Source: Carcharhinus longimanus
Taxonomy: Eukaryota
Length of the DNA stretch: 64,000 bases
Direction of reading: 5' to 3'
Assembly (NCBI GenBank): GCA_030264375.1
Contig: JASCQW010000109.1
Location: 30,413,004 to 30,477,003, forward strand
Shown: positions 1-64,000 of the stretch, one piece after another
How positions within the stretch are numbered: position 1 is the stretch's first letter
Layout of the letters: each line of letters starts with the position of its first letter
Position numbers and translations under genes: made by a program
Notes under the pieces: model-generated
What the model saw: only the letters and a program-made list of their open reading frames with translations
Told to the model about the DNA's origin: nothing
The model's database searches: none

Positions 1-97
1 CAGCAACCTTTTGTGAGGCACCTTATCAAATGCCTTCTGGAAATCTAAATACACCACATCCACTGGTTCCCCTCTGTCAACGGCACTCGTTATTTCC
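1..97 (-). mobile_element. CR1 LINE RT fragment
   Basis: Reverse strand encodes GEPVDVVYLDFQKAFDKVPHKRL. Confidence 0.8.
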
Positions 98-99
98 TC

Positions 100-322
100 A
101 TATCCTCAAGAACAGTTTCTCCCCTGTTGCCATCAGGCTTCTGAATGGGCCTACCTCACATTAAGTTGATCTTTCTCTATGCTCTAACTATGACTGTAAC
201 ACTATGTTCTGCACTTTTCCCTTTCCTTCCCTATGTATGGTATGCTTTGTCTGTATAGCTTGCAAGAACCAATACTTTTCACTGTATACTAATACATGTG
301 ACAATAATAAATCAAATCAAAT
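100..322 (+). mobile_element. Rex1/Babar-type LINE 3' end
   Basis: Same 3'UTR and TGTGACAATAATAAATCAAATCAAA tail as the copy at 56941-57113. Confidence 0.75.
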
Positions 323-1402
323 TAAGTCAGAGATGGTGTCCACTGTGGACCTGTAGCAAAGGCAACAGGTGAACTGTTGTGGATCCAGGCAATCTGGGAG
401 GCTGGAGTTGATCCGTGCCATGACTAGCTATTGAGGCGCTTCCTAATGATGGACATTAAGAATAGTGTTTGAAAACCTTAGAAACTAAACTCCATACTTA
501 TGTTCTGTTGAATAGGATTCTGGAGGGAGAGATGTGTCCTGCATCATCGAGACGCTGTTAATGATCATGGATCTTTTGTTAGGGATCAGCCACAGAGGAT
601 CCAGGAAGACATATACGATTTCAGTTGTGATTCAATCTCAAGCAATTGGAATGGATGTATCCAGGTGACCAGACAGAAGCTTCAAACTGCACTGAATGGT
701 TAATGTCTTTTCTTGGACACGTTCTCAAGATAGCTTGAAGGAGAAGTGGCACTGCTATATGTGGTGGTAATTGGCCTTCAGCTGAAATTGCAACAATGCC
801 ATGTTCCCCTTCTCCTGAAACCATTCCTATAAATGCTGTTTCACATTCACTCAATATTTTCCTTTGCAGATGGTGAACATGCACACAGCCATGAAGCTGA
901 AGAAAGTCAACAAGGTAAGGACTGCAAGGGGCCAGTGGGGCATTTATTCCATGAATCATTTAATTTCAGGATGTCAATGCACAAACGCGGAAGCAATGTT
1001 CTGACATCTTCTATGAGACACTGTTTATTATCTGCTGAAGTGATGCATCTCCTGGAAATTGTAAATATGTTACGTGGGAGGTTGGTATTTAAGTCCGCAA
1101 AGCCAATGCTTAACAGAATCTTCTCCAGCAATGCAGTGAGTTTAAAATTCCACTTCTATTGCCTGTGTTTCTATAGTAAAGGAAGCTCTTTCAGAGCCTC
1201 TAGAAGAAGGTGATGTTCCATGTCCTAATTTAAAACAGCCATGTCTAACCAATGGCAATTTTTTTTGTCACTTCAGATCCCCAGTGCAAGTGCAGACATT
1301 GTTGCGGAGCTAACATAAGGGAGAATCTGAAGTACAGAGAAAACCATAGGAATTTGATAAAGGGAATTATTGTGGACCTATGTAGTGGAGCACAATATAG
1401 GG

Positions 1403-1915
1403 TCTGAGGAAATTTGGCATGTCAGCTATGACTCTCAGCAACTTTTACAGATGCACCGTAGAAAGCATTCTTACTGGTTGTATCACAGCTTGGTATGGCT
1501 CCTGCTCTGCCCAAGACTGCAAGAAATGACAAAAGGTGATGAACATAGCCCAATCCATCACGCAAACCAGCCTCCCATCCATTGACTCTGTCTACACTTT
1601 CTGCTGCCTCAGCCAAGCAGCCAACTTAATTAAGGACCCCTTGCACGCTGGACATTTTCTCTTCCACCTTTTTCCACCGGGAAAAAGATGTAAAAGTCTG
1701 AGGTCATGTACCAACCAACTCAAGAACAGCTTCTTCCCTGCTGTTGTCAGATTTTGAATGGACTTACCTTGCATTAAGTTGATCTTTCTCCACACCCTAG
1801 CTATGACTGTAACACTACATTCTGCACTCTCTCGTTTTCTTCTCTATGAATGGTGTGCTTTGTTTGCAGAGCGCACAGGAAACAATAGTTTTCATTGTAT
1901 GTTAAAATCAAATCA
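1403..1915 (+). mobile_element. Rex1/Babar-type LINE 3' fragment
   Basis: RKFGMSAMTLSNFYRCTVESILTGCITAWYGSC...LKNSFFPAVVR, followed by the shared 3'UTR. Confidence 0.8.
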
Positions 1916-4900
1916 GAAAGAAAGGCCAACCTCTTAGTGATAGAAATAACTTCTCATATATCATCAACTCAAATGGGCTCACAGGATTGAAAACTTACAA
2001 ATGCTCATTATGGCCTTTATACTTAATGATCGATGGGCTCTCCCAGAACTCAGAACTAGTAATTTTATTCTAGCTAGGCTATGGCCTGGAAAATGTGAAC
2101 CTAAAGTGGAATTATTCTTAGACGAATGAAGTGAGGAGTCTGTTGGGAAAAGGGGCTGAATGGAATCAACACTTGCTTCATTTTCCCAATGGCTACTCAG
2201 GTTGTAGTTCACTGTCCGAGTTCTTTTTCTTCACTTTGAAGCTTTATCTTTGCGCAATCATTCCCTGCCACCATGGGCTGCATTTTCACCTTACAGGTGG
2301 GTAGCTCAAGTTTGTAAAATTCCTGGCTCAGTGCATCTGCCTCAGGAAAATTTTCCCCAAATGGTGTAACTTTCATTCAGGGGGCTGGGGTGGTGAGGGG
2401 GTGGGGAGGATTATAGGGGGGCGGTCAGCTGTGTGGAGTGGAGTTGGGCCCATCATCCTCAGATGCAGATGGGAGATGGCCATAGGGGCTGTCAAGTGTC
2501 AAAGCTGCTGGTGAAAATGCATACCTTTGTTCTCTAGAACATAGTCCTAGTGGTGCTGCTAAATATTAGGCATTCTAGTCCTTGCCCCTGATATCCTCTC
2601 AGCCTCCCATGCCCCATTCATACTAACATATGCCTCTCCACTCATCCCCATGGCCCCGTAGAGCACCTATCCCAAGTTGGTGACAATACTTGCCTCCACC
2701 ATCCATCATCCTTTGCCCTTATACCTGCCATGCCAACTCATCCAGTATCCAGCCTGCCCAGAGCTCAGAGCCTATTCTGGGATGAAATTCCAAAACAGTT
2801 TTGTTTCTACGACAGACTCCTCCATATAAAATCCATGAAATCATCTGTAAATATAATACAATTAAATTCCTTGATGTACTTAGTCCTTTATAAAAACAAA
2901 TACTTGTATTCACAACCCATATCAAAGACAACAATAGTTTAACAACAGCTGTCATTAAAACTGTAAACTTACAAACTCCACTATGATAATAACAGATTGT
3001 GGAAGCAATCAAGCAGTATTAATGCTACAATGATAACATATAAAATTATATCAACAAACATCGATTGAAATTGCTAGAAATGACTTTTTTCACTCTCACA
3101 GACACAAGCAGTTTTCCCCCAAAATTTAAAGAGCACTGGATTTAAACAACTTCACAGCTTGAGAGTTTTACATATCTGATCTGCCTTTCGTAAGAGTTGA
3201 TATCTCTGCCACAAAGTCATGGAACACAGTCCTGTAGATTGAGGCATTTCCTAGAGCAAAAAATGGGGTTATTTATTCAACACACTGAGTTTCAATGGCC
3301 CAGCCAATTTATAATTCACACCTTTGCACTTCACAGCCCACCCATCCCCTTTCCCCTACCGGCAAAATGGGATCTGCAGAAAATGAGGGCAGGACTTCTG
3401 GATCCAGGTCCCATCCACTATTTCAAAAGATCCCCAGAGTCTTCATGGCTTTGTGAAGATCCAACCCCGTATTTCAATCCAAAATGGTGCAAAAGGATAG
3501 AACTGGAGATAATCTTTATACCCTTATGTAGACTTTTATTTACAAAGTCTTATATCTCCATGACATTATTAGTCTTTTTCTATTTAAAGACGCACAATTG
3601 AATTCCCAGTTAATGCCAACCACCTGCAAACAATTAAACACAACTGATGTACAATTAACACTTGGGTGAATAAATCCCAATTTAATTCAAACATGTTATT
3701 TATTTAACAGTTATTGAATTAACAGAAGCGTCTATCATTGGAAAAGAAACAAAAATGAACTTGCGCACGTGGAGATTTCTTTCATCAATTATCCATTCCA
3801 GTGAACTTGACTTTGCTGGTAATTTTCCCCCATATAAATGTTTAACCTTCTCCACATCGAATGAAATAAAGTCAAAGAAATTATAGCTCAACAAAGAAGG
3901 AGACTATCAACATATTTAATCAGTTAGTGCAAGGTCCTCAACTGGGATTAGTTGTAAGTACAAGTTCCTTCTTCAAATACCCTGAAAGCTGCCATATTGT
4001 ACCTGGTGCCACTGTGTCAATGGAGTAGAAATTCATTATGGTTCAATGGACCAGAGGCAACAGACTCATTAGTAGAGCTTCATTCTGGGTTCTCTGTCTT
4101 GCTGGTAGAGCTTGATATAGTTAGGAACAGTAATATAGTCGGAGCCAGCAAATTCTGTCATTGGATTCCCTTAAACATGCATTTTGGGCCCTTTCTAATG
4201 GTGGATCCAACACTTGTTTAAGTCAGCAATTTGGAGCATCTGAAAATCTACAAATATTAATATGGCTTTGCAAGTATTTCATGCATACTTATGGCATTGC
4301 CCTGCAAAATAGTCATTTTTACACAAGAAGGAAAAAAGTCTGCTCTGTGGGTTGCTGTTTGGAGTCGTTCCGTGAAACAGATGTGGATTATCCACTGCTT
4401 TGACTGTTGCAACAGTAAATACATTCTTTATATATATTTGAAAAAAAAAATCTTCCAAAACACAAAGCTGAAAACTATGAAAATACTTATTGACATACTT
4501 CAAAAAAAGCAGGATTTCCAATTTTTGCTTTTGTTCACTTGGGACACAGCTAGAATCAATCAAAATCCTTTCAAGACATTCTGTGCAACAAACTTGAATC
4601 AAATCAAAGTACTACCCTGGTTTGTGCAACTTAGCTGAACTGTTTTTAAATTGAATCAATTATGAGTAAAGTGAAATGAATTGATCTGGATGTCTGTGAA
4701 GTAATCATGTTATTGTAAACAGTCCAAAGACTTTCTGCTGCTCTCCTCGGATTCATTTAAACACTCCCCTCCCTCTTAAAGGACTCAGTGAGCTGAAATT
4801 TACCTAGGTCTGTTTCAGGTCAGGACTCAGCACAGCACATGAGTGGAACAAGCTAACTTTATTAGTCAGGGGCCTTTGCAGAATGAAATCGGTGCCTGTT

Positions 4901-5194
4901 AATTTGAAGCCTCACTATTCAGAACTTTTAATACATGCTTGAGCTATTTAAAATTAGCCAGCAGCTCTTAAAACCTCACTTTGGCTACAGGCATCAAGCG
5001 ACATAACAGAAGAAGCAGATACTTGAAAGTTCTCTCTTATTACAGAAACTGTAATGGAATTCCAGATGGCAGTCAACCAAGAGGAGAGACCTCTTCTTCT
5101 CATCTAGTAGCAGGAAGTTTTTCCTCTGATTTTCTCAAAAGCACTACACAGAAGAGGCAGAGGCCACCACAGTTCAGATGAATGTCCTGACCAA

Positions 5195-5515
5195 AACTGC
5201 TAAGGATGACCTTAGTACAATAGTGAGAGATGACCTCAATTCGAAAGATCAAGATGTAGAATGAGTTTGGGCAGAGATAGGAAATAGCAAAAGAAAGAAT
5301 TCAGCTGTTGAAGTAGATTTTTGGCCTCCTATTGGATATGGCGCTGCAGGACATGGTATACAGGAAGAAATAATGAGGGCTTGTAGGAAAGGCACTGCAA
5401 TTATCAGGATTGATTTTAACCTATATATTAGATTAGATGAATCAGATCACCAAAGGAAGCTGTAAGATGAGTTGGTAGAATGTTTTCAGGACAGCCTCTT
5501 AGAGCAGTAAGTTCT
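5195..5515 (+). mobile_element. CR1 LINE endonuclease-domain fragment (decayed)
   Basis: Remnant of the QDVE-VWAEIGNSK...IIRIDFNL motif region, with stops. Confidence 0.6.
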
Positions 5516-5869
5516 TATCATGACAACCACAAGGATCACGGAGAATCATCAATAGATCTACTCATGGGCTTTATGAGTATGAGCTGCCTTACTGAGCGAG
5601 CAGAGGCTCACCAAATGGGAAGCACTCAGTGGGGGTTTTTAAGACTATTATGTTACCCGGACTGGAGTTGTAGATCTCAAGGTGAAGACTGCCTGACTGA
5701 AAGCCATGGGGGGGGGGGGGCGCGCGCATTTTCTTTGGTGCACAATGAAAGGTACTGGGAAGGGAAACTGGTGTTTGGCTGAATTACTGCATTGGCGATA
5801 AGGAGAACACTTATTTTTCCTCCACTTTTTCATCTAGACAGCCTCTGAACATTAAGGACTCTTTTGGAT

Positions 5870-6570
5870 TCAGAAGGAAGATGTTCTTAAATTGAGAAGG
5901 AAGAGTTGGCGGTCATATTGGTGTGAAGAAGTTCCATCAATATGTCTATAGTTAATGATATTTTGTAGTTACTGACCATAAACCTTTACTGGGCATCTTC
6001 AAAGAGGATAAAACTATTAATCACTGTTCGCCCGCGCGGGGNNNNNNNNNNGTTCCCCACCGCCCCCCCCCCCACCCCCCCACCCACCTCCCACTATCAC
6101 TTCCGATTGGATACAGCACTTGGTCCTGGTATTGTTGACCGATAAATATATTCTGGAACTGTGCTTTGGTATTCTGATAGCTAATGTGGATGCACTGAGT
6201 TGCCTCTCGCTTCCCACAATCCTGGCTGCTTTACAAGCAGTAGAAGAGGTGTGATGACCCTAAACAATTTGGAGACATTGGCGGTACCAGCAAGCAGATC
6301 ATAACCTATTCCTAAAAAGAGCCAACCTTATCTAAAATAAAGCACATGATCTCACAAGGTGGATTCCAAGGATGACCTTCCCAGGAAATAAAACCATACC
6401 TCATTACGAAAGCTGAACTTAGTGTTGAATCTGTGATCATTCTTTTCGGGTTCCCAAGTAATTTTTCCATTCTCGGAACACTGTCCAATATTAAAGGAAC
6501 TACATAATGCCTGAATGACCACCTGAGAGTATCGAAAATGAAGATACTGGCTTTGCGCTATGTCTGTACA
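5870..6570 (+). mobile_element. Gypsy LTR retrotransposon pol remnant (RNase H to integrase Zn finger)
   Basis: IEKEELA...GVKKFHQYV, TDHKPLLGIFKEDK, IANVDALS, ILKELHNA and SKMKILA motifs with frameshifts. Confidence 0.75.
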
Positions 6571-9282
6571 AATCATTTCTTTGTTATATAACCTCCTCTA
6601 GGACCTGTAACGGTTTCTTCATGCATGCATTTCCTTTTGCAAAACAAGGAGATGATTGATGGCATGAATCCAACGATTTAATTTTAGAGATTTCATTTTT
6701 TCTACATCGTTAGTTTGCAGCCAGTGAAGTAAATCGGTAACCTTTTCTCACTCATACCTTTTTTTTGATAGTACATTATCACACAATACATGATTATCTA
6801 TGTAACATTCAATAGGAATTCTATCTTTGAAACAGAATTTCACTTTTAACTATTTAAGAAATAGAATCCCATATGCACTGTCTCCATAAGTGATAGTGTC
6901 TCTATCGTTAAAATATCTTTTAATTTTTTTTAGTTTCCCAAGCTAAAGGACAACTTCTAATACCCTAATCAATGCCTAGGTTCTCAGCGAAGACTACATA
7001 ATGAGGCTTGACTAAGAACCCAGACACTTTTTAGTCTGTTGAAACATTTGAGCCCATGAGGAAACATTGCTTGATTGACTGCTCTAGCTCTCTGACCACA
7101 TCTGTCAAATGCACAATGTTTATTTATCATCAAGTGGTTAAGAGCATCAAGTGCTTGCAGTTTCTACCACTTAAACTTTAAACATTCTAGATGATTGACA
7201 CTTCTATTGGGCTATGGTAAAGTGAAACCTTTTTTTAAAGAAAGCAGAAAATCATTAATGAACTACTTTTTTTAGAGTTTTACATAACCTACATTGGATC
7301 CTGTACATCCAAAGATGGATTGACCATCTAAATTATCTGTTAGCATCTCTAGATGTGTAGGGAAGGGGGATTGACAGGATAACTGCATAGGGTTATGGGA
7401 TAGGGCAGGGGTGGGCTTGGTTAAGCTGTTCTGTTGGTGCAGACTGAATGGGCTGAATAGCCTTCTTCTGCAATGTACAGATTCTATGATTTTATGATTC
7501 TACTGTCTCTGGAGGCTACATTATGTATGAATACAATGTTCAATGAGTAAATCAACATGATAGCTTGGCATGAGGGCCATGGGAACCTATTGAAGTGCTT
7601 TGAGGAGGCCAGGCTTGTCAATAAATCATGAGGGGCCTCAGGGGATAGGTGGGAGCATAATTTGGCATGGGCGAATGAGGAAAAATGGGAGTGGGTGGGT
7701 GTCATGAGGTGACATGGAAGAAGCTTGGTGAGTGTTTGGAGTGTAAGGGATGTGACAAAGTCCCACAGCACCAAAGCGGACCTTTTAAACAGCCTACTTC
7801 TGCATCTGACATGACTGCAGTTGCCTCTAAACTTTCTCCTGGGTAGCTGGCCCAGTAGCAGCCTCCTCCCCATAAAACTCCAGCCCATTAACTTTGTTTC
7901 CCCCCATGGATGCTGCCTGACTTGCTGAATATTTCCAGCATTTCTTGTTATAATCATAATTTTAAATTCTACTCAAATGTGATCAGTAACATGTTTCTCA
8001 AATTCCACAGTACCAGCACATGAGAAGTCATCAACTTGCATCAGGAAAATTCCTGAAAGTTTTCCTTCATAATATCAATAAAACATTGCAGTATTAGAAA
8101 CTCTTTTCAGTAAAACAGATCGCACCCTTCCCTCAAACAAAATCACAGCCTGGAAGCATTCTTCAGGTCCTCGACATATTTGTTTGGTTGCTATAGTTTT
8201 CATTTTGCATTTGCTGCCTCTTCGTATGATTTCAGAAACACTTCTCTCTAATAGATATCACTTGGCAGAAGCATAACTTTTTTGTTTATTTGATCTACTC
8301 TTCTACTTTTATGTGGTCAGAATAACTAAAAAGGTTTACAAGATTACTTTGTCATCTGTGATACAGTCCATTCTAACACCTGTATTTCCCAGTTATTCTT
8401 CAATTCCCCTAGCAACTAGTCTCATTCAGGCCTTATAAGTGCCAATGATTTTTTTCCAGTATAAATCTATCCACATGAAAAAACTGGCTGACCCTATGTG
8501 GTACCTCAGGATAAACTGAGCCCAACTATCTAATTCCTTGTATTCCCACTCTTATGAGTTTATCCTCAGGTTTACTGGCAACCACCATAACTTTATAATT
8601 AAGAGGACTTCTGCTTTTACATCTGTGCTGTGAATACTCTGGCGCTTTCATTTCCTTATGTAATTGACCTATAACTTCCACTTTGGTGTGTCTGCCAGGA
8701 CAACCACTAGCTCTGGCACTTGCTCATTTTCTGACACAAATGCCACTTCTTGAACCACTATCAAATCTAATGTCTCCTCATGCTGCCTGTCATTTAACAT
8801 TTCATATTTTGATGCTTGAGTCTGATATCATAATCCATTCATAATCTGGCATTCTTGAGCCCTCCATTTTTGATGTCTCCATGGAATGTCCCATTTGTCT
8901 CACACTCCACTTGTCAGACTTTTGCTACACATGAATTTTTTTGGGAAGATTGTCCCCATCGTGTTTCTTGGAATGTTTATCCAAGAATTCTAAAAGAAGA
9001 TCCAAGCCTTCATTACTATCCAACAACTCACAAAATACTTTGCAGGCAGCCCTTGGACTTGCGACACAATTGGGTCCTGAAAATCGTGCTATAAGTCGAA
9101 ACCAGTTTTCTCATATGAACAATGTTAGAAATAGGGGATTAGCTCCTGAACCAAGGCACGGAGCCCTTTTTTCACTGAATAGTGAAAGGTTTTTGAGGAT
9201 TTGCTTCTGTATAATTGCCTTACAATAATGTATTTCCCATGATATAATTGTGCCGATACATTCAATGGTGCTTCTATACTAT

Positions 9283-9411
9283 GTGCAGGATTTTACGGGC
9301 TTGTTGTACTGAAATTGTAAATTCCCACCTGAGGTCAATGGACCTTTCCATTGTCTGCTCCTCGCCCGCTCCAATCCCTGTGGTGGGTGGGTGGGGTGGT
9401 AAAATTCCAGC
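9283..9411 (+). mobile_element. MITE-like non-autonomous DNA element
   Basis: Imperfect TIRs GCAGGATTTTAC...GTAAAATTCCAGC; homologous inverted copy at 30296-30420. Confidence 0.6.
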
Positions 9412-10239
9412 CTATATTTGAGAAGTAATTTGCCCTTACTGAGGTTATGAAAGATGAAACATAAAGAAACAATTGACAAGGACCAACAGTTCACTAGCGT
9501 GGCATCATAAAGTCGAAACCAGCATTGTAAATTCAAAATCGGATGCGTCTACTTCTGATTTTATTTCAGGTAGTCAAGCCCCTACCTTGTTCTTCCTTGG
9601 TAGGGATGTAACCCATGCCTACATTTCCAATGGCAATGAGATGAGGCCTTTAAGTGGGAATTAATTGCCCACTTAAGGGCTTCAATTGTTGAAGATGGTC
9701 ACAGTCTAACATTTACATGGTGCAAATGTTCCTATAATTAAGATTATTCTATATCTTTAAAACAAAAGTGCCCATTAGAACTTACCTGAAGGGTACAGAA
9801 CATGTTGATTAGTTTATGTAAACCAGAACGGCAAATTATTAAAAAAGCGCTCAATCTCATTGAAGCTTGCAACAAATCATATCATTAAAAAATGATAGCT
9901 TTCCTTTTCTCTTAACTGTCGCTTATCTTTGCTACCATCAAACCACATGATCCATGACCTCCACTTACATCCACTTTCTAGGTATTCTGCTGCCCAGACT
10001 ATGGGAATTCTTCTTCAGAAACCCTAGACTAGCCTATGGCTGTTTCTGAAGATCAGATTTCTCTTATGGTCTTTCACACTGTTCATTTTCAGACCTCCTC
10101 ATCTTTTTGGCCTGCCACAAAAAGGGAAAGATCCAGCCTTTCTCAGCAAGGACACTGTCATTTCATATGGTTTCAATTTTCAATGGACTGAGATAAAGTA
10201 ATTAAAGAAAGCCACTCTTTAATTACTTAGTAATTAGAG

Positions 10240-12172
10240 TTACTAATAACTACCGTAATTCTATTAGTTTTAAAATAGCTATGGAGAATGATAGGTCTGG
10301 CCCAAAAGTTAAAATTCTAAACTACAGTTAGGCCAATTTTGATGGCATCACGCAGGAACTTACAAAAGTTAATTGGGGGAGTCTGTGGGAAGGCAGAGGG
10401 ATATCTGGTAAATGGGAGGCTTTCAAAAGTGTGTTAACCAGGGTTCAGATTAAGCACATTCCTCTTAGAGCGAAGGGCAATGACTCAGNNNNNNNNNNNN
10501 NNNNNNNNNNNNNNNNNNNNNNNNNNNNNNNNNNNNNNNNNNNNNNNNNNNNNNNNNNNNNNNNNNNNNNNNNNNNNNNNNNNNNNNNCAGGAAGTTCCA
10601 ACAGTTAATTGGGGGAATCTGTGGGAAGGCAAAAGGACGTCTGGTAAGTGGGAGGCTTTCAGGATTCAGAGTAAGCACTTCCTCTTAGAGTGAAGGGCAA
10701 GGTTGATAGAAATAGGGAACACTGGATGACTCGAAATATTGACATCCTGGTCAAGAAGAAGAAGGAGGAACATGACAGGTATAGGCAGCTGGGATCAAGT
10801 GGATCCCTTGAAGAGTATAGAGAGTTTAGGCATTGAGTTAAGAGAGAAATCAGGAGGGCATAAAAGGGGACAAAAGATTGTTTTGGCAGAAAAGACAACG
10901 GAGAATCCAAAGAGCTTCTACAATACATAAAGGGCAAAAGAGTAACAAGGGAGAGAGTAGGGTCTCTTAAGGATCAACAAGATCATCTATGTGTGGATCC
11001 ACAAGAGATGGGTGAGATCCTAAATGAATATTTCTCATTATTATTTACTGTTGAGAAAAGCATGGATGTTAGAGAACTTGGAGAAATAAATAGTAATGTC
11101 TTGAGGAATGTGCATATAACAGAGAAGGAGATGCTGGAAGTCTTAAACTGCATCAAAGTAGATAAATTCCCAGGACCTGATGAAGTGTACCCCAATACAT
11201 TATGCGAGGCTAAGGAGGAAATTGCGGGTCCCAATCAAAGATATTTGAGTCATCAATAGCCACAGGTGAGGTGCCTGAAGATTGGAGGGTGGCAAATATT
11301 GTGCCACTGTTTAGAAAGGGCTGCAGGGAAAAGCTACAGGCCAGTGAGCCTCACATCAGTGGTGGGTAAATTGTTAGAAGGTATTGTGAGAGACAGGATC
11401 TTCAGACATTTCGAGTCACAAGGATTGATTAGGGACAGTCAGCATGGCTTTATGAGTGGAAAATCATGTCTCGCAAATTTGATTGAGTTTTTTGAAGGAG
11501 TAAACAAGCAGGTAGATGAGGGCAGTGCAATTGATGTTGTCTACGTGGACTTTAGCAAGGTCTTTGACAAGGTACTGCATGGTAGGTTGTTGCATAAGGT
11601 TAAATCTCATGGGATCCAAGGTGAGGTAGCTAAATGGATACAAAATTGGCTTAATGACAGAAGACAGAGGGTAGTTTTAGAGGGTTGTTTTTCAAACTTG
11701 AGGCCTGTGACCAGCAGCGTGCTTCAGGAATCAGTGCTGGGTCCACTGTTATTTATCAGTTATCATTTATATTAATGATTTGGATGAGAATATAGGAGGC
11801 ATGGTTAGTAAGTTTGCAGGTGACACCAAGATTGATGGCATAGCGGACAGCGAATAAAGTTATCTTGGACTGCAATGGGATATTGATCAATTGGGCCAGT
11901 GAATTGACGAATGGCAGATGGAGTTTAATTTACGCAAATGCAAGATAATGCAGTTTGGTAGATTGACCCACGACAGGACTTATTCAGTTAATGGGAGGGC
12001 ATTGGTGAGAGTTACAGAGCAAAGAGATCTAGGGGTATAAGTTCAAAGCTCCTTGAAAGTGGAATCACAGGTGGACAGCATGGTGAAGAAGGTAGTCAGC
12101 ATGCTTGGTTTCATTGATCAGAATATTGAATACAGGAGTTGGGACGTCTTGTTGAAGTTGTACAAGACATTG
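10240..12172 (+). mobile_element. CR1 (HER1-like) LINE ORF2, decayed
   Basis: KFPGPDEVYP, YRPVSLTSVVGKLLE, SQHGF, DVVYVDFSKVFDKV, SVLGPLLF, SKFAGDTK; frameshifts and stops. Confidence 0.92.
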
Positions 12173-12285
12173 NNNNNNNNNNNNNNNNNNNNNNNNNNNN
12201 NNNNNNNNNNNNNNNNNNNNNNNNNNNNNNNNNNNNNNNNNNNNNNNNNNNNNNNNNNNNNNNNNNNNNNNNAAGGATCTATGTC

Positions 12286-12600
12286 ATAAAATCCCCGCAG
12301 TGCAGAAGGAGGCCATTGGCCCATCACGCCTGCACAGACGATAATCCCACTCAGGCCCTATCCCCATTACCCCATGCATTTGCCCTAGCTAGATTCCTGA
12401 CACCAAGGTCAATTTAGCATGGCAAATCCACCTAACCCGCACATCTCTGGACTGTGGGAGGAAATCAGAGCACCTGGAGGAAACCTGCGCAGATACGAGG
12501 AGAGCATGTAAACTCCACACAGTCACCCGAGGCCCAAGTTGAACCCAGATCCTTGGCGCTGTGAGGCAGCAGTGCTAACCACTGTGCCACTGCACTGTCC
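12286..12600 (-). mobile_element. tRNA-derived SINE (HE1/V-SINE type) with CR1-type tail
   Basis: Head GTGGCACAGTGGTTAGCACTGCTGCCTCACAGCGCCAAGG..GGTTCAA (A/B boxes), central GGTTTCCTCCAGGTGCTC domain, tail GGGCCAATGGCCTCCTTCTGCAC. Confidence 0.85.
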
Positions 12601-12979
12601 AGCTGTAGAACGTAGTGTGGGGTTGAAGCAGGGTTTGGAAGCAATAGTGCTAACCACTGTGCCACCATGCTGCCCAGTTGTAGAAGGTGGTATGGGGTAA
12701 AAGCAGGGTTTGGATGAATTCCAGGTCCTAGACACCTCCAAATATATCCAGTTAACCCCTGGTGGCCATTCAGATCCTGTATTTGAGAGGGCAAACGGCT
12801 GACCTATAGAGGACTCCTTAAATGCCTTTCAGAATCAGCTGCTAGGAGGCACACAAGGCAGGTCGATGGATTGCTGTGCTGACCAGCTGTAGAAGGTGAT
12901 GGGGGTGGAAGCAGAGTTTGGATGGGGAGAGATTGAAAAAGTAAGTTGGGACCAACCTCCAATAACTACAGGAACAGAA

Positions 12980-13435
12980 AACATTACTAGGATGCTACCA
13001 GGATTTAATAGTTTGAATTATAAAGAGAGGCTGGATAGACTGGGATTTAGGGTTGATCCTACTGAGATCTATAAAATAATGAGGGACATAGATCAGCTAG
13101 ATAGTCAGTATCTTTTCCCAAAGATAGGGGAATCTAAAACTGGAGGGCATAGGTTTAAGGTGAGAGGGGAGAGATACAAAAGTGGCTAGAGGGGCAATTT
13201 CTTCACACAGAGGATGGTGAGTGTCTTCAACAAGCTGCCTGAGGTAGTAGTAGAGGTGAATACAATTTGTCTTTTAAAAAGCATTTAGACAGTTACATGG
13301 GTACAATGGGTATAGAGGGTTATGGGCTAAATGCAGGCAACTGAGACTAGCTTAGGGCTCTAAAAAAAAGGCGGCATGGACAAGTCGGGCCGAAGGCCTG
13401 TCTCCATGCTTGAAACCTCTATTACTCTATGACTA
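12980..13435 (+). mobile_element. CR1 LINE 3' end
   Basis: TRMLPG...YKERLDRLG...KTGGHRFKVRGERY, ending in (ACTCTATG)-type repeats. Confidence 0.85.
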
Positions 13436-14459
13436 GACTTCATTTTCTTCACCACTTGAGAAGGCTCTGGGCAGGGTATCCAGCAAGTGTCTTGCCATTG
13501 CTGTGACCCTTCTCCAGGTTCCTTATTTAGAACCCATTAATTATATCTGACTGGCTCTCAGCAGGATCCTGAAACATAAATGAAGGTCACTACTTAGAGG
13601 GAGGAAAAAATGGCAAAGTTTTTGCAACAGAAGAAGCTTTAGGATTTGTTTTAAGCTGGGGCTGTCATTGAAGTGGTGACAGCTATGGGCTTGGGGTTGG
13701 GGTGTGGTATAGTGGTGAGTGGTGTGGTGGCACACTAGTTGAAACCACCATAGATTCAAGTCCTATTCCAGGACTTCAGTATAAAAATTGTCACTACTAT
13801 TTCAGTGCAATACAGCAGAAGTTGGGAGTTGGAAAATAGGGGATAAAAATTTCAAGCTACGCTGGCAAGCTGGAGTATTGTTGATGAGTTTTCCTCCTTT
13901 TAGATAACAGAGATCTACTTTTTTTTAATGGTAGTTTCATCATGAATAATAAAATCCAATGCTTTCAGCGCAATTCAAGGTTACATTGCATGCATTCACT
14001 TTCAAACATATGTTCCTTGGGAAATGTAAGGCACTGCTAGAGAAACAGTTGTTTTGAATCCACGTTTCTGCCTGAGGGAATTTAGATCTTTAAATAAGTG
14101 TTACAGGGACCTCCTGCAAGTCATCATGGGTGCAATCTTGTGCTGCTCCTGAGAGCAGGAAAAAAAGTGGGTGGGGGAATTAATTAAGCAGGTGACCAAA
14201 AATCAGCTTCCAGATGATGCAATTAATCTTTACAGTTCTGTTCAGGGGCATTTGAAGGTATGTCAGGCTTCCCAACCGCAAGCATTGGGAAAGTATATTT
14301 GCATACCGTGCATGCTGATTAAAAGGCCAGCTCACCAGAATTAAGTTCCCCTTCCCGGTTACTGGCAATACTTGCCTTCAAATTTAGAAAATTTAGAACT
14401 GCGTACAAGTGGCATGCAGCAGTTGAGGTAGTTAAACTGCTGGATTTGCAGTGAATAGC

Positions 14460-15080
14460 TACTGTTATCTTTCTCCCTGGGGAGCATTGTTCAACAAGGT
14501 AATGATCAGGTAGTGGCAGTCTAAGGAGTATGGAGCAGGGAGGCTAGCTAAAGGAGGAAGCGAGTCTGGGGTAAGGCTGGGGTTATGGAGAAAAGGGAAG
14601 GTGCAAGGACATGCAAGGGAGAGAAGGGACTTGCATTTGGTTTTGGAGGTCCTGTGAACAAGTGAAGGTGAGGTCTCCGACCAGGGATATTGGGACATAC
14701 ATTTCCTTAAAGGACAAGGCTGGTTCCATCTATACTGTTATCCTGGGGGTTAAGCTGAGGGTACTCAGCAATGGAGGGAACAATAGAGTGAGAGGAGGAC
14801 TGGGATACAGCAAGGTGGAAGGTCAGGATCATAGTTGGGTATTGTCTGTTTTCAAAGAGGAAGTGGTTCATGGAAACTGACAAAACAATTGGTGCAGCTA
14901 ATGGGAGATGGACATGGGGATGTGTGGTGAATTTCATAATTGCCCTTTTAAGGGCAACAAGGCAGAGTAAGAATCACTTGGATTGGGTGACCAATTGGGA
15001 TTCAGAGCGGTAATCACTACAGGGTGATCTTAGGCTGGAGGGATGTTGCAGATTTAGTGTAGCTGTGTAGTTGCTGCACT
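14460..15080 (-). mobile_element. Old L2-like LINE fragment
   Basis: Purine-rich decayed sequence resembling antisense L2 ORF2; no intact frame. Confidence 0.4.
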
Positions 15081-16621
15081 GGTGTACAATTCTTCTTACA
15101 AATTATTTTGTGTTTCTTATGAAGTCTGTGAAATTGTCTCAACACCCTTGGCAACGAGGATACAATTATGACACTGCCTCTGACCCAACATCTGCTAGTA
15201 TCCTATTTTAGTCAAAGTCTGAAAAATAGTACTTACTAGAAATATCACCAGACCCTGAATAATCTAGGATCAGGAAAGATGGACAGTTCCAAGCTGCATG
15301 GGAAATCGAGAGAACACGGCAAGACCCCTGGGTCAGAATCCTCAAGAAAGATGAGTGAAATGCAGGAACATACCTTCACCCACATTGTAGACTAGAGGAG
15401 GCTCAGTGTATTGGAGAAGCTGAAGGACAGATGCAGAACAAATCTGAATAAGCTGGTACGGTCAGAAGTTTAAAAATGTATAGAAAAATAATCAAGAGGA
15501 AGGTAACAGAGGGGAAAGGAATAGTTATATTGGATGGATAAAGGGTGAAACAGGGAAATTGATGTGTAATGGAATGTGCCTGGAATGTTACATGCACTAT
15601 AATCTCATGGCTCTTCTTCACATCATAGTTGCTCTGTACATGTGAATCCTTGAAGTGGGAGGACTTTGGTGGGGAAGAGTGGGGGGAGCAGAGTTAACTG
15701 TGAGCACAATTGACTGACTAAAGGGACACTCTAATAGTCATAAGTCAACTGCATAAGAACCATGCTCAGGTGTGTTTTCCTTTCTATGGAATAGCCCATA
15801 TTGCCCATATTGCAGCAGGATTGTTCCTTGACTCGTAGGCTTCATAACATCAAGATTCCAACAATGTCAGGAGCTGCAGTAAAGTCTGTGCTGAAGGGTT
15901 ACATCGGCTGCCCAAAGCAGGGGTGAGACAAATGGAGGGAATGAGGAAGGGAAGTAAGGGAATAGGGGGTTGATGAAAAAATGGCAATGTAGAACATCTC
16001 AGGTCCATTGTTGCAGTATCTATGCACTTGAGTGTATGAATGAAAGGAAAGCTCATCTATTATCCTTCATGATGGGCCTTTTCATGGTGGGATTGGGGGA
16101 GGCCAAGTAATGGACAACCCACTTTAGCTTCAAGGAATATACTGACTAGATGTATTGTTGCAATGTGTTTACAGATCACCTCAGGCATACATGATGCTGG
16201 CTCCTGCTAATCATGCACCTCTACTGGCTATGGTTTAGCTAAAACAGAAGTGGTAGAAATGTCAACAAATTAACCGGCCCTGCCACAAGTTTCACCATGT
16301 TCATTGTGTAGACATGTTTATTGAGCTGAACAGTGCAGGATTGCATGTGGCCAATCATCCCGTTGCAAGCAGAAATCACTCTGACCGCCACACCCAATTT
16401 ATACTCCAGACCATAAGATTCTGCTCATGTTTCAGCACCGTTGCAATGGTTTTTATGAATAATAAATGTGGCATGTTCAATGGTTTGTATTATCTGTGTT
16501 TAATTATGTTAACCTAGTAATTGATCTTTGGACATTTGCTTGAATGCTTAAACAAGTGAGTAGAGCTGGAGAATGACACCACTGAATGTTGTGAAAAGGA
16601 ATTTGGATCATGTGGAGACCA

Positions 16622-16713
16622 TGGCCAGGATTTTACGATCCTTCCGTCATTTGTTGTTTTGCTGGTTCGCCAAATTTTCCGTCCTGCACGAGTGGGTCCA
16701 GAAAATCCTGACC
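16622..16713. mobile_element. Short MITE-like element
   Basis: TIRs GGCCAGGATTTT...AAAATCCTGACC, ~90 bp. Confidence 0.5.
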
Positions 16714-17949
16714 CAACTTATAAGAAACCCTATCAGTTCTGAGATGTTTTGAATTTCTACAAATGAACTGTCAGGTTTAGAACTAGAATCATCATTGCAT
16801 TGCTCAGAGATAAGTAAGACATAAAGTAAACCAATACAAACATAACAATATGTATTTTATAGTGGGAGAACAATATCATGTGACCATAATATTAAATAGC
16901 TGTGAGCATTTATTGTGATGTCAGTATTTTTTTGGGAGCTACCATGCTTTGACATGTTAACTTTACCAAGATGTGTTTGAAATGCTGTAAAGATATAAGT
17001 TAAACTGTGCATTTGCTAGTGGCATAAAAACAATATAGTATTCTAAAAAGGACACCAAATCATTAAGTCATCATAATGGCCTTCACTTCATGGCTCAAGT
17101 TGTCACTTGACAATAGAAAATATGATGTAATGTCCTGTTGTGATGTGGTATGATAAACAGTTATGTGGCCTGGCAATGCACCTTAATGATACATTAGTGT
17201 TCTCTGTTAATTTACTTTGGTCTAACTGATTTCCTTAACTGAAGAGTGTTTTGTTTTTCTCAGTAGGACTCCTTGGGCAAAAAAGTCTTGCGTCTCTGAC
17301 TCCAGACAGCTCCTCGGTGAAATTGTCTGATGATTGAGTTGTTCTGTGAGTTCCCAGGAGTGAGCTGTGTATCCAGCAGTGATGACAGATTGTCTCCAGA
17401 ACAGAACTGTCAGGATTCAGTTGTGTGAAAATGTCTGGGAGAAAGTTATGGAAAGAGTGATAGTTTTCAGTTAAAATTCAACAACTCCACACAGGGCTGC
17501 AGAACAACACAAATTTGAGGAACGGCAAATTAAGGATAGACGCAACTTGGGACTTAACAGAAAATTTTACTCTGCTGTGAAGCTGGGAAAGTCGTGCATA
17601 TTTGCTGCAGTAAATTCAAAGGTGTTGTTGGGCTTCAAGCAATAAATGATTTATTAACAACAAAATATATTTATACAAATAAGGCTCTGACAGAACTGCA
17701 GAAATGTCAATCTTCTCCTTCCTGGCTCCAACTGACATTCCTTCCTGCCCCAGGAGGTACACCCTTGCTGCCAATTGGCTTGGCTTTTCCAGAGGGTCCG
17801 GCATGATCATATGGCCCTCAAGGACTGTTAAAAGGGCCACGTTATCAGACTTGCAAAGTGGTGACTTTTCAAAACTAACACAAATAGATGGGGCATTGTA
17901 ATTAAAAGATTGGGAGAAAAGATGGGTTCTAAGGGGGAGAGAAAGGTAG

Positions 17950-18440
17950 CAGTGTGTATCGGGTCTTAGATGGGATTTCCAGAGAGCACGTTGCAGACAT
18001 CTAAAATGACTTGGGTTGATGGAAGGTGGGATGCCAGATTTGGTAGATTGAAAGATATAAACAGCACCTAAATTAAAGGTGGAGCATCTGCAGTGGCCAC
18101 CAGAGAGATGAGTTACAACTTGCTGGATTCATAAGGTTCATAATTAGCTAGCTTCCATATGGAGCCAATTAGCTTCATATAGTCAGGCTGATGAGTTGGG
18201 CATGGGTGGGGTGGCTTGGGAGGATGTGAAGTGGTGGGGTGCACTGTGGTGATAGGGGAGTTGTTCCCAGTGATAAGAAAAGGATGGCAGTGAAATCCCT
18301 TCCTGGCCCTGAAAAAATTCTTCTTAACAATTTGCTTTTTCTTGAGCAGTCTGCAGGAGTCTGATGAGGATGCTAGGAGAAAGCAAGGAAGCATCAAGGT
18401 AGCCAAGTGGATAGATTCAATCAATGTAACAAAGAAGTTC
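17950..18440 (-). mobile_element. Possible highly decayed Harbinger transposase remnant
   Basis: In order on the minus strand: LIESIHL (cf. AIDCTHV), FFRARKGFHC (cf. NRKGFHS), HFRCL (cf. RFRCL). Confidence 0.35.
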
Positions 18441-18469
18441 ATGAACTCATTGCACTTTTAAAATTCGCT

Positions 18470-20870
18470 CTTGGTTTTTGGGCATTGCTGGCAAGGCCAA
18501 CATTTATTATCCATCCCTAATTTCCCTGCAAGAGGCTGTGGTGAGTTGCTATAGTTCATGTGATATAGGTACATTCATGTTAGAGAGAGAATTCCAGCAT
18601 CTTGATTCAGCAACAATAAAGGAGCAGTGATAAATTTCCAATTTGGGAAGGCATGTCACTTGGTGGAGAATATGCAGATGGTGGGGTTTGTATGTCGCTG
18701 CTACCCTTGTTTATAGAATCCTAACAGTGCAGAAGGAGACCATGCAGCCCATTGAGTCTGCATCGATTCTCTGACAGAGTATCTTACCCAGGCCCTATCC
18801 CATTACCTCACACATTTACCATGGTCAGTCCACCTAACCTGCACTTGGGGAGGTTACCTAGCACTAACCTGCTAATCCCTCTAACCCACACATTTTGGGG
18901 CAATAAGGCGCAATTAAGCATGGCTAATCCACCCAGCCTGCGCATCTAAAATTTTAAATTTATTTATTCGCATCCTAAGTAGGCTTATGTTAACATTACA
19001 ATGAAGTTACTGTGAAAATCCCCTTTGGATTGTGGGAGAAATCCAAAGCACCTGGAGGAAATTCACGCTGACACATGTAAACTCCACACAGTCACCCAAG
19101 GCCAGAATTGAACCTGGGTTCTTGGTGTTATGAGGCAACAGCACTAACTGCTCTGCCACTATGCTGCCCATTTGGGTGGTAGGTTCTTTGTGGTAGTGGT
19201 TGCAGGTTTGTCAAAGGAGTCTTAGCTAATTGCCGTAGTGCATCTTGAAGATGGTACACATGGCAGCCAAGCAGTACCAAATGGTGGAATGAGTGAATGT
19301 TTACGGTGATAAATGGGGTGCTGATCAAGCAGGCTGCTTTATCCTGGATGGTGTCATGTTTCGTCAGTGTTATTAGAGCAGTATGCATCCAGGCAAATAG
19401 AGGGGAGGAAATCCTGGCCAGATGTCAATCAAGTCCTTTAGGGCCAGTTAAAGGACTCATCCTGCCACTGCTCGTCTTCAACCAGCAGCAGATGAGGTCC
19501 AAGCCATGTGGGCATGCTTTTGATCTGGTGCTGGAGTCCCTCTTTGTTGGGCAGTCTGAGTCCAGTGAAGGGTGCTGCCATGGCAAGAGCTGCCCCTATG
19601 GAAAGATGTCCTCCTGCCCTTTACACTAATGACCCTCCTCCACCATTCACCATGACATGCTTGACTGACCTTAGAGCTCCTGCCCCTTTCACCTAAATTC
19701 TGCAGCTCCAGCAATGATCCTCAACCTCAGGCCTATTGCAGTACCAACAGTGGCCACTACTCCCAGTAGTGCTGCTGCTACTGGAGAGCTGCAGGCCTGT
19801 CACTGGCTGCCTGCTCTCAGAGGCAGGAAATTTACCCTACAGGACCCGGGAATTCCAATGAGAGCAGAGTGATTGATTGGGATTGATTCTGGATCTGACT
19901 GGAATGGGTCTGCAGCAGGCGGATCAACTCATCATTAAATTCCACCCTCCTCTTGTTGTCACAGTTATTAAGGCAAATTTCTCCTCATTCATGGTCCCCA
20001 TGATGTTAATAGTTGGGAGTTCACCAACGCTATTACCTTTAAATACCAAACCAAAGTGATGAGATTCTCTCTTGTTGGAGCTCGTCATTGCCTATCACTT
20101 GTGTCATCCAAATGTTATTTGTCACTTAGCAGCCAAAACTTGAATGTTGTCCAGATGTTGCATGTGGATACAGTCTACTTCAGTGAATGGTACTGAAGAC
20201 TGCAATTACCATCCCCACATTCTGACCTAATTATGCAGGGAAGGTTGTTTGATGAAACAGCAGAAAATGTTGGATTTGAGACAGTACCCTGAAGAACTCC
20301 TGCAGCAGCAGTACTATCCTGGGGCTGTGATGCATAACCTCCAACAACCACTCTTCATGCTAGGTGTGACACCAGCCAGGGTCTCTCCTCGCAAAGCTTC
20401 TGTTTTCTACATCATCAGTCGGCTACCAATATTGCAGCTGTATTGGAACAGCTTGGCTGGGGGCATGGCTAATTTCTGGAGCAGAAGTCTTCTGAACTAT
20501 AGTCAGGGCCCAAAATCTTGGCTGTATCCACTGTGTTCAGCCACTTCTTGATATCACATGGAGTGAATTGAATTTGCCAAAGATTGCCTTTTACCATGGT
20601 GTTGATCTCAGCTGGAAGCCAAAATGGATTATCCACTTGGAATTCCTGGCTTAAGGTGGTTGTATTTGCTACTGTCTTGTCTTTGGCAGTCAGGAACCGA
20701 GCGCTGCCATCATTGAGAATGGGAGTGTTCGTGGAGCCAATTACACCCATTAGTTGTTAATTGTACACTATTCATAACAGAACATGGCAGGACTGCAGAA
20801 CATCGATCTGTTCCATTGGTTGTGGGATCAATTAATTCTTTCTATACCATGCTGCTTTGCTGCTCGGCAT
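18470..20870 (-). mobile_element. Fragments of an old CR1/L2-group LINE interrupted by composite SINEs (18712-19170) and a DNA-element fragment
   Basis: Antisense DTIQDKAACLI and IKKWL..VDTAK..GPD motifs; same family seen in sense orientation at 25620-26230. Confidence 0.6.
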
Positions 20871-21349
20871 TTAAGTAAGCTTTTAAGTTTATTTATTAGT
20901 CACGAGTAGCCTTACATTAACACTGCAATGAAGATACTATGAAAATCCCCTAGTCGCCACACTCTGGTGTCTGTTCAGGTACACTGAGGGAGAATTTAGC
21001 CAACGCACCTAACCAGCATGTCTTAATATATGAATGATGAGGCATTTTCTATAACTCGTTATCAAATATTCACTGAGTATTTCGCCAATTCATGATTGGT
21101 GAACAAGCCAAATTCAATCCTGTGGCCCATTGAGATGAAGGAGGGCCACTCACTAGCCAAGGTTGCCCATGGCTGCTTTAAAGAATAAGGTCATAAAGAA
21201 TATATGCTCTCACTGCTACAATTGTCTATCTCTACCGATCTGACAGAGCACATAAAGGGGCTATTTGACCTTTCTTGTCCATGCCAATCCAAAAGACACC
21301 CAGGTACCCTCTCTAATCCCATCTTCCTGCACATAGCCCTCCAATTTAT

Positions 21350-21647
21350 CATTGGCCAATCCACCTAACCCACACATCTGTGGGAGGAAACAGGAGCGCC
21401 CGGAGGAAACCCATGCAGACACAGGGAGAACGTGCAGACACCAGACAGACAGTGACCCAAGCCCGGAATTGAACCCTGATGCTGTGAGGCAGCAAAGTTA
21501 ACCACTGTGCCGTCATGCCACCCCAGATTTTTTGGATTGAGTTTAAATTCCACCATCTGCTGTGGCGGGATTCAAACCCAGATCCCGGATTACTTGAGTT
21601 CATGGATTAAGAATCTAGCGATAATACCACTAGGCAATCGCCTCCCC
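21350..21647 (-). mobile_element. Two adjacent SINE heads: HE1-type (21350-21522) and DeuSINE/SacSINE-like tRNA head (21533-21647)
   Basis: Minus-strand GGGAGGCGATTGCCTAGTGGTATTATCGCTAGA...GGGTTTGAATCCCGCCACAGCAGATGGTGGAATTTAAACTCAAT; separate GGCACAGTGGTTAA head. Confidence 0.65.
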
Positions 21648-21674
21648 TGTTTGAAAGACAGTTGATATTGGGTA

Positions 21675-21972
21675 CATCAACCCAATCCTTCAAGCAAACC
21701 GGCCTCCAATTCATTGACTCTGTCTAGACTTCCCGCTGCCTCGGCAAAGCAGCCAGCACAATTAAGGACCCCACGCACCACGGACATTCTCTCTTCCACT
21801 TTCTCCCATCAGGAAAAAGATACAAAAATCTGAGGTCATGTACTAACTGACTCAAGAACAGCTTCTTCCCTGCTGCCATCAGGCTTTTGAATGGACATAC
21901 CTTGCATTAAGTTGATCTTTCTCTACACCCTAGCTCTGACTGTAACACTATGTTCTGCACTCTCCTTTCTTT
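21675..21972 (+). mobile_element. Rex1/Babar-type LINE 3' fragment
   Basis: Closely similar to 1545-1835. Confidence 0.75.
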
Positions 21973-22146
21973 CATAAGAACATAAGAAATAGGAGCAGGA
22001 GTAGGCCATCTAGCCCCTCGAGCCTGCCCCGCCATTCAATAAGATCNNNNNNNNNNNNNNNNNNNNNNNNNNNNNNNNNNNNNNNNNNNNNNNNNNNNNN
22101 NNNNNNNNNNNNNNNNNNNNNNNNNNNNNNNNNNNNNNNNNNNNNN

Positions 22147-22360
22147 TCCCCTAGTCGCCACACTCTGGTGTCTGTTCAGGTACACTGAGGGAGAATTTAG
22201 CATGGCCAATGCACCTAAGCAGCATGTTTTTTGAACTGTGGGAGGAAACCAGAGCACCCGGAGGAAACCCATGTGGACAGGGGAGAACATGCAGTCTCCA
22301 CACAGGCATTGAACATGGGTCCCTGGCACTGTGAGGCAGCAGTGCTAACCATCGTGGCAT
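22147..22360 (-). mobile_element. tRNA-SINE, alternative (non-CR1) tail subtype
   Basis: Same head as HE1-type, tail CTAAATTCTCCCTCAGTGTACCTGAACAGACACCAGAGTGTGGCGACTAGGGG. Confidence 0.8.
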
Positions 22361-24174
22361 CAGACCACACTCAGAGCTCTGTGTTGTGGCCACAGCAGGT
22401 TGGTGCTTCATTTTTTAGCTGTGCCTGATGTTGCTCTTGGCAAACTCTCCTATAACCCACAGCAAACCTGAGTTGAAACTTTTGCAGACTTTGGATAAAA
22501 TGGCAGAGTGAGGGAAATGCTGGGTGATGGGACCGCAGCTTATGATGCTAAATTAATCAGCTGTTGCTGATGGTAATCAACAGGAGGTTTCCTTGTCCAT
22601 GTTTGACTTGATGCAATGAGACTCCGTGGTGCCCTGAGTCAATGTTGAGGATACCTAAAGCCACTGCCTCGTGTCCAGGTACCATTGTGCTGCCACCTCT
22701 GCTGGGTCTGTCAGGAGACACTGAGGAAATGCTGATGGAGGAGTCTGAAATATTGGCTGGTGATCTGATTCAGTTAATATGACCATTGCTTGGTTAGACC
22801 ATGTGAAAGCTCTCTCAGTTTTGGCACAAATCCCCAGATGTTCAAGAGGAGGACTTTGTAGGATTGATTGGGTTGGGTGTGGTTCTTGTCATGTCCAGTT
22901 TCTAGGCTGAAGTGAGGTGATTCTGTCTGTTTTGCATTAAAACTTTCAGTAGCTGTTCAGCACAACTGGATGGCTTGTTGGATCACGACAGAGCAGTTAA
23001 GAGTCAGCTGCATTGCCGTGGGTTTGTAGTCACATGTAGGCCAGACCTGATAAGGAAATTGTTTGAGATGTACAGAATTATGAGGGACCTGGATTGAGTG
23101 AATAGGAAGGACCTATTGACTGATATCAATAACTAAGATTGGTAGATTTAAAGCAATTGACAAAGGATGAGAAGGAGAGAGAATTTTTCTCAGTCAAATA
23201 GTATGTTTATGGAATTCACTCCCTGAGAGGATGGTAGAGGCAAAAAATCCACATAGCATTTAAAAAATACTTAGATATGCACTTGAAATGCTGTAAGTGT
23301 AGTGCTATGAATCAAAGAATGAAAAGAACCAAAACTGTCAAATACTGCAACATTATAACAAGAATACAGGAAGTGGTGAAAGGATTTGTACCAATAAATT
23401 ACTGTGCCTTACAAGAACAAAAGTTTGCAGATCAAAGAATTAATTAAATATTATTTATCAGCCACATGATTCATACCTAGGCAAAATGTCACTTGTATTT
23501 GAAGCAAGGTGGAGAATGCATAGATCACACAGGAAAGCAGTTAGAATACTAAAGGTAATCAACTGATAATAACTTATAAAACATCAACATAAGTACATCT
23601 CCCAGTGAAGAATCTGAAAACAGATTTTACAGTTCATGTGTGTCCCATTTCCCAAAGCTATCAATAGAAGTATACTGTTACGTGAGCATCACTGTGATTA
23701 TTTTTTCGTACTTCTATGAAATATCCGTTTTTTTGTCTGCTACATATTTCTGCAATTTGAAAAATATAGCTGAAAAACAAGTTTCAGGCCACTTCAAATT
23801 CAAAGTAAGCTCACTTGTGCCATCTGCTGCTCGCTCCTAAAAAGTTAGTTTAATTTGATGCTGAAAAAATGTTTTGGTGGGTAGAGAAAAGTACTTTCCA
23901 TTTAGGGTATTAAGATATTAAAATATTTTACCTCCACTTTTTCTCTATTTTCTGTCCTCTGATCTACACATATTACCTGCATTCAATGGGTATCTTATCC
24001 CTCAAGCCTCTGCTTATGGCACCCTAATGAGATTTCTGAACAAAGAGCTACTTCCCACAGAATGCTCAGCTTAAATTGACATCTCCCCACAACACTGAAT
24101 AAGAAAACTGATACATCCATCAAGGCATTGCCCTGAAGACTGAGTCACTAAATGCTTCTTATTTATTTTGTTTA

Positions 24175-24540
24175 ACTGAAACAAGTGTGGTATGTGTGCA
24201 TTTTTTTTCTGTGAATGAAGATCAAAGGAAATGATAATCATTAATACACAGAGCCGTATTCATCCTCAAGGTAATGCCTTGCCAATCAGGGTCAAGCTGC
24301 CTGGTTTAAATTTTGAACAGGTCTTTGCAGTTAACTGTCAGCCACCATCAACTGGTGCATTCTGCATAAAAATGCTTGTACCAATCAGGGTCCTCTTATC
24401 AACCAGCACTCTCTTCTTATACAGTGCAAATTGTTGTTTTCCCCTTCTATTTATATTCTTATGACATGTCCTGATGACCGCAAGATGTAAAGTTTCAAGG
24501 TTACCTCATTTTAATCAACTTCTGTGCGACCAAAAACTAT
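24175..24540 (+). mobile_element. Penelope-like element terminal repeat with degenerate hammerhead core
   Basis: Repeated CCAATCAG motifs, then GTCCTGATGACCGCAAGATGTAAAG (CTGATGA at 24471). Family assignment from recognition of the layout only. Confidence 0.5.
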
Positions 24541-25039
24541 TCTTATGAGTAGAAAACAGACTATCCTGTTTGTCAATTTTTTTGATAAAACTATCTAGGG
24601 TAGAAGGTCACTGCTGGAGATGCTGTTCATACATGTTAGAAATTACTCGTTACTTCTTTGAAAGGTCACATAGAATCAAATGAACTGAATTACATTAAGA
24701 TACATATTTTTCCAATTTTCCATTTCCTTTCAAGGAACATTAGAAATTCACTTTGGTGCTCAGTCCAGTTACACTTTCAAACAAGACATGCCATCTCTTT
24801 CAATTAAGGAAAATATTTTAGAGCATGACACTTTTTGTGGAAAAATTTGGATGTTCAGCACCCATTGTTATGAGTGCCCTTAAAGGTTCAAAACGACATC
24901 AACAGTGCATGCACATATTTGTCANNNNNNNNNNCGAGTCAACCTGGATGCCATGTTGGTGAGAGAGTTAGCATGTGCAGAGAGAGACCATTCACTGGAA
25001 GTATGCAATGTAGATAGATTATGATGTCAATCAACATGT

Positions 25040-26235
25040 AATGCTGGTTTGGCGCCAACAGAGTTTAGCAGTCGGAAGGATCATCCCAAGCTTGAGCTGA
25101 TAAGTGGCAAGTAAGTAACGTTTGCGCCGCACAAGTCCGAAGTGATGACCATCTCCAGTAAGAGAAAATCTGGCCAATTTGCCTTGAAATTCAATGGGAT
25201 TACTATCACTGATTCCCACATCATCAACATCCTGGGGCTTACCAGAAATTGGATTGACGTAGCCATATAAATACCGTGGCTATCATAGAATCATAGAATT
25301 ATAAATCACTACAGTACAGAATGAAGCCATTCGGCCCATTGAATCTGAACCAACCACAATCACACACAGGTCCTATTGCCATAACCCTACACATTTACCC
25401 TGCTAATCCCCCTGACATTAGGGTCAATTTACCATGGGCAATCAACCTAACCTGCACATCTTTGGATTGTGGGAGGAAATCAGAGCACCCAGAGGAAATC
25501 CACGCAGACATGGGGAGAAAGTTCAATCTCCAGAAAGAGAGTGGCCCGAGGCCAGAATTGAACTAGGGTCCCTGGTGCTGTGAGGCAGCAGTGCGAACCA
25601 CTGTGCCACCATGCCACCCATACCAGACCAGGTCAGAAGCTAAGAATCCTGCAGCAGGTAACTTGTTTCCTGATTCCTCAAAGCCTGTACATCACCTACA
25701 AGCCTCAAGAGTGTGATGGAATTGTCTCCACTTGCTTGAATATTCTCAATTGTCCCAGATGAGTGCAACTCCAATAACACTCAACATCATCCAGGAAAAA
25801 GCAGTCCCCCTGCGTGGGATGCCAACCACCAGATTAAACATTCACTCCCTCCACGAAATAAGCATAGTTGCAGCAATGTGTACCATCCAGAAGATACTCT
25901 ATAGGAACTTACCAAGGCTTCTTTGCCCACATGCGTACTACAAGCATCTTCCAAACTCATGACCTCCATCATCTAGGAGGATGAGGCAGCAGATGCTTGG
26001 GAGCAGCAAGTTCCCTCTCCCCGCCCCAACCGAACCATTCACCATCCTGACTTGGAAAATATCACTGCAGTTTCACTGCCACTGGGGCAAATTCTGGAAC
26101 TCCCTCCCTAACAGTACTGTGGGTGGACCTACTCCACATGGACTGCAGTGAATGTGTCTCACCACCACCTTTTCAAAGACAATTGGGAATAGATACCAAA
26201 CGCTTGCAACACCCACATCCCAGGAAAGAATAAAA
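25040..26235 (+). mobile_element. Old CR1/L2-group LINE 3' part with an antisense HE1 SINE inserted at 25283-25620
   Basis: LINE text ...TAAATACCGTGGCTA resumes as CCAGACCAGGTCAGAAGCTAAGAATCCTG after a full SINE. Confidence 0.7.
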
Positions 26236-26532
26236 TGAAACCCATCAGCACTGTTTAAAGGAGTCATCAATTTCCTATAAGTAGTTGCTGATTGATTCCG
26301 ACTGCTAGTCACTGTGATTGTACAAATATTAACTGCATTCTACAGAAAGTGGTGAGACAGGGGCTGTAGGACTTTATCTTGACTTCAAGGCTTCCACACA
26401 AACAAGTTGCTTCCAGGCTTGGGAGCAGTTGCAAACATCCCCCTTGAAGTATAGCCTGACATGGAGAATGATTAGAGGACACACACAGTAAGACAGTGGC
26501 GAGAAGAGACAGGACGCCAGAGAAATACTTTC

Positions 26533-27020
26533 AGCAGGAGGTCATATTCCTCCAGGCTATTCAGGGAGCAAGTTTTCTACCTGAATGTTCGTAAAGAACA
26601 TTGTGTGAGAAGGCTGTGCTTCAGCAATGATGGCCCCACTGAAATCTGCCACCTGTTACAACCACATCCACAATCACACTGCAGGGTGAGGACCTCATTG
26701 TCATTGGCTTTGGGAGTGACTGTGGCCATGAGCAATTTGTGTACCTATTCCTTCCAGGTTTGAAGCTGGGAGTTATTTGCAACATCTTGCAGTTTACTGT
26801 TGTGTTACATTAGTCACTCACTGATGCTCACAATGCTAAGAAAACTAATTGGCTATCATTCTGTCTTGCCAGAGAGCAACAGGCAGAGTAAGCATCTGAC
26901 TTCAAGGAGACTGCAGACTTTACCATGTCGGGTGCAATCGACTGCATGTTCGTCACTTTGAGAACATTGCATATCAACTTTGAGATAAACTGCAACTGAA
27001 AAGGTTTCCACTCCATAAAA
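26533..27020 (+). mobile_element. PIF/Harbinger (HARBI1-like) transposase fossil
   Basis: RRSYSSRLFREQVFYLN..EHCVRRLCFS...EICHLLQP...LSLALGVTVAM...SFQ, then GAIDCMFVTL...N*KGFHSI (first catalytic Asp region); stops present. Confidence 0.8.
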
Positions 27021-27198
27021 TCTGGTATGTGCTGAGAATTGTTCTCATCAATGAACTGAAGAGCATGAACCCAGAGCTGTAAAAATATAAAAACCTCTAA
27101 ACCACACACAGAGATGAGCTCTACAGACACTAAAGGTTAACTGTAATAGAGGGGTGAGTTAACTGTAACTCTGGCTCATCATGAGATGGAGAAAGCCA

Positions 27199-28048
27199 TT
27201 TTTTTTATTTCAAAAATATACTTTATTCATAAAAAAACTCAATTAAACCATTGCAAACCTACACATCTAAACATTGCAACAGTGCAGAAAAAAAAACTTT
27301 TTATAGTCCTGAACAAAATTAGTCATTACATTTCAAAACTTAAAACTACATACATGCCTCAAATTTTACTGTGTGCCATTATTTCTCAGATTGACACACA
27401 GTTACGCAGGCCGAGGATATTCTGCACTTCCCGGTCCCTCGGTCTGCCTCCGTTAAAAGGCCTTAGAGTGTGGCCTTTCCTCATTGTGCCTTTGCGGCTG
27501 CTGCCCCAAGCTTCAGCACGTCCCACAGGACGTAGTCCTGGACCTTAGAATGTGCCAGTCTGCAACACTCGGTCGAGGACAGTGGNNNNNNNNNNTTCAA
27601 CTGGAAGATCAGCAAGTTTCAGGCGGACTAAAGTGCGTCCTTCGCCGAGTTGATGATCCTCCAGCAGCAGTTGATATTTGTCTCAGTGTGCGTCCCTGGA
27701 AACAGCCCATAGAGCAGAGTCCTGTGTCACCGAGCTGCTCAGGATGAACTTCGACAAATACCACTGCATCTCACTCCAGGCCTTCTTTGCAAAGGCACAT
27801 TCCACGAGGAGGTGTGCAACCATCTCATCAGCCCCACAGCCGCTTCGAGGGCAGCATGCGGTGATGTTGAGACCTTGAGCGTGCATAAAGGATCTGATGG
27901 GCAGTGCCCTTCTCACCACCAGCCAAGCCAGATTTTGGTGCTTGTTTGTGAGTTCTGGTGATGAGGCGTTCTGCCAGACGACAGTGACAGTCTGCTCAGG
28001 GAACCATCCGACAGGATCCGCCATCTCCTTTTCTCTCAGAGCCTCCAG
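27199..28048 (-). mobile_element. Tx1/L1-clade LINE 3' end with poly(A) and 12-bp TSD
   Basis: zf-RVT-like LAWLVVRRALPIRSF...CPRSGCGADEMVAHLLVECAFAKKAW; AATAAA plus A-tail at ~27200-27230; GGAGAAAGCCAT at 27188-27199 and 28049-28060. Confidence 0.85.
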
Positions 28049-28177
28049 GGAGAAAGCCATAACTATGGACAATGAACACAGGACAACTGTCATTATATCA
28101 CACAATTAGTTCCTGCCAGGACTGAAAGGAGCATTCACATCTCAGACAACCTTGGAGTCAGGTATCACCCATCATAG

Positions 28178-28806
28178 ATAAAAGCAAATTACTGTGGATT
28201 CTGGAATCCGAAACAAAAAGAGCAAATACTGGAAAACTTCAGCAGATCTGACATCATATGTGGCGAGAGAAGAAAGCAAACGTATTGAGTCTGGATGACT
28301 CATCAGAGTTAAAGAAAGCAGGAAATGGGATGAAATTTATATTGTCATTATAGGGGGTAGGAGGAAGGGAGATGGGTGAAGCAATAGGGACTGGATAGAC
28401 AGCCAACAACAGGTGAAGGCAAGGAGGAGATTGACAAAGATGTCATGGACAAAAAGACAAAGGGAATGTAAATGGTGGTGATCATGGCTAAGAAGGATGC
28501 GATAGTGGCACATTAAGAAAACAGAATGTGTTAATGGAGGAACAAAAGTAAGCTGTGTGTCAAAAGACAATCTGGGACAGGTAACAGATGGCTCTAATGG
28601 AGTGGGGGACATGATGGTAAGGGAACAAACGATGAAAAGCAATATAAAATAGGGGACGGGAAATGAATCAATAGAAGAAATGAAAATAAATGGGTAGAAA
28701 TAAAAATGGTGTCAAGGTGGAGGAGAGAATTCACAGTCAGACGTTGTTGAACTCAGTGTTAAGTCCAGAAGGTTGTAATGTGCCTGATCAGAAGATGAGG
28801 TACTGT
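28178..28806 (-). mobile_element. Penelope-like element 3' end (GIY-YIG C-terminus, 3' repeat with degenerate hammerhead)
   Basis: QYLIF*SGTLQPSGLNTEFNN at 28806-28742; CTGAT-GAGTC-ATCCA-GACTC at 28306-28287; terminal TTTCGGATTCCAGAATCCACAGTAATTTGCTTT. Confidence 0.7.
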
Positions 28807-29130
28807 CAGCATAAAGAGGGGATAATGTTGTTTTGTGTTGTGTAAACAGCAGAAGAATGGACTATCTCGAGACAATCCTGTCTAGACCAGACCAAGGTAA
28901 GGAATTGCTAAGCATTAATGGCAACAGTATTTCTGTTTGTGATACTGTGATATGAATCATCATCAAAGTGGGTGACATCAGAGCAGGGACACTGCAGTCA
29001 GGAGAAGAAGTACAGAAACTGGCCATCTCCAGATTTAAGTCCACACTGATATTGATCAGATGTGTGGGTACTGTGAGTTTCAGTCAAACCGTAAAGGGGT
29101 TTGTGTTGTGAGGTTTTTTGTGTGATTGTA

Positions 29131-30043
29131 AGAGAGATGTGAGCATGCGTGTGAATGTGAGATAGATGTGAGTATGCGTGTGAATATGAGAGATGTGAGT
29201 ATGCGTGAGAATGTGAGAGAGATGTGAGCATGTGTGTGAATGTGAGAGAGATGTGAGCATGTGTGTGAATGTGAGAGAGATGTAAGCATGTGTGTGAATG
29301 TGAGAGAGATGTGAGTATGCGTGTGAATGTGAGAGAGATGTGAACATGTGTGTGAATGTGAGAGAGATGTGAACATGTATGTGAATGTGAGAGAGATGTG
29401 AGCATGCATGCGAATGTGAGAGAGATGTAAGCATGTGTGTGAATGTGAGAGAGATGGGAGCATGTGTGTGAATGTGAGAGAGATGTGAGTGTGCATGTGA
29501 ATGTGAGAGAGACATTTTAAGTTTACTTATTAGTGTCACAGTAGGCTTATGTTAACACTGCAATGAAGTTACTGTAAAAATCCCCTAGTCATCACACTCG
29601 GGCACCTATTCGGGTACATTGAGGGAGAATTTATCATGGCCAATGCACGTAACCAGCACATCTTTTAGGCTCTGGGAGGAAACTGGAGCACCCAAAGGAA
29701 ACTGATGCAGACATGGGGAAAATGTGCAAACTTCACACAGACAGTCCCCCAAGCTAGGAATTGAATCTGGGTCCCCACTACTGTGAGGCAGCAGTACTAA
29801 CCACTGTGCTACTGTGATGCCATGAGAGTGTGTGTGAATATGACAGAGAGGGACGTGTGTGTGTGTGTGAATGTGAGATAGAGGACCTAAGTGTGTGTGT
29901 ATTAATGTGAGAGAGACGTGAGCGTGTGTGTGAATGTGAGAGGGAGATGAGTGTGTGTGTGAATGCGAAAGGGAGAGATGTGAGCATATATGTTAATATG
30001 AGAGAGATGTGAGTGTGTGTGTGAATGTCAGATAGAGAGATGA
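29131..30043. repeat. 29-bp minisatellite (GATGTGAGCATGTGTGTGAATGTGAGAGA) split by a SINE
   Basis: Period 29 (units at 29221, 29250, 29279...); ~13 regular units to 29513, degenerate units 29823-30043. Confidence 0.9.
29514..29822 (-). mobile_element. tRNA-SINE, alternative-tail subtype, full length
   Basis: tRNA head at 29822 through to tail ...GCCTACTGTGACACTAATAAGTAAACTTAAA. Confidence 0.85.
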
Positions 30044-30295
30044 GGCCAAAAGTACTGTGCTCCGTACTGGGAGATCAAATGTAGTGTGTACAACACCAGG
30101 AAAACCAAATATAGTGTGCTCTACACTGGGAGACTGAATAATCATTTTTCAAAACACCTGTCTATAAATGTGACCCCAAGCATCGATCGTCTGTCAGTCC
30201 AATTCTTTACCTTCCTCTTACATTGATCTTTCTGTCCTTAACCTTGGGCATTGTTACCTTAAAGATCAACACAAATTTGAGTAAGAGCACTTCAT

Positions 30296-30420
30296 TGCTG
30301 AAATTCTACCACCATTTCTATCACTGGAATCGGAGCGGGCAAGAGCAGGACATGGAAAGATCCATTGACCCCAGGTGGGATTTTATGGTTTCGCGATGAG
30401 CAAAATTGTAAAATCTGTCC
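30296..30420 (-). mobile_element. MITE, inverted homolog of 9283-9411
   Basis: Reverse complement shares ATCCCACCTGGGGTCAATGGATCTTTCCAT...TGCTCTTGCCCGCTCCGATTCC. Confidence 0.6.
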
Positions 30421-30424
30421 AAGT

Positions 30425-31047
30425 TGCACACTGCACAGCGTACTGGATTCAACATGGAATTCATCAATTTCAGAATCTAATCTATGTCCCCATTTTAGTT
30501 CCTTTCTCTTTCATTTCAGTCTCATTTCTTTCTTTGGTTTAGCACTTTAGGACAGCAATCGTTCATCATTTTGCCAATGACATTGCTTCTCGACAAATGG
30601 TGGGCTAGGTTTTATGCTCCCCCTACCCTCACCAACAGCCGGGAGGGAACCTAAAATTTGGTGTGTGGTTTCCTGCCACCTTTNNNNNNNNNNNNNNNNN
30701 NNNNNNNNNNNNNNNNNNNNNNNNNNNNNNNGTTCACAAACTGTCTTCCATTTTACTGGGGTTGCAGGGATTGGGTAGTCTGCCAGCCCTTGGACCTATT
30801 GAGATCCTTATGTTGTCAATTAATGGCCTCTATTGTTATTTTACCTATGGCAGGGGAAGGCCATTGCCAAGTGGGTAGCCCTATAGCTTTTACTGTGCAG
30901 GCTGGTGTTGGGTAAAGTAGGTGGGTAACCTTGTTTGGGAGTTCCCTGAGGCCATTGGAGGTGACCCCCTTAACCCCAATGTCATACCCTCCCTTTAGCA
31001 TTTTGTTTTAATTTCAGATTTCCAGCATTGACAGCGCTTGCTTATTA
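30425..31047 (+). mobile_element. Penelope-like 3' fragment interrupted by another insertion (30600-31000)
   Basis: TGFNMEFINFR motif near 30445; terminal TTTCAGATTTCCAGCA at ~31011-31026. Confidence 0.45.
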
Positions 31048-34000
31048 ACTAGACCTGAATTTACCCTGATCCAAGTCCATAATCACAGGAACCTCCATTA
31101 AACTTGGTGAAAAACTCCTTTTGTTTCAACAATGTATCAAACTATATTGTCTTGTGAAGGTAGAAATGTGGAATCTGGGAAAAGCTGACGGACAGCTTCA
31201 AAAAGCTGACAGCTCTAAACATATCCTTGGGATTATATAGCCATACTATACAGGCTGATCATAAATTACTGATAACAACACTTCGTTATTTGAATATTGT
31301 CAGATTGTGGCACAAAATGTAGGAATTTTCCTTCATTTCTTCCATTTATCATGGACACATGTTGGTGCTCTGCATTACGACCTTTAAGTGTTAAGTTTAA
31401 AATGATTGTGGACAGATGTTTGTGTGTTGCATTGTGACATCTAAGTGTTAAGTTTAAAACTGATGTACAGTTGTCACAATGATGGAGAATTCACACTGTC
31501 CCAGTATCCCCCCCCCCCCACCCCGGCTTCCCACCACCNNNNNNNNNNNNNNNNNNNNNNNNNNNNNNNNNNNNNNNNNNNNNNNNNNNNNNNNNNNNNN
31601 NNNNNNNNNNNNNNNNNNNNNNNNNNNNNNNNNNNNNNNNNNNNNNNNNNNNNNNNNNNNNNNNNNNNNNNNNNNNNNNNNNNNNNNNNNNNNNNNNNNN
31701 NNNNNNNNNNNNNNNNNNNNNNNNNNNNNNNNNNNNNNNNNNNNNNNNNNNNNNNNNNNNNNNNNNNNNGATCACCTGCTGCACCTGCAAGCTGGGTTTT
31801 TGCGACTCATGCACAAGGACCCCAAGGTCCCTCTGCACCGTCGCATACAAAGGGCGGGAAGGAATTCCTGATGGAGATGCAAAGCTATTGTGGGAATTCC
31901 TGCCCATAGCATACAGTAACATTTAAAGTGCTGACTGTCAGCGTCAAATGTGGATAGTTTGACAATATATGAAAACGATCACTGTATGAGGAATTACAAT
32001 TCCAAGAATAGTCAAATAAAATAAGACTCAGCAATAAACGGTGCAGTGAAAAGTTATTTCTGCTATTCTGCTGTGAATTACTGATATTGGAATACATCAT
32101 TGTGATAAACTGATCATTTGTTCTGCAGGAATAAACCAACCCACAAGGTGCTATAAGAGACCTGAACCCAGAATGGCCAGCAGGTGGCACTTCCCACAAC
32201 ACAATCATGCAAGCAAGTGGCAGGTGCATTATTCCTGAAACAGTGACCTGAGAGTCCTGTGAAGATTATTTTAGATTGAATTTTGAACAGATTAAACCAG
32301 GGGTAGACTGCACTCCTTCCCTCCCCCTTCCCCCACCCCCACTCTGAAAAGGAGCAGAATTCTTCAGGGCTATTTTTGTTAAAGAGCAGGATAACAGGGG
32401 GATGCAGATGGAACAGCCATAAACAACACTGTGGAACTGTTTATGCAGGTACTTGCAATAACTCAGGAAGCCTGACTGGAAAGTGTACAATCCAGGGTAG
32501 GATGGCTATATGGGAGGTTGGCAGAGTTGTTGAGTACTGTGATAACCCCAATGAGTTCCATGGGGAATCTCTAACTGATCTCCACATGGGGTTCATTGAA
32601 TGCGAGTTCCCTTGGTAACAGGCAATGGTCTGTCCAGGTGGAATTCATCACCTGAGCCCTGTATAAGCATTGGTGGTGGTTTCGAGGTGGCTGGGTACTA
32701 TCAAAAATTTCAAACAACACAAGATTCACAAAGCCAGTTTCTCAGTTTAAAGACGTAACCTTTATTTTGACTAGCACCTGCTAAGAGTGCTGGTCAAAAC
32801 GGTTGGGGCAGCTCCCAATGAGCTAGACCTCTCCAATGAGTTCTGTTGTATACAATTCAAAACAGATCAATTATAGACCTTTCATGAGCTTTAAATCAAT
32901 CATCTTCAATATACATAAATCAACAACAATACCTATCATATACTTTAGCTAATCACATCTTACCCTCTGGCATAATGGCATTTCATTAGTCCTTAGAATG
33001 CTTCCTCCCATTTTAGACAACTTAGCTTCCTCTGTTGCCTAGTAACCACAGGCTCTAGCCACAAAGTTGAAAGTTTCCCTACAGGTCACTAACAAACCAG
33101 TTTAACACCTGATTCCATGTCTGGGCATGCATTCATCTTACCTTGAGGCTGTAATATTCCTTACGTGATGTAGAAATACAATCTAACTCTAACCTGGTGT
33201 TGTGAGACTTCTTACTGTATTCCTGACAGCCAGGTGGTGAAGGAGACCAGAAATCAACGTTTACTCAGTTCAGGATTCAGAGTACAAAACTAGATCTACA
33301 TGGTCATCGGAAATATCTCACCTCACTCAAGTATAGAAGATAGCAAGCTTTCTTGTGAGATTTACCATAATATTGCCTTAGGTTCTTCATAGAAAACAGT
33401 AAATAAGGAATACCTCTTTAAATGTATTTGCATGCAGTGAATTTGCAAATACTCCAAGAGTTGCATGTCTGTCATTACTGCAAACGGAGAGGCCTTGCTT
33501 TCTTTCTCAGTACAATTATTTTGTGTTCTTCTCTTTTCCTTTCCTTGCAGGTTTCTCTCTGTTACACATGACACCCTTGATAAATGGGCAGGTAGTCAAC
33601 ATGCTCAATGGCATTAAGCAATTGCCTTTGGATGGATGAGGGAAGCTTCAGGTTTGTGAAATTCTGAGCAAGCTTCCCTCCTGCTGAGCATCTCTTAATG
33701 TTGGCACAGCCTAAACCAGGGAATTAAAATGAAAGTAATCTCTGCCGTGTGAGTCATTCAGAAATCAGCACAAATGGGTTGGTTTGGACTTTGGATGAAA
33801 TCTAATCAGCCACAATTCTCCAGAAGTTAATTAATGTCACTTGAAAAATGGCCCAAAGTAATTTCGACACATAACATTTGGTTCCGAGGACTGTTCTTTA
33901 TTGATGAGCCAAGACGTTGAGGGCTGAGCTTTATTGCAAGCTTTGTCACCCTGGCGTCAGTCCGGTCAAGAAGTGAGCTTTGAGCTTGTTGTTGCTGGCA

Positions 34001-36297
34001 ACAGTATTGCTCAGTGACTTTACTGCAGGCAGATCTTAATTTGTTGCCTGTGAGCTTGCTATCAATTCAGGATGGTTGCAGACCCAAACAATGGTCCAGC
34101 ACCTCTGAGTCTCAGCAGAATTACTGAAGTGTCAGTCCCAGATTCGGGGCAGGTGAGGCTCGCAGAATCACATTATCCGTTGGCCTCGGGTGGGATCTTA
34201 CGAGCCTTGGACAGGCAAGACGGTAAAACTCCAACAATAATGTTTCACTCTGTGAATACATCCAGAACTGAGTAAAGATCAGCTTTTGGTTTCCTACTTC
34301 ACCAACTGGCTGTCAGCCATTTAACAGCCTCAAGTTTATGGCAGATAATTGTTAAAAACATGAAAAATTAAGGGGTCAAGAGTCAGAGTGATTAAGTCAT
34401 TCAGGAAGGTCTTTGAGGTCGCAGGGGCTAACTTCTCTGATAGCAGCTCCATGAAATGGTGTTAAATAGAAAGTAAAGTTTGCAAATTGGGTTATCCCAT
34501 TTCCTTAGAGCAGGCAGCTTCTCCATAGTCAGTCCTGCCATTGGGAAAATGCCCCAGTGTTCGGACTGCATCAGGGATCTGTTCTAATGCAGCTCCTCAC
34601 TATTTTACCCAGTCTGTCAGTCTGGTATTTGACTAAAGGGAGTGTCATAGCCCAAAACTGATCCTCACTCAAAATCCACACATGCATTTCCGAAAGAGGT
34701 CACTAGATAATATTTATGAATGGGAATGTTGGCCAACATCCTGCTCCCTTCATTTGTGGCTCTGAAGGCAATCACACTAAGATCTGTTATCTCAGCACAA
34801 GACAAGGATTGAAGCTGGTCAGGATCACTGTGAAGAGACTGGGAGGAAACAAATTCCAGGATCTTCTTTGCCAATGCTATCACCCACTCAGCTGAAGTAT
34901 CAGGGAGCTTTTTTTTTAAGCCAATCAGAAACATCTTGGCCTCTTGGTTATAATTCAATTGATATCAATTCAGCACTGTTGATTGTTCTGTCAGCACTCA
35001 GCAAAAAACTCACAGTAGTTCGAAATCACTGTGCACGTGAGGAGCTTTATCAACCACATTCCAGCCTAATGTGCTCATATCACCATCAAATATTGGCAGA
35101 ACTGCATCACCAAGCGCAGTATGATAGAACTAATAGAGAGGATGTAGGAATAGTCTGTGGGAAAGACAGAAAGAACAGAGATTGTTCTTGAGGTCAGGCA
35201 CTAATGTATACCACAGTGCAGAATAGGGTCCATTTACACCACAATTTTGTATTAATACCGAAACACTTGTGCCATGTTGAAACAACACCACAAGGGGTGG
35301 CACAGTGTGTGGGTGGGGGGAGGGGGTGACGGCATTGTGGCACAGTGGTTAGCACTGCTGTTTCACAGCGCTGGGACCCCAGGTTCGANNNNNNNNNNNN
35401 NNNNNNNNNNNNNNNNNNNNNNNNNNNNNNNNNNNNNNNNNNNNNNNNNNNNNNNNNNNNNNNNNNNNNNNNNNNNNNNNNNNNNNNNNNNNNNNNNNNN
35501 NNNNNNNNNNNNNNNNNNNNNNNNNNNNNNNNNNNNNNNNNNNNNNNNNNNNNNNNNNNNNNNNNNNNNNNNNNNNNNNNNNNNNNNNNNNNNNNNNNNN
35601 NNNNNNNNNNNNNNNNNNNNNNNNNNNNNNNNNNNNNNNNNNNNNNNNNNNNNNNNNNNNNNNNNNNNNNNNNNNNNNNNNNNNNNNNNNNNNNNNNNNN
35701 NNNNNNNNNNNNNNNNNNNNNNNNNNNNNNNNNNNNNNNNNNNNNNNNNNNNNNNNNNNNNNNNNNNNNNNNNNNNNNNNNNNNNNNNNNNNNNNGAATG
35801 ATGCTTTAACTGTTGGAAGAGGAAGTCACATAGAGAAGTGTACCTGTGTTTGATGAGAGCTTCCCCACCCACTGCCACCTCCAGACAAGCAGGAGACAAG
35901 TAGTGTAAACAGGACTCTAACTGGCTAGAACTCATACTGCAGCTATCGAGTTGGAAAAATATGATTGCAGATTTAATGTTGCAGCAACTGGTCTGTGACT
36001 GATGTACAGAATACAAAGTACAACTGGTCAAACCTGCTGCAAAGTAGACATTTAACAGCTAAGGGGGAACTTGGAACTAGTGCACTCATGCACACATATA
36101 GCATGTTACAGCACTAGAGCAGCATTTAAACCATTGGGCCATTTTGAGACTAAGTGCTTTCACCAGTTGTGGCTGATTCAGTGCAGCCAGGAATCACCTG
36201 AATGAGCAAAAAGCGGGAGCAGATTAAAAGCACTTCCTGTACACCCAGCAGTCACATTGCCAAGGAAGATGGTTGGAAGAACACCAGCCCTGTGTGA

Positions 36298-36635
36298 GAT
36301 AGTCAATATCTTTTCCCAAAGGTAGGGGAGTCTAAAACTAGAGAGGATAAATTTAAGGTGAGAGGGGAGAGATACAAAAGTGTTCAGAGGGGCAAATTCT
36401 TCACACAGAGGGTAGTGAGTGTCTGGAACAAGCTGCCAGAGGTAGTAGTAGAGATGGATACAACTTTGTCTTTTAAAAAGTGTTTAGATAGTTACATGGG
36501 CAAGATGGGTATGGATATGGTCCAAATGCGGGCAATTGAGATTAGCTTAGGGGTTTAAAAAAAAGGGCAGCATGGACAAGTTGAGCTGAAGGGCCTGTTT
36601 TCATGCTGTAGATCTCTATGACTCCATGACTCTAA
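36298..36635 (+). mobile_element. CR1 LINE 3' end
   Basis: RGERYKSVQRGKFFTQRVVSVWNKLPEVVV; near copy of 13100-13435. Confidence 0.85.
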
Positions 36636-36709
36636 CCCCTGATGTGGCCCAGCAGCTCTTCAAAATATCAGAACTTCCTGTAGACTGGGGGACTATGGTC
36701 TCGCTGTCT

Positions 36710-37030
36710 TCATAGAATCCCTACAGCGCAGAAGGAGGCCATTCAGCCCATCAGGTTTGCACCCACAACAAGCCCACCCAGGCCCTATCCCCGAAACCCC
36801 ACATATTTACCCTGCTATTCCCTCTAACATACACATTCTGGGACACTAAGGAGAAATTTAGCATGGCCAATCAATCTAACCCGCATATCTTTGAACTATA
36901 GGAGGAAACCGGAGCACCCGGAGGAAACCCACACAGACATGGGGACAACGTGCAAACTCCATTCCAGGAATTGAACCCAGGTCCCTGGAGCTGTGAGGCA
37001 ACAGTGCTAACCACTGTGCCACTGTGATGT
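36710..37030 (-). mobile_element. HE1-type tRNA SINE
   Basis: Full head, central domain and CR1-type tail. Confidence 0.85.
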
Positions 37031-38011
37031 CTTCTTGCCGCCTCCTCAGCCTTTCTACGATTGGCACCGAAGCTGACTTCTCATTTTTGGGCTCCGGCTC
37101 CTGTGATGCAGGGTCATGCCTGGGTTAGCACTAACACTCTTGCAAGCTCCTGCCTGCCTCAGTGCCAACATGATGTGGGTATGCCGGCGTTNNNNNNNNN
37201 NNNNNNNNNNNNNNNNNNNNNNNNNNNNNNNNNNNNNNNNNNNNNNNNNNNNNNNNNNNNNNNNNNNNNNNNNNNNNNNNNNNNNNNNNNNAGCTTGTGA
37301 GAATATTATCAAATAAATAGGTTGGACTAAAACCTGGTGTTGTCAGACTTTTTCAGTGCCAACAATCAGAGCCATCACTATCTGGAATGGCTCCAAACCA
37401 AAATCCATCCTCAGTCTGTGAGTACAAAGAAAAGAGAGAGCGGGAGAAATGCTGTTCACAACGTTATCCATTTTTGCACTTGAGCACATCCCTCCCACCT
37501 CCTTCCAATCCCTATATTCAACAGCTGGACAACCCTTAACATCTGCCCCACCCCCTCACCCACCTGTGCAATCATGTATTACTGTAGCTGCTGTCCACAC
37601 CACCCAGCTTGCATAGTGAGGCCTTTGCTCCTTGTGTCCTCTTCTTCTGTTATAGCCTCCGGTCCCCATCAGCCCTCTCTTTACAGCACTTATGGAATAC
37701 TTTTGGATGTGCTGAAAGGGGTGAAGTCTGAAGATTCCCTTCAATAGGAGATGTGAACCTTTGAGGGAAGCTATGCTGCACCAAGTGACACTGGTACAAG
37801 TTTCAGTTTGAGCTTCCATCATGTTCCTTGATGAGACCCAGCAAGTTTCCGGCAGTGTTAATGTCATCCAGTAGGATAAGGATGAGGCAGACAAAGGCAA
37901 TGGAGATTCATTTTTTACGGAGTTTCCCTTATATGTTTCAGCACTGCAGCTGTTTCTGTAACATGGGTTATCTGGCACCACTTTTTCAGCTGCTAGTGGG
38001 GTGCCTGATCC

Positions 38012-38313
38012 TTATTTATTTATTATTGACACAGGTAGGCTTACATTAATACCGCAATGATGTTACTGTGAAAATCCCCTAGTCGCCACATTCCTGCACC
38101 TATTTGGGTACACCGAAGGAGAATTTAGTATGGCCAATGTACCTGACCAGCACGTCTTTTGCACTGTGGGAGGAAATCGGAGCACCCGGAGGAAACCCAC
38201 GCGGATGCAGGGAGAACATGCAGACTCCATACAGACAGTGATCCATGCTTGGAATTGAACCTGGGTCCTGACACTGTGAGGAAGCATTGCTACCCACTGT
38301 GCCACCTTGCTGC
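38012..38313 (-). mobile_element. tRNA-SINE, alternative-tail subtype
   Basis: Head plus tail ...GTAAGCCTACCTGTGTCAATAATAAATAAATAA. Confidence 0.85.
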
Positions 38314-38723
38314 CACTTTTCTGATTCCTCTCCCTCATCTGGTGTGGGACTGTCAATAAAGGGAGTTCCATGAGGTGTGCCAATGTCCAGTGCTCATGTA
38401 GGGTTTGAAGGGAAGGAGGTCCTGGGTCAGTGACACTTGCTGTCTGCAAAGGGAGTTAAGACAGGGCTGGCCTGAGTTGTAGGCTTCTGCATGAGGACAG
38501 GATGATACCAGACTGTGAGAAGTTAACAGGAGTAGGTATGCAGGAGTCCATACGTCCTCGGTGTATGTGATTCCCATGAGCCAGAAGGACAGAGCTGAGA
38601 TCAGACATAGAGAGGAACTCTCACGTTTGACATTCAGGTGCCTAAAACTCATATGGATTAGGTTAGCTGCAACACTTTTATAAGTCAATGGAAGCAAGAC
38701 TTCCTCCACCCAGGGGATTCCAG

Positions 38724-38787
38724 CCACCACCACCACCACCACCACCACCACCCCTGCCACCCACCCCCATCCCACCCCCATCCCCAA
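38724..38787. repeat. (CAC)n microsatellite and C-rich tract
   Basis: About 9 CCA/CAC units followed by CCCCAT repeats. Confidence 0.85.
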
Positions 38788-39429
38788 CCTGGTGTCACAC
38801 CCTTCCCTCCAATTTGAACCACAGTTGCCTGCATTGAGTCAGACATGTCCCCCACAAGCAAGACAAGAATGTTTAAAAATAAACACCTTCTTGCTCCACC
38901 TTGGATACCTTGCCATCAGGTCCCTACTTTCCAAGAGTAACACCCTCGAGACCTTTGGTGAGTAAATGTCACTTGGCTGCTGCATCTGGGGTCAGTCCCA
39001 CTAATGACATTCAAATGACTGTATTTGCATAATTATCAGGTTTCCACCCGCTCTCATCTGGGTGGGAACCTGGTGGAATGATGGAGCAGGGAGTGTAAAT
39101 CCCGAGAGCCCTCAAGTCTGTCCGGAATCCTGATTTTTCGGCTGACATCCGTCCNNNNNNNNNNGGGATTCCAGCGCATTGTCTGAAGAGATTGGAGGAT
39201 CATCCCCATTAAGTCAGAACTGGTATCTTTGTTCACATGATCTCACTCTCCTTTTTGTCCATGAAATTTAATGTTCTTCTTTTCAAGTAACAATCTAATC
39301 CTGCTTCTGTTTATGTTATTTTAAAGTCTAACTTTCATTGACAAGAGCGTTTTTCAAACATTTTCTTTAAATCTTTTTGTGATTATTTTAAATTTTCACT
39401 GTCTCACGTATTGTTAGAAATAATCTTTT

Positions 39430-40220
39430 TTAATTTAAAAAAATTCATTTATGGAATGTGGGCATTGCTGGCTGGCCAGCATTCATTGTCCATCCCTAGT
39501 TGCTCTTGTGTGGTGAGCTGCCTTCTTAAACTGCTGCAGTCCCTGAGGTGTGGGTACACATATAGTGCTGGTAGAGAGGGACTGCCAGGATTTTGACCCA
39601 GTGACAGTGAAGGAACAGTGATAAATTTCCAAGTCAGGATAGTGATTGACTTGGAGGGGAACCTCCAGGTGGGAGGCGTTCCCGGGTATCTGCTGCTCTT
39701 ATCCTTCGAAATGGTAGTGGTTGTGCATTAGGCACTAAAGGGATCAAGGGATATGGCGGGGGGAAAGGGGAGACCAGGATATTGAATTCAAATATCAGCC
39801 ATGATCAAAATGAATGACAGAGCACGCTCGAAGGGCTGAATGGCCTAGTCCTGCTTCTAGTTACTACTTGGAAGGTGCTACCTAAGGAGCTTGTTGAATT
39901 CCTACAGTGCCTCTCGTAGATGGTACACATGGCTACCACTGCTCATTGGTGGTGGAGGGATATAATGTTTGGGAGGAATAAGAGGGAAGCAGGCTGCTTT
40001 GTCCTGGATGGTATCAAGCTTCTTGTCGGAACTGCAGTCATCCAGGCAAGGGCAGAGTATTCCAACATGCTCCTGGCATTGCTTTGCAGACGGTGGACCG
40101 GTTTTGGGGAATCTGGAGGTGAGTTACTCANNNNNNNNNNNNNNNNNNNNNNNNNNNNNNNNNNNNNNCCATACTTTATGGCTGGTCCAGTTCAGTTTCT
40201 GTCCAACCCTCAGGATGTTT
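39430..40220 (-). mobile_element. Old CR1/L2-group LINE 3' fragment with a CR1 3' tail inserted at ~39730-39865
   Basis: Homologous to 18470-18710 and 19170-19400. Confidence 0.6.
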
Positions 40221-40839
40221 ATCAATATTCACCCTATCATACCATTGCAATTTTATCACTCTATCGCTAGACATTCCTGAACTGACTTAGCTCAATGGAA
40301 GATCTCCCAAATTCCTCAGGTATCTTACAACAATAATCTTTCAACCCTGATAACATCCTGGTGAATCAGCTTTGCATTTTTTCCATTATTTTCATATCCA
40401 GCCTTTACTGGTATGTCAAAATTGTACAAAACTGGTATGAAGTCATAGAGGATATGAGAGTAAGAAGGTAATATTGAACTTATACAAGATTTCCAACTTT
40501 AGTCAAAGTTCTTGTATAAGTTCAATGTTGCCTTCTTACTTTTATATTCTCTGTTCTATAACTTCTTTTATAAAAACAGACATTCCATTTTTAATGAACT
40601 TTCAATTTGTGATGCCATATTTAATCATGTCTGTACCCCATGCCAAGGTGTCCCTTCTCCATTTAAAATAATATTATTTATTGCAAGTTTCCATTCCCTA
40701 TTATTTCTAATTACTCGTGTTTTTCTTTATTAAACTCTATCTGCCACATATCAATCCAACCTGCAAACATAGCCATGTCCTCCTGCAGTTTTTACAATAT
40801 TCCTGTCATATTTTGTTGTATTCCTCCCATTCTATTCTA

Positions 40840-41500
40840 GGGGTGGCATGGTGGCATAGAACATAGAACATTACTGCGCAGTACAGGCCCTTTGCTGCTT
40901 CACAATGCCTGGGACACAGGTTCAATTCTGGCATTGGGTGACTGTCTATGTGGAGTTCATATGTTCTCCCCGTGTCTGTGTGGGTTTCTTCCAGGTGCAC
41001 TGGTTTCCTCCCACTGTCCAAAGATGTGCAGGTTAGGTTGATTAGTCATACTAAATTGACCCTTAGTGTCCCAAAGACGTGTAGGTTCGGTGGATTTTTT
41101 TTTTGTTTTTATTCCAATTCAATCCAATCAAATCCAATTCAGAGTCTCAACAAGTTGAGACATTCCCAATCCAAGCTGACAAGATAGGGATCTCACCTCC
41201 TGTCTTGGTCTTGATTTACATGATCCAAGTTGATTGGAGTAGGCATAGCTCCTCCTGCAAGGCTTGATCTCATTTGCATCGAGATGCTGCTTTTAGAAAT
41301 TGCTTCAAATGAAGCCAAAATGTAACCTAATGACTTCAATCAAGCACATCGATACTACACTTGATCTTAGCCAAAAGACCATGGGAAATGTGCGAGAATA
41401 TGGAGACAGGGTGGGAGGAGGGTAAAATGCCCTTTCAGAAAGTTGGTGTAGACTCGATGGACCAAATGGCCTCCTTCTGCATTGTTGGGTTCTATGTCTA
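40840..41500 (+). mobile_element. HE1-type SINE hosting two insertions (a ~36-bp antisense CR1-type tail at ~40857-40892 and the U2-headed element at 41095-41380)
   Basis: Head GGGGTGGCATGGTGGCA|...|TGCTGCTTCACAATGCC; body resumes GGTGGATT|...|GACCATGGGAAATG through to the TGGCCTCCTTCTGCA tail. Confidence 0.8.
41095..41380 (-). mobile_element. U2 snRNA-headed, poly(A)-tailed short retroposon (SINEU-like or U2-LINE chimera)
   Basis: Minus strand begins GGTCTTTTGGCTAAGATCAAGTGTAGTATC = U2 nt 11-40 (29/30; nt 15-40 perfect), then ~210 nt of non-U2 body, an 8-bp stem hairpin, ATTGG-like repeats, AATAAA and an A-tail. Confidence 0.8.
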
Positions 41501-42454
41501 TTGTCATTAGTTAATTCCAACAAAAACAATCAATAAAAATTATAATAAAATTTCTTGAATCCTATATCAAGATCAGAATCTGCACCTGAAATTTCACTAT
41601 CATTTTGATTTATTGGAAAATGGGATCTGCTGTGCATGACTACAAACAGGGCACATTTGTTATGTCACACATCATCTTAAGACTGTTTAACACTGACAGT
41701 GTGAGCCAAAATTGGTAAAGAATTGATTTCCAATCCTGATATTTCTTATCTCATTAATTAAGACATTTATTATACTATTTAAAAGATAGTACAAATATGA
41801 AATCTGCATCTTGGAATTACTGTTTCAGATTTATTTTTTATCTTGTTAAAATGCTGAAGGATTTGACATTAATATTTCATAAGTCTCTGTTTGTACAGTT
41901 TAATAGTAAATTATTGTAAGAATGAGAGTGAATGTTTTTCGTTCTATTGAAGCAGAACGTGATGTTATTTACATATAGCTTGGGATCAGGAGTACAAACC
42001 AAATCCACAACAAGCACCTTTATCTTTCACCATCTTTTCTTGCCAAAAATCCCTGATGTACTGCCGCTTTTTCAAATCTAGGGCTCCCCATTGATATTCT
42101 CAACCCTTCATTCATGTATTTATATTGCAACACTCCATACTCTGTCCCATCACATCCTGATAACTCCCTACTAAGTGCTACCAGAATCACAGAAAATCCA
42201 CACAGGCCATTTGGCCCATTGAGTCTGCATTGGCCTGCAGATTCTACCTAATCCCACTCCTCTGCTTTATCCCCATAACTTTGCAGATCCCACAACCCTC
42301 TTCCTAGTCCTAAATCATCACACTTGCTCAATGCTGAGATGTCCCATTTTCCCATATCCAAGTGCACTTACATCCCAGTGCCACTTCTCCAATGTCACCA
42401 GGTCCAAACTTTATATTTCTGCAACATCACACCTGTGCCACATACTTAAAGAGC

Positions 42455-43115
42455 TAAGAACAGTACAGCATAGGAACACGGCTCTGGCTGATCAAGCCTG
42501 GGCAAGCACATGACACCTTTTTAAACTAAAGATGTTTTGCCTCTATGCAGTCTCTATCCCCTGCCTATTCACGAATCTGTCAAGATGCCTCTTAAATATT
42601 GCTATTGTATCTGCTTCTACCACCTCCTCTGACAGCTCATTCCAGGCACTTACCAACCTCTGTATAAAAAAACTTGCCTCTCACATCTCCTTTGAGCATT
42701 CCCCCTTTGACCTTAAACCTATGATCCCTAGTAATTGACATTTCTACCCTGGCAAAAAGGCTCCAACTATCCATTCTATCCGTACCCCTTATCTGGGTGG
42801 CACAGTAGCATAGTAGTTAGCACTGCTGCCTCACAGTGTCAGGGACTTGGGTTCAATTCCCAGCTTGCATCACTGTCAGTGTGGAGTTTGCACATTCTCC
42901 CCATATCTGCATGGGTTTCCTCCAGGTGCTTCAGTTTCCTTCCAAAGATATGTGGGTCAAGTGGATTGGCCATACTAATTTGCCCTTTAATATTAGGGGG
43001 ATGAGCTAGGGTATGGGGTTATGGGAATAGGGCCTGGGGTGGGATTGTGGTCAGTGCAGACCTGATGGGCTGAATGGTCTCCTTCTGCACAGTAGCATTC
43101 TATGATTCTATGATC
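42455..43115. mobile_element. Antisense CR1 3' end (42455-42790) abutting a sense HE1 SINE (42795-43115)
   Basis: CR1 antisense CCCCTTTGACCTTAAACCTATG; SINE head GGTGGCACAGTAGCATAGTAGTTAGCACTGCTGCC to (ATTCTATG)n tail. Confidence 0.8.
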
Positions 43116-46100
43116 CTAGACTTCAGAGATTTCTCCCAGAATTTTACTTTCCATTTTCTCATAATTACCTTCTTCTAACACTCTGATATCCCAATGTGTC
43201 CAAACCTTATCTTTCGCTCTTTCTAACACACCACNNNNNNNNNNGCTATTTATAAAAAAACAAAATTATCCCCCACCGCCCCCCCCCCCCCACCCTCTGC
43301 TTCTCCCGTTTTTTCAGGCACTCTTAATATTCACAGAGCCGATATTCCCTCTTTCTTACACACCTACTAAATCATTCCCAGTACTAATTATGCACAATAA
43401 ATGCCTATAATGAACAAATAACAAAATTCCCATATTCTGGATCATTGGTCTTTTAACATCGCAAAAATCCCCCTGGAAAACTCCCACACTGTAAAACCAT
43501 TTCCCCTGCTATTTCCCACAACCCTGTTTTCCCTTTATCCAAGCATCATTATCACACTACTTCCACGTTCCACAATATCCTTCTCATTAATGAGACATCT
43601 CCATACACTCCTCCTAGGATCCAAAATTCACCTCGCATTCATTACAGCAGACCAAACCCCATTTCTCCGACACCAAGAAACTCTGCATTACCAAATTCAT
43701 GTGCACCCTGTTACTCACCAATATACCCAAACCCTGATTCTTCTCATTTCAGTGCAATTAGATAGGTGTTTCATAATTTGCACTTATCAATCTATCTTTC
43801 CTTATCTTCTTTTCTCCTGATGCTCACCACCATCATCCACCACCAAACTCTCTTCAACCCTTTCATTTTCATCCTCTAACCTTTCACCACGACTCACTGA
43901 GCTTGCAGTTGAACACCAACATCCCAGCACCAACCTCGTTCCTACTCAGCTCCATCAATATATCCTTCTGCATTCTGTCCAGCATCTTTCTCCCTGTTAT
44001 TTTGTACCTTCCCCATCACTTAACCCCACTGTGAGTGAGATAAGGTGAACATCAGAAGAAAAGAAGGTAAGGAAAGATGGATTGATGAGCGCAAATTACA
44101 AAGCACCAATCTTTCTTCTCTGTCCGCTCAATACATATTAACCTTCAAAATCAGAGGAAGACTTCAACGTGGAAACATTCATTTTTAAAAAACCTTTAAC
44201 TTTAAATATTGCAAGGTACTTTTTATTATTTTGTATATTTCACTTTAATGTTGGATAATAAATCACAGCTATATAATCAAACACAACACATCATTTCTTT
44301 TCCAATGAATTAAATTCAATTTATTTGAGATTGTATCAATTTCTCATCATTTTACATCATTACATTTCATCATTGTTTTGTACCTAACCTCAATAATGCA
44401 CTCCAGTACATTATACAAATCTCTCCTTGTCACTTATCACGTTGTATACATGTATGCGCACAGTCATAAATCACTGAGTCTGAAAACACCACTAAAATTC
44501 CCACAGCACTCTGGGCCAAAAATACAGCTCACTAATTGAATCCCCAGAAATCAATGACCAACGTGCTACACTCCCTCTACCCCCTCGCTATTCTCGCTGG
44601 CTGCAATGTTGATTGACATTTAGGGCTGGGAATGTTGGTTTTGTCCATTCGGTGTCCCCACCCACCCATTTCCCACTGCAGCTGCCTCCAATGTACTCAC
44701 TTCATGTCTTGTAGCCTGCCTGCTCAGTTTTGTTTCATTTCCTGCCTACACCCTCCATTGAAATTTCAGGCTTCTTGCCACCTACCTCTTCCAGTATCTG
44801 TTGCTGCCATCCTGCCAACTGCTACCAACTCACCTTGAATCCATCCACCTGTCCTGTCTTGGGCCTCCCTGTTTGAACAATTCCCCAACATCATGACTGT
44901 GCCATCCAACACTGAGGTCATCATCTGCCCACCATCTGCACCTTATTTTGTATCCACTTGGAGAATGCAAATATCCTGGCCCCTATGTTCTATGCCAAAG
45001 GGCCATCACCGTTTTATGAATTTAGAAACCCACAGAATGGTGTACCTGAGGTGTAATTTTCTTCCTTTAATTTTATTTCTTTCTCAAGTATTGCCTAAAA
45101 ATTTTAAGATAGTGTTTAACTAAGTTTTTTTTCAACTATTAATTATTAATGGGGAAAAAAAAACTATATATCGTACACTCTGATGGACACTTTGTACACA
45201 ATCTGAACGTGTGCATTGAGGTAAGGTTCCATTACAAGTTCTGGGCCTAAATCCTAACCTATGCCTGTAACAATTTTATTTTTTGCCTTGCACTTAATTA
45301 CGATTTTCGATTGTAAACATAATGATGTGGAAATATATTGTAAACATAATGATATTGAAACTCAATGGCAGGGTTTGACCAGAGAGAGAGAAGCATAGCT
45401 AGCAGAAAGCTTTTGGAAGCTGTTACAATAGTTTCCATGACAGCTGGGCCAGAGATAAAATAAGGTGATTGTTCATCCTCCATCCGGCACTGCTCACATT
45501 TCTAAGAAATGAATTATCTGTGATCACGGATGTCCTGATTTGCTCTGCAACTTCATGTAATACTTTCATTCTTAATTCCTGTCGGATTTTTAAACGGCCC
45601 ATATAGCAAGCGCATCCTTCCCCGTGTACCTCCTGGGGGGTTAGTCCTTTAAACCTGCAGTTAGTTGTCGAAAATTCAGTGACTTGAACAGAGTTCTGGC
45701 CCACTTTCCCTAAATATAACCACAGCTTAAACGTTAGAATGTGTCTACATGGGAGTGACTATAAAGACCAGATTTAGCTGCGGGGGCTGTAATATAATTA
45801 GTGTTTCTCTCATTATCTGTTGTTGGAGCTGCTATGCATCGTTAATACCCCAGCGCTGTCTCGGGGGAAGCTTACGTCGTGCTCTCAGGAGGAAAAGTGC
45901 AGCTTCAGCATTTTATTTTTTAAAGGTGGTGTGAAAGCCGGAATGGCTTCGTTATCTGTCAGGCGAATGCTGGCGGAAGTAATGCCAGTTCTATCAGAAA
46001 TGAAGCGCAAAGGGTAAGATATCCCGATACTCAGAACAGGATGCAAAAAAAAAATCCATCCGTTGCAAAGCTATTTCAGTCCATGGTGAAATGCTGCACT

Positions 46101-46652
46101 TGCAATTCGACCCATCAATGTTTCCAATCATAGAAGCAGTGTAACATCCGGCCTGAGCTGCCGCTGGGACAATTTGGAAAGGAATGGGAAAAGGGTGTGG
46201 GACACATTCCGAGGAATGAGGGGAACGTAGTGTCTCTCTCTCTCTCCGCCTCGCTGTTCCTCTCGCCGGCTGCAACGTCAATGCGCTCCTCTCTCTTTCC
46301 TGTTCATGTGCCGAAGACGCTCGCCTGCCAACTGGGGGCCTTGTCATGGAAAGTAACTGAGTGGCAGTGCCACTGGCCACACGCCGGCTTTTCCATAATA
46401 GAACAACGTCAAGGGCAAGAACGCCCAGTGAAAATAGGAGCTGGCTGTGCTGGGGGTACTCCTTCCCTGAGGTGATCCTCAGTGGCTCGGGATCACTTAC
46501 CCCACCAACTCATCTGAGAAGTGAAATGCTACCAAACAGCTGATCAGCAACCCCCAACATACCCGATACGTGGCGTTTATATATATATATGTTAAAAAAC
46601 ATTGGAACCTATTATTTACACCTTTGCAACGTCCTCTTGTCTCACTGTTGTC

Positions 46653-46853
46653 GAAATTGATACTCTGGTTTGTGACAATCTATTTGAAATTGACACTCTA
46701 GTTTAAATGACAATCTATTTGAAATTTGCATCCTAGTTTAAATGACAATCTATTTGAAATTGGCAGCCTAGTTTAAATGACAATCTATTTGAAATTGGCA
46801 GCCTAGTTTAAATGGCAATCTATTTGAAATTTGCAGCCTAGTTTAAGTGACAA
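46653..46853. repeat. 35-bp tandem repeat, ~5.5 copies (TGACAATCTATTTGAAATTGGCAGCCTAGTTTAAA)
   Basis: Units start at 46673, 46708, 46743, 46778, 46813 and 46848; no spacers. Confidence 0.93.
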
Positions 46854-47220
46854 CATCACTTGATTGTTTGGAATGAACACCCTGACGGGTTGAATCGGAT
46901 TTGATCCTCTGTGGTTCACCCGGGTACAGAGAGAAAGCCACGCTTTTCTGCGGATGGTTCGATTGTCCACATCTGTTTTCTCAAACTGCAGGCATCGTGT
47001 TTAAAATACATCCCCCCGGCAAGGTTACTCATCAATTTAATCGCCATGCTTTTGACACCAGTGGACATGTAAGCCCACAGGGGGGTTTTGTACAAACGGT
47101 TGCTTCCCACAGTGGGGGATTTAACTGTAATAAATCGAAGAAGAGTTCGTCATTCCAATATTCAAGGTTCACTTCCGAAAGCTTTAACCTCTGGGGTGCA
47201 CATACATAAATACACAGAAA

Positions 47221-47730
47221 AAGAAATCCTGATATTCAAGGAATTTAAGATCAGTATGTATATATTTTCTATATATATATACATATATACACACACTCTA
47301 TATATATATATACACACACACTATATGTATACCCATACCAAAATGTTACTTTATAGGGACATATCCTCCGGGAATCGGTGTGTACGAACTAATTTTCACG
47401 TTCCTTAGAACACAACTCATTTATATTTATATATTTATACAATTTATACATATATATATAAAGAAATCTTGATACTCAAGGAATTGAAGATGGATGTGTA
47501 CGTGTTTGCGCGTATATAAACACACACTATATAATATACATACCCTTATATGCATATATACACACACACACAAGCTATATGTCTACCCATATTAAATTCC
47601 TTGAACATTAGGATATCTTTTTTTGTATGTATATGTTTATGTAAGTATAAATGAGTTGTCTTCCAAGGAATGTGAGGTAGTTTGTACACACTGATTCCCG
47701 GAGGATATGTTCCTATAAAGTAACATATTG
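47221..47730. repeat. Compound direct + inverted repeat (fold-back)
   Basis: 47339-47488 is the imperfect reverse complement of 47593-47730; 47221-47337 is directly repeated at 47461-47591. Confidence 0.88.
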
Positions 47731-49569
47731 CTATCAGACTTGGAGACTATTCACTATAAACACTGCCTGCTTAGAGAGCCGGGCTGGTGGCCAAGAACAA
47801 GCCGTGACGCGCGGCTTCCTTGTGCGAAGAAGGAAACTCCCTGTGGTTTCCATGGAGACACAACCAGTCATACACTTCAGAGGAACAACTCCTCCACGTA
47901 ACTTAGCAACGCCATTGATCCACGATTAAACCAGCGCCAAGACAAATAACTTGGCTAATCTTTACTTTTTAGCCCAAGTACCTCCGTCATTGTGAAACGT
48001 TCAGGATAGGTCCTTTTGCTTTGAGATTCTGTCTCTCTCTTCTGTTCACTTGGGTTTCGTTTCTGCGACTGTGGGACTGACATGTATACTGCTGTCCCCA
48101 AAGTATTTCCGCGGAATATGGGACAGACNNNNNNNNNNGTTCTACTCAACTGAATTAAGTAAATCTAAAGATATTTTTTCACTTAATAAGTTAATGTGAA
48201 GAATGTGTTTGATTTATTCAATTCAGTTGAGTAGATGAAAACGTTTAAATTTTTTTTAACGCTAGTGTGGTGATGATTGTTGGCGGTTTTTATGTTATTC
48301 TATAAATGTACATAAACTGAGCTCCAAATTAGCGAATACCTACCTTTGTGTTAGAGTATATTATCTTTTGTCTTCAATTTTTCAGGGTCTGAGCTACACC
48401 ACCAAAGTTAACAATTTTAGTTGCTCCTTAAGTACCTGGAGAGAGTGGTGGTAACAGCGGAACGACTTTCTCGGTCGCTTCTCAGGATATTTAAAGTACA
48501 TCTAGTCTAAAACTACGAACAAAGGCGGGCATGGGGGTCCTTCGCTAATGGATATTAATGAATCGGCTGTTTAAAAAATATTGGACAGCTTCCTCGATAA
48601 TGGAGTTATATTTTGACTTTTAAACGGAATCCAAATCACTGTTTCTCGATATTTGAATTACGACTCTAGCAACACCATCCTTCCTACCTCACTCAAAAGA
48701 CAATGGTTTCCTCATCCCTCCAACCCATTCAGAAGCATTAGCTAAGAATAATTCCCCTCTAAGCCCCAAATACAATCTTAGTAAATGCCTGACGTAGGCA
48801 AAATATGTCTTTCGAATAAATTGGCACTTCAAATATAGCTACATTTGAAAGAGCCAGTTTAAAGGGGAACTGGATTGCAGTTGTTGCTTCTGGTAATAAA
48901 GACTGCACTGTCAAAAAAAAAATGTATTTTTGTACCTTTATAGACAGGGCGCAATGAAACTAAACCAGCTCCCTGAAGACATGATTTTTAACTAATTGCT
49001 GTGAACAGGATTTTGAAGATGCCGAAGCAACTGGCTGGACTATATTGAGGAAGATACCATACCCTCCAGGTTTTTTTTTAAAAAAACGTAATGTCACTGA
49101 AACGATAGGTGTTACTGAAATTAAACACTCTCACTGTGTAATAAGGGCCACCTACTCGGCGGTAGATTACGCCCCCGCGGAATGGATCACACGTTCATCT
49201 GCGGGAGAAATCTCAAGCGGAAATGGCGCACTAATTTACCATCCCCACTTTGTGTGCATAGAGGAGCTCGAGGATGGAGGATTGAAAGGGTTATGTTTCA
49301 CGGCTCCCTTTCGTTTGAATTTGGCCTATGCTACAGTGAGAGAATCCTGAAAGTTTACTAACCCTTCCCCGAACACTGCATATGTTTTAAAATTCTTTAT
49401 AAAATTAACCATTCCAAACCAAGTGAGAATTACTAGATAACTACCTGGTGCTGATAACTAGGGGAAAGCTAGTATTTAAAGTAACAGTTGGTAAAAGCTA
49501 AAACAGAGAGCAACTACCCCACGTCTCAGAACAGAACTTGCTGCTTTTAGGTGATTGATGGAAAGAGCT

Positions 49570-49620
49570 AGTATAACACGCCGTGACACACGAAGAAAAG
49601 TTTATGTAAAAAAATTTATT
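49570..49620 (-). terminator. DUSP1 polyadenylation signal and downstream U/GU-rich element
   Basis: AATAAA at 49620-49615 (minus) followed by CTTTTCTTCGTGTGTC. Confidence 0.75.
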
Positions 49621-49939
49621 GGATTCATACAAAATAGCTGTACAATAAACAAAATGGCCATTATGTAAATAAATAATTGCATAAATTATCACACTGACAA
49701 ATCAGTATGAACTGTAGTCACAGGTATAAAAAGTGCTCAAACGCCGGTCGGGTCCTCCCCAGACAGTTTAAGAATTGACACAGTGCACGGGTCTGGTTGA
49801 GGTAATAAAGTTCTTCAAAAAGAAACACAATAAGCAAACTCCTGGTCTGGGTAATCATAGATGGATCCCTGTACATCTAACATGATCTTTCAGCTTATTG
49901 TACTTGGTTCAGTCTTTAAAAATCAGTCTTTCCAGTATG
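49590..49939 (-). promoter_or_regulatory. DUSP1 3'UTR with AU-rich elements
   Basis: Three AUUUA pentamers (49666-49686) including the nonamer UUAUUUAUU (49668-49676); let-7 7mer-A1 match UACCUCA at 49798-49804. Confidence 0.8.
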
Positions 49940-50304
49940 TCAGTACGTGGGAGAAGTGGTGATGGGACTCTGGAGATAATTTAGTGAGTTAGTTGCCGGA
50001 TGGACTGGCATGGAGACAGGAAAGTTAAAGACAAATCGAGTTGAGGTACCAGAGGGGTTGCTGGAGGGACTGGAAGCCTCTGTCGAACACGAGGGGGTCA
50101 ATACTTGAGATTCAAATTGCAGGAGCTGTCCCATGAAGCTGAAATTGGGGGAAATAACACTCCGGCGCTGCTTAACGAACTCAAAAGCTTCGTCCAACTT
50201 CACTCTGTTCGCCCGCATGAGATAAGCCAGGCAGATGGTAGCAGATCTGGAGATGCCAGCCTGGCAGTGCACAAACACCCTACCACCAGTACTCTTCACA
50301 GAGT
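49940..50304 (-). CDS. DUSP1: DUSP1 coding exon 4 (catalytic loop and C-tail)
   Basis: Acceptor TTTCTTTCAG|, DSVKSTGGRVFVHCQAGISRSATICLAYLM...YLQSPITTSPTY-TGA. Confidence 0.96.
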
Positions 50305-51963
50305 CTGAAAGAAACAACAAGATCTGATTTAGCACCAGAAACTGGATATTAAAACACCCAATACGATTATAAATTTACGTTAAGTTTAAGCAAAAACTAT
50401 TTTAAACGGATTAGTACAACTAGAAACTGACCAGAATTTCAAAGGTTTCAAAATGAAGTAGAAACTAAATTTAAGTTAATTATAACTCGGAGATCGAATT
50501 CCATCTCTGCTATTAAGAATGTTGACGTTATTTTATCCAATTAAAATATTCTGACAGCAATAGGAAACATGATACAACGACTCGTCAACATTCTTATTTG
50601 CTGATCTAAAAGAATAATGTTTATTGTTTAATGACCTGATGAGCTTACCGATAAATTCAATTGCCTCAATGAACCAGGAGCTGATGTCTGCTTTGTGACT
50701 GTCCTCCACAGGAATGCATTTGTATCGATAATGTTCCTCAAAGTGGTTTGGGCAGTTGGCAGAGACATTGATCAGGGCCGTGATGCCCAGGGCATCCAGC
50801 ATGTCCTTCCTGGACGCATGGTAGGCACTTCCGAGGTAGAGGAAAGGGAGGATTTCAACAGGTCCACCCTACCGAGAAAAAACACACCACAGTTCAGTTT
50901 TCAAATCAAACCATCTCATTTTAGCGATGTACATATTATACTCCCCGAAGCAAACACATCCATTAAATAGATTACAAGTTATAAAAAGGGGCGATTTAAA
51001 TCACCCCTTTATTTATTTATCTATTTTATTACTTTTTAAAATGTTGGGCAATACAACTGGGCTAAACACTGAAGCTCGTCGATTATTAAATTTCCTTCTC
51101 GACTTAACTAACCTGATCATATAGCGGAGTCTCGCAGGAACTGCAGCTCGACTCTGCACTGTTGGGATTGTTGCTGGCGCTCAGAGGTAGAGATAATCCC
51201 GAAGGAGGTGAAGGTTTAGTGCAAAATTCTGGATATTCCGAGGAGAATGTATCGTAGCCACCTGAAATTGAAGACGCGGAGCTGGTTAATTGTTTTTGTT
51301 AACTTTAAGACACCGATTTCAAACTTACTGGCGCACAGTCAGTAAGCGATTATGTTATAAACACGTGTACAACGTTCAGAAGGATAGGACCGTCGCGTAT
51401 ATTGAAGAGGAAAGTTAGAATTCGTTTAAAGAGACAAATACAATGTTTTAAACTATAAAATCATCAAATGCGTACATGCCGGAGTTATATCGCTTTGAAC
51501 AATCGATTGTTCATGCGAGGTAACGAATGGTTGGGGTACATTCATTGTGTATCGATGTGGGGATTTTTTTAAAAGACGCTCAATCGTGCTTACCTCGGAG
51601 GAAAACGATCCTTGCTCCATAGGATTCCCGGCACAGCGCGTTGACCGCCAGGAGTACAGTGCTGTCCTTTTTGAGCAGGTCAAACTCACACGTTCTTTCA
51701 TCAAACACAACGACCACCGAGTAAAGACCGGACACTAAACTATGGCGGGACTCCTCGTTGGGCACAATGTGTTCGAGCCCCATTGTCCCCTTGGCCCTCC
51801 GCTTGACGATGGTGCTGAAGCGGACATTGAGCGAATTGACGATGTGCGAAGCGTTAAAGGCGAAGAAAGAGCGACAGTCCAGCAGCAGGCATTTGGAGGA
51901 GTCCTCCTTCAGGAGCTGCCCGAGAGTTTCATTGCTGACACTAGAGATTTCCATCATGACCAT
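49940..51963 (-). CDS. DUSP1: Dual specificity phosphatase 1 (MKP-1), 4 coding exons: 51963-51594, 51261-51113, 50868-50649, 50304-49940; 367 aa
   Basis: Exon lengths 370+149+220+365=1104 nt give an uninterrupted frame with GT-AG introns. Rhodanese/CH2 domain (LLLDCRSFF, STIVKRRAKG KIM, GLEHIVPN typical of DUSP1 rather than DUSP4), catalytic VHCQAGISRSAT, C-terminal FNFP and SPITTSP. Confidence 0.97.
50649..50868 (-). CDS. DUSP1: DUSP1 coding exon 3 (N-half of phosphatase domain)
   Basis: Acceptor TTTTCTCGGTAG|, GGPVEILPFLYLGSAYHASRKDMLDALGITALINVS...VEDSHKADISSWFIEAIEFI, donor G|GTAAGC. Confidence 0.96.
51113..51261 (-). CDS. DUSP1: DUSP1 coding exon 2
   Basis: Not in the ORF track. Acceptor TTTCAG|, translates (G)GYDTFSSEYPEFCTKPSPPSGLSLPLSASNNPNSAESSCSSCETPLYDQ, donor CAG|GTTAGT. 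Confidence 0.95.
51594..51963 (-). CDS. DUSP1: DUSP1 coding exon 1 (rhodanese-like MAPK-binding domain)
   Basis: ATG at 51963, MVMMEISS...IVFLR-G; donor G|GTAAGC at 51594/51593. Confidence 0.96.
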
Positions 51964-52089
51964 AATTGCTGATTTACACAGTTGATTCTTAAGGAGCCAG
52001 CTCTGCTTCTTGGACTTTAAATGAAAATCCTGGCTATCTGTGCGGTGAGATTGCTTTGCCTTCTGGTTCTGGCCCCTGCTGCTCCAAGA

Positions 52090-52225
52090 GTTGCCTTTTT
52101 ATGGGCGACTTTGTGAATGAAGGTGACGCGCTGCGTGTCACGTGACGGCCCATTGTGACGCACTCGGCGCCTGGCTGAGAGTGACACGCCCTGTCCTTGA
52201 CGTTTGCCAGGGGAACACGTCACGC
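52090..52225 (-). promoter_or_regulatory. DUSP1 core/proximal promoter: CATAAAAA TATA-like box, palindromic E-box GTCACGTGAC, five CRE half-sites
   Basis: CATAAAAA (minus, 52103-52096); GTCACGTGAC 52137-52146; TGACG at 52124, 52143, 52156, 52198 (TGACGTTT) and CGTCA at 52218. Matches the known CRE+E-box design of mammalian MKP-1 promoters. No upstream ATG in the inferred ~105 nt 5'UTR. Confidence 0.85.
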
Positions 52226-55200
52226 TGGGCTTGTTGTTTCAATGGACACAATGTGATGTAACCTCAGTCCTTCAGCAGCAGCTGACCGGCAGCAACTCCG
52301 CTGTGAGCAACACAGGGCACTGTAGCATAGCGCAGGCACTGCAACATTATACAGGTTTACTCACTGCAAATAGCACTGCGAAAAGTGCAGGGGAAGTCAT
52401 GACAAGCAGCAGTGCCTCACCTCTGAGTTTCTGTGCCTTCCCAAAGTTGGAGAAAGTTTTAAAACCAAGCTGCTAAATTTATTGCGCACTTCAAGGCGCC
52501 GTGAGACTCGCGTGATGATTAAACTTTAGTTATCTTGATTTAGGTGGTCAGCTGGGAACATAAACTTTGTTTGGTCGTCACTTTTTCGTTTTACTTATTA
52601 ATGCCCTGACCTCCCATCTGGGTTCAAATTGAAACTGAAGAGGCTTGGGATCCATTTAATACCTCCCTTCACCAACGTAATTGCACTGCGCTGCAAAGGA
52701 ACAGGCCAGGTGACGGAGTACTCAGGATATTGGTATGAAGTTACCTGATTCCCCAGTGAAATCATTCTGACTGTACATCTGCGCGCACGCTCTTCGGGAG
52801 GGAGAGATATCGCGAAGTATGTAGCGTCTTCAATTGCTGTACAACTAACCAGGATGTATTTCTTTTACTGTCTATCAATTTGATATTAAAGTTAGGTTAA
52901 AACACGCTCTTGATAACTCGAAGAAATACTAGTCGGTCGTTCTGAGCCGATAGTTTAAGTAACGAATGATTTTTTTCCCCCACTGACTGAACAAGCCGCT
53001 GACTGCTGAATAGCAGAAACACGCGGCGAATGAGCTAAATCTTAAAACGTGTGAAGTCATCTTTTCACAATATCGCAATGCAACTACATTGCCAGGCACA
53101 CATTTTAAAAGGGGGGAAAAACACGCGTTTAGAACTTAACCAACCATCAAACACCGTTGCAAAAATATATGTCGACAGTAACAGAATATTTGTTAAAGAC
53201 CATGAATATCTTAGACCTTTATTCGATTATAATGCAAAATTAATGTGTGTAATTACTAAAATCATGCTTTGATATTTTTACTTTTTGAAAACAATTTAGC
53301 TTTGTCAAACTGCAGTGAAATGGGTCGACATGCTTAACAACACCTATGGGTTAATTAACGATGAATTAAAACAAAACTATTTTCGGATGGATGATTACTG
53401 TAAAAAAAAACCTATGTGTTTGTAATTTAGTTATGATGTAATTTCTGAATTGTCTCACCTGATGTGATCATCAACTCAAAGTCAGAAGATGATGAGTGTC
53501 CCTTCCCCCCACCACCCCCACCCCCAATACTGTGCAATTTATAGAATTGGTAGGTAGGTGTTTTTACAATTGGACCGAACATTGATTAATAACGTGGTTA
53601 GAATTTCTGTGCATTCAATTTGGTTTAAAAGCGAACTGACTTTGCCTGCTGGCAATTCTAGCTTATTTAATAACGCTTTGGTTTATTGTTGGACTGCGTA
53701 GAGTTTGAGACGAATATTCCAGACACAGCGGAATAGCCAATTGCACTACATCCTCAATCATGGGGTTAAGGCATCTGCCACTGGTTTTTGTCAGTGAAAA
53801 TTGAACTATTGTAGATGAATTCTTAAAAGGATAGGTGTCATCAAGTAAATTATTTTTAAAAAAGCACAAACTTTGAGCGGCTAAATTACGCAAAACAGAA
53901 AGGAAAGTTGGTAACTTAAACCAAGGTGTTTCTGTAGTAGTTTCTGTATTGCCCATTGGCTCTGGAAGGCTTCAGATGTATTGGCAGATACCAAGGCGCC
54001 TCCCCCCCCCAGGGCTAGGCAAGTACAGACAGGGATGCAGAAGAGCAACTTGAACCATTGGAGTGTGGCTAATGACGCATGTTATCAGCTGAATTCTACA
54101 AGATTTTGCTGAGTGCAGCTATTTTTACCCTTACGGTGTTTCCTCTTATAATAGCCAGGGCCCTTGAACACAACTATCCTTCTATTTACTAATGAAAGTC
54201 TGGTGTGTATTAAAATAGTGCGTTCTGATGTACATCCACCCCTAGAACTGGCTCTGGGTTGTTCTTGTTAAACTGAGGAAGCAAGTCACTCTCTTATGCT
54301 TTGAGAAGCACCGTTCGTCAACAGTGGAAAGTTTACACTGCAAAACAAAGAGCATGTGATTTAGTTATATGATAGTCGTAAAATTTGAGTGCTCATTCAT
54401 GACATCTTAAAATTATCCATTATGTTGTTATGTATGTCATAAACATTGTCAAGCTTATTGTGAAATCCAGATTTCAAAAGAGGCCTAAATCTTAATGTTT
54501 CAATTCCCATATTGGTTATGGTAGTTTAGGGAGACCTGTTGCCTCACCTTGTTCCATACTTGAGTGGTGCCCCTCAAGCTACATGTAACCAGTTGTCTCT
54601 CTTTAATGGAAAGAGATGCATATGGTCCTGTGTGGACCACAACTAATTATCTTGCTTTAACCTGTAATGTTGTCAAGCATACATTTTAAAAAACAACATT
54701 TAATATGAAAATTCTAAGGATGATCAAATAATAACATCAGTGCAGGAGAACATCAGCATTTTGTCTCTCTGAAAATTTAAACATGTTTGTATTTACAAAA
54801 GTAAAGTGCAGCAACTGGAAATCTGAAATAAGAATATACCGCTGGAAATAGTCAGCAAAGTTAATCTTTTAGATGGGGAAGCCATGATGGCAGAAGCTGT
54901 GAATCTAGTAGGAGAGTGACTGGGAAGATGTGTGTAAACTCTGACAGAATAGAACAAAGAGGAACTTGGTGCAGGCATGAGAGGTGAAGTGGAGGCAGAA
55001 TAGGAGAACAACATAGTGAATACATTAAAAATAAAACAATGTAAACTGAAAATGCAGTGAGAAGGTAAACAGCAGAGAGTTAAGAGACAAAGTTCAGTTG
55101 CATATGAGACAGAGTCCACCTGATATGGAATTGTTTTGTTTATGTAGCCTTCCCCATTGTGAAATGCTGATAACATTTGACATTAAATTGGATTACCGAT

Positions 55201-55804
55201 TATAAATGTTTACATGGTTAAAGTTCATTGTAAGTATTGATGTAAACATGTTAAATAATGACAAATATCNNNNNNNNNNNNNNNNNNNNNNNNNNNNNNN
55301 NNNNNNNNNNNNNNNNNNNNNNNNNNNNNNNNNNNNNNNNNNNNNNNNNNNNNNNNNNNNNNNNNNNNNNNNNNNNNNNNNNNNNNNNNNNNNTTCAATA
55401 GCTAATGCCGCAAATGTTAGAGTCATGGATCATAATTCCAAGGTATATTACGAAGCCAGACTAGACTCCAAGAATGTGCTTATTATGACAATGTGAGGAA
55501 AGGATGCTTTATCAGAACAAATTTTATTTATAACACAGTTTAAGTATAACTCTAACAAAATAAAGGAGATTAACACTTAACAGTTGAACAATCTCTAAAC
55601 ATGAAAGGAACTTTAATTTCTAACTTATCACTACTTCAGTTCCAAATAAGCACCATTCTTCTTAAAGACTTAAAGCCCACTTATTTAATTAGCAATCACA
55701 AATATACTTGTTCTAATGACAACCTTGGAGTTTTCAGAGAGATCTAGAACTTTCAGAAGTCTGCAAAACTCTCCTAACTAGAACAGCCAAACTCCAACTC
55801 CTTC

Positions 55805-57113
55805 CATCAAAGATGCCAAAAGACAGAACCAGACCAAACTAGAGTCTCAGGCTAGCCACATTAACCCCTGCTGACTGTGGCAAGGTCTGCAAAACATAAC
55901 AGGCTACAAGATGAAGGCATGTAAAATCATCGGCTCCAACACACCCCTCCCTGATGAGCGCAATGCATTCTATGTCTGTTTTGAGCAAGAGGTCAACGAG
56001 AGCATGTCCTCCATCCTGGAAGCCCTGAATGAACCTATATCTGGGGTCACCATTGCAGATGTCAGAGCAGCTTTCTCAAAGATCAACCCATGGGAAGTAT
56101 CTGGCCTGGATGGGGACACTGGATGAGCAATCAGGTCCTGCACTGATCAGCTGGCAGGGCTATTCACAGACATCTTCAACCTCTTTTTACAACAATCTGA
56201 GGTCCCTATCTGCTATAAGAAAATGGCCATCATCCTGGTACCTAAGAAAAACCAAGCAGCATGCCTTAATGACTGTCATAATGGATGTCAGAGCCACCGA
56301 ATGGCTAGTTATGGCACAAATCAATTCCAGCCTCCAGAACTATCTGGATCCACTACAGTTTGCCTACTACCACAACACCTCCACAGCAGATGCCATGTCC
56401 CTGGCCCTGCACTCATCCGTGGAACACCTAGATAACAAGGATACCTATGTCAGATTCTGGTTTATTGACTACAGCTCAGCCTTCAACATTGTTATTCCCA
56501 TGGAACTCATTTCCAAACTCCATGATCTTGGCCTCGGCACCTCCGTCTGCGACTGGATCCTGAACTTCCTAATTCACAGACCACAATCAGTAAGGCTAGG
56601 TAACAATACCTCCTCCACAATCAACCTCAACATGGTGCCTACAAGGCTATGTTCTCAGCCCTCTACTATATTCCTTAGGTACCTTTGACTGTGTGGCCAA
56701 ATTCCCCTCCAATTCAATTTTCAAGTTTGCTGATGACTCCTCCATAGTGGGTTGGATCTCAAACAATGACAGAGTACAGGAATAGGATAGAGAGTCTGGT
56801 GAACTGGTGCAGCAACAATAATCTCTCCCTCAGTATCAACNNNNNNNNNNNNNNNNNNNNNNNNNNNNNNNNNNNNNNNNNNNNNNNNNNNNNNNNNNNN
56901 NNNNNNNNNNNNNNNNNNNNNNNNNNNNNNNNNNNNNNNNACTTACCTTGCATTAAGTTGATCTTTCTCTACACCCTAGCTATGACCGTAAGACTACATT
57001 CTGCACTCTCTCATTTCCTTCTCTATGAATGGTATGCTTTATTTGTATAGTGAGCAAGAAACAATACTTTTCATTGTATACTAATACATGTGACAATAAT
57101 AAATCAAATCAAA
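55805..57113 (+). mobile_element. Rex1/Babar-type LINE, 5'-truncated and decayed
   Basis: LPDERNAFY, IILVPKK...CLND, LDPLQFAY...STADAMSLALH...FIDYSSAFN, KFADD; tail AATAATAAATCAAATCAAA. Confidence 0.9.
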
Positions 57114-57374
57114 CCTTTCAGCAAAAACTTTCTGCAGACCCAAGACTGCACATAAATCACAACTTCACGTGACCCTGTCAATCACTCTAATCTGAAATCC
57201 CAGGGGAATGTAAGTGATTAACTCTACTTAACAGAACCACTAGCAAGGTTGACATGCTCTCCCAGCATCTGAGCTGACTATAGAAAATAAAGATGAACTT
57301 TAAAACATTCTTCTGAAATTCATAAAAAACACACAATGTACATATAATTTGCACACTCTCATGACACAAAGGCA

Positions 57375-57780
57375 CTTCAAGGAACAATATCAAACAAGCT
57401 TTTACACTAAGTTAAATAAGGAGACATGACGGCAGATGACTAAAATATTGGTCAAAGATTTTAGGGAGTGTTTTAAGAGGAAAGGGAGATAAAGAGATGG
57501 AGAAGTTTAGGAAGGGAGGATTCAGAGGTTAAGACTTTAGCTGATGAAGGCACAGCTGTCAAAGGTAGAGCAATTAAAATTGTAGATACGCAAGAGGCCA
57601 GAATTGGTGGAGCTCATCCATCAAGAGGGTTGTGGAGCTAGAGGATATTTCAGAAATAGGAAGGGATGAGGCTATGAAGGAATTTTTAAAAAATGAGAAT
57701 TTTAAAAGTAATGCGATGCTCAGCTGGGAACTGATATAGATCAGCAGGAATAGGGGTAATGGGTGATAGTTCAGCTATCA
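57375..57780 (-). mobile_element. Old L2-like LINE 3' fragment
   Basis: Purine-rich antisense L2-type 3' sequence; no ORF. Confidence 0.45.
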
Positions 57781-58879
57781 ACAGGAGAGGTTTAGGTGAG
57801 ATTAAAGTTATGAAAGGAATATTGTGTGTCACATATAGTATATTACGAGTATACTGGTAGATAACTCCGTGATCATCGTGAGTTGGCGTTCTTATAAATA
57901 CAGTTAGGATAAACAGGGACATTGACCTATTGATCTCCAAGGCAAATGAGGTCATTGGCAATCGAGGAACTCCAGAAGAGTGGAGTATGACATTTGAAGA
58001 ATGATTTCCTACACAGTGAATATTAGGGATGTTTTCGGGATCGAAAAACACTCATCTGAGTAGTTGTGTTCAGTAAGAATGGGACCCTGGATGTCAGGGA
58101 GCCTGATATAAAGCAGGTCTGGGGAGAGATTTAGAAATATTCCTCATTGCTGGACTCTGAAAGAATTGGATTGAGGGTTTGGAACAAAATTTAGCAGTTT
58201 TAGCAAAATGGAGCAATTTTGTGGGGAAGGGGACAGGTGAATGAGATTCAAACTGCCACTGTTGTTTGGAACCAGCAGGACCCAGCTACCCATATGCTTT
58301 AACAGCTCTCTCAGCTTCCCCTGCAATCTTCCAAACCTTATGTATGTACACCCATCCCTACTACCTAAATGGTACTGTTTAATTTGTATTGTTTCTTGTC
58401 ATTCTTCCTACTGAAGTTAATCACTTAACACATCTCTGTTAAATTTCTTCTGCTGTGTGTTTGCCCATTTCACCAGTCTATCTTTGCCCTCATGAGGTCT
58501 GCTTTATTTTACTCATTGGTTACTATGTTTCCAAATTTACTATTATTTAAAAACTTTGAAATGATGCCATTCCCCTCTACACAAATCATCTAATATATAG
58601 CAAAAAGATCAACGATGCCAACAACAGAGTAGCTTTGGATAGTGTGTGGAATTTTGATGAAAGGAGGGAATTCAGTGAGGAGAGGAGGGCAGTACTCCTT
58701 TACTTTCATAAACGCGTGACCCTGTAGGAAGTGTTTTCTGCTGTTCTGCAGGGGAGGAGATTTGGTGAATTCTAGTGAATGGTCAAAGTCTATTTTCCAA
58801 AGGTTTAAATTTGTCCTGCAGTTTGTGATAAGCTTGCTTAATACCTAAAATAAAATAAATAATCAATTAAAGATCACAA

Positions 58880-59460
58880 GGATGGCAGGACAAATTATGT
58901 ATCAAAGCACGTGAGAGCTCAAGGATACTGGTGTTATCCAGGAGTGTCTGCGGCTTCAAGAACTTTGGCTCAGAGTCTTTGAGCTGGAGGCCAAGCTGTG
59001 GACACTGCTATACATTAGAGAGGAAGAAAGATCCTGGATTCTTCGTTTCAGGGTGGTCACACCCTTTGAGAGAAAATCTTCCAGTTTGGAAAACAGTATG
59101 GGATGGGGGTGGGGAGGGGGGGGGAGGTGGGGAGTGACTGCAGCTGAGGTAGGTAAGGGACCCAGAGGACAGGAGTACAGGCTTGTCAGCTTCTGGAATT
59201 GTCCAAAAAGTTTGATGTTCTTTTAATGTATTTGGATGAGACTGTTGGCTGCAGGGTGCATGAGCTGACTGCTATGGCACCATGGTAGAGGAAGCCACAT
59301 GGTGTGAGAAAGGTTGACTTTTGGTTCATGAGGCACTGACAACAATACTGGGGAAAGCTGGGTTGGGGGGGGGGGGGGGACCATTGAGACAATCTACACC
59401 TGAACTATGCTGGGACCAGTGTTCTTGCAAACCGCATAACTAAGGAAGTAGAGGGGGATT
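58880..59460 (+). mobile_element. CR1 ORF1 remnant
   Basis: LQELWLRVFELEAKLWTL coiled-coil-like segment and LHLNYAGTSVLANRITKEV esterase-type C-terminus. Confidence 0.6.
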
Positions 59461-59461
59461 T

Positions 59462-62400
59462 TGTAATAACTCCACAGAGGCGAAGGTCCCGTCACCATAA
59501 GTTTCTTTATTTACAATACAAGGTATGCAACAGAGCATTCTTTGTGCTTCCTGCATCAGCAGGCAGAGAGACTGACACACCTGCAGTAAATAAGGAACAT
59601 GAGGCTTCCTGATTGGACCATCAAATAGGGCTCATCAGGGATATATTTTTGTTTAACCAAATAAACAAAATCAAACTAACTTAGGGACAACTCAAAGGGG
59701 CAGCTCCCTAAAGGGGAGGGGGGGAACCGCCCAAAACAAAAAGAAGTGGAGAAGAAACTTAAAACATCAAATTAAAATGTGATTTAAAGAGTCAATAATA
59801 CACCCCCTGTCTCTGCAGTGCCCAGCAGTTATGGAAGGCATCAACAGTGCCCCCAAACACTGCATGCTTCCTTTCCAGGAACACCCATCTGTGAATGTAG
59901 CTATGGTAGAGAGGCAGACAGTTGGGTTGGACAACCCCCTCGATTGCCTGCTGCCTCGACCAGTAGATGGAAAGGACTCATCAGGGAATTCATACTCAAG
60001 CAGGCCAACCTCATTTGCCTGACTGAAATCATCACACTTCTCCCCCACAAAGTCTGAGGAATCTTCTCGATTTACTTTCCTCAGGGGTCTTTTCTTCCAC
60101 TTGAACATTGGGTCTGGATCCTCCATTGTGGCATTGGTAGGGTGTAATGGTTGGGCGCCCATCTCTGGAGGGCTGATTCCTCTTCAACTTCTGGCGTGGG
60201 GGAGCTGCTGCAGCTTTGTCCCCTGTGTCCATCTTGGATTCTGAGGTTCCCACCAGGGGTGCTGGAGATACTGGCCTATTGAGGGGGACCCTGCTTGTCC
60301 CTAGGACTGCAGGGAGGATTGGGCTTAAGAATAGGTGGAGGGTTTGAGGCATGGACCTGGGACAGGCATTTCCTTACAAGAGCCTCACCCATGCATCCTC
60401 CGTAGGATGCCAGTCCTGCCCTGGACTTGACTGTTCCCGTTATCCATGTGGGTCCATTTGCGTAATTTCTTACACAGACTTTCTCATTGGCATCAAAGTG
60501 CCTTTCTTGGCGAGTGTTGTCATGGCCCCGGCATTGGGCTTCTTGGTGTCTTTCCACCTTTCCTCCTAGGTTTGGAAATAACAGGCTCAGTCTGGTGCGG
60601 GGTCGTCTGNNNNNNNNNNNNNNNNNNNNNNNNNNNNNNNNNNNNNNNNNNNNNNNNNNNNNNNNNNNNNNNNNNNNNNNNNNNNNNNNNNNNNNNNNNN
60701 NNNNNNNNNCAATTAGGACTCAGAGAATTCAAACTCCAGCAAGCCAACCTCATTCGCCTGTTTGGAGTTATCATACCCCTCCCCCACAAAGTCCAAGGAA
60801 TCCTCTTGGTTTGTTTTCCTCCACTTGAGCACTGGGTCTGGATCCTTCAACTTGGCCTCTTACATTGGTGGGGTGTATCAGTTGAGCGCCCATCTCTTCC
60901 GCAGCCAACGCTGGAGGGCTGGTTCCTCTTTCACTTTCAGCGGTAGAGAAACTACTGCAGCTTCATCTCCTGTGTCCATCTCAGACTGTGAGGTTCCCAC
61001 CAGGGGTGCTGGAGAGATGGTACTATCCCGTTGAGGGAGACTCTGCTCATCCCTCGGACTGCAGGATGGACTTGGCTCAGGAATGGGTGGAGAGTTTGAG
61101 GCACGAACCTGATCCAGGTGTTTCCTTACAACGGTGTTGCCCATACGTACTCAATACGATACCAGTCCCATCTTAGACACGATTGTTCCCATTATTCATA
61201 TTGGGCCCACTTGCGTAATTTCTCATCCAAACTTTCTCGCCGGCATCAAAGTACATCTTTTTGCGAGTGTTGTCATGGCCCCTGCATCACGCTTCCTGGT
61301 GTCTCTCCACCTTCCCTCCCAAGTTTGGAAATAACAAGCTCAGTCTGGTATGGGGTCATCTGCCTATCAGTAACTGTGCTGGAGCTATTCCCGTGGTGGC
61401 AGTGTAGAGTTGCCCTACAGTCGAATAGCCAGTGTGAGAGTTTGGTCTCTAATGATGCCACTGGCTGTTTCTTCAACCTGGCTTTTAAGGCCTGGGCTGC
61501 TCTCTCTGCTAGCCCATTTGATGCCAGGTGATATGGTGCCGTCCTTATGTCCAGGATTCCATTCAATTCCATGAATTTTGTGAACTCTAGGCTGGTGAAA
61601 ACTGATCCATTGTTGGAAATTGATACATCTGGAATCCTGTGCGTTGCAATTGAGGTGCACAGTTTCGCAATGGTTACTGGTGTGTTGGCCGAGTTCAGTT
61701 TGTAGACGTCCAACCACTTGGAATGGGCATCTATTATCACCAGAAACATGGACCCTATGAATAGGCCTACAAAATCGACATGGAGTCATGACCATGGTTT
61801 ACCTGGCCATTCCCACAGGTGCAGCAGGGCTGCTGGTGCTGCCTTCTGCCCCCGTTGGCACTTCTGGCACTGTCCTACCAATTCTGCCATATCTACATCC
61901 AAACTAGACATAGCTCCTGGTCAGGATCTTCATTTTTGATGCTCCAGAGTGCCCATGGTGTAATTTGGTCAGTATGGCTTGACGGCCCCAAATTGGGACG
62001 ATGACATAGCAGTATCCCCTTTTCCACAGTGATCTGCTCTCTGGCTATATGGGTAGAACTGTGGCTGAACCAGTCTTTCAAGCTCCCCTATTAGCAGCAG
62101 GTGCTTTATCTTCGCTAATACACTATCTTTCTTGTGTCCACTGGCATATATATTGTGCGGGAGGGTATCCAAGAAGTTTAGTGTCATCACCATTCCCTCT
62201 ACTCTGGGTACCCATGGTGAGGTGTCCGGTAATGGTAGCCTTAGGGCATTGGCGTTTGCCTCTCGAATCCCTGGCTGGTGCTTCAACTGATATTGATATG
62301 CTGCCAGTGATAATTCACAGTGCTGGACCTGGGCTGAAGTTATTAGCGGCAGCGCATTGTCCTCCTTATGTAGGCCAGGCAAAGACTTGTGATCTGTGAC

Positions 62401-63045
62401 AATCGTGAATTTCCACCCGTATAAGTATTGGTGGAGCTTTTTTTACCACGAATATTAAACCCAGACCTACTCTTTAAATTGGGGCGTATTTTCGTTCCGC
62501 TATTGTTTGACTTCTGGAGGCACACACCATTGGCTGTTCCAATCCACTTTGTCATCTGTGTGCCAGAACTGCACCAACCCATATGGGAATGTATCACAGG
62601 ATGAGCACCAATCCCTTCTTGGGATCATAATGTGCTGATACGTTTTCAGATGAGAGTTGCTGTTTAATTTTCTTGAAAGCCTGGTCTTGGCAGACTGACC
62701 ATTCACAGGCTTGCCCCTTTTTTTAGCAACTGGTGGAGAGGATCCAGAATGGAGGCCCTTCTCCGTATGAATTTCCCATAGTATATCACCAGTCCTAAAA
62801 ATGACCAAAAATGTCCTGAATTGTGTTGGGGATCACGGATCTTTTATTGCTCACACCTGATCCACCAGAGGATCTAGGCCCGACTTAACTACTTTGTACC
62901 TGAGGTAGGTTACTTGCATTGCTAAAAAGGCACATTTCTCTCTTTTCAAAGGCACATCCGCTGCTGCAAATCTCCTCAGGACTTCCTCCAGAATCTGCAG
63001 ATGTTCTGCTCTTGTTTTTCTCGTAATGAGAACATCATCCAAGTA
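59462..63045 (-). mobile_element. Gypsy LTR retrotransposon, decayed (RT-RNaseH-integrase, PPT, probable 3' LTR ~59462-59802)
   Basis: YLDDVLIT...LKREKCAF, NANAL.RLPLP, HVDF.G...MFLVIIDAHSKW...SNNGSVFTS...TAPYHLASNGLAERA; purine tract AGGGGG at 59803-59808 next to a TG...CA-bounded segment. Confidence 0.88.
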
Positions 63046-63915
63046 ACATAGAACATAGAATAGTACAACACAGTACAGGCCCTTCAGCCCTCAATGTTGT
63101 GTCGAGCTTTGTCCAAAACCAAGATCAAGCTATCCCATTCCTTATCATTCTGGTGTGTTCCATGTGCCTATTCAATAATTGCTTGAAAGTTCCTAAAGTG
63201 TCTGACTCCACTATCACAGCAGACAGTCTGTTCCACACCCCAATCACTCTCTGAGTAAAGACCCTACCTCAGACATCCCTCCTATATCTCCCACCATGAA
63301 CGTTATAGTTATGCCCCCTAGTAACAGCTACATCCACCCGAGGAAATAGTTTCTGCACGTCCACTCTATCAATCCCTCTCATCATCTTATAAACCTCTAT
63401 TAAGTCACTTTTCATCCTCCTCCACTCCAAAGAGAAAAGCCCCAGCTCCCTCAACCTTTCCTCGTAAGACCTACCCTCCAAACCAGGCAGCATCCTGGTA
63501 AATCTCCTCTGCACTCTCTCCAATGCTTCCACATCCTTCTTATAATGAGGTGACCAGAACTGAACACAATATCCCAAATGCAGTCTCACCAACGTCCGCT
63601 TTAGTTGCAGCATAACCCCACGGCTCTTAAACTCAAACCCCCCGTTAATAAACACTAACATGCTATAAGCCTTCTTCACTTGCGTGGCAACCTTCAGAGA
63701 TTTTTGGGTATGAACCCCAAGATCTCTCTGTTCCTCCACGTTCCTTAGAACCCTGCTGTTGACCCCGTAATCTGCATTCAAGTTTGTCCTACCTAAATGA
63801 ACCACCTCACGCTTATCAGGGTTAAACTCCATCTGCCACTTTTCGGCCCAGCTCTGCATCCTATCAATGTCTCTTTGCAGCCTGCAAGAGCCCTTCACCT
63901 CATCCATGACTCCAT
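63046..63915 (-). mobile_element. CR1 LINE 3' part inserted into the Gypsy RT
   Basis: 212-aa ORF LQRDIDRM..WAEKWQMEFN...YCVQFWSPHYKKDVEALERVQRRFTRMLPG; tail (TTCTATG)n ends at 63046. Confidence 0.93.
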
Positions 63916-64000
63916 GCGTTAATCATTATTGCAGATTTTAAAAAATCTCATTTAAAGTTAAAAAAAAGTCCTTTCTGTCTCTTTTTTCTCATAATCCAAT

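Follow-up and report, generated by a model that had tools for sequence, protein, structure and literature searches.

A U2 snRNA-derived retroposon family and its candidate Tx1-clade LINE partner in the shark Carcharhinus longimanus

SINEs that carry an snRNA sequence at their head have been reported only from crocodilians, and the question of how such elements are transcribed without an internal promoter was left open in that work (Kojima, 2015, PMC4494074, in the portions available). The same portions give no LINE that shares the 3′ end of SINEU-1 (PMC4494074), and the U2 region around nt 37/38 is described as the insertion site of the retrotransposons Keno and Utopia in the available part of PMC4640811. 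Here we describe a U2-headed element from a shark, located in a window by which we mean the whole 64,000-nucleotide stretch of Carcharhinus longimanus DNA that was analysed (contig JASCQW010000109.1, positions 30,413,004 to 30,477,003). We judge it probable that this element is a 5′-truncated copy of a ~305-nt retroposon, termed family A below, that is made from U2 and present in several thousand copies; a Keno-like Tx1 LINE likely copies it in trans, and its transcription is possibly driven from source copies that lie within U2 genes.

The element interrupts an abundant repeat that we take to be a tRNA-derived, HE1-like SINE, relatives of which are numerous in the window and at other loci (Table 1; loci are cited by L numbers). 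The initial annotation had read U2 nt 15–40 on the minus strand at 41376–41351, and this match is indeed exact; the complete head (41380–41351) shares 29 of 30 positions with nt 11–40 of the U2 gene of this genome (E = 2e-8), and the Rfam match to U2 on this copy (E = 0.0015) lies under the gathering score. The pentamer repeats, AATAAA signal and A-tail that had been noted at the 3′ end are all present, and comparison with eight intact copies upholds the earlier reading of the host SINE straight across the insertion, with a 4-nt overlap with U2 nt 11–14 and no TSD, by strict test, on the window copy. Full copies of family A begin at U2 nt 1, and the window copy is 5′-truncated; it is otherwise identical to the family A consensus at 262 of 276 positions and carries deletions of 5 and 14 nt, the second of which has removed most of an internal second U2 piece. 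Its segment 41198–41114 is 77% identical to an older family, here called family B (77% across 88 nt, E = 4e-11). The whole copy is predicted to fold no better than its shuffles (z = −1.07). Elsewhere in the window, positions 40437–40564 form a near-perfect hairpin of ~90 nt to which several Rfam miRNA models match far below their gathering scores and which is possibly a small inverted-repeat transposon, and tandem repeats of 29 nt and 35 nt occupy 29078–29512 and 46638–46853, respectively.

Table 1. Coordinates of the U2-derived element, its host repeat and a separate LINE insertion in the window.
Feature	Positions	Strand	Basis
Host repeat, 5′ part; abundant SINE	40840..41096	+	Many related copies
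AATAAA signal (41113-41108) and A-tail; conserved across copies	41095..41113	-	Sequence
Pentamer repeats, equivalent to the duplication of family B immediately 5′ of the U2 Sm site, which the element does not reach	41114..41140	-	Alignments
Hairpin unit 2 with stem IIa/IIb-like segment, family B-derived (U2 nt ~24-90)	41141..41217	-	Alignment of window copy with family B
Hairpin unit 1, duplicated, family B-derived (remodelled U2 nt ~24-60)	41218..41270	-	Older-subfamily consensus with family B, 78% over 87 nt, E 2e-14
Remnant of internal second U2 5′ piece, with which the right monomer begins; 14-nt deletion in this copy	41271..41287	-	Consensus identical to U2 at 28/31
Spacer; 41350-41299 an imperfect antisense copy of the head with predicted fold-back; 5-nt deletion in this copy	41288..41350	-	Duplex prediction
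U2 snRNA head, nt 11-40, 5′-truncated; nt 11-14 overlap host sequence	41351..41380	-	Match to the genome's U2 gene; Rfam
Host repeat, 3′ part; resumes without duplication or loss	41377..41500	+	Intact copies, for example in L260
5′-truncated copy of the Tx1-clade LINE that is the candidate partner, a separate insertion 13 kb away	27218..28049	-	82% to the L159 copy; zf-RVT match inside

Family A is almost certainly a real amplified family and not a one-off event. A search with the body returned 2,923 candidates, of which the best 40 were scored and, save for the query itself and one tandem copy at 80%, proved 87–91% identical. Exact motif counts gave 1,064 matches for the U2/body junction, 908 for the 3′ end and 1,226 for the spacer, with none for the control, in agreement with the earlier proposal of a multi-copy family with one common junction. 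Capture-recapture, based on the overlap of the motif lists on one contig, places the copy number at ~3,200–5,100; this estimate is rough because assembly gaps break many copies. Of 57 fresh copies, 27 have the head in the same block, another 18 border on an assembly gap, and in the other 12 a truncated element meets unrelated DNA. The U2 head is present in 25 of the 29 best copies (2 of the 29 are broken by gaps) and, when copies are anchored on the spacer, in 26 of 30 by motif, the other four being shortened as judged by eye. Long distances between junction and tail were considered as signs of a longer parent element, a reading that was rejected when they resolved into separate copies split by assembly gaps. 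Mean identity to consensus is 90.5% for the younger set (n = 74) and 87% for the older (n = 16, including two misassigned young copies).

TSDs of 9–16 nt flank 11 of 47 fresh copies, against a null mean of 0.31 and maximum of 3, and are lacking by the strict test in the other 36; an earlier set had yielded 6 in 63 with a null of 0.5. The TSDs thus bear out the suggestion, made from the window alone, of a non-autonomous family spread by target-primed insertion. Tandem copies at L008 are separated by a TSD. At three loci (L019, L071 and L304), paired U2-derived elements stand head to head, 60–250 nt apart.

The family A consensus (~305 nt) consists of U2 nt 1–40, a 68-nt spacer, a second U2 piece corresponding to nt 4–33 and ~180 nt of hairpins, with the head identical to U2 at 39 of 40 positions (Table 1 gives the value for the second piece). 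The element is short (<500 nt) and non-coding, and has an AATAAA signal and a 3′ poly(A); internal duplications are common to its copies, and runs of T4–T5 occur inside it. A full copy passes Rfam's U2 gathering score, and Rfam finds only U2 in it. The initial annotation had regarded some 210 nt downstream of the head as non-U2 sequence, perhaps the remnant of a LINE that targets U2. Neither view survived: the body is U2-derived, its 3′ 200 nt coming from the older whole-U2 family B and its spacer being antisense to the head, and it shares nothing with the one Tx1 copy tested.

Family B was traced from a related repeat beside one family A copy, and comprises 3,018 candidates of ~210 nt that are 86% identical to its consensus. 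It aligns along U2 from nt 1 to ~180, with two internal duplications, and retains stems and an Sm-like site; the 3′ halves of two of its copies matched U2 better than all of 5,000 shuffles. This family is needed as a link because the tail of family A, when aligned directly to U2, gives a marginal score (p = 0.013). Family B matches the right part of family A in two alignments (78% over 87 nt and 77% over 107 nt); this part stops just before the Sm site, leaving family A without the 3′ half of U2, and also stands alone as a monomer (L159 and L206). The subfamilies form a series of step-wise gains that runs from family B through the monomer and an older dimer, the head of which ends at U2 nt 37, to a younger dimer. 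On these alignments, the body of family A descends from the older whole-U2 retroposon family B.

The spacer repeats the head imperfectly in antisense and is predicted to bury the U2 branch-point sequence. In duplex calculations, the consensus spacer pairs with U2 nt 1–40 at −32 kcal/mol in the younger and −37 kcal/mol in the older subfamily, values equalled by none of 1,000 shuffles, and pairing with three other U2 segments was not significant in the same test. When assessed by DNA alignment, the antisense match is significant in the older subfamily only (p = 0.002; p = 0.12 for the younger). The predicted probability that the branch-point motif is unpaired is 0.76 in U2 as against 0.09–0.20 in family A, and the arms of the consensus have strong predicted structure (z about −4); natural U2 is predicted to fold just as strongly, and family B would also bury the branch-point region, through its duplication. 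A fresh 5′ inversion at L307 has yielded antisense U2, which makes inversion during insertion a plausible origin of the spacer. Other sources of the spacer were tried and rejected: Rfam finds no other snRNA in it, alignments to sense U2 nt 38–111 (p = 0.36) and to a sense copy of family B (p = 0.30) are not significant, and neither spacer nor tail has a match better than E = 0.1 in the Tx1 copy of L159.

Mobilisation of family A in trans by a Tx1-clade LINE is very likely. A zf-RVT search gave 145 matches, and a near-full-length copy in L159 encodes two ZCCHC3-type RNA-binding domains in ORF1 and, at the start of ORF2, an APE endonuclease that is matched by Exo_endo_phos at E = 3.5e-4 (below cut-off) and by L1 endonuclease structures at E = 0.002. 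We take this layout of ORF1 RNA-binding domains, APE and zf-RVT to denote the Tx1 clade, with the target as added support. The only database protein matched by ORF1 is from another shark, Mustelus asterias (65% over 45% of the query), where it is annotated as PRDM7-like with KRAB and SET domains, either a gene-model artefact or a fusion with a LINE ORF1. The initial annotation had envisaged an autonomous partner of the Keno or Utopia type with the same 3′ end as the element. The Keno part of this proposal stands, in that a Tx1-clade LINE is found at the Keno site; Utopia falls away because the LINE has an APE endonuclease, and the common 3′ end did not materialise, the element and the one Tx1 copy tested having different tails.

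The association between element and LINE is also visible in their positions. An exact pattern of LINE tail followed by U2 head has 17 matches, 14 of them family A, three family B and none a true U2, and of 30 unselected LINE tails three have a family A copy in the same orientation no more than 35 nt downstream, which by our reckoning would happen by chance at about one tail in 25,000. Reading by eye, we found the same target reused by element and LINE at L175, L176, L180 and L185; at L175 and L180 the TSD of the LINE takes in the beginning of the element head. Of ten informative linkers between LINE tail and element, one recurred under a strict test and several more did so by eye. Separately, at L018/L116/L202/L211 and at L074/L119 the tails of element and LINE precede near-same positions of two other repeats, a hint of common hot spots.

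Both partners are found within U2, at the Keno site. At L247, L248 and L103, U2 nt 38 follows the LINE tail immediately, and the LINE 3′ end at L247 belongs to the same group as the partner LINE; family A tails abut U2 nt 38/39 at L249–L251, two of these loci reading U2 nt 1–40, body, A-tail and then U2 from nt 38 onward. Most LINE copies are dispersed, with two exact U2-flanked matches against 306 exact tails (counted with slightly different patterns), and a U2 gene follows none of 30 unselected LINE tails; the specificity of the LINE for U2 is therefore relaxed. Tx1 flanks weakly resemble U2 nt 39–45 (rank test, p = 4e-5). Element flanks gave mixed results and in general are unlike U2: they are not enriched for likeness to U2 nt 1–30 (p = 0.63) and, with imperfect parsing of tails, score p = 0.99 in a rank test.

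These observations suggest how the family may be expressed. A monomer that landed in a U2 gene at its Keno site would receive U2 nt 1–37 as its head together with the upstream RNA polymerase II promoter, 5′ inversion during insertion may have supplied the antisense arm, fold-back would hide the branch-point sequence so that the RNA could be tolerated, and AATAAA would end the element transcript. Because the older head ends at nt 37 and tails occur at the Keno site, insertion into a U2 gene is the probable source of both head and promoter. As the initial annotation had also proposed transcription from a U2 promoter, the reading towards which we lean, if only slightly, is one it shares: source copies that are transcribed from the promoters of the U2 genes they invaded. 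Transcripts from such copies would be expected to bear a 3′ trailer of U2 nt 38 onward followed by an A-run. A trailer of 7–10 nt from nt 38 and a second A-run appears in 3 of 108 unselected tails and in none of the 57 fresh copies; a looser trailer word has a background of 0.9%, or about one expected in 108. No promoter-linked source copy was present among the three loci that match a U2 promoter query, which hold an intact U2, U2 nt 1–14 followed by another insert, and no U2, respectively; that the query has only three matches suggests that U2 arrays are collapsed in the assembly. L249 and L251 have no match to the promoter sequences tested.

Two of the loci met in this search have peculiarities of their own. 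In L249, a U2-headed copy that continues into U2 nt 38–188 is immediately preceded by a full 5S rRNA copy (1969–2087, minus strand), possibly making a 5S-U2 chimera with a Pol III promoter. L255 (minus strand, ~1500–1940 from the end) reads U2 promoter and U2 nt 1–14, then an antisense processed mRNA copy, and is an mRNA retrocopy inserted in a U2 gene; the mRNA is presumably ribosomal protein S18-like.

A first alternative, which we think unlikely, keeps the same family and the Tx1 motor and has the element transcribed by read-through, be it from an upstream Tx1, from introns or from a 5S or tRNA promoter, with U2 heads acquired by template switching to U2 snRNA. Such a route to the heads was proposed for crocodilian SINEU and argued in the available portions of Kojima (2015, PMC4494074). 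The frequent position of family A directly behind Tx1 tails, the 5S copy in L249, the longer U2 pieces newly added in L223 and L064, which reach nt 49–52, and the U2 piece that heads a truncated Tx1 in L092/L156 would all be at home under read-through and switching. However, U2 nt 1 is the first position of full copies and the DNA upstream of it is unrelated, with no common 5′ extension seen, the end of the older head coincides with the Keno site, and three element tails run into U2 nt 38/39. The loci L223, L064 and L092/L156 together amount to repeated addition of heads.

It is very improbable that the copies derive by retrocopying from a functional host RNA, a remodelled U2 variant with its own gene, and not from a selfish element. 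The step-wise succession of subfamilies is typical of SINEs, family A has lost the 3′ half of U2 and carries a poly(A) signal, and its working sequence is predicted to be masked; these points outweigh for us the whole-U2 span of family B with its stems and Sm-like site, the strong predicted structure of the consensus arms and the spread of the sequence, 38–59% of sampled family words occurring in sequencing runs of six organisms (eight studies). No RNA run is listed among the runs that contain these words; six runs guessed to be RNA contain 21–28% of them and give no evidence of expression. Least credible is an accumulation of independent U2 chimeras, each the product of a template switch to the 3′ end of a LINE, or a Keno/Utopia LINE reduced by deletion: the junction does lie at the Keno site and U2 pieces do join truncated Tx1, but a single junction recurs in 1,064 exact copies, none of 12 truncated copies has LINE sequence extending the body upstream, the tested Tx1 shows no similarity and the body is itself U2-derived.

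The reading that we prefer, a U2-made family moved by a Tx1 LINE and fed by copies inside U2 genes, can be widened into a more tentative proposal. Sharks, independently of crocodilians, may have evolved promoter-less SINEs made entirely of U2, with source genes renewed by homing to the Keno site via a relaxed Tx1 LINE and with antisense self-masking of the branch point sparing splicing; this we hold as a possibility short of our favoured account. A second origin in a shark, together with copies at a fixed U2 site and a candidate motor, makes the promoter question for snRNA-headed SINEs testable, and the predicted masking of the branch point suggests a constraint on how a spliceosomal RNA can be parasitised. 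Since a full family A copy passes the Rfam gathering score, thousands of U2 matches in such genomes are mobile elements, a point that bears on snRNA annotation and on cytogenetics with U2 probes. Other U2 loci were noted along the way. On three small contigs whose flanks are nearly identical (L046, L047 and L048), a variant U2 lacking part of the 3′ stem is preceded by a tRNA-like stretch; U5 and U2 genes are linked in L034, a tandem unit of ~1,045 nt, and in L032; and the divergent U2 types of L032 and L033, on small contigs, may be foreign DNA.

Family A is apparently undescribed so far. In the openly accessible literature searched, we found no such family outside crocodilians, sharks included, and the available parts of PMC5786205, PMC5381603, PMC7922186 and PMC13343379 describe no shark family of this kind. 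Elements of the SINEU kind are not confined to crocodilians: family A, in a shark, has the U2 head, the short poly(A) form, the amplification as a unit and a target choice common to a Tx1-clade LINE that define SINEU.

As far as the available portions of PMC4494074 describe it, SINEU-1 resembles family A in its U2 head, poly(A), step-wise snRNA heads, dimers, lack of a LINE with a common 3′ end and thousands of copies, whereas family A differs, compared by description, in its U2-derived body, its spacer antisense to the head and its shark host. Family B is closer to SINEU-3, likewise a remodelled whole U2 with an A-tail and tandem copies with a TSD between them (L008), but has internal duplications where SINEU-3 has a deletion of ~50 nt; no Mariner target was noticed, and some family A copies lie at the Keno site of U2 itself (PMC4494074, same portions). 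The chimeras of snRNA and LINE formed by template switching and the tailless U2 pseudogenes covered there also join a 5′ U2 fragment by reverse transcription; such chimeras, however, arise independently and have varied junctions, whereas family A amplifies one junction more than 1,000-fold (PMC4494074, same portions). In the sections available of PMC4494074 and PMC4640811, Keno and Tx1-Mar resemble the partner LINE, which has an APE endonuclease and some copies that end at U2 nt 38; in contrast to Keno, most copies of the partner are dispersed and not confined to U2 genes. Utopia has the same insertion site in U2 but uses a restriction-like endonuclease, in contrast to the APE found here (PMC4640811, available part). 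In its way of working, family A is like crocodilian SINEU with Tx1-Mar.
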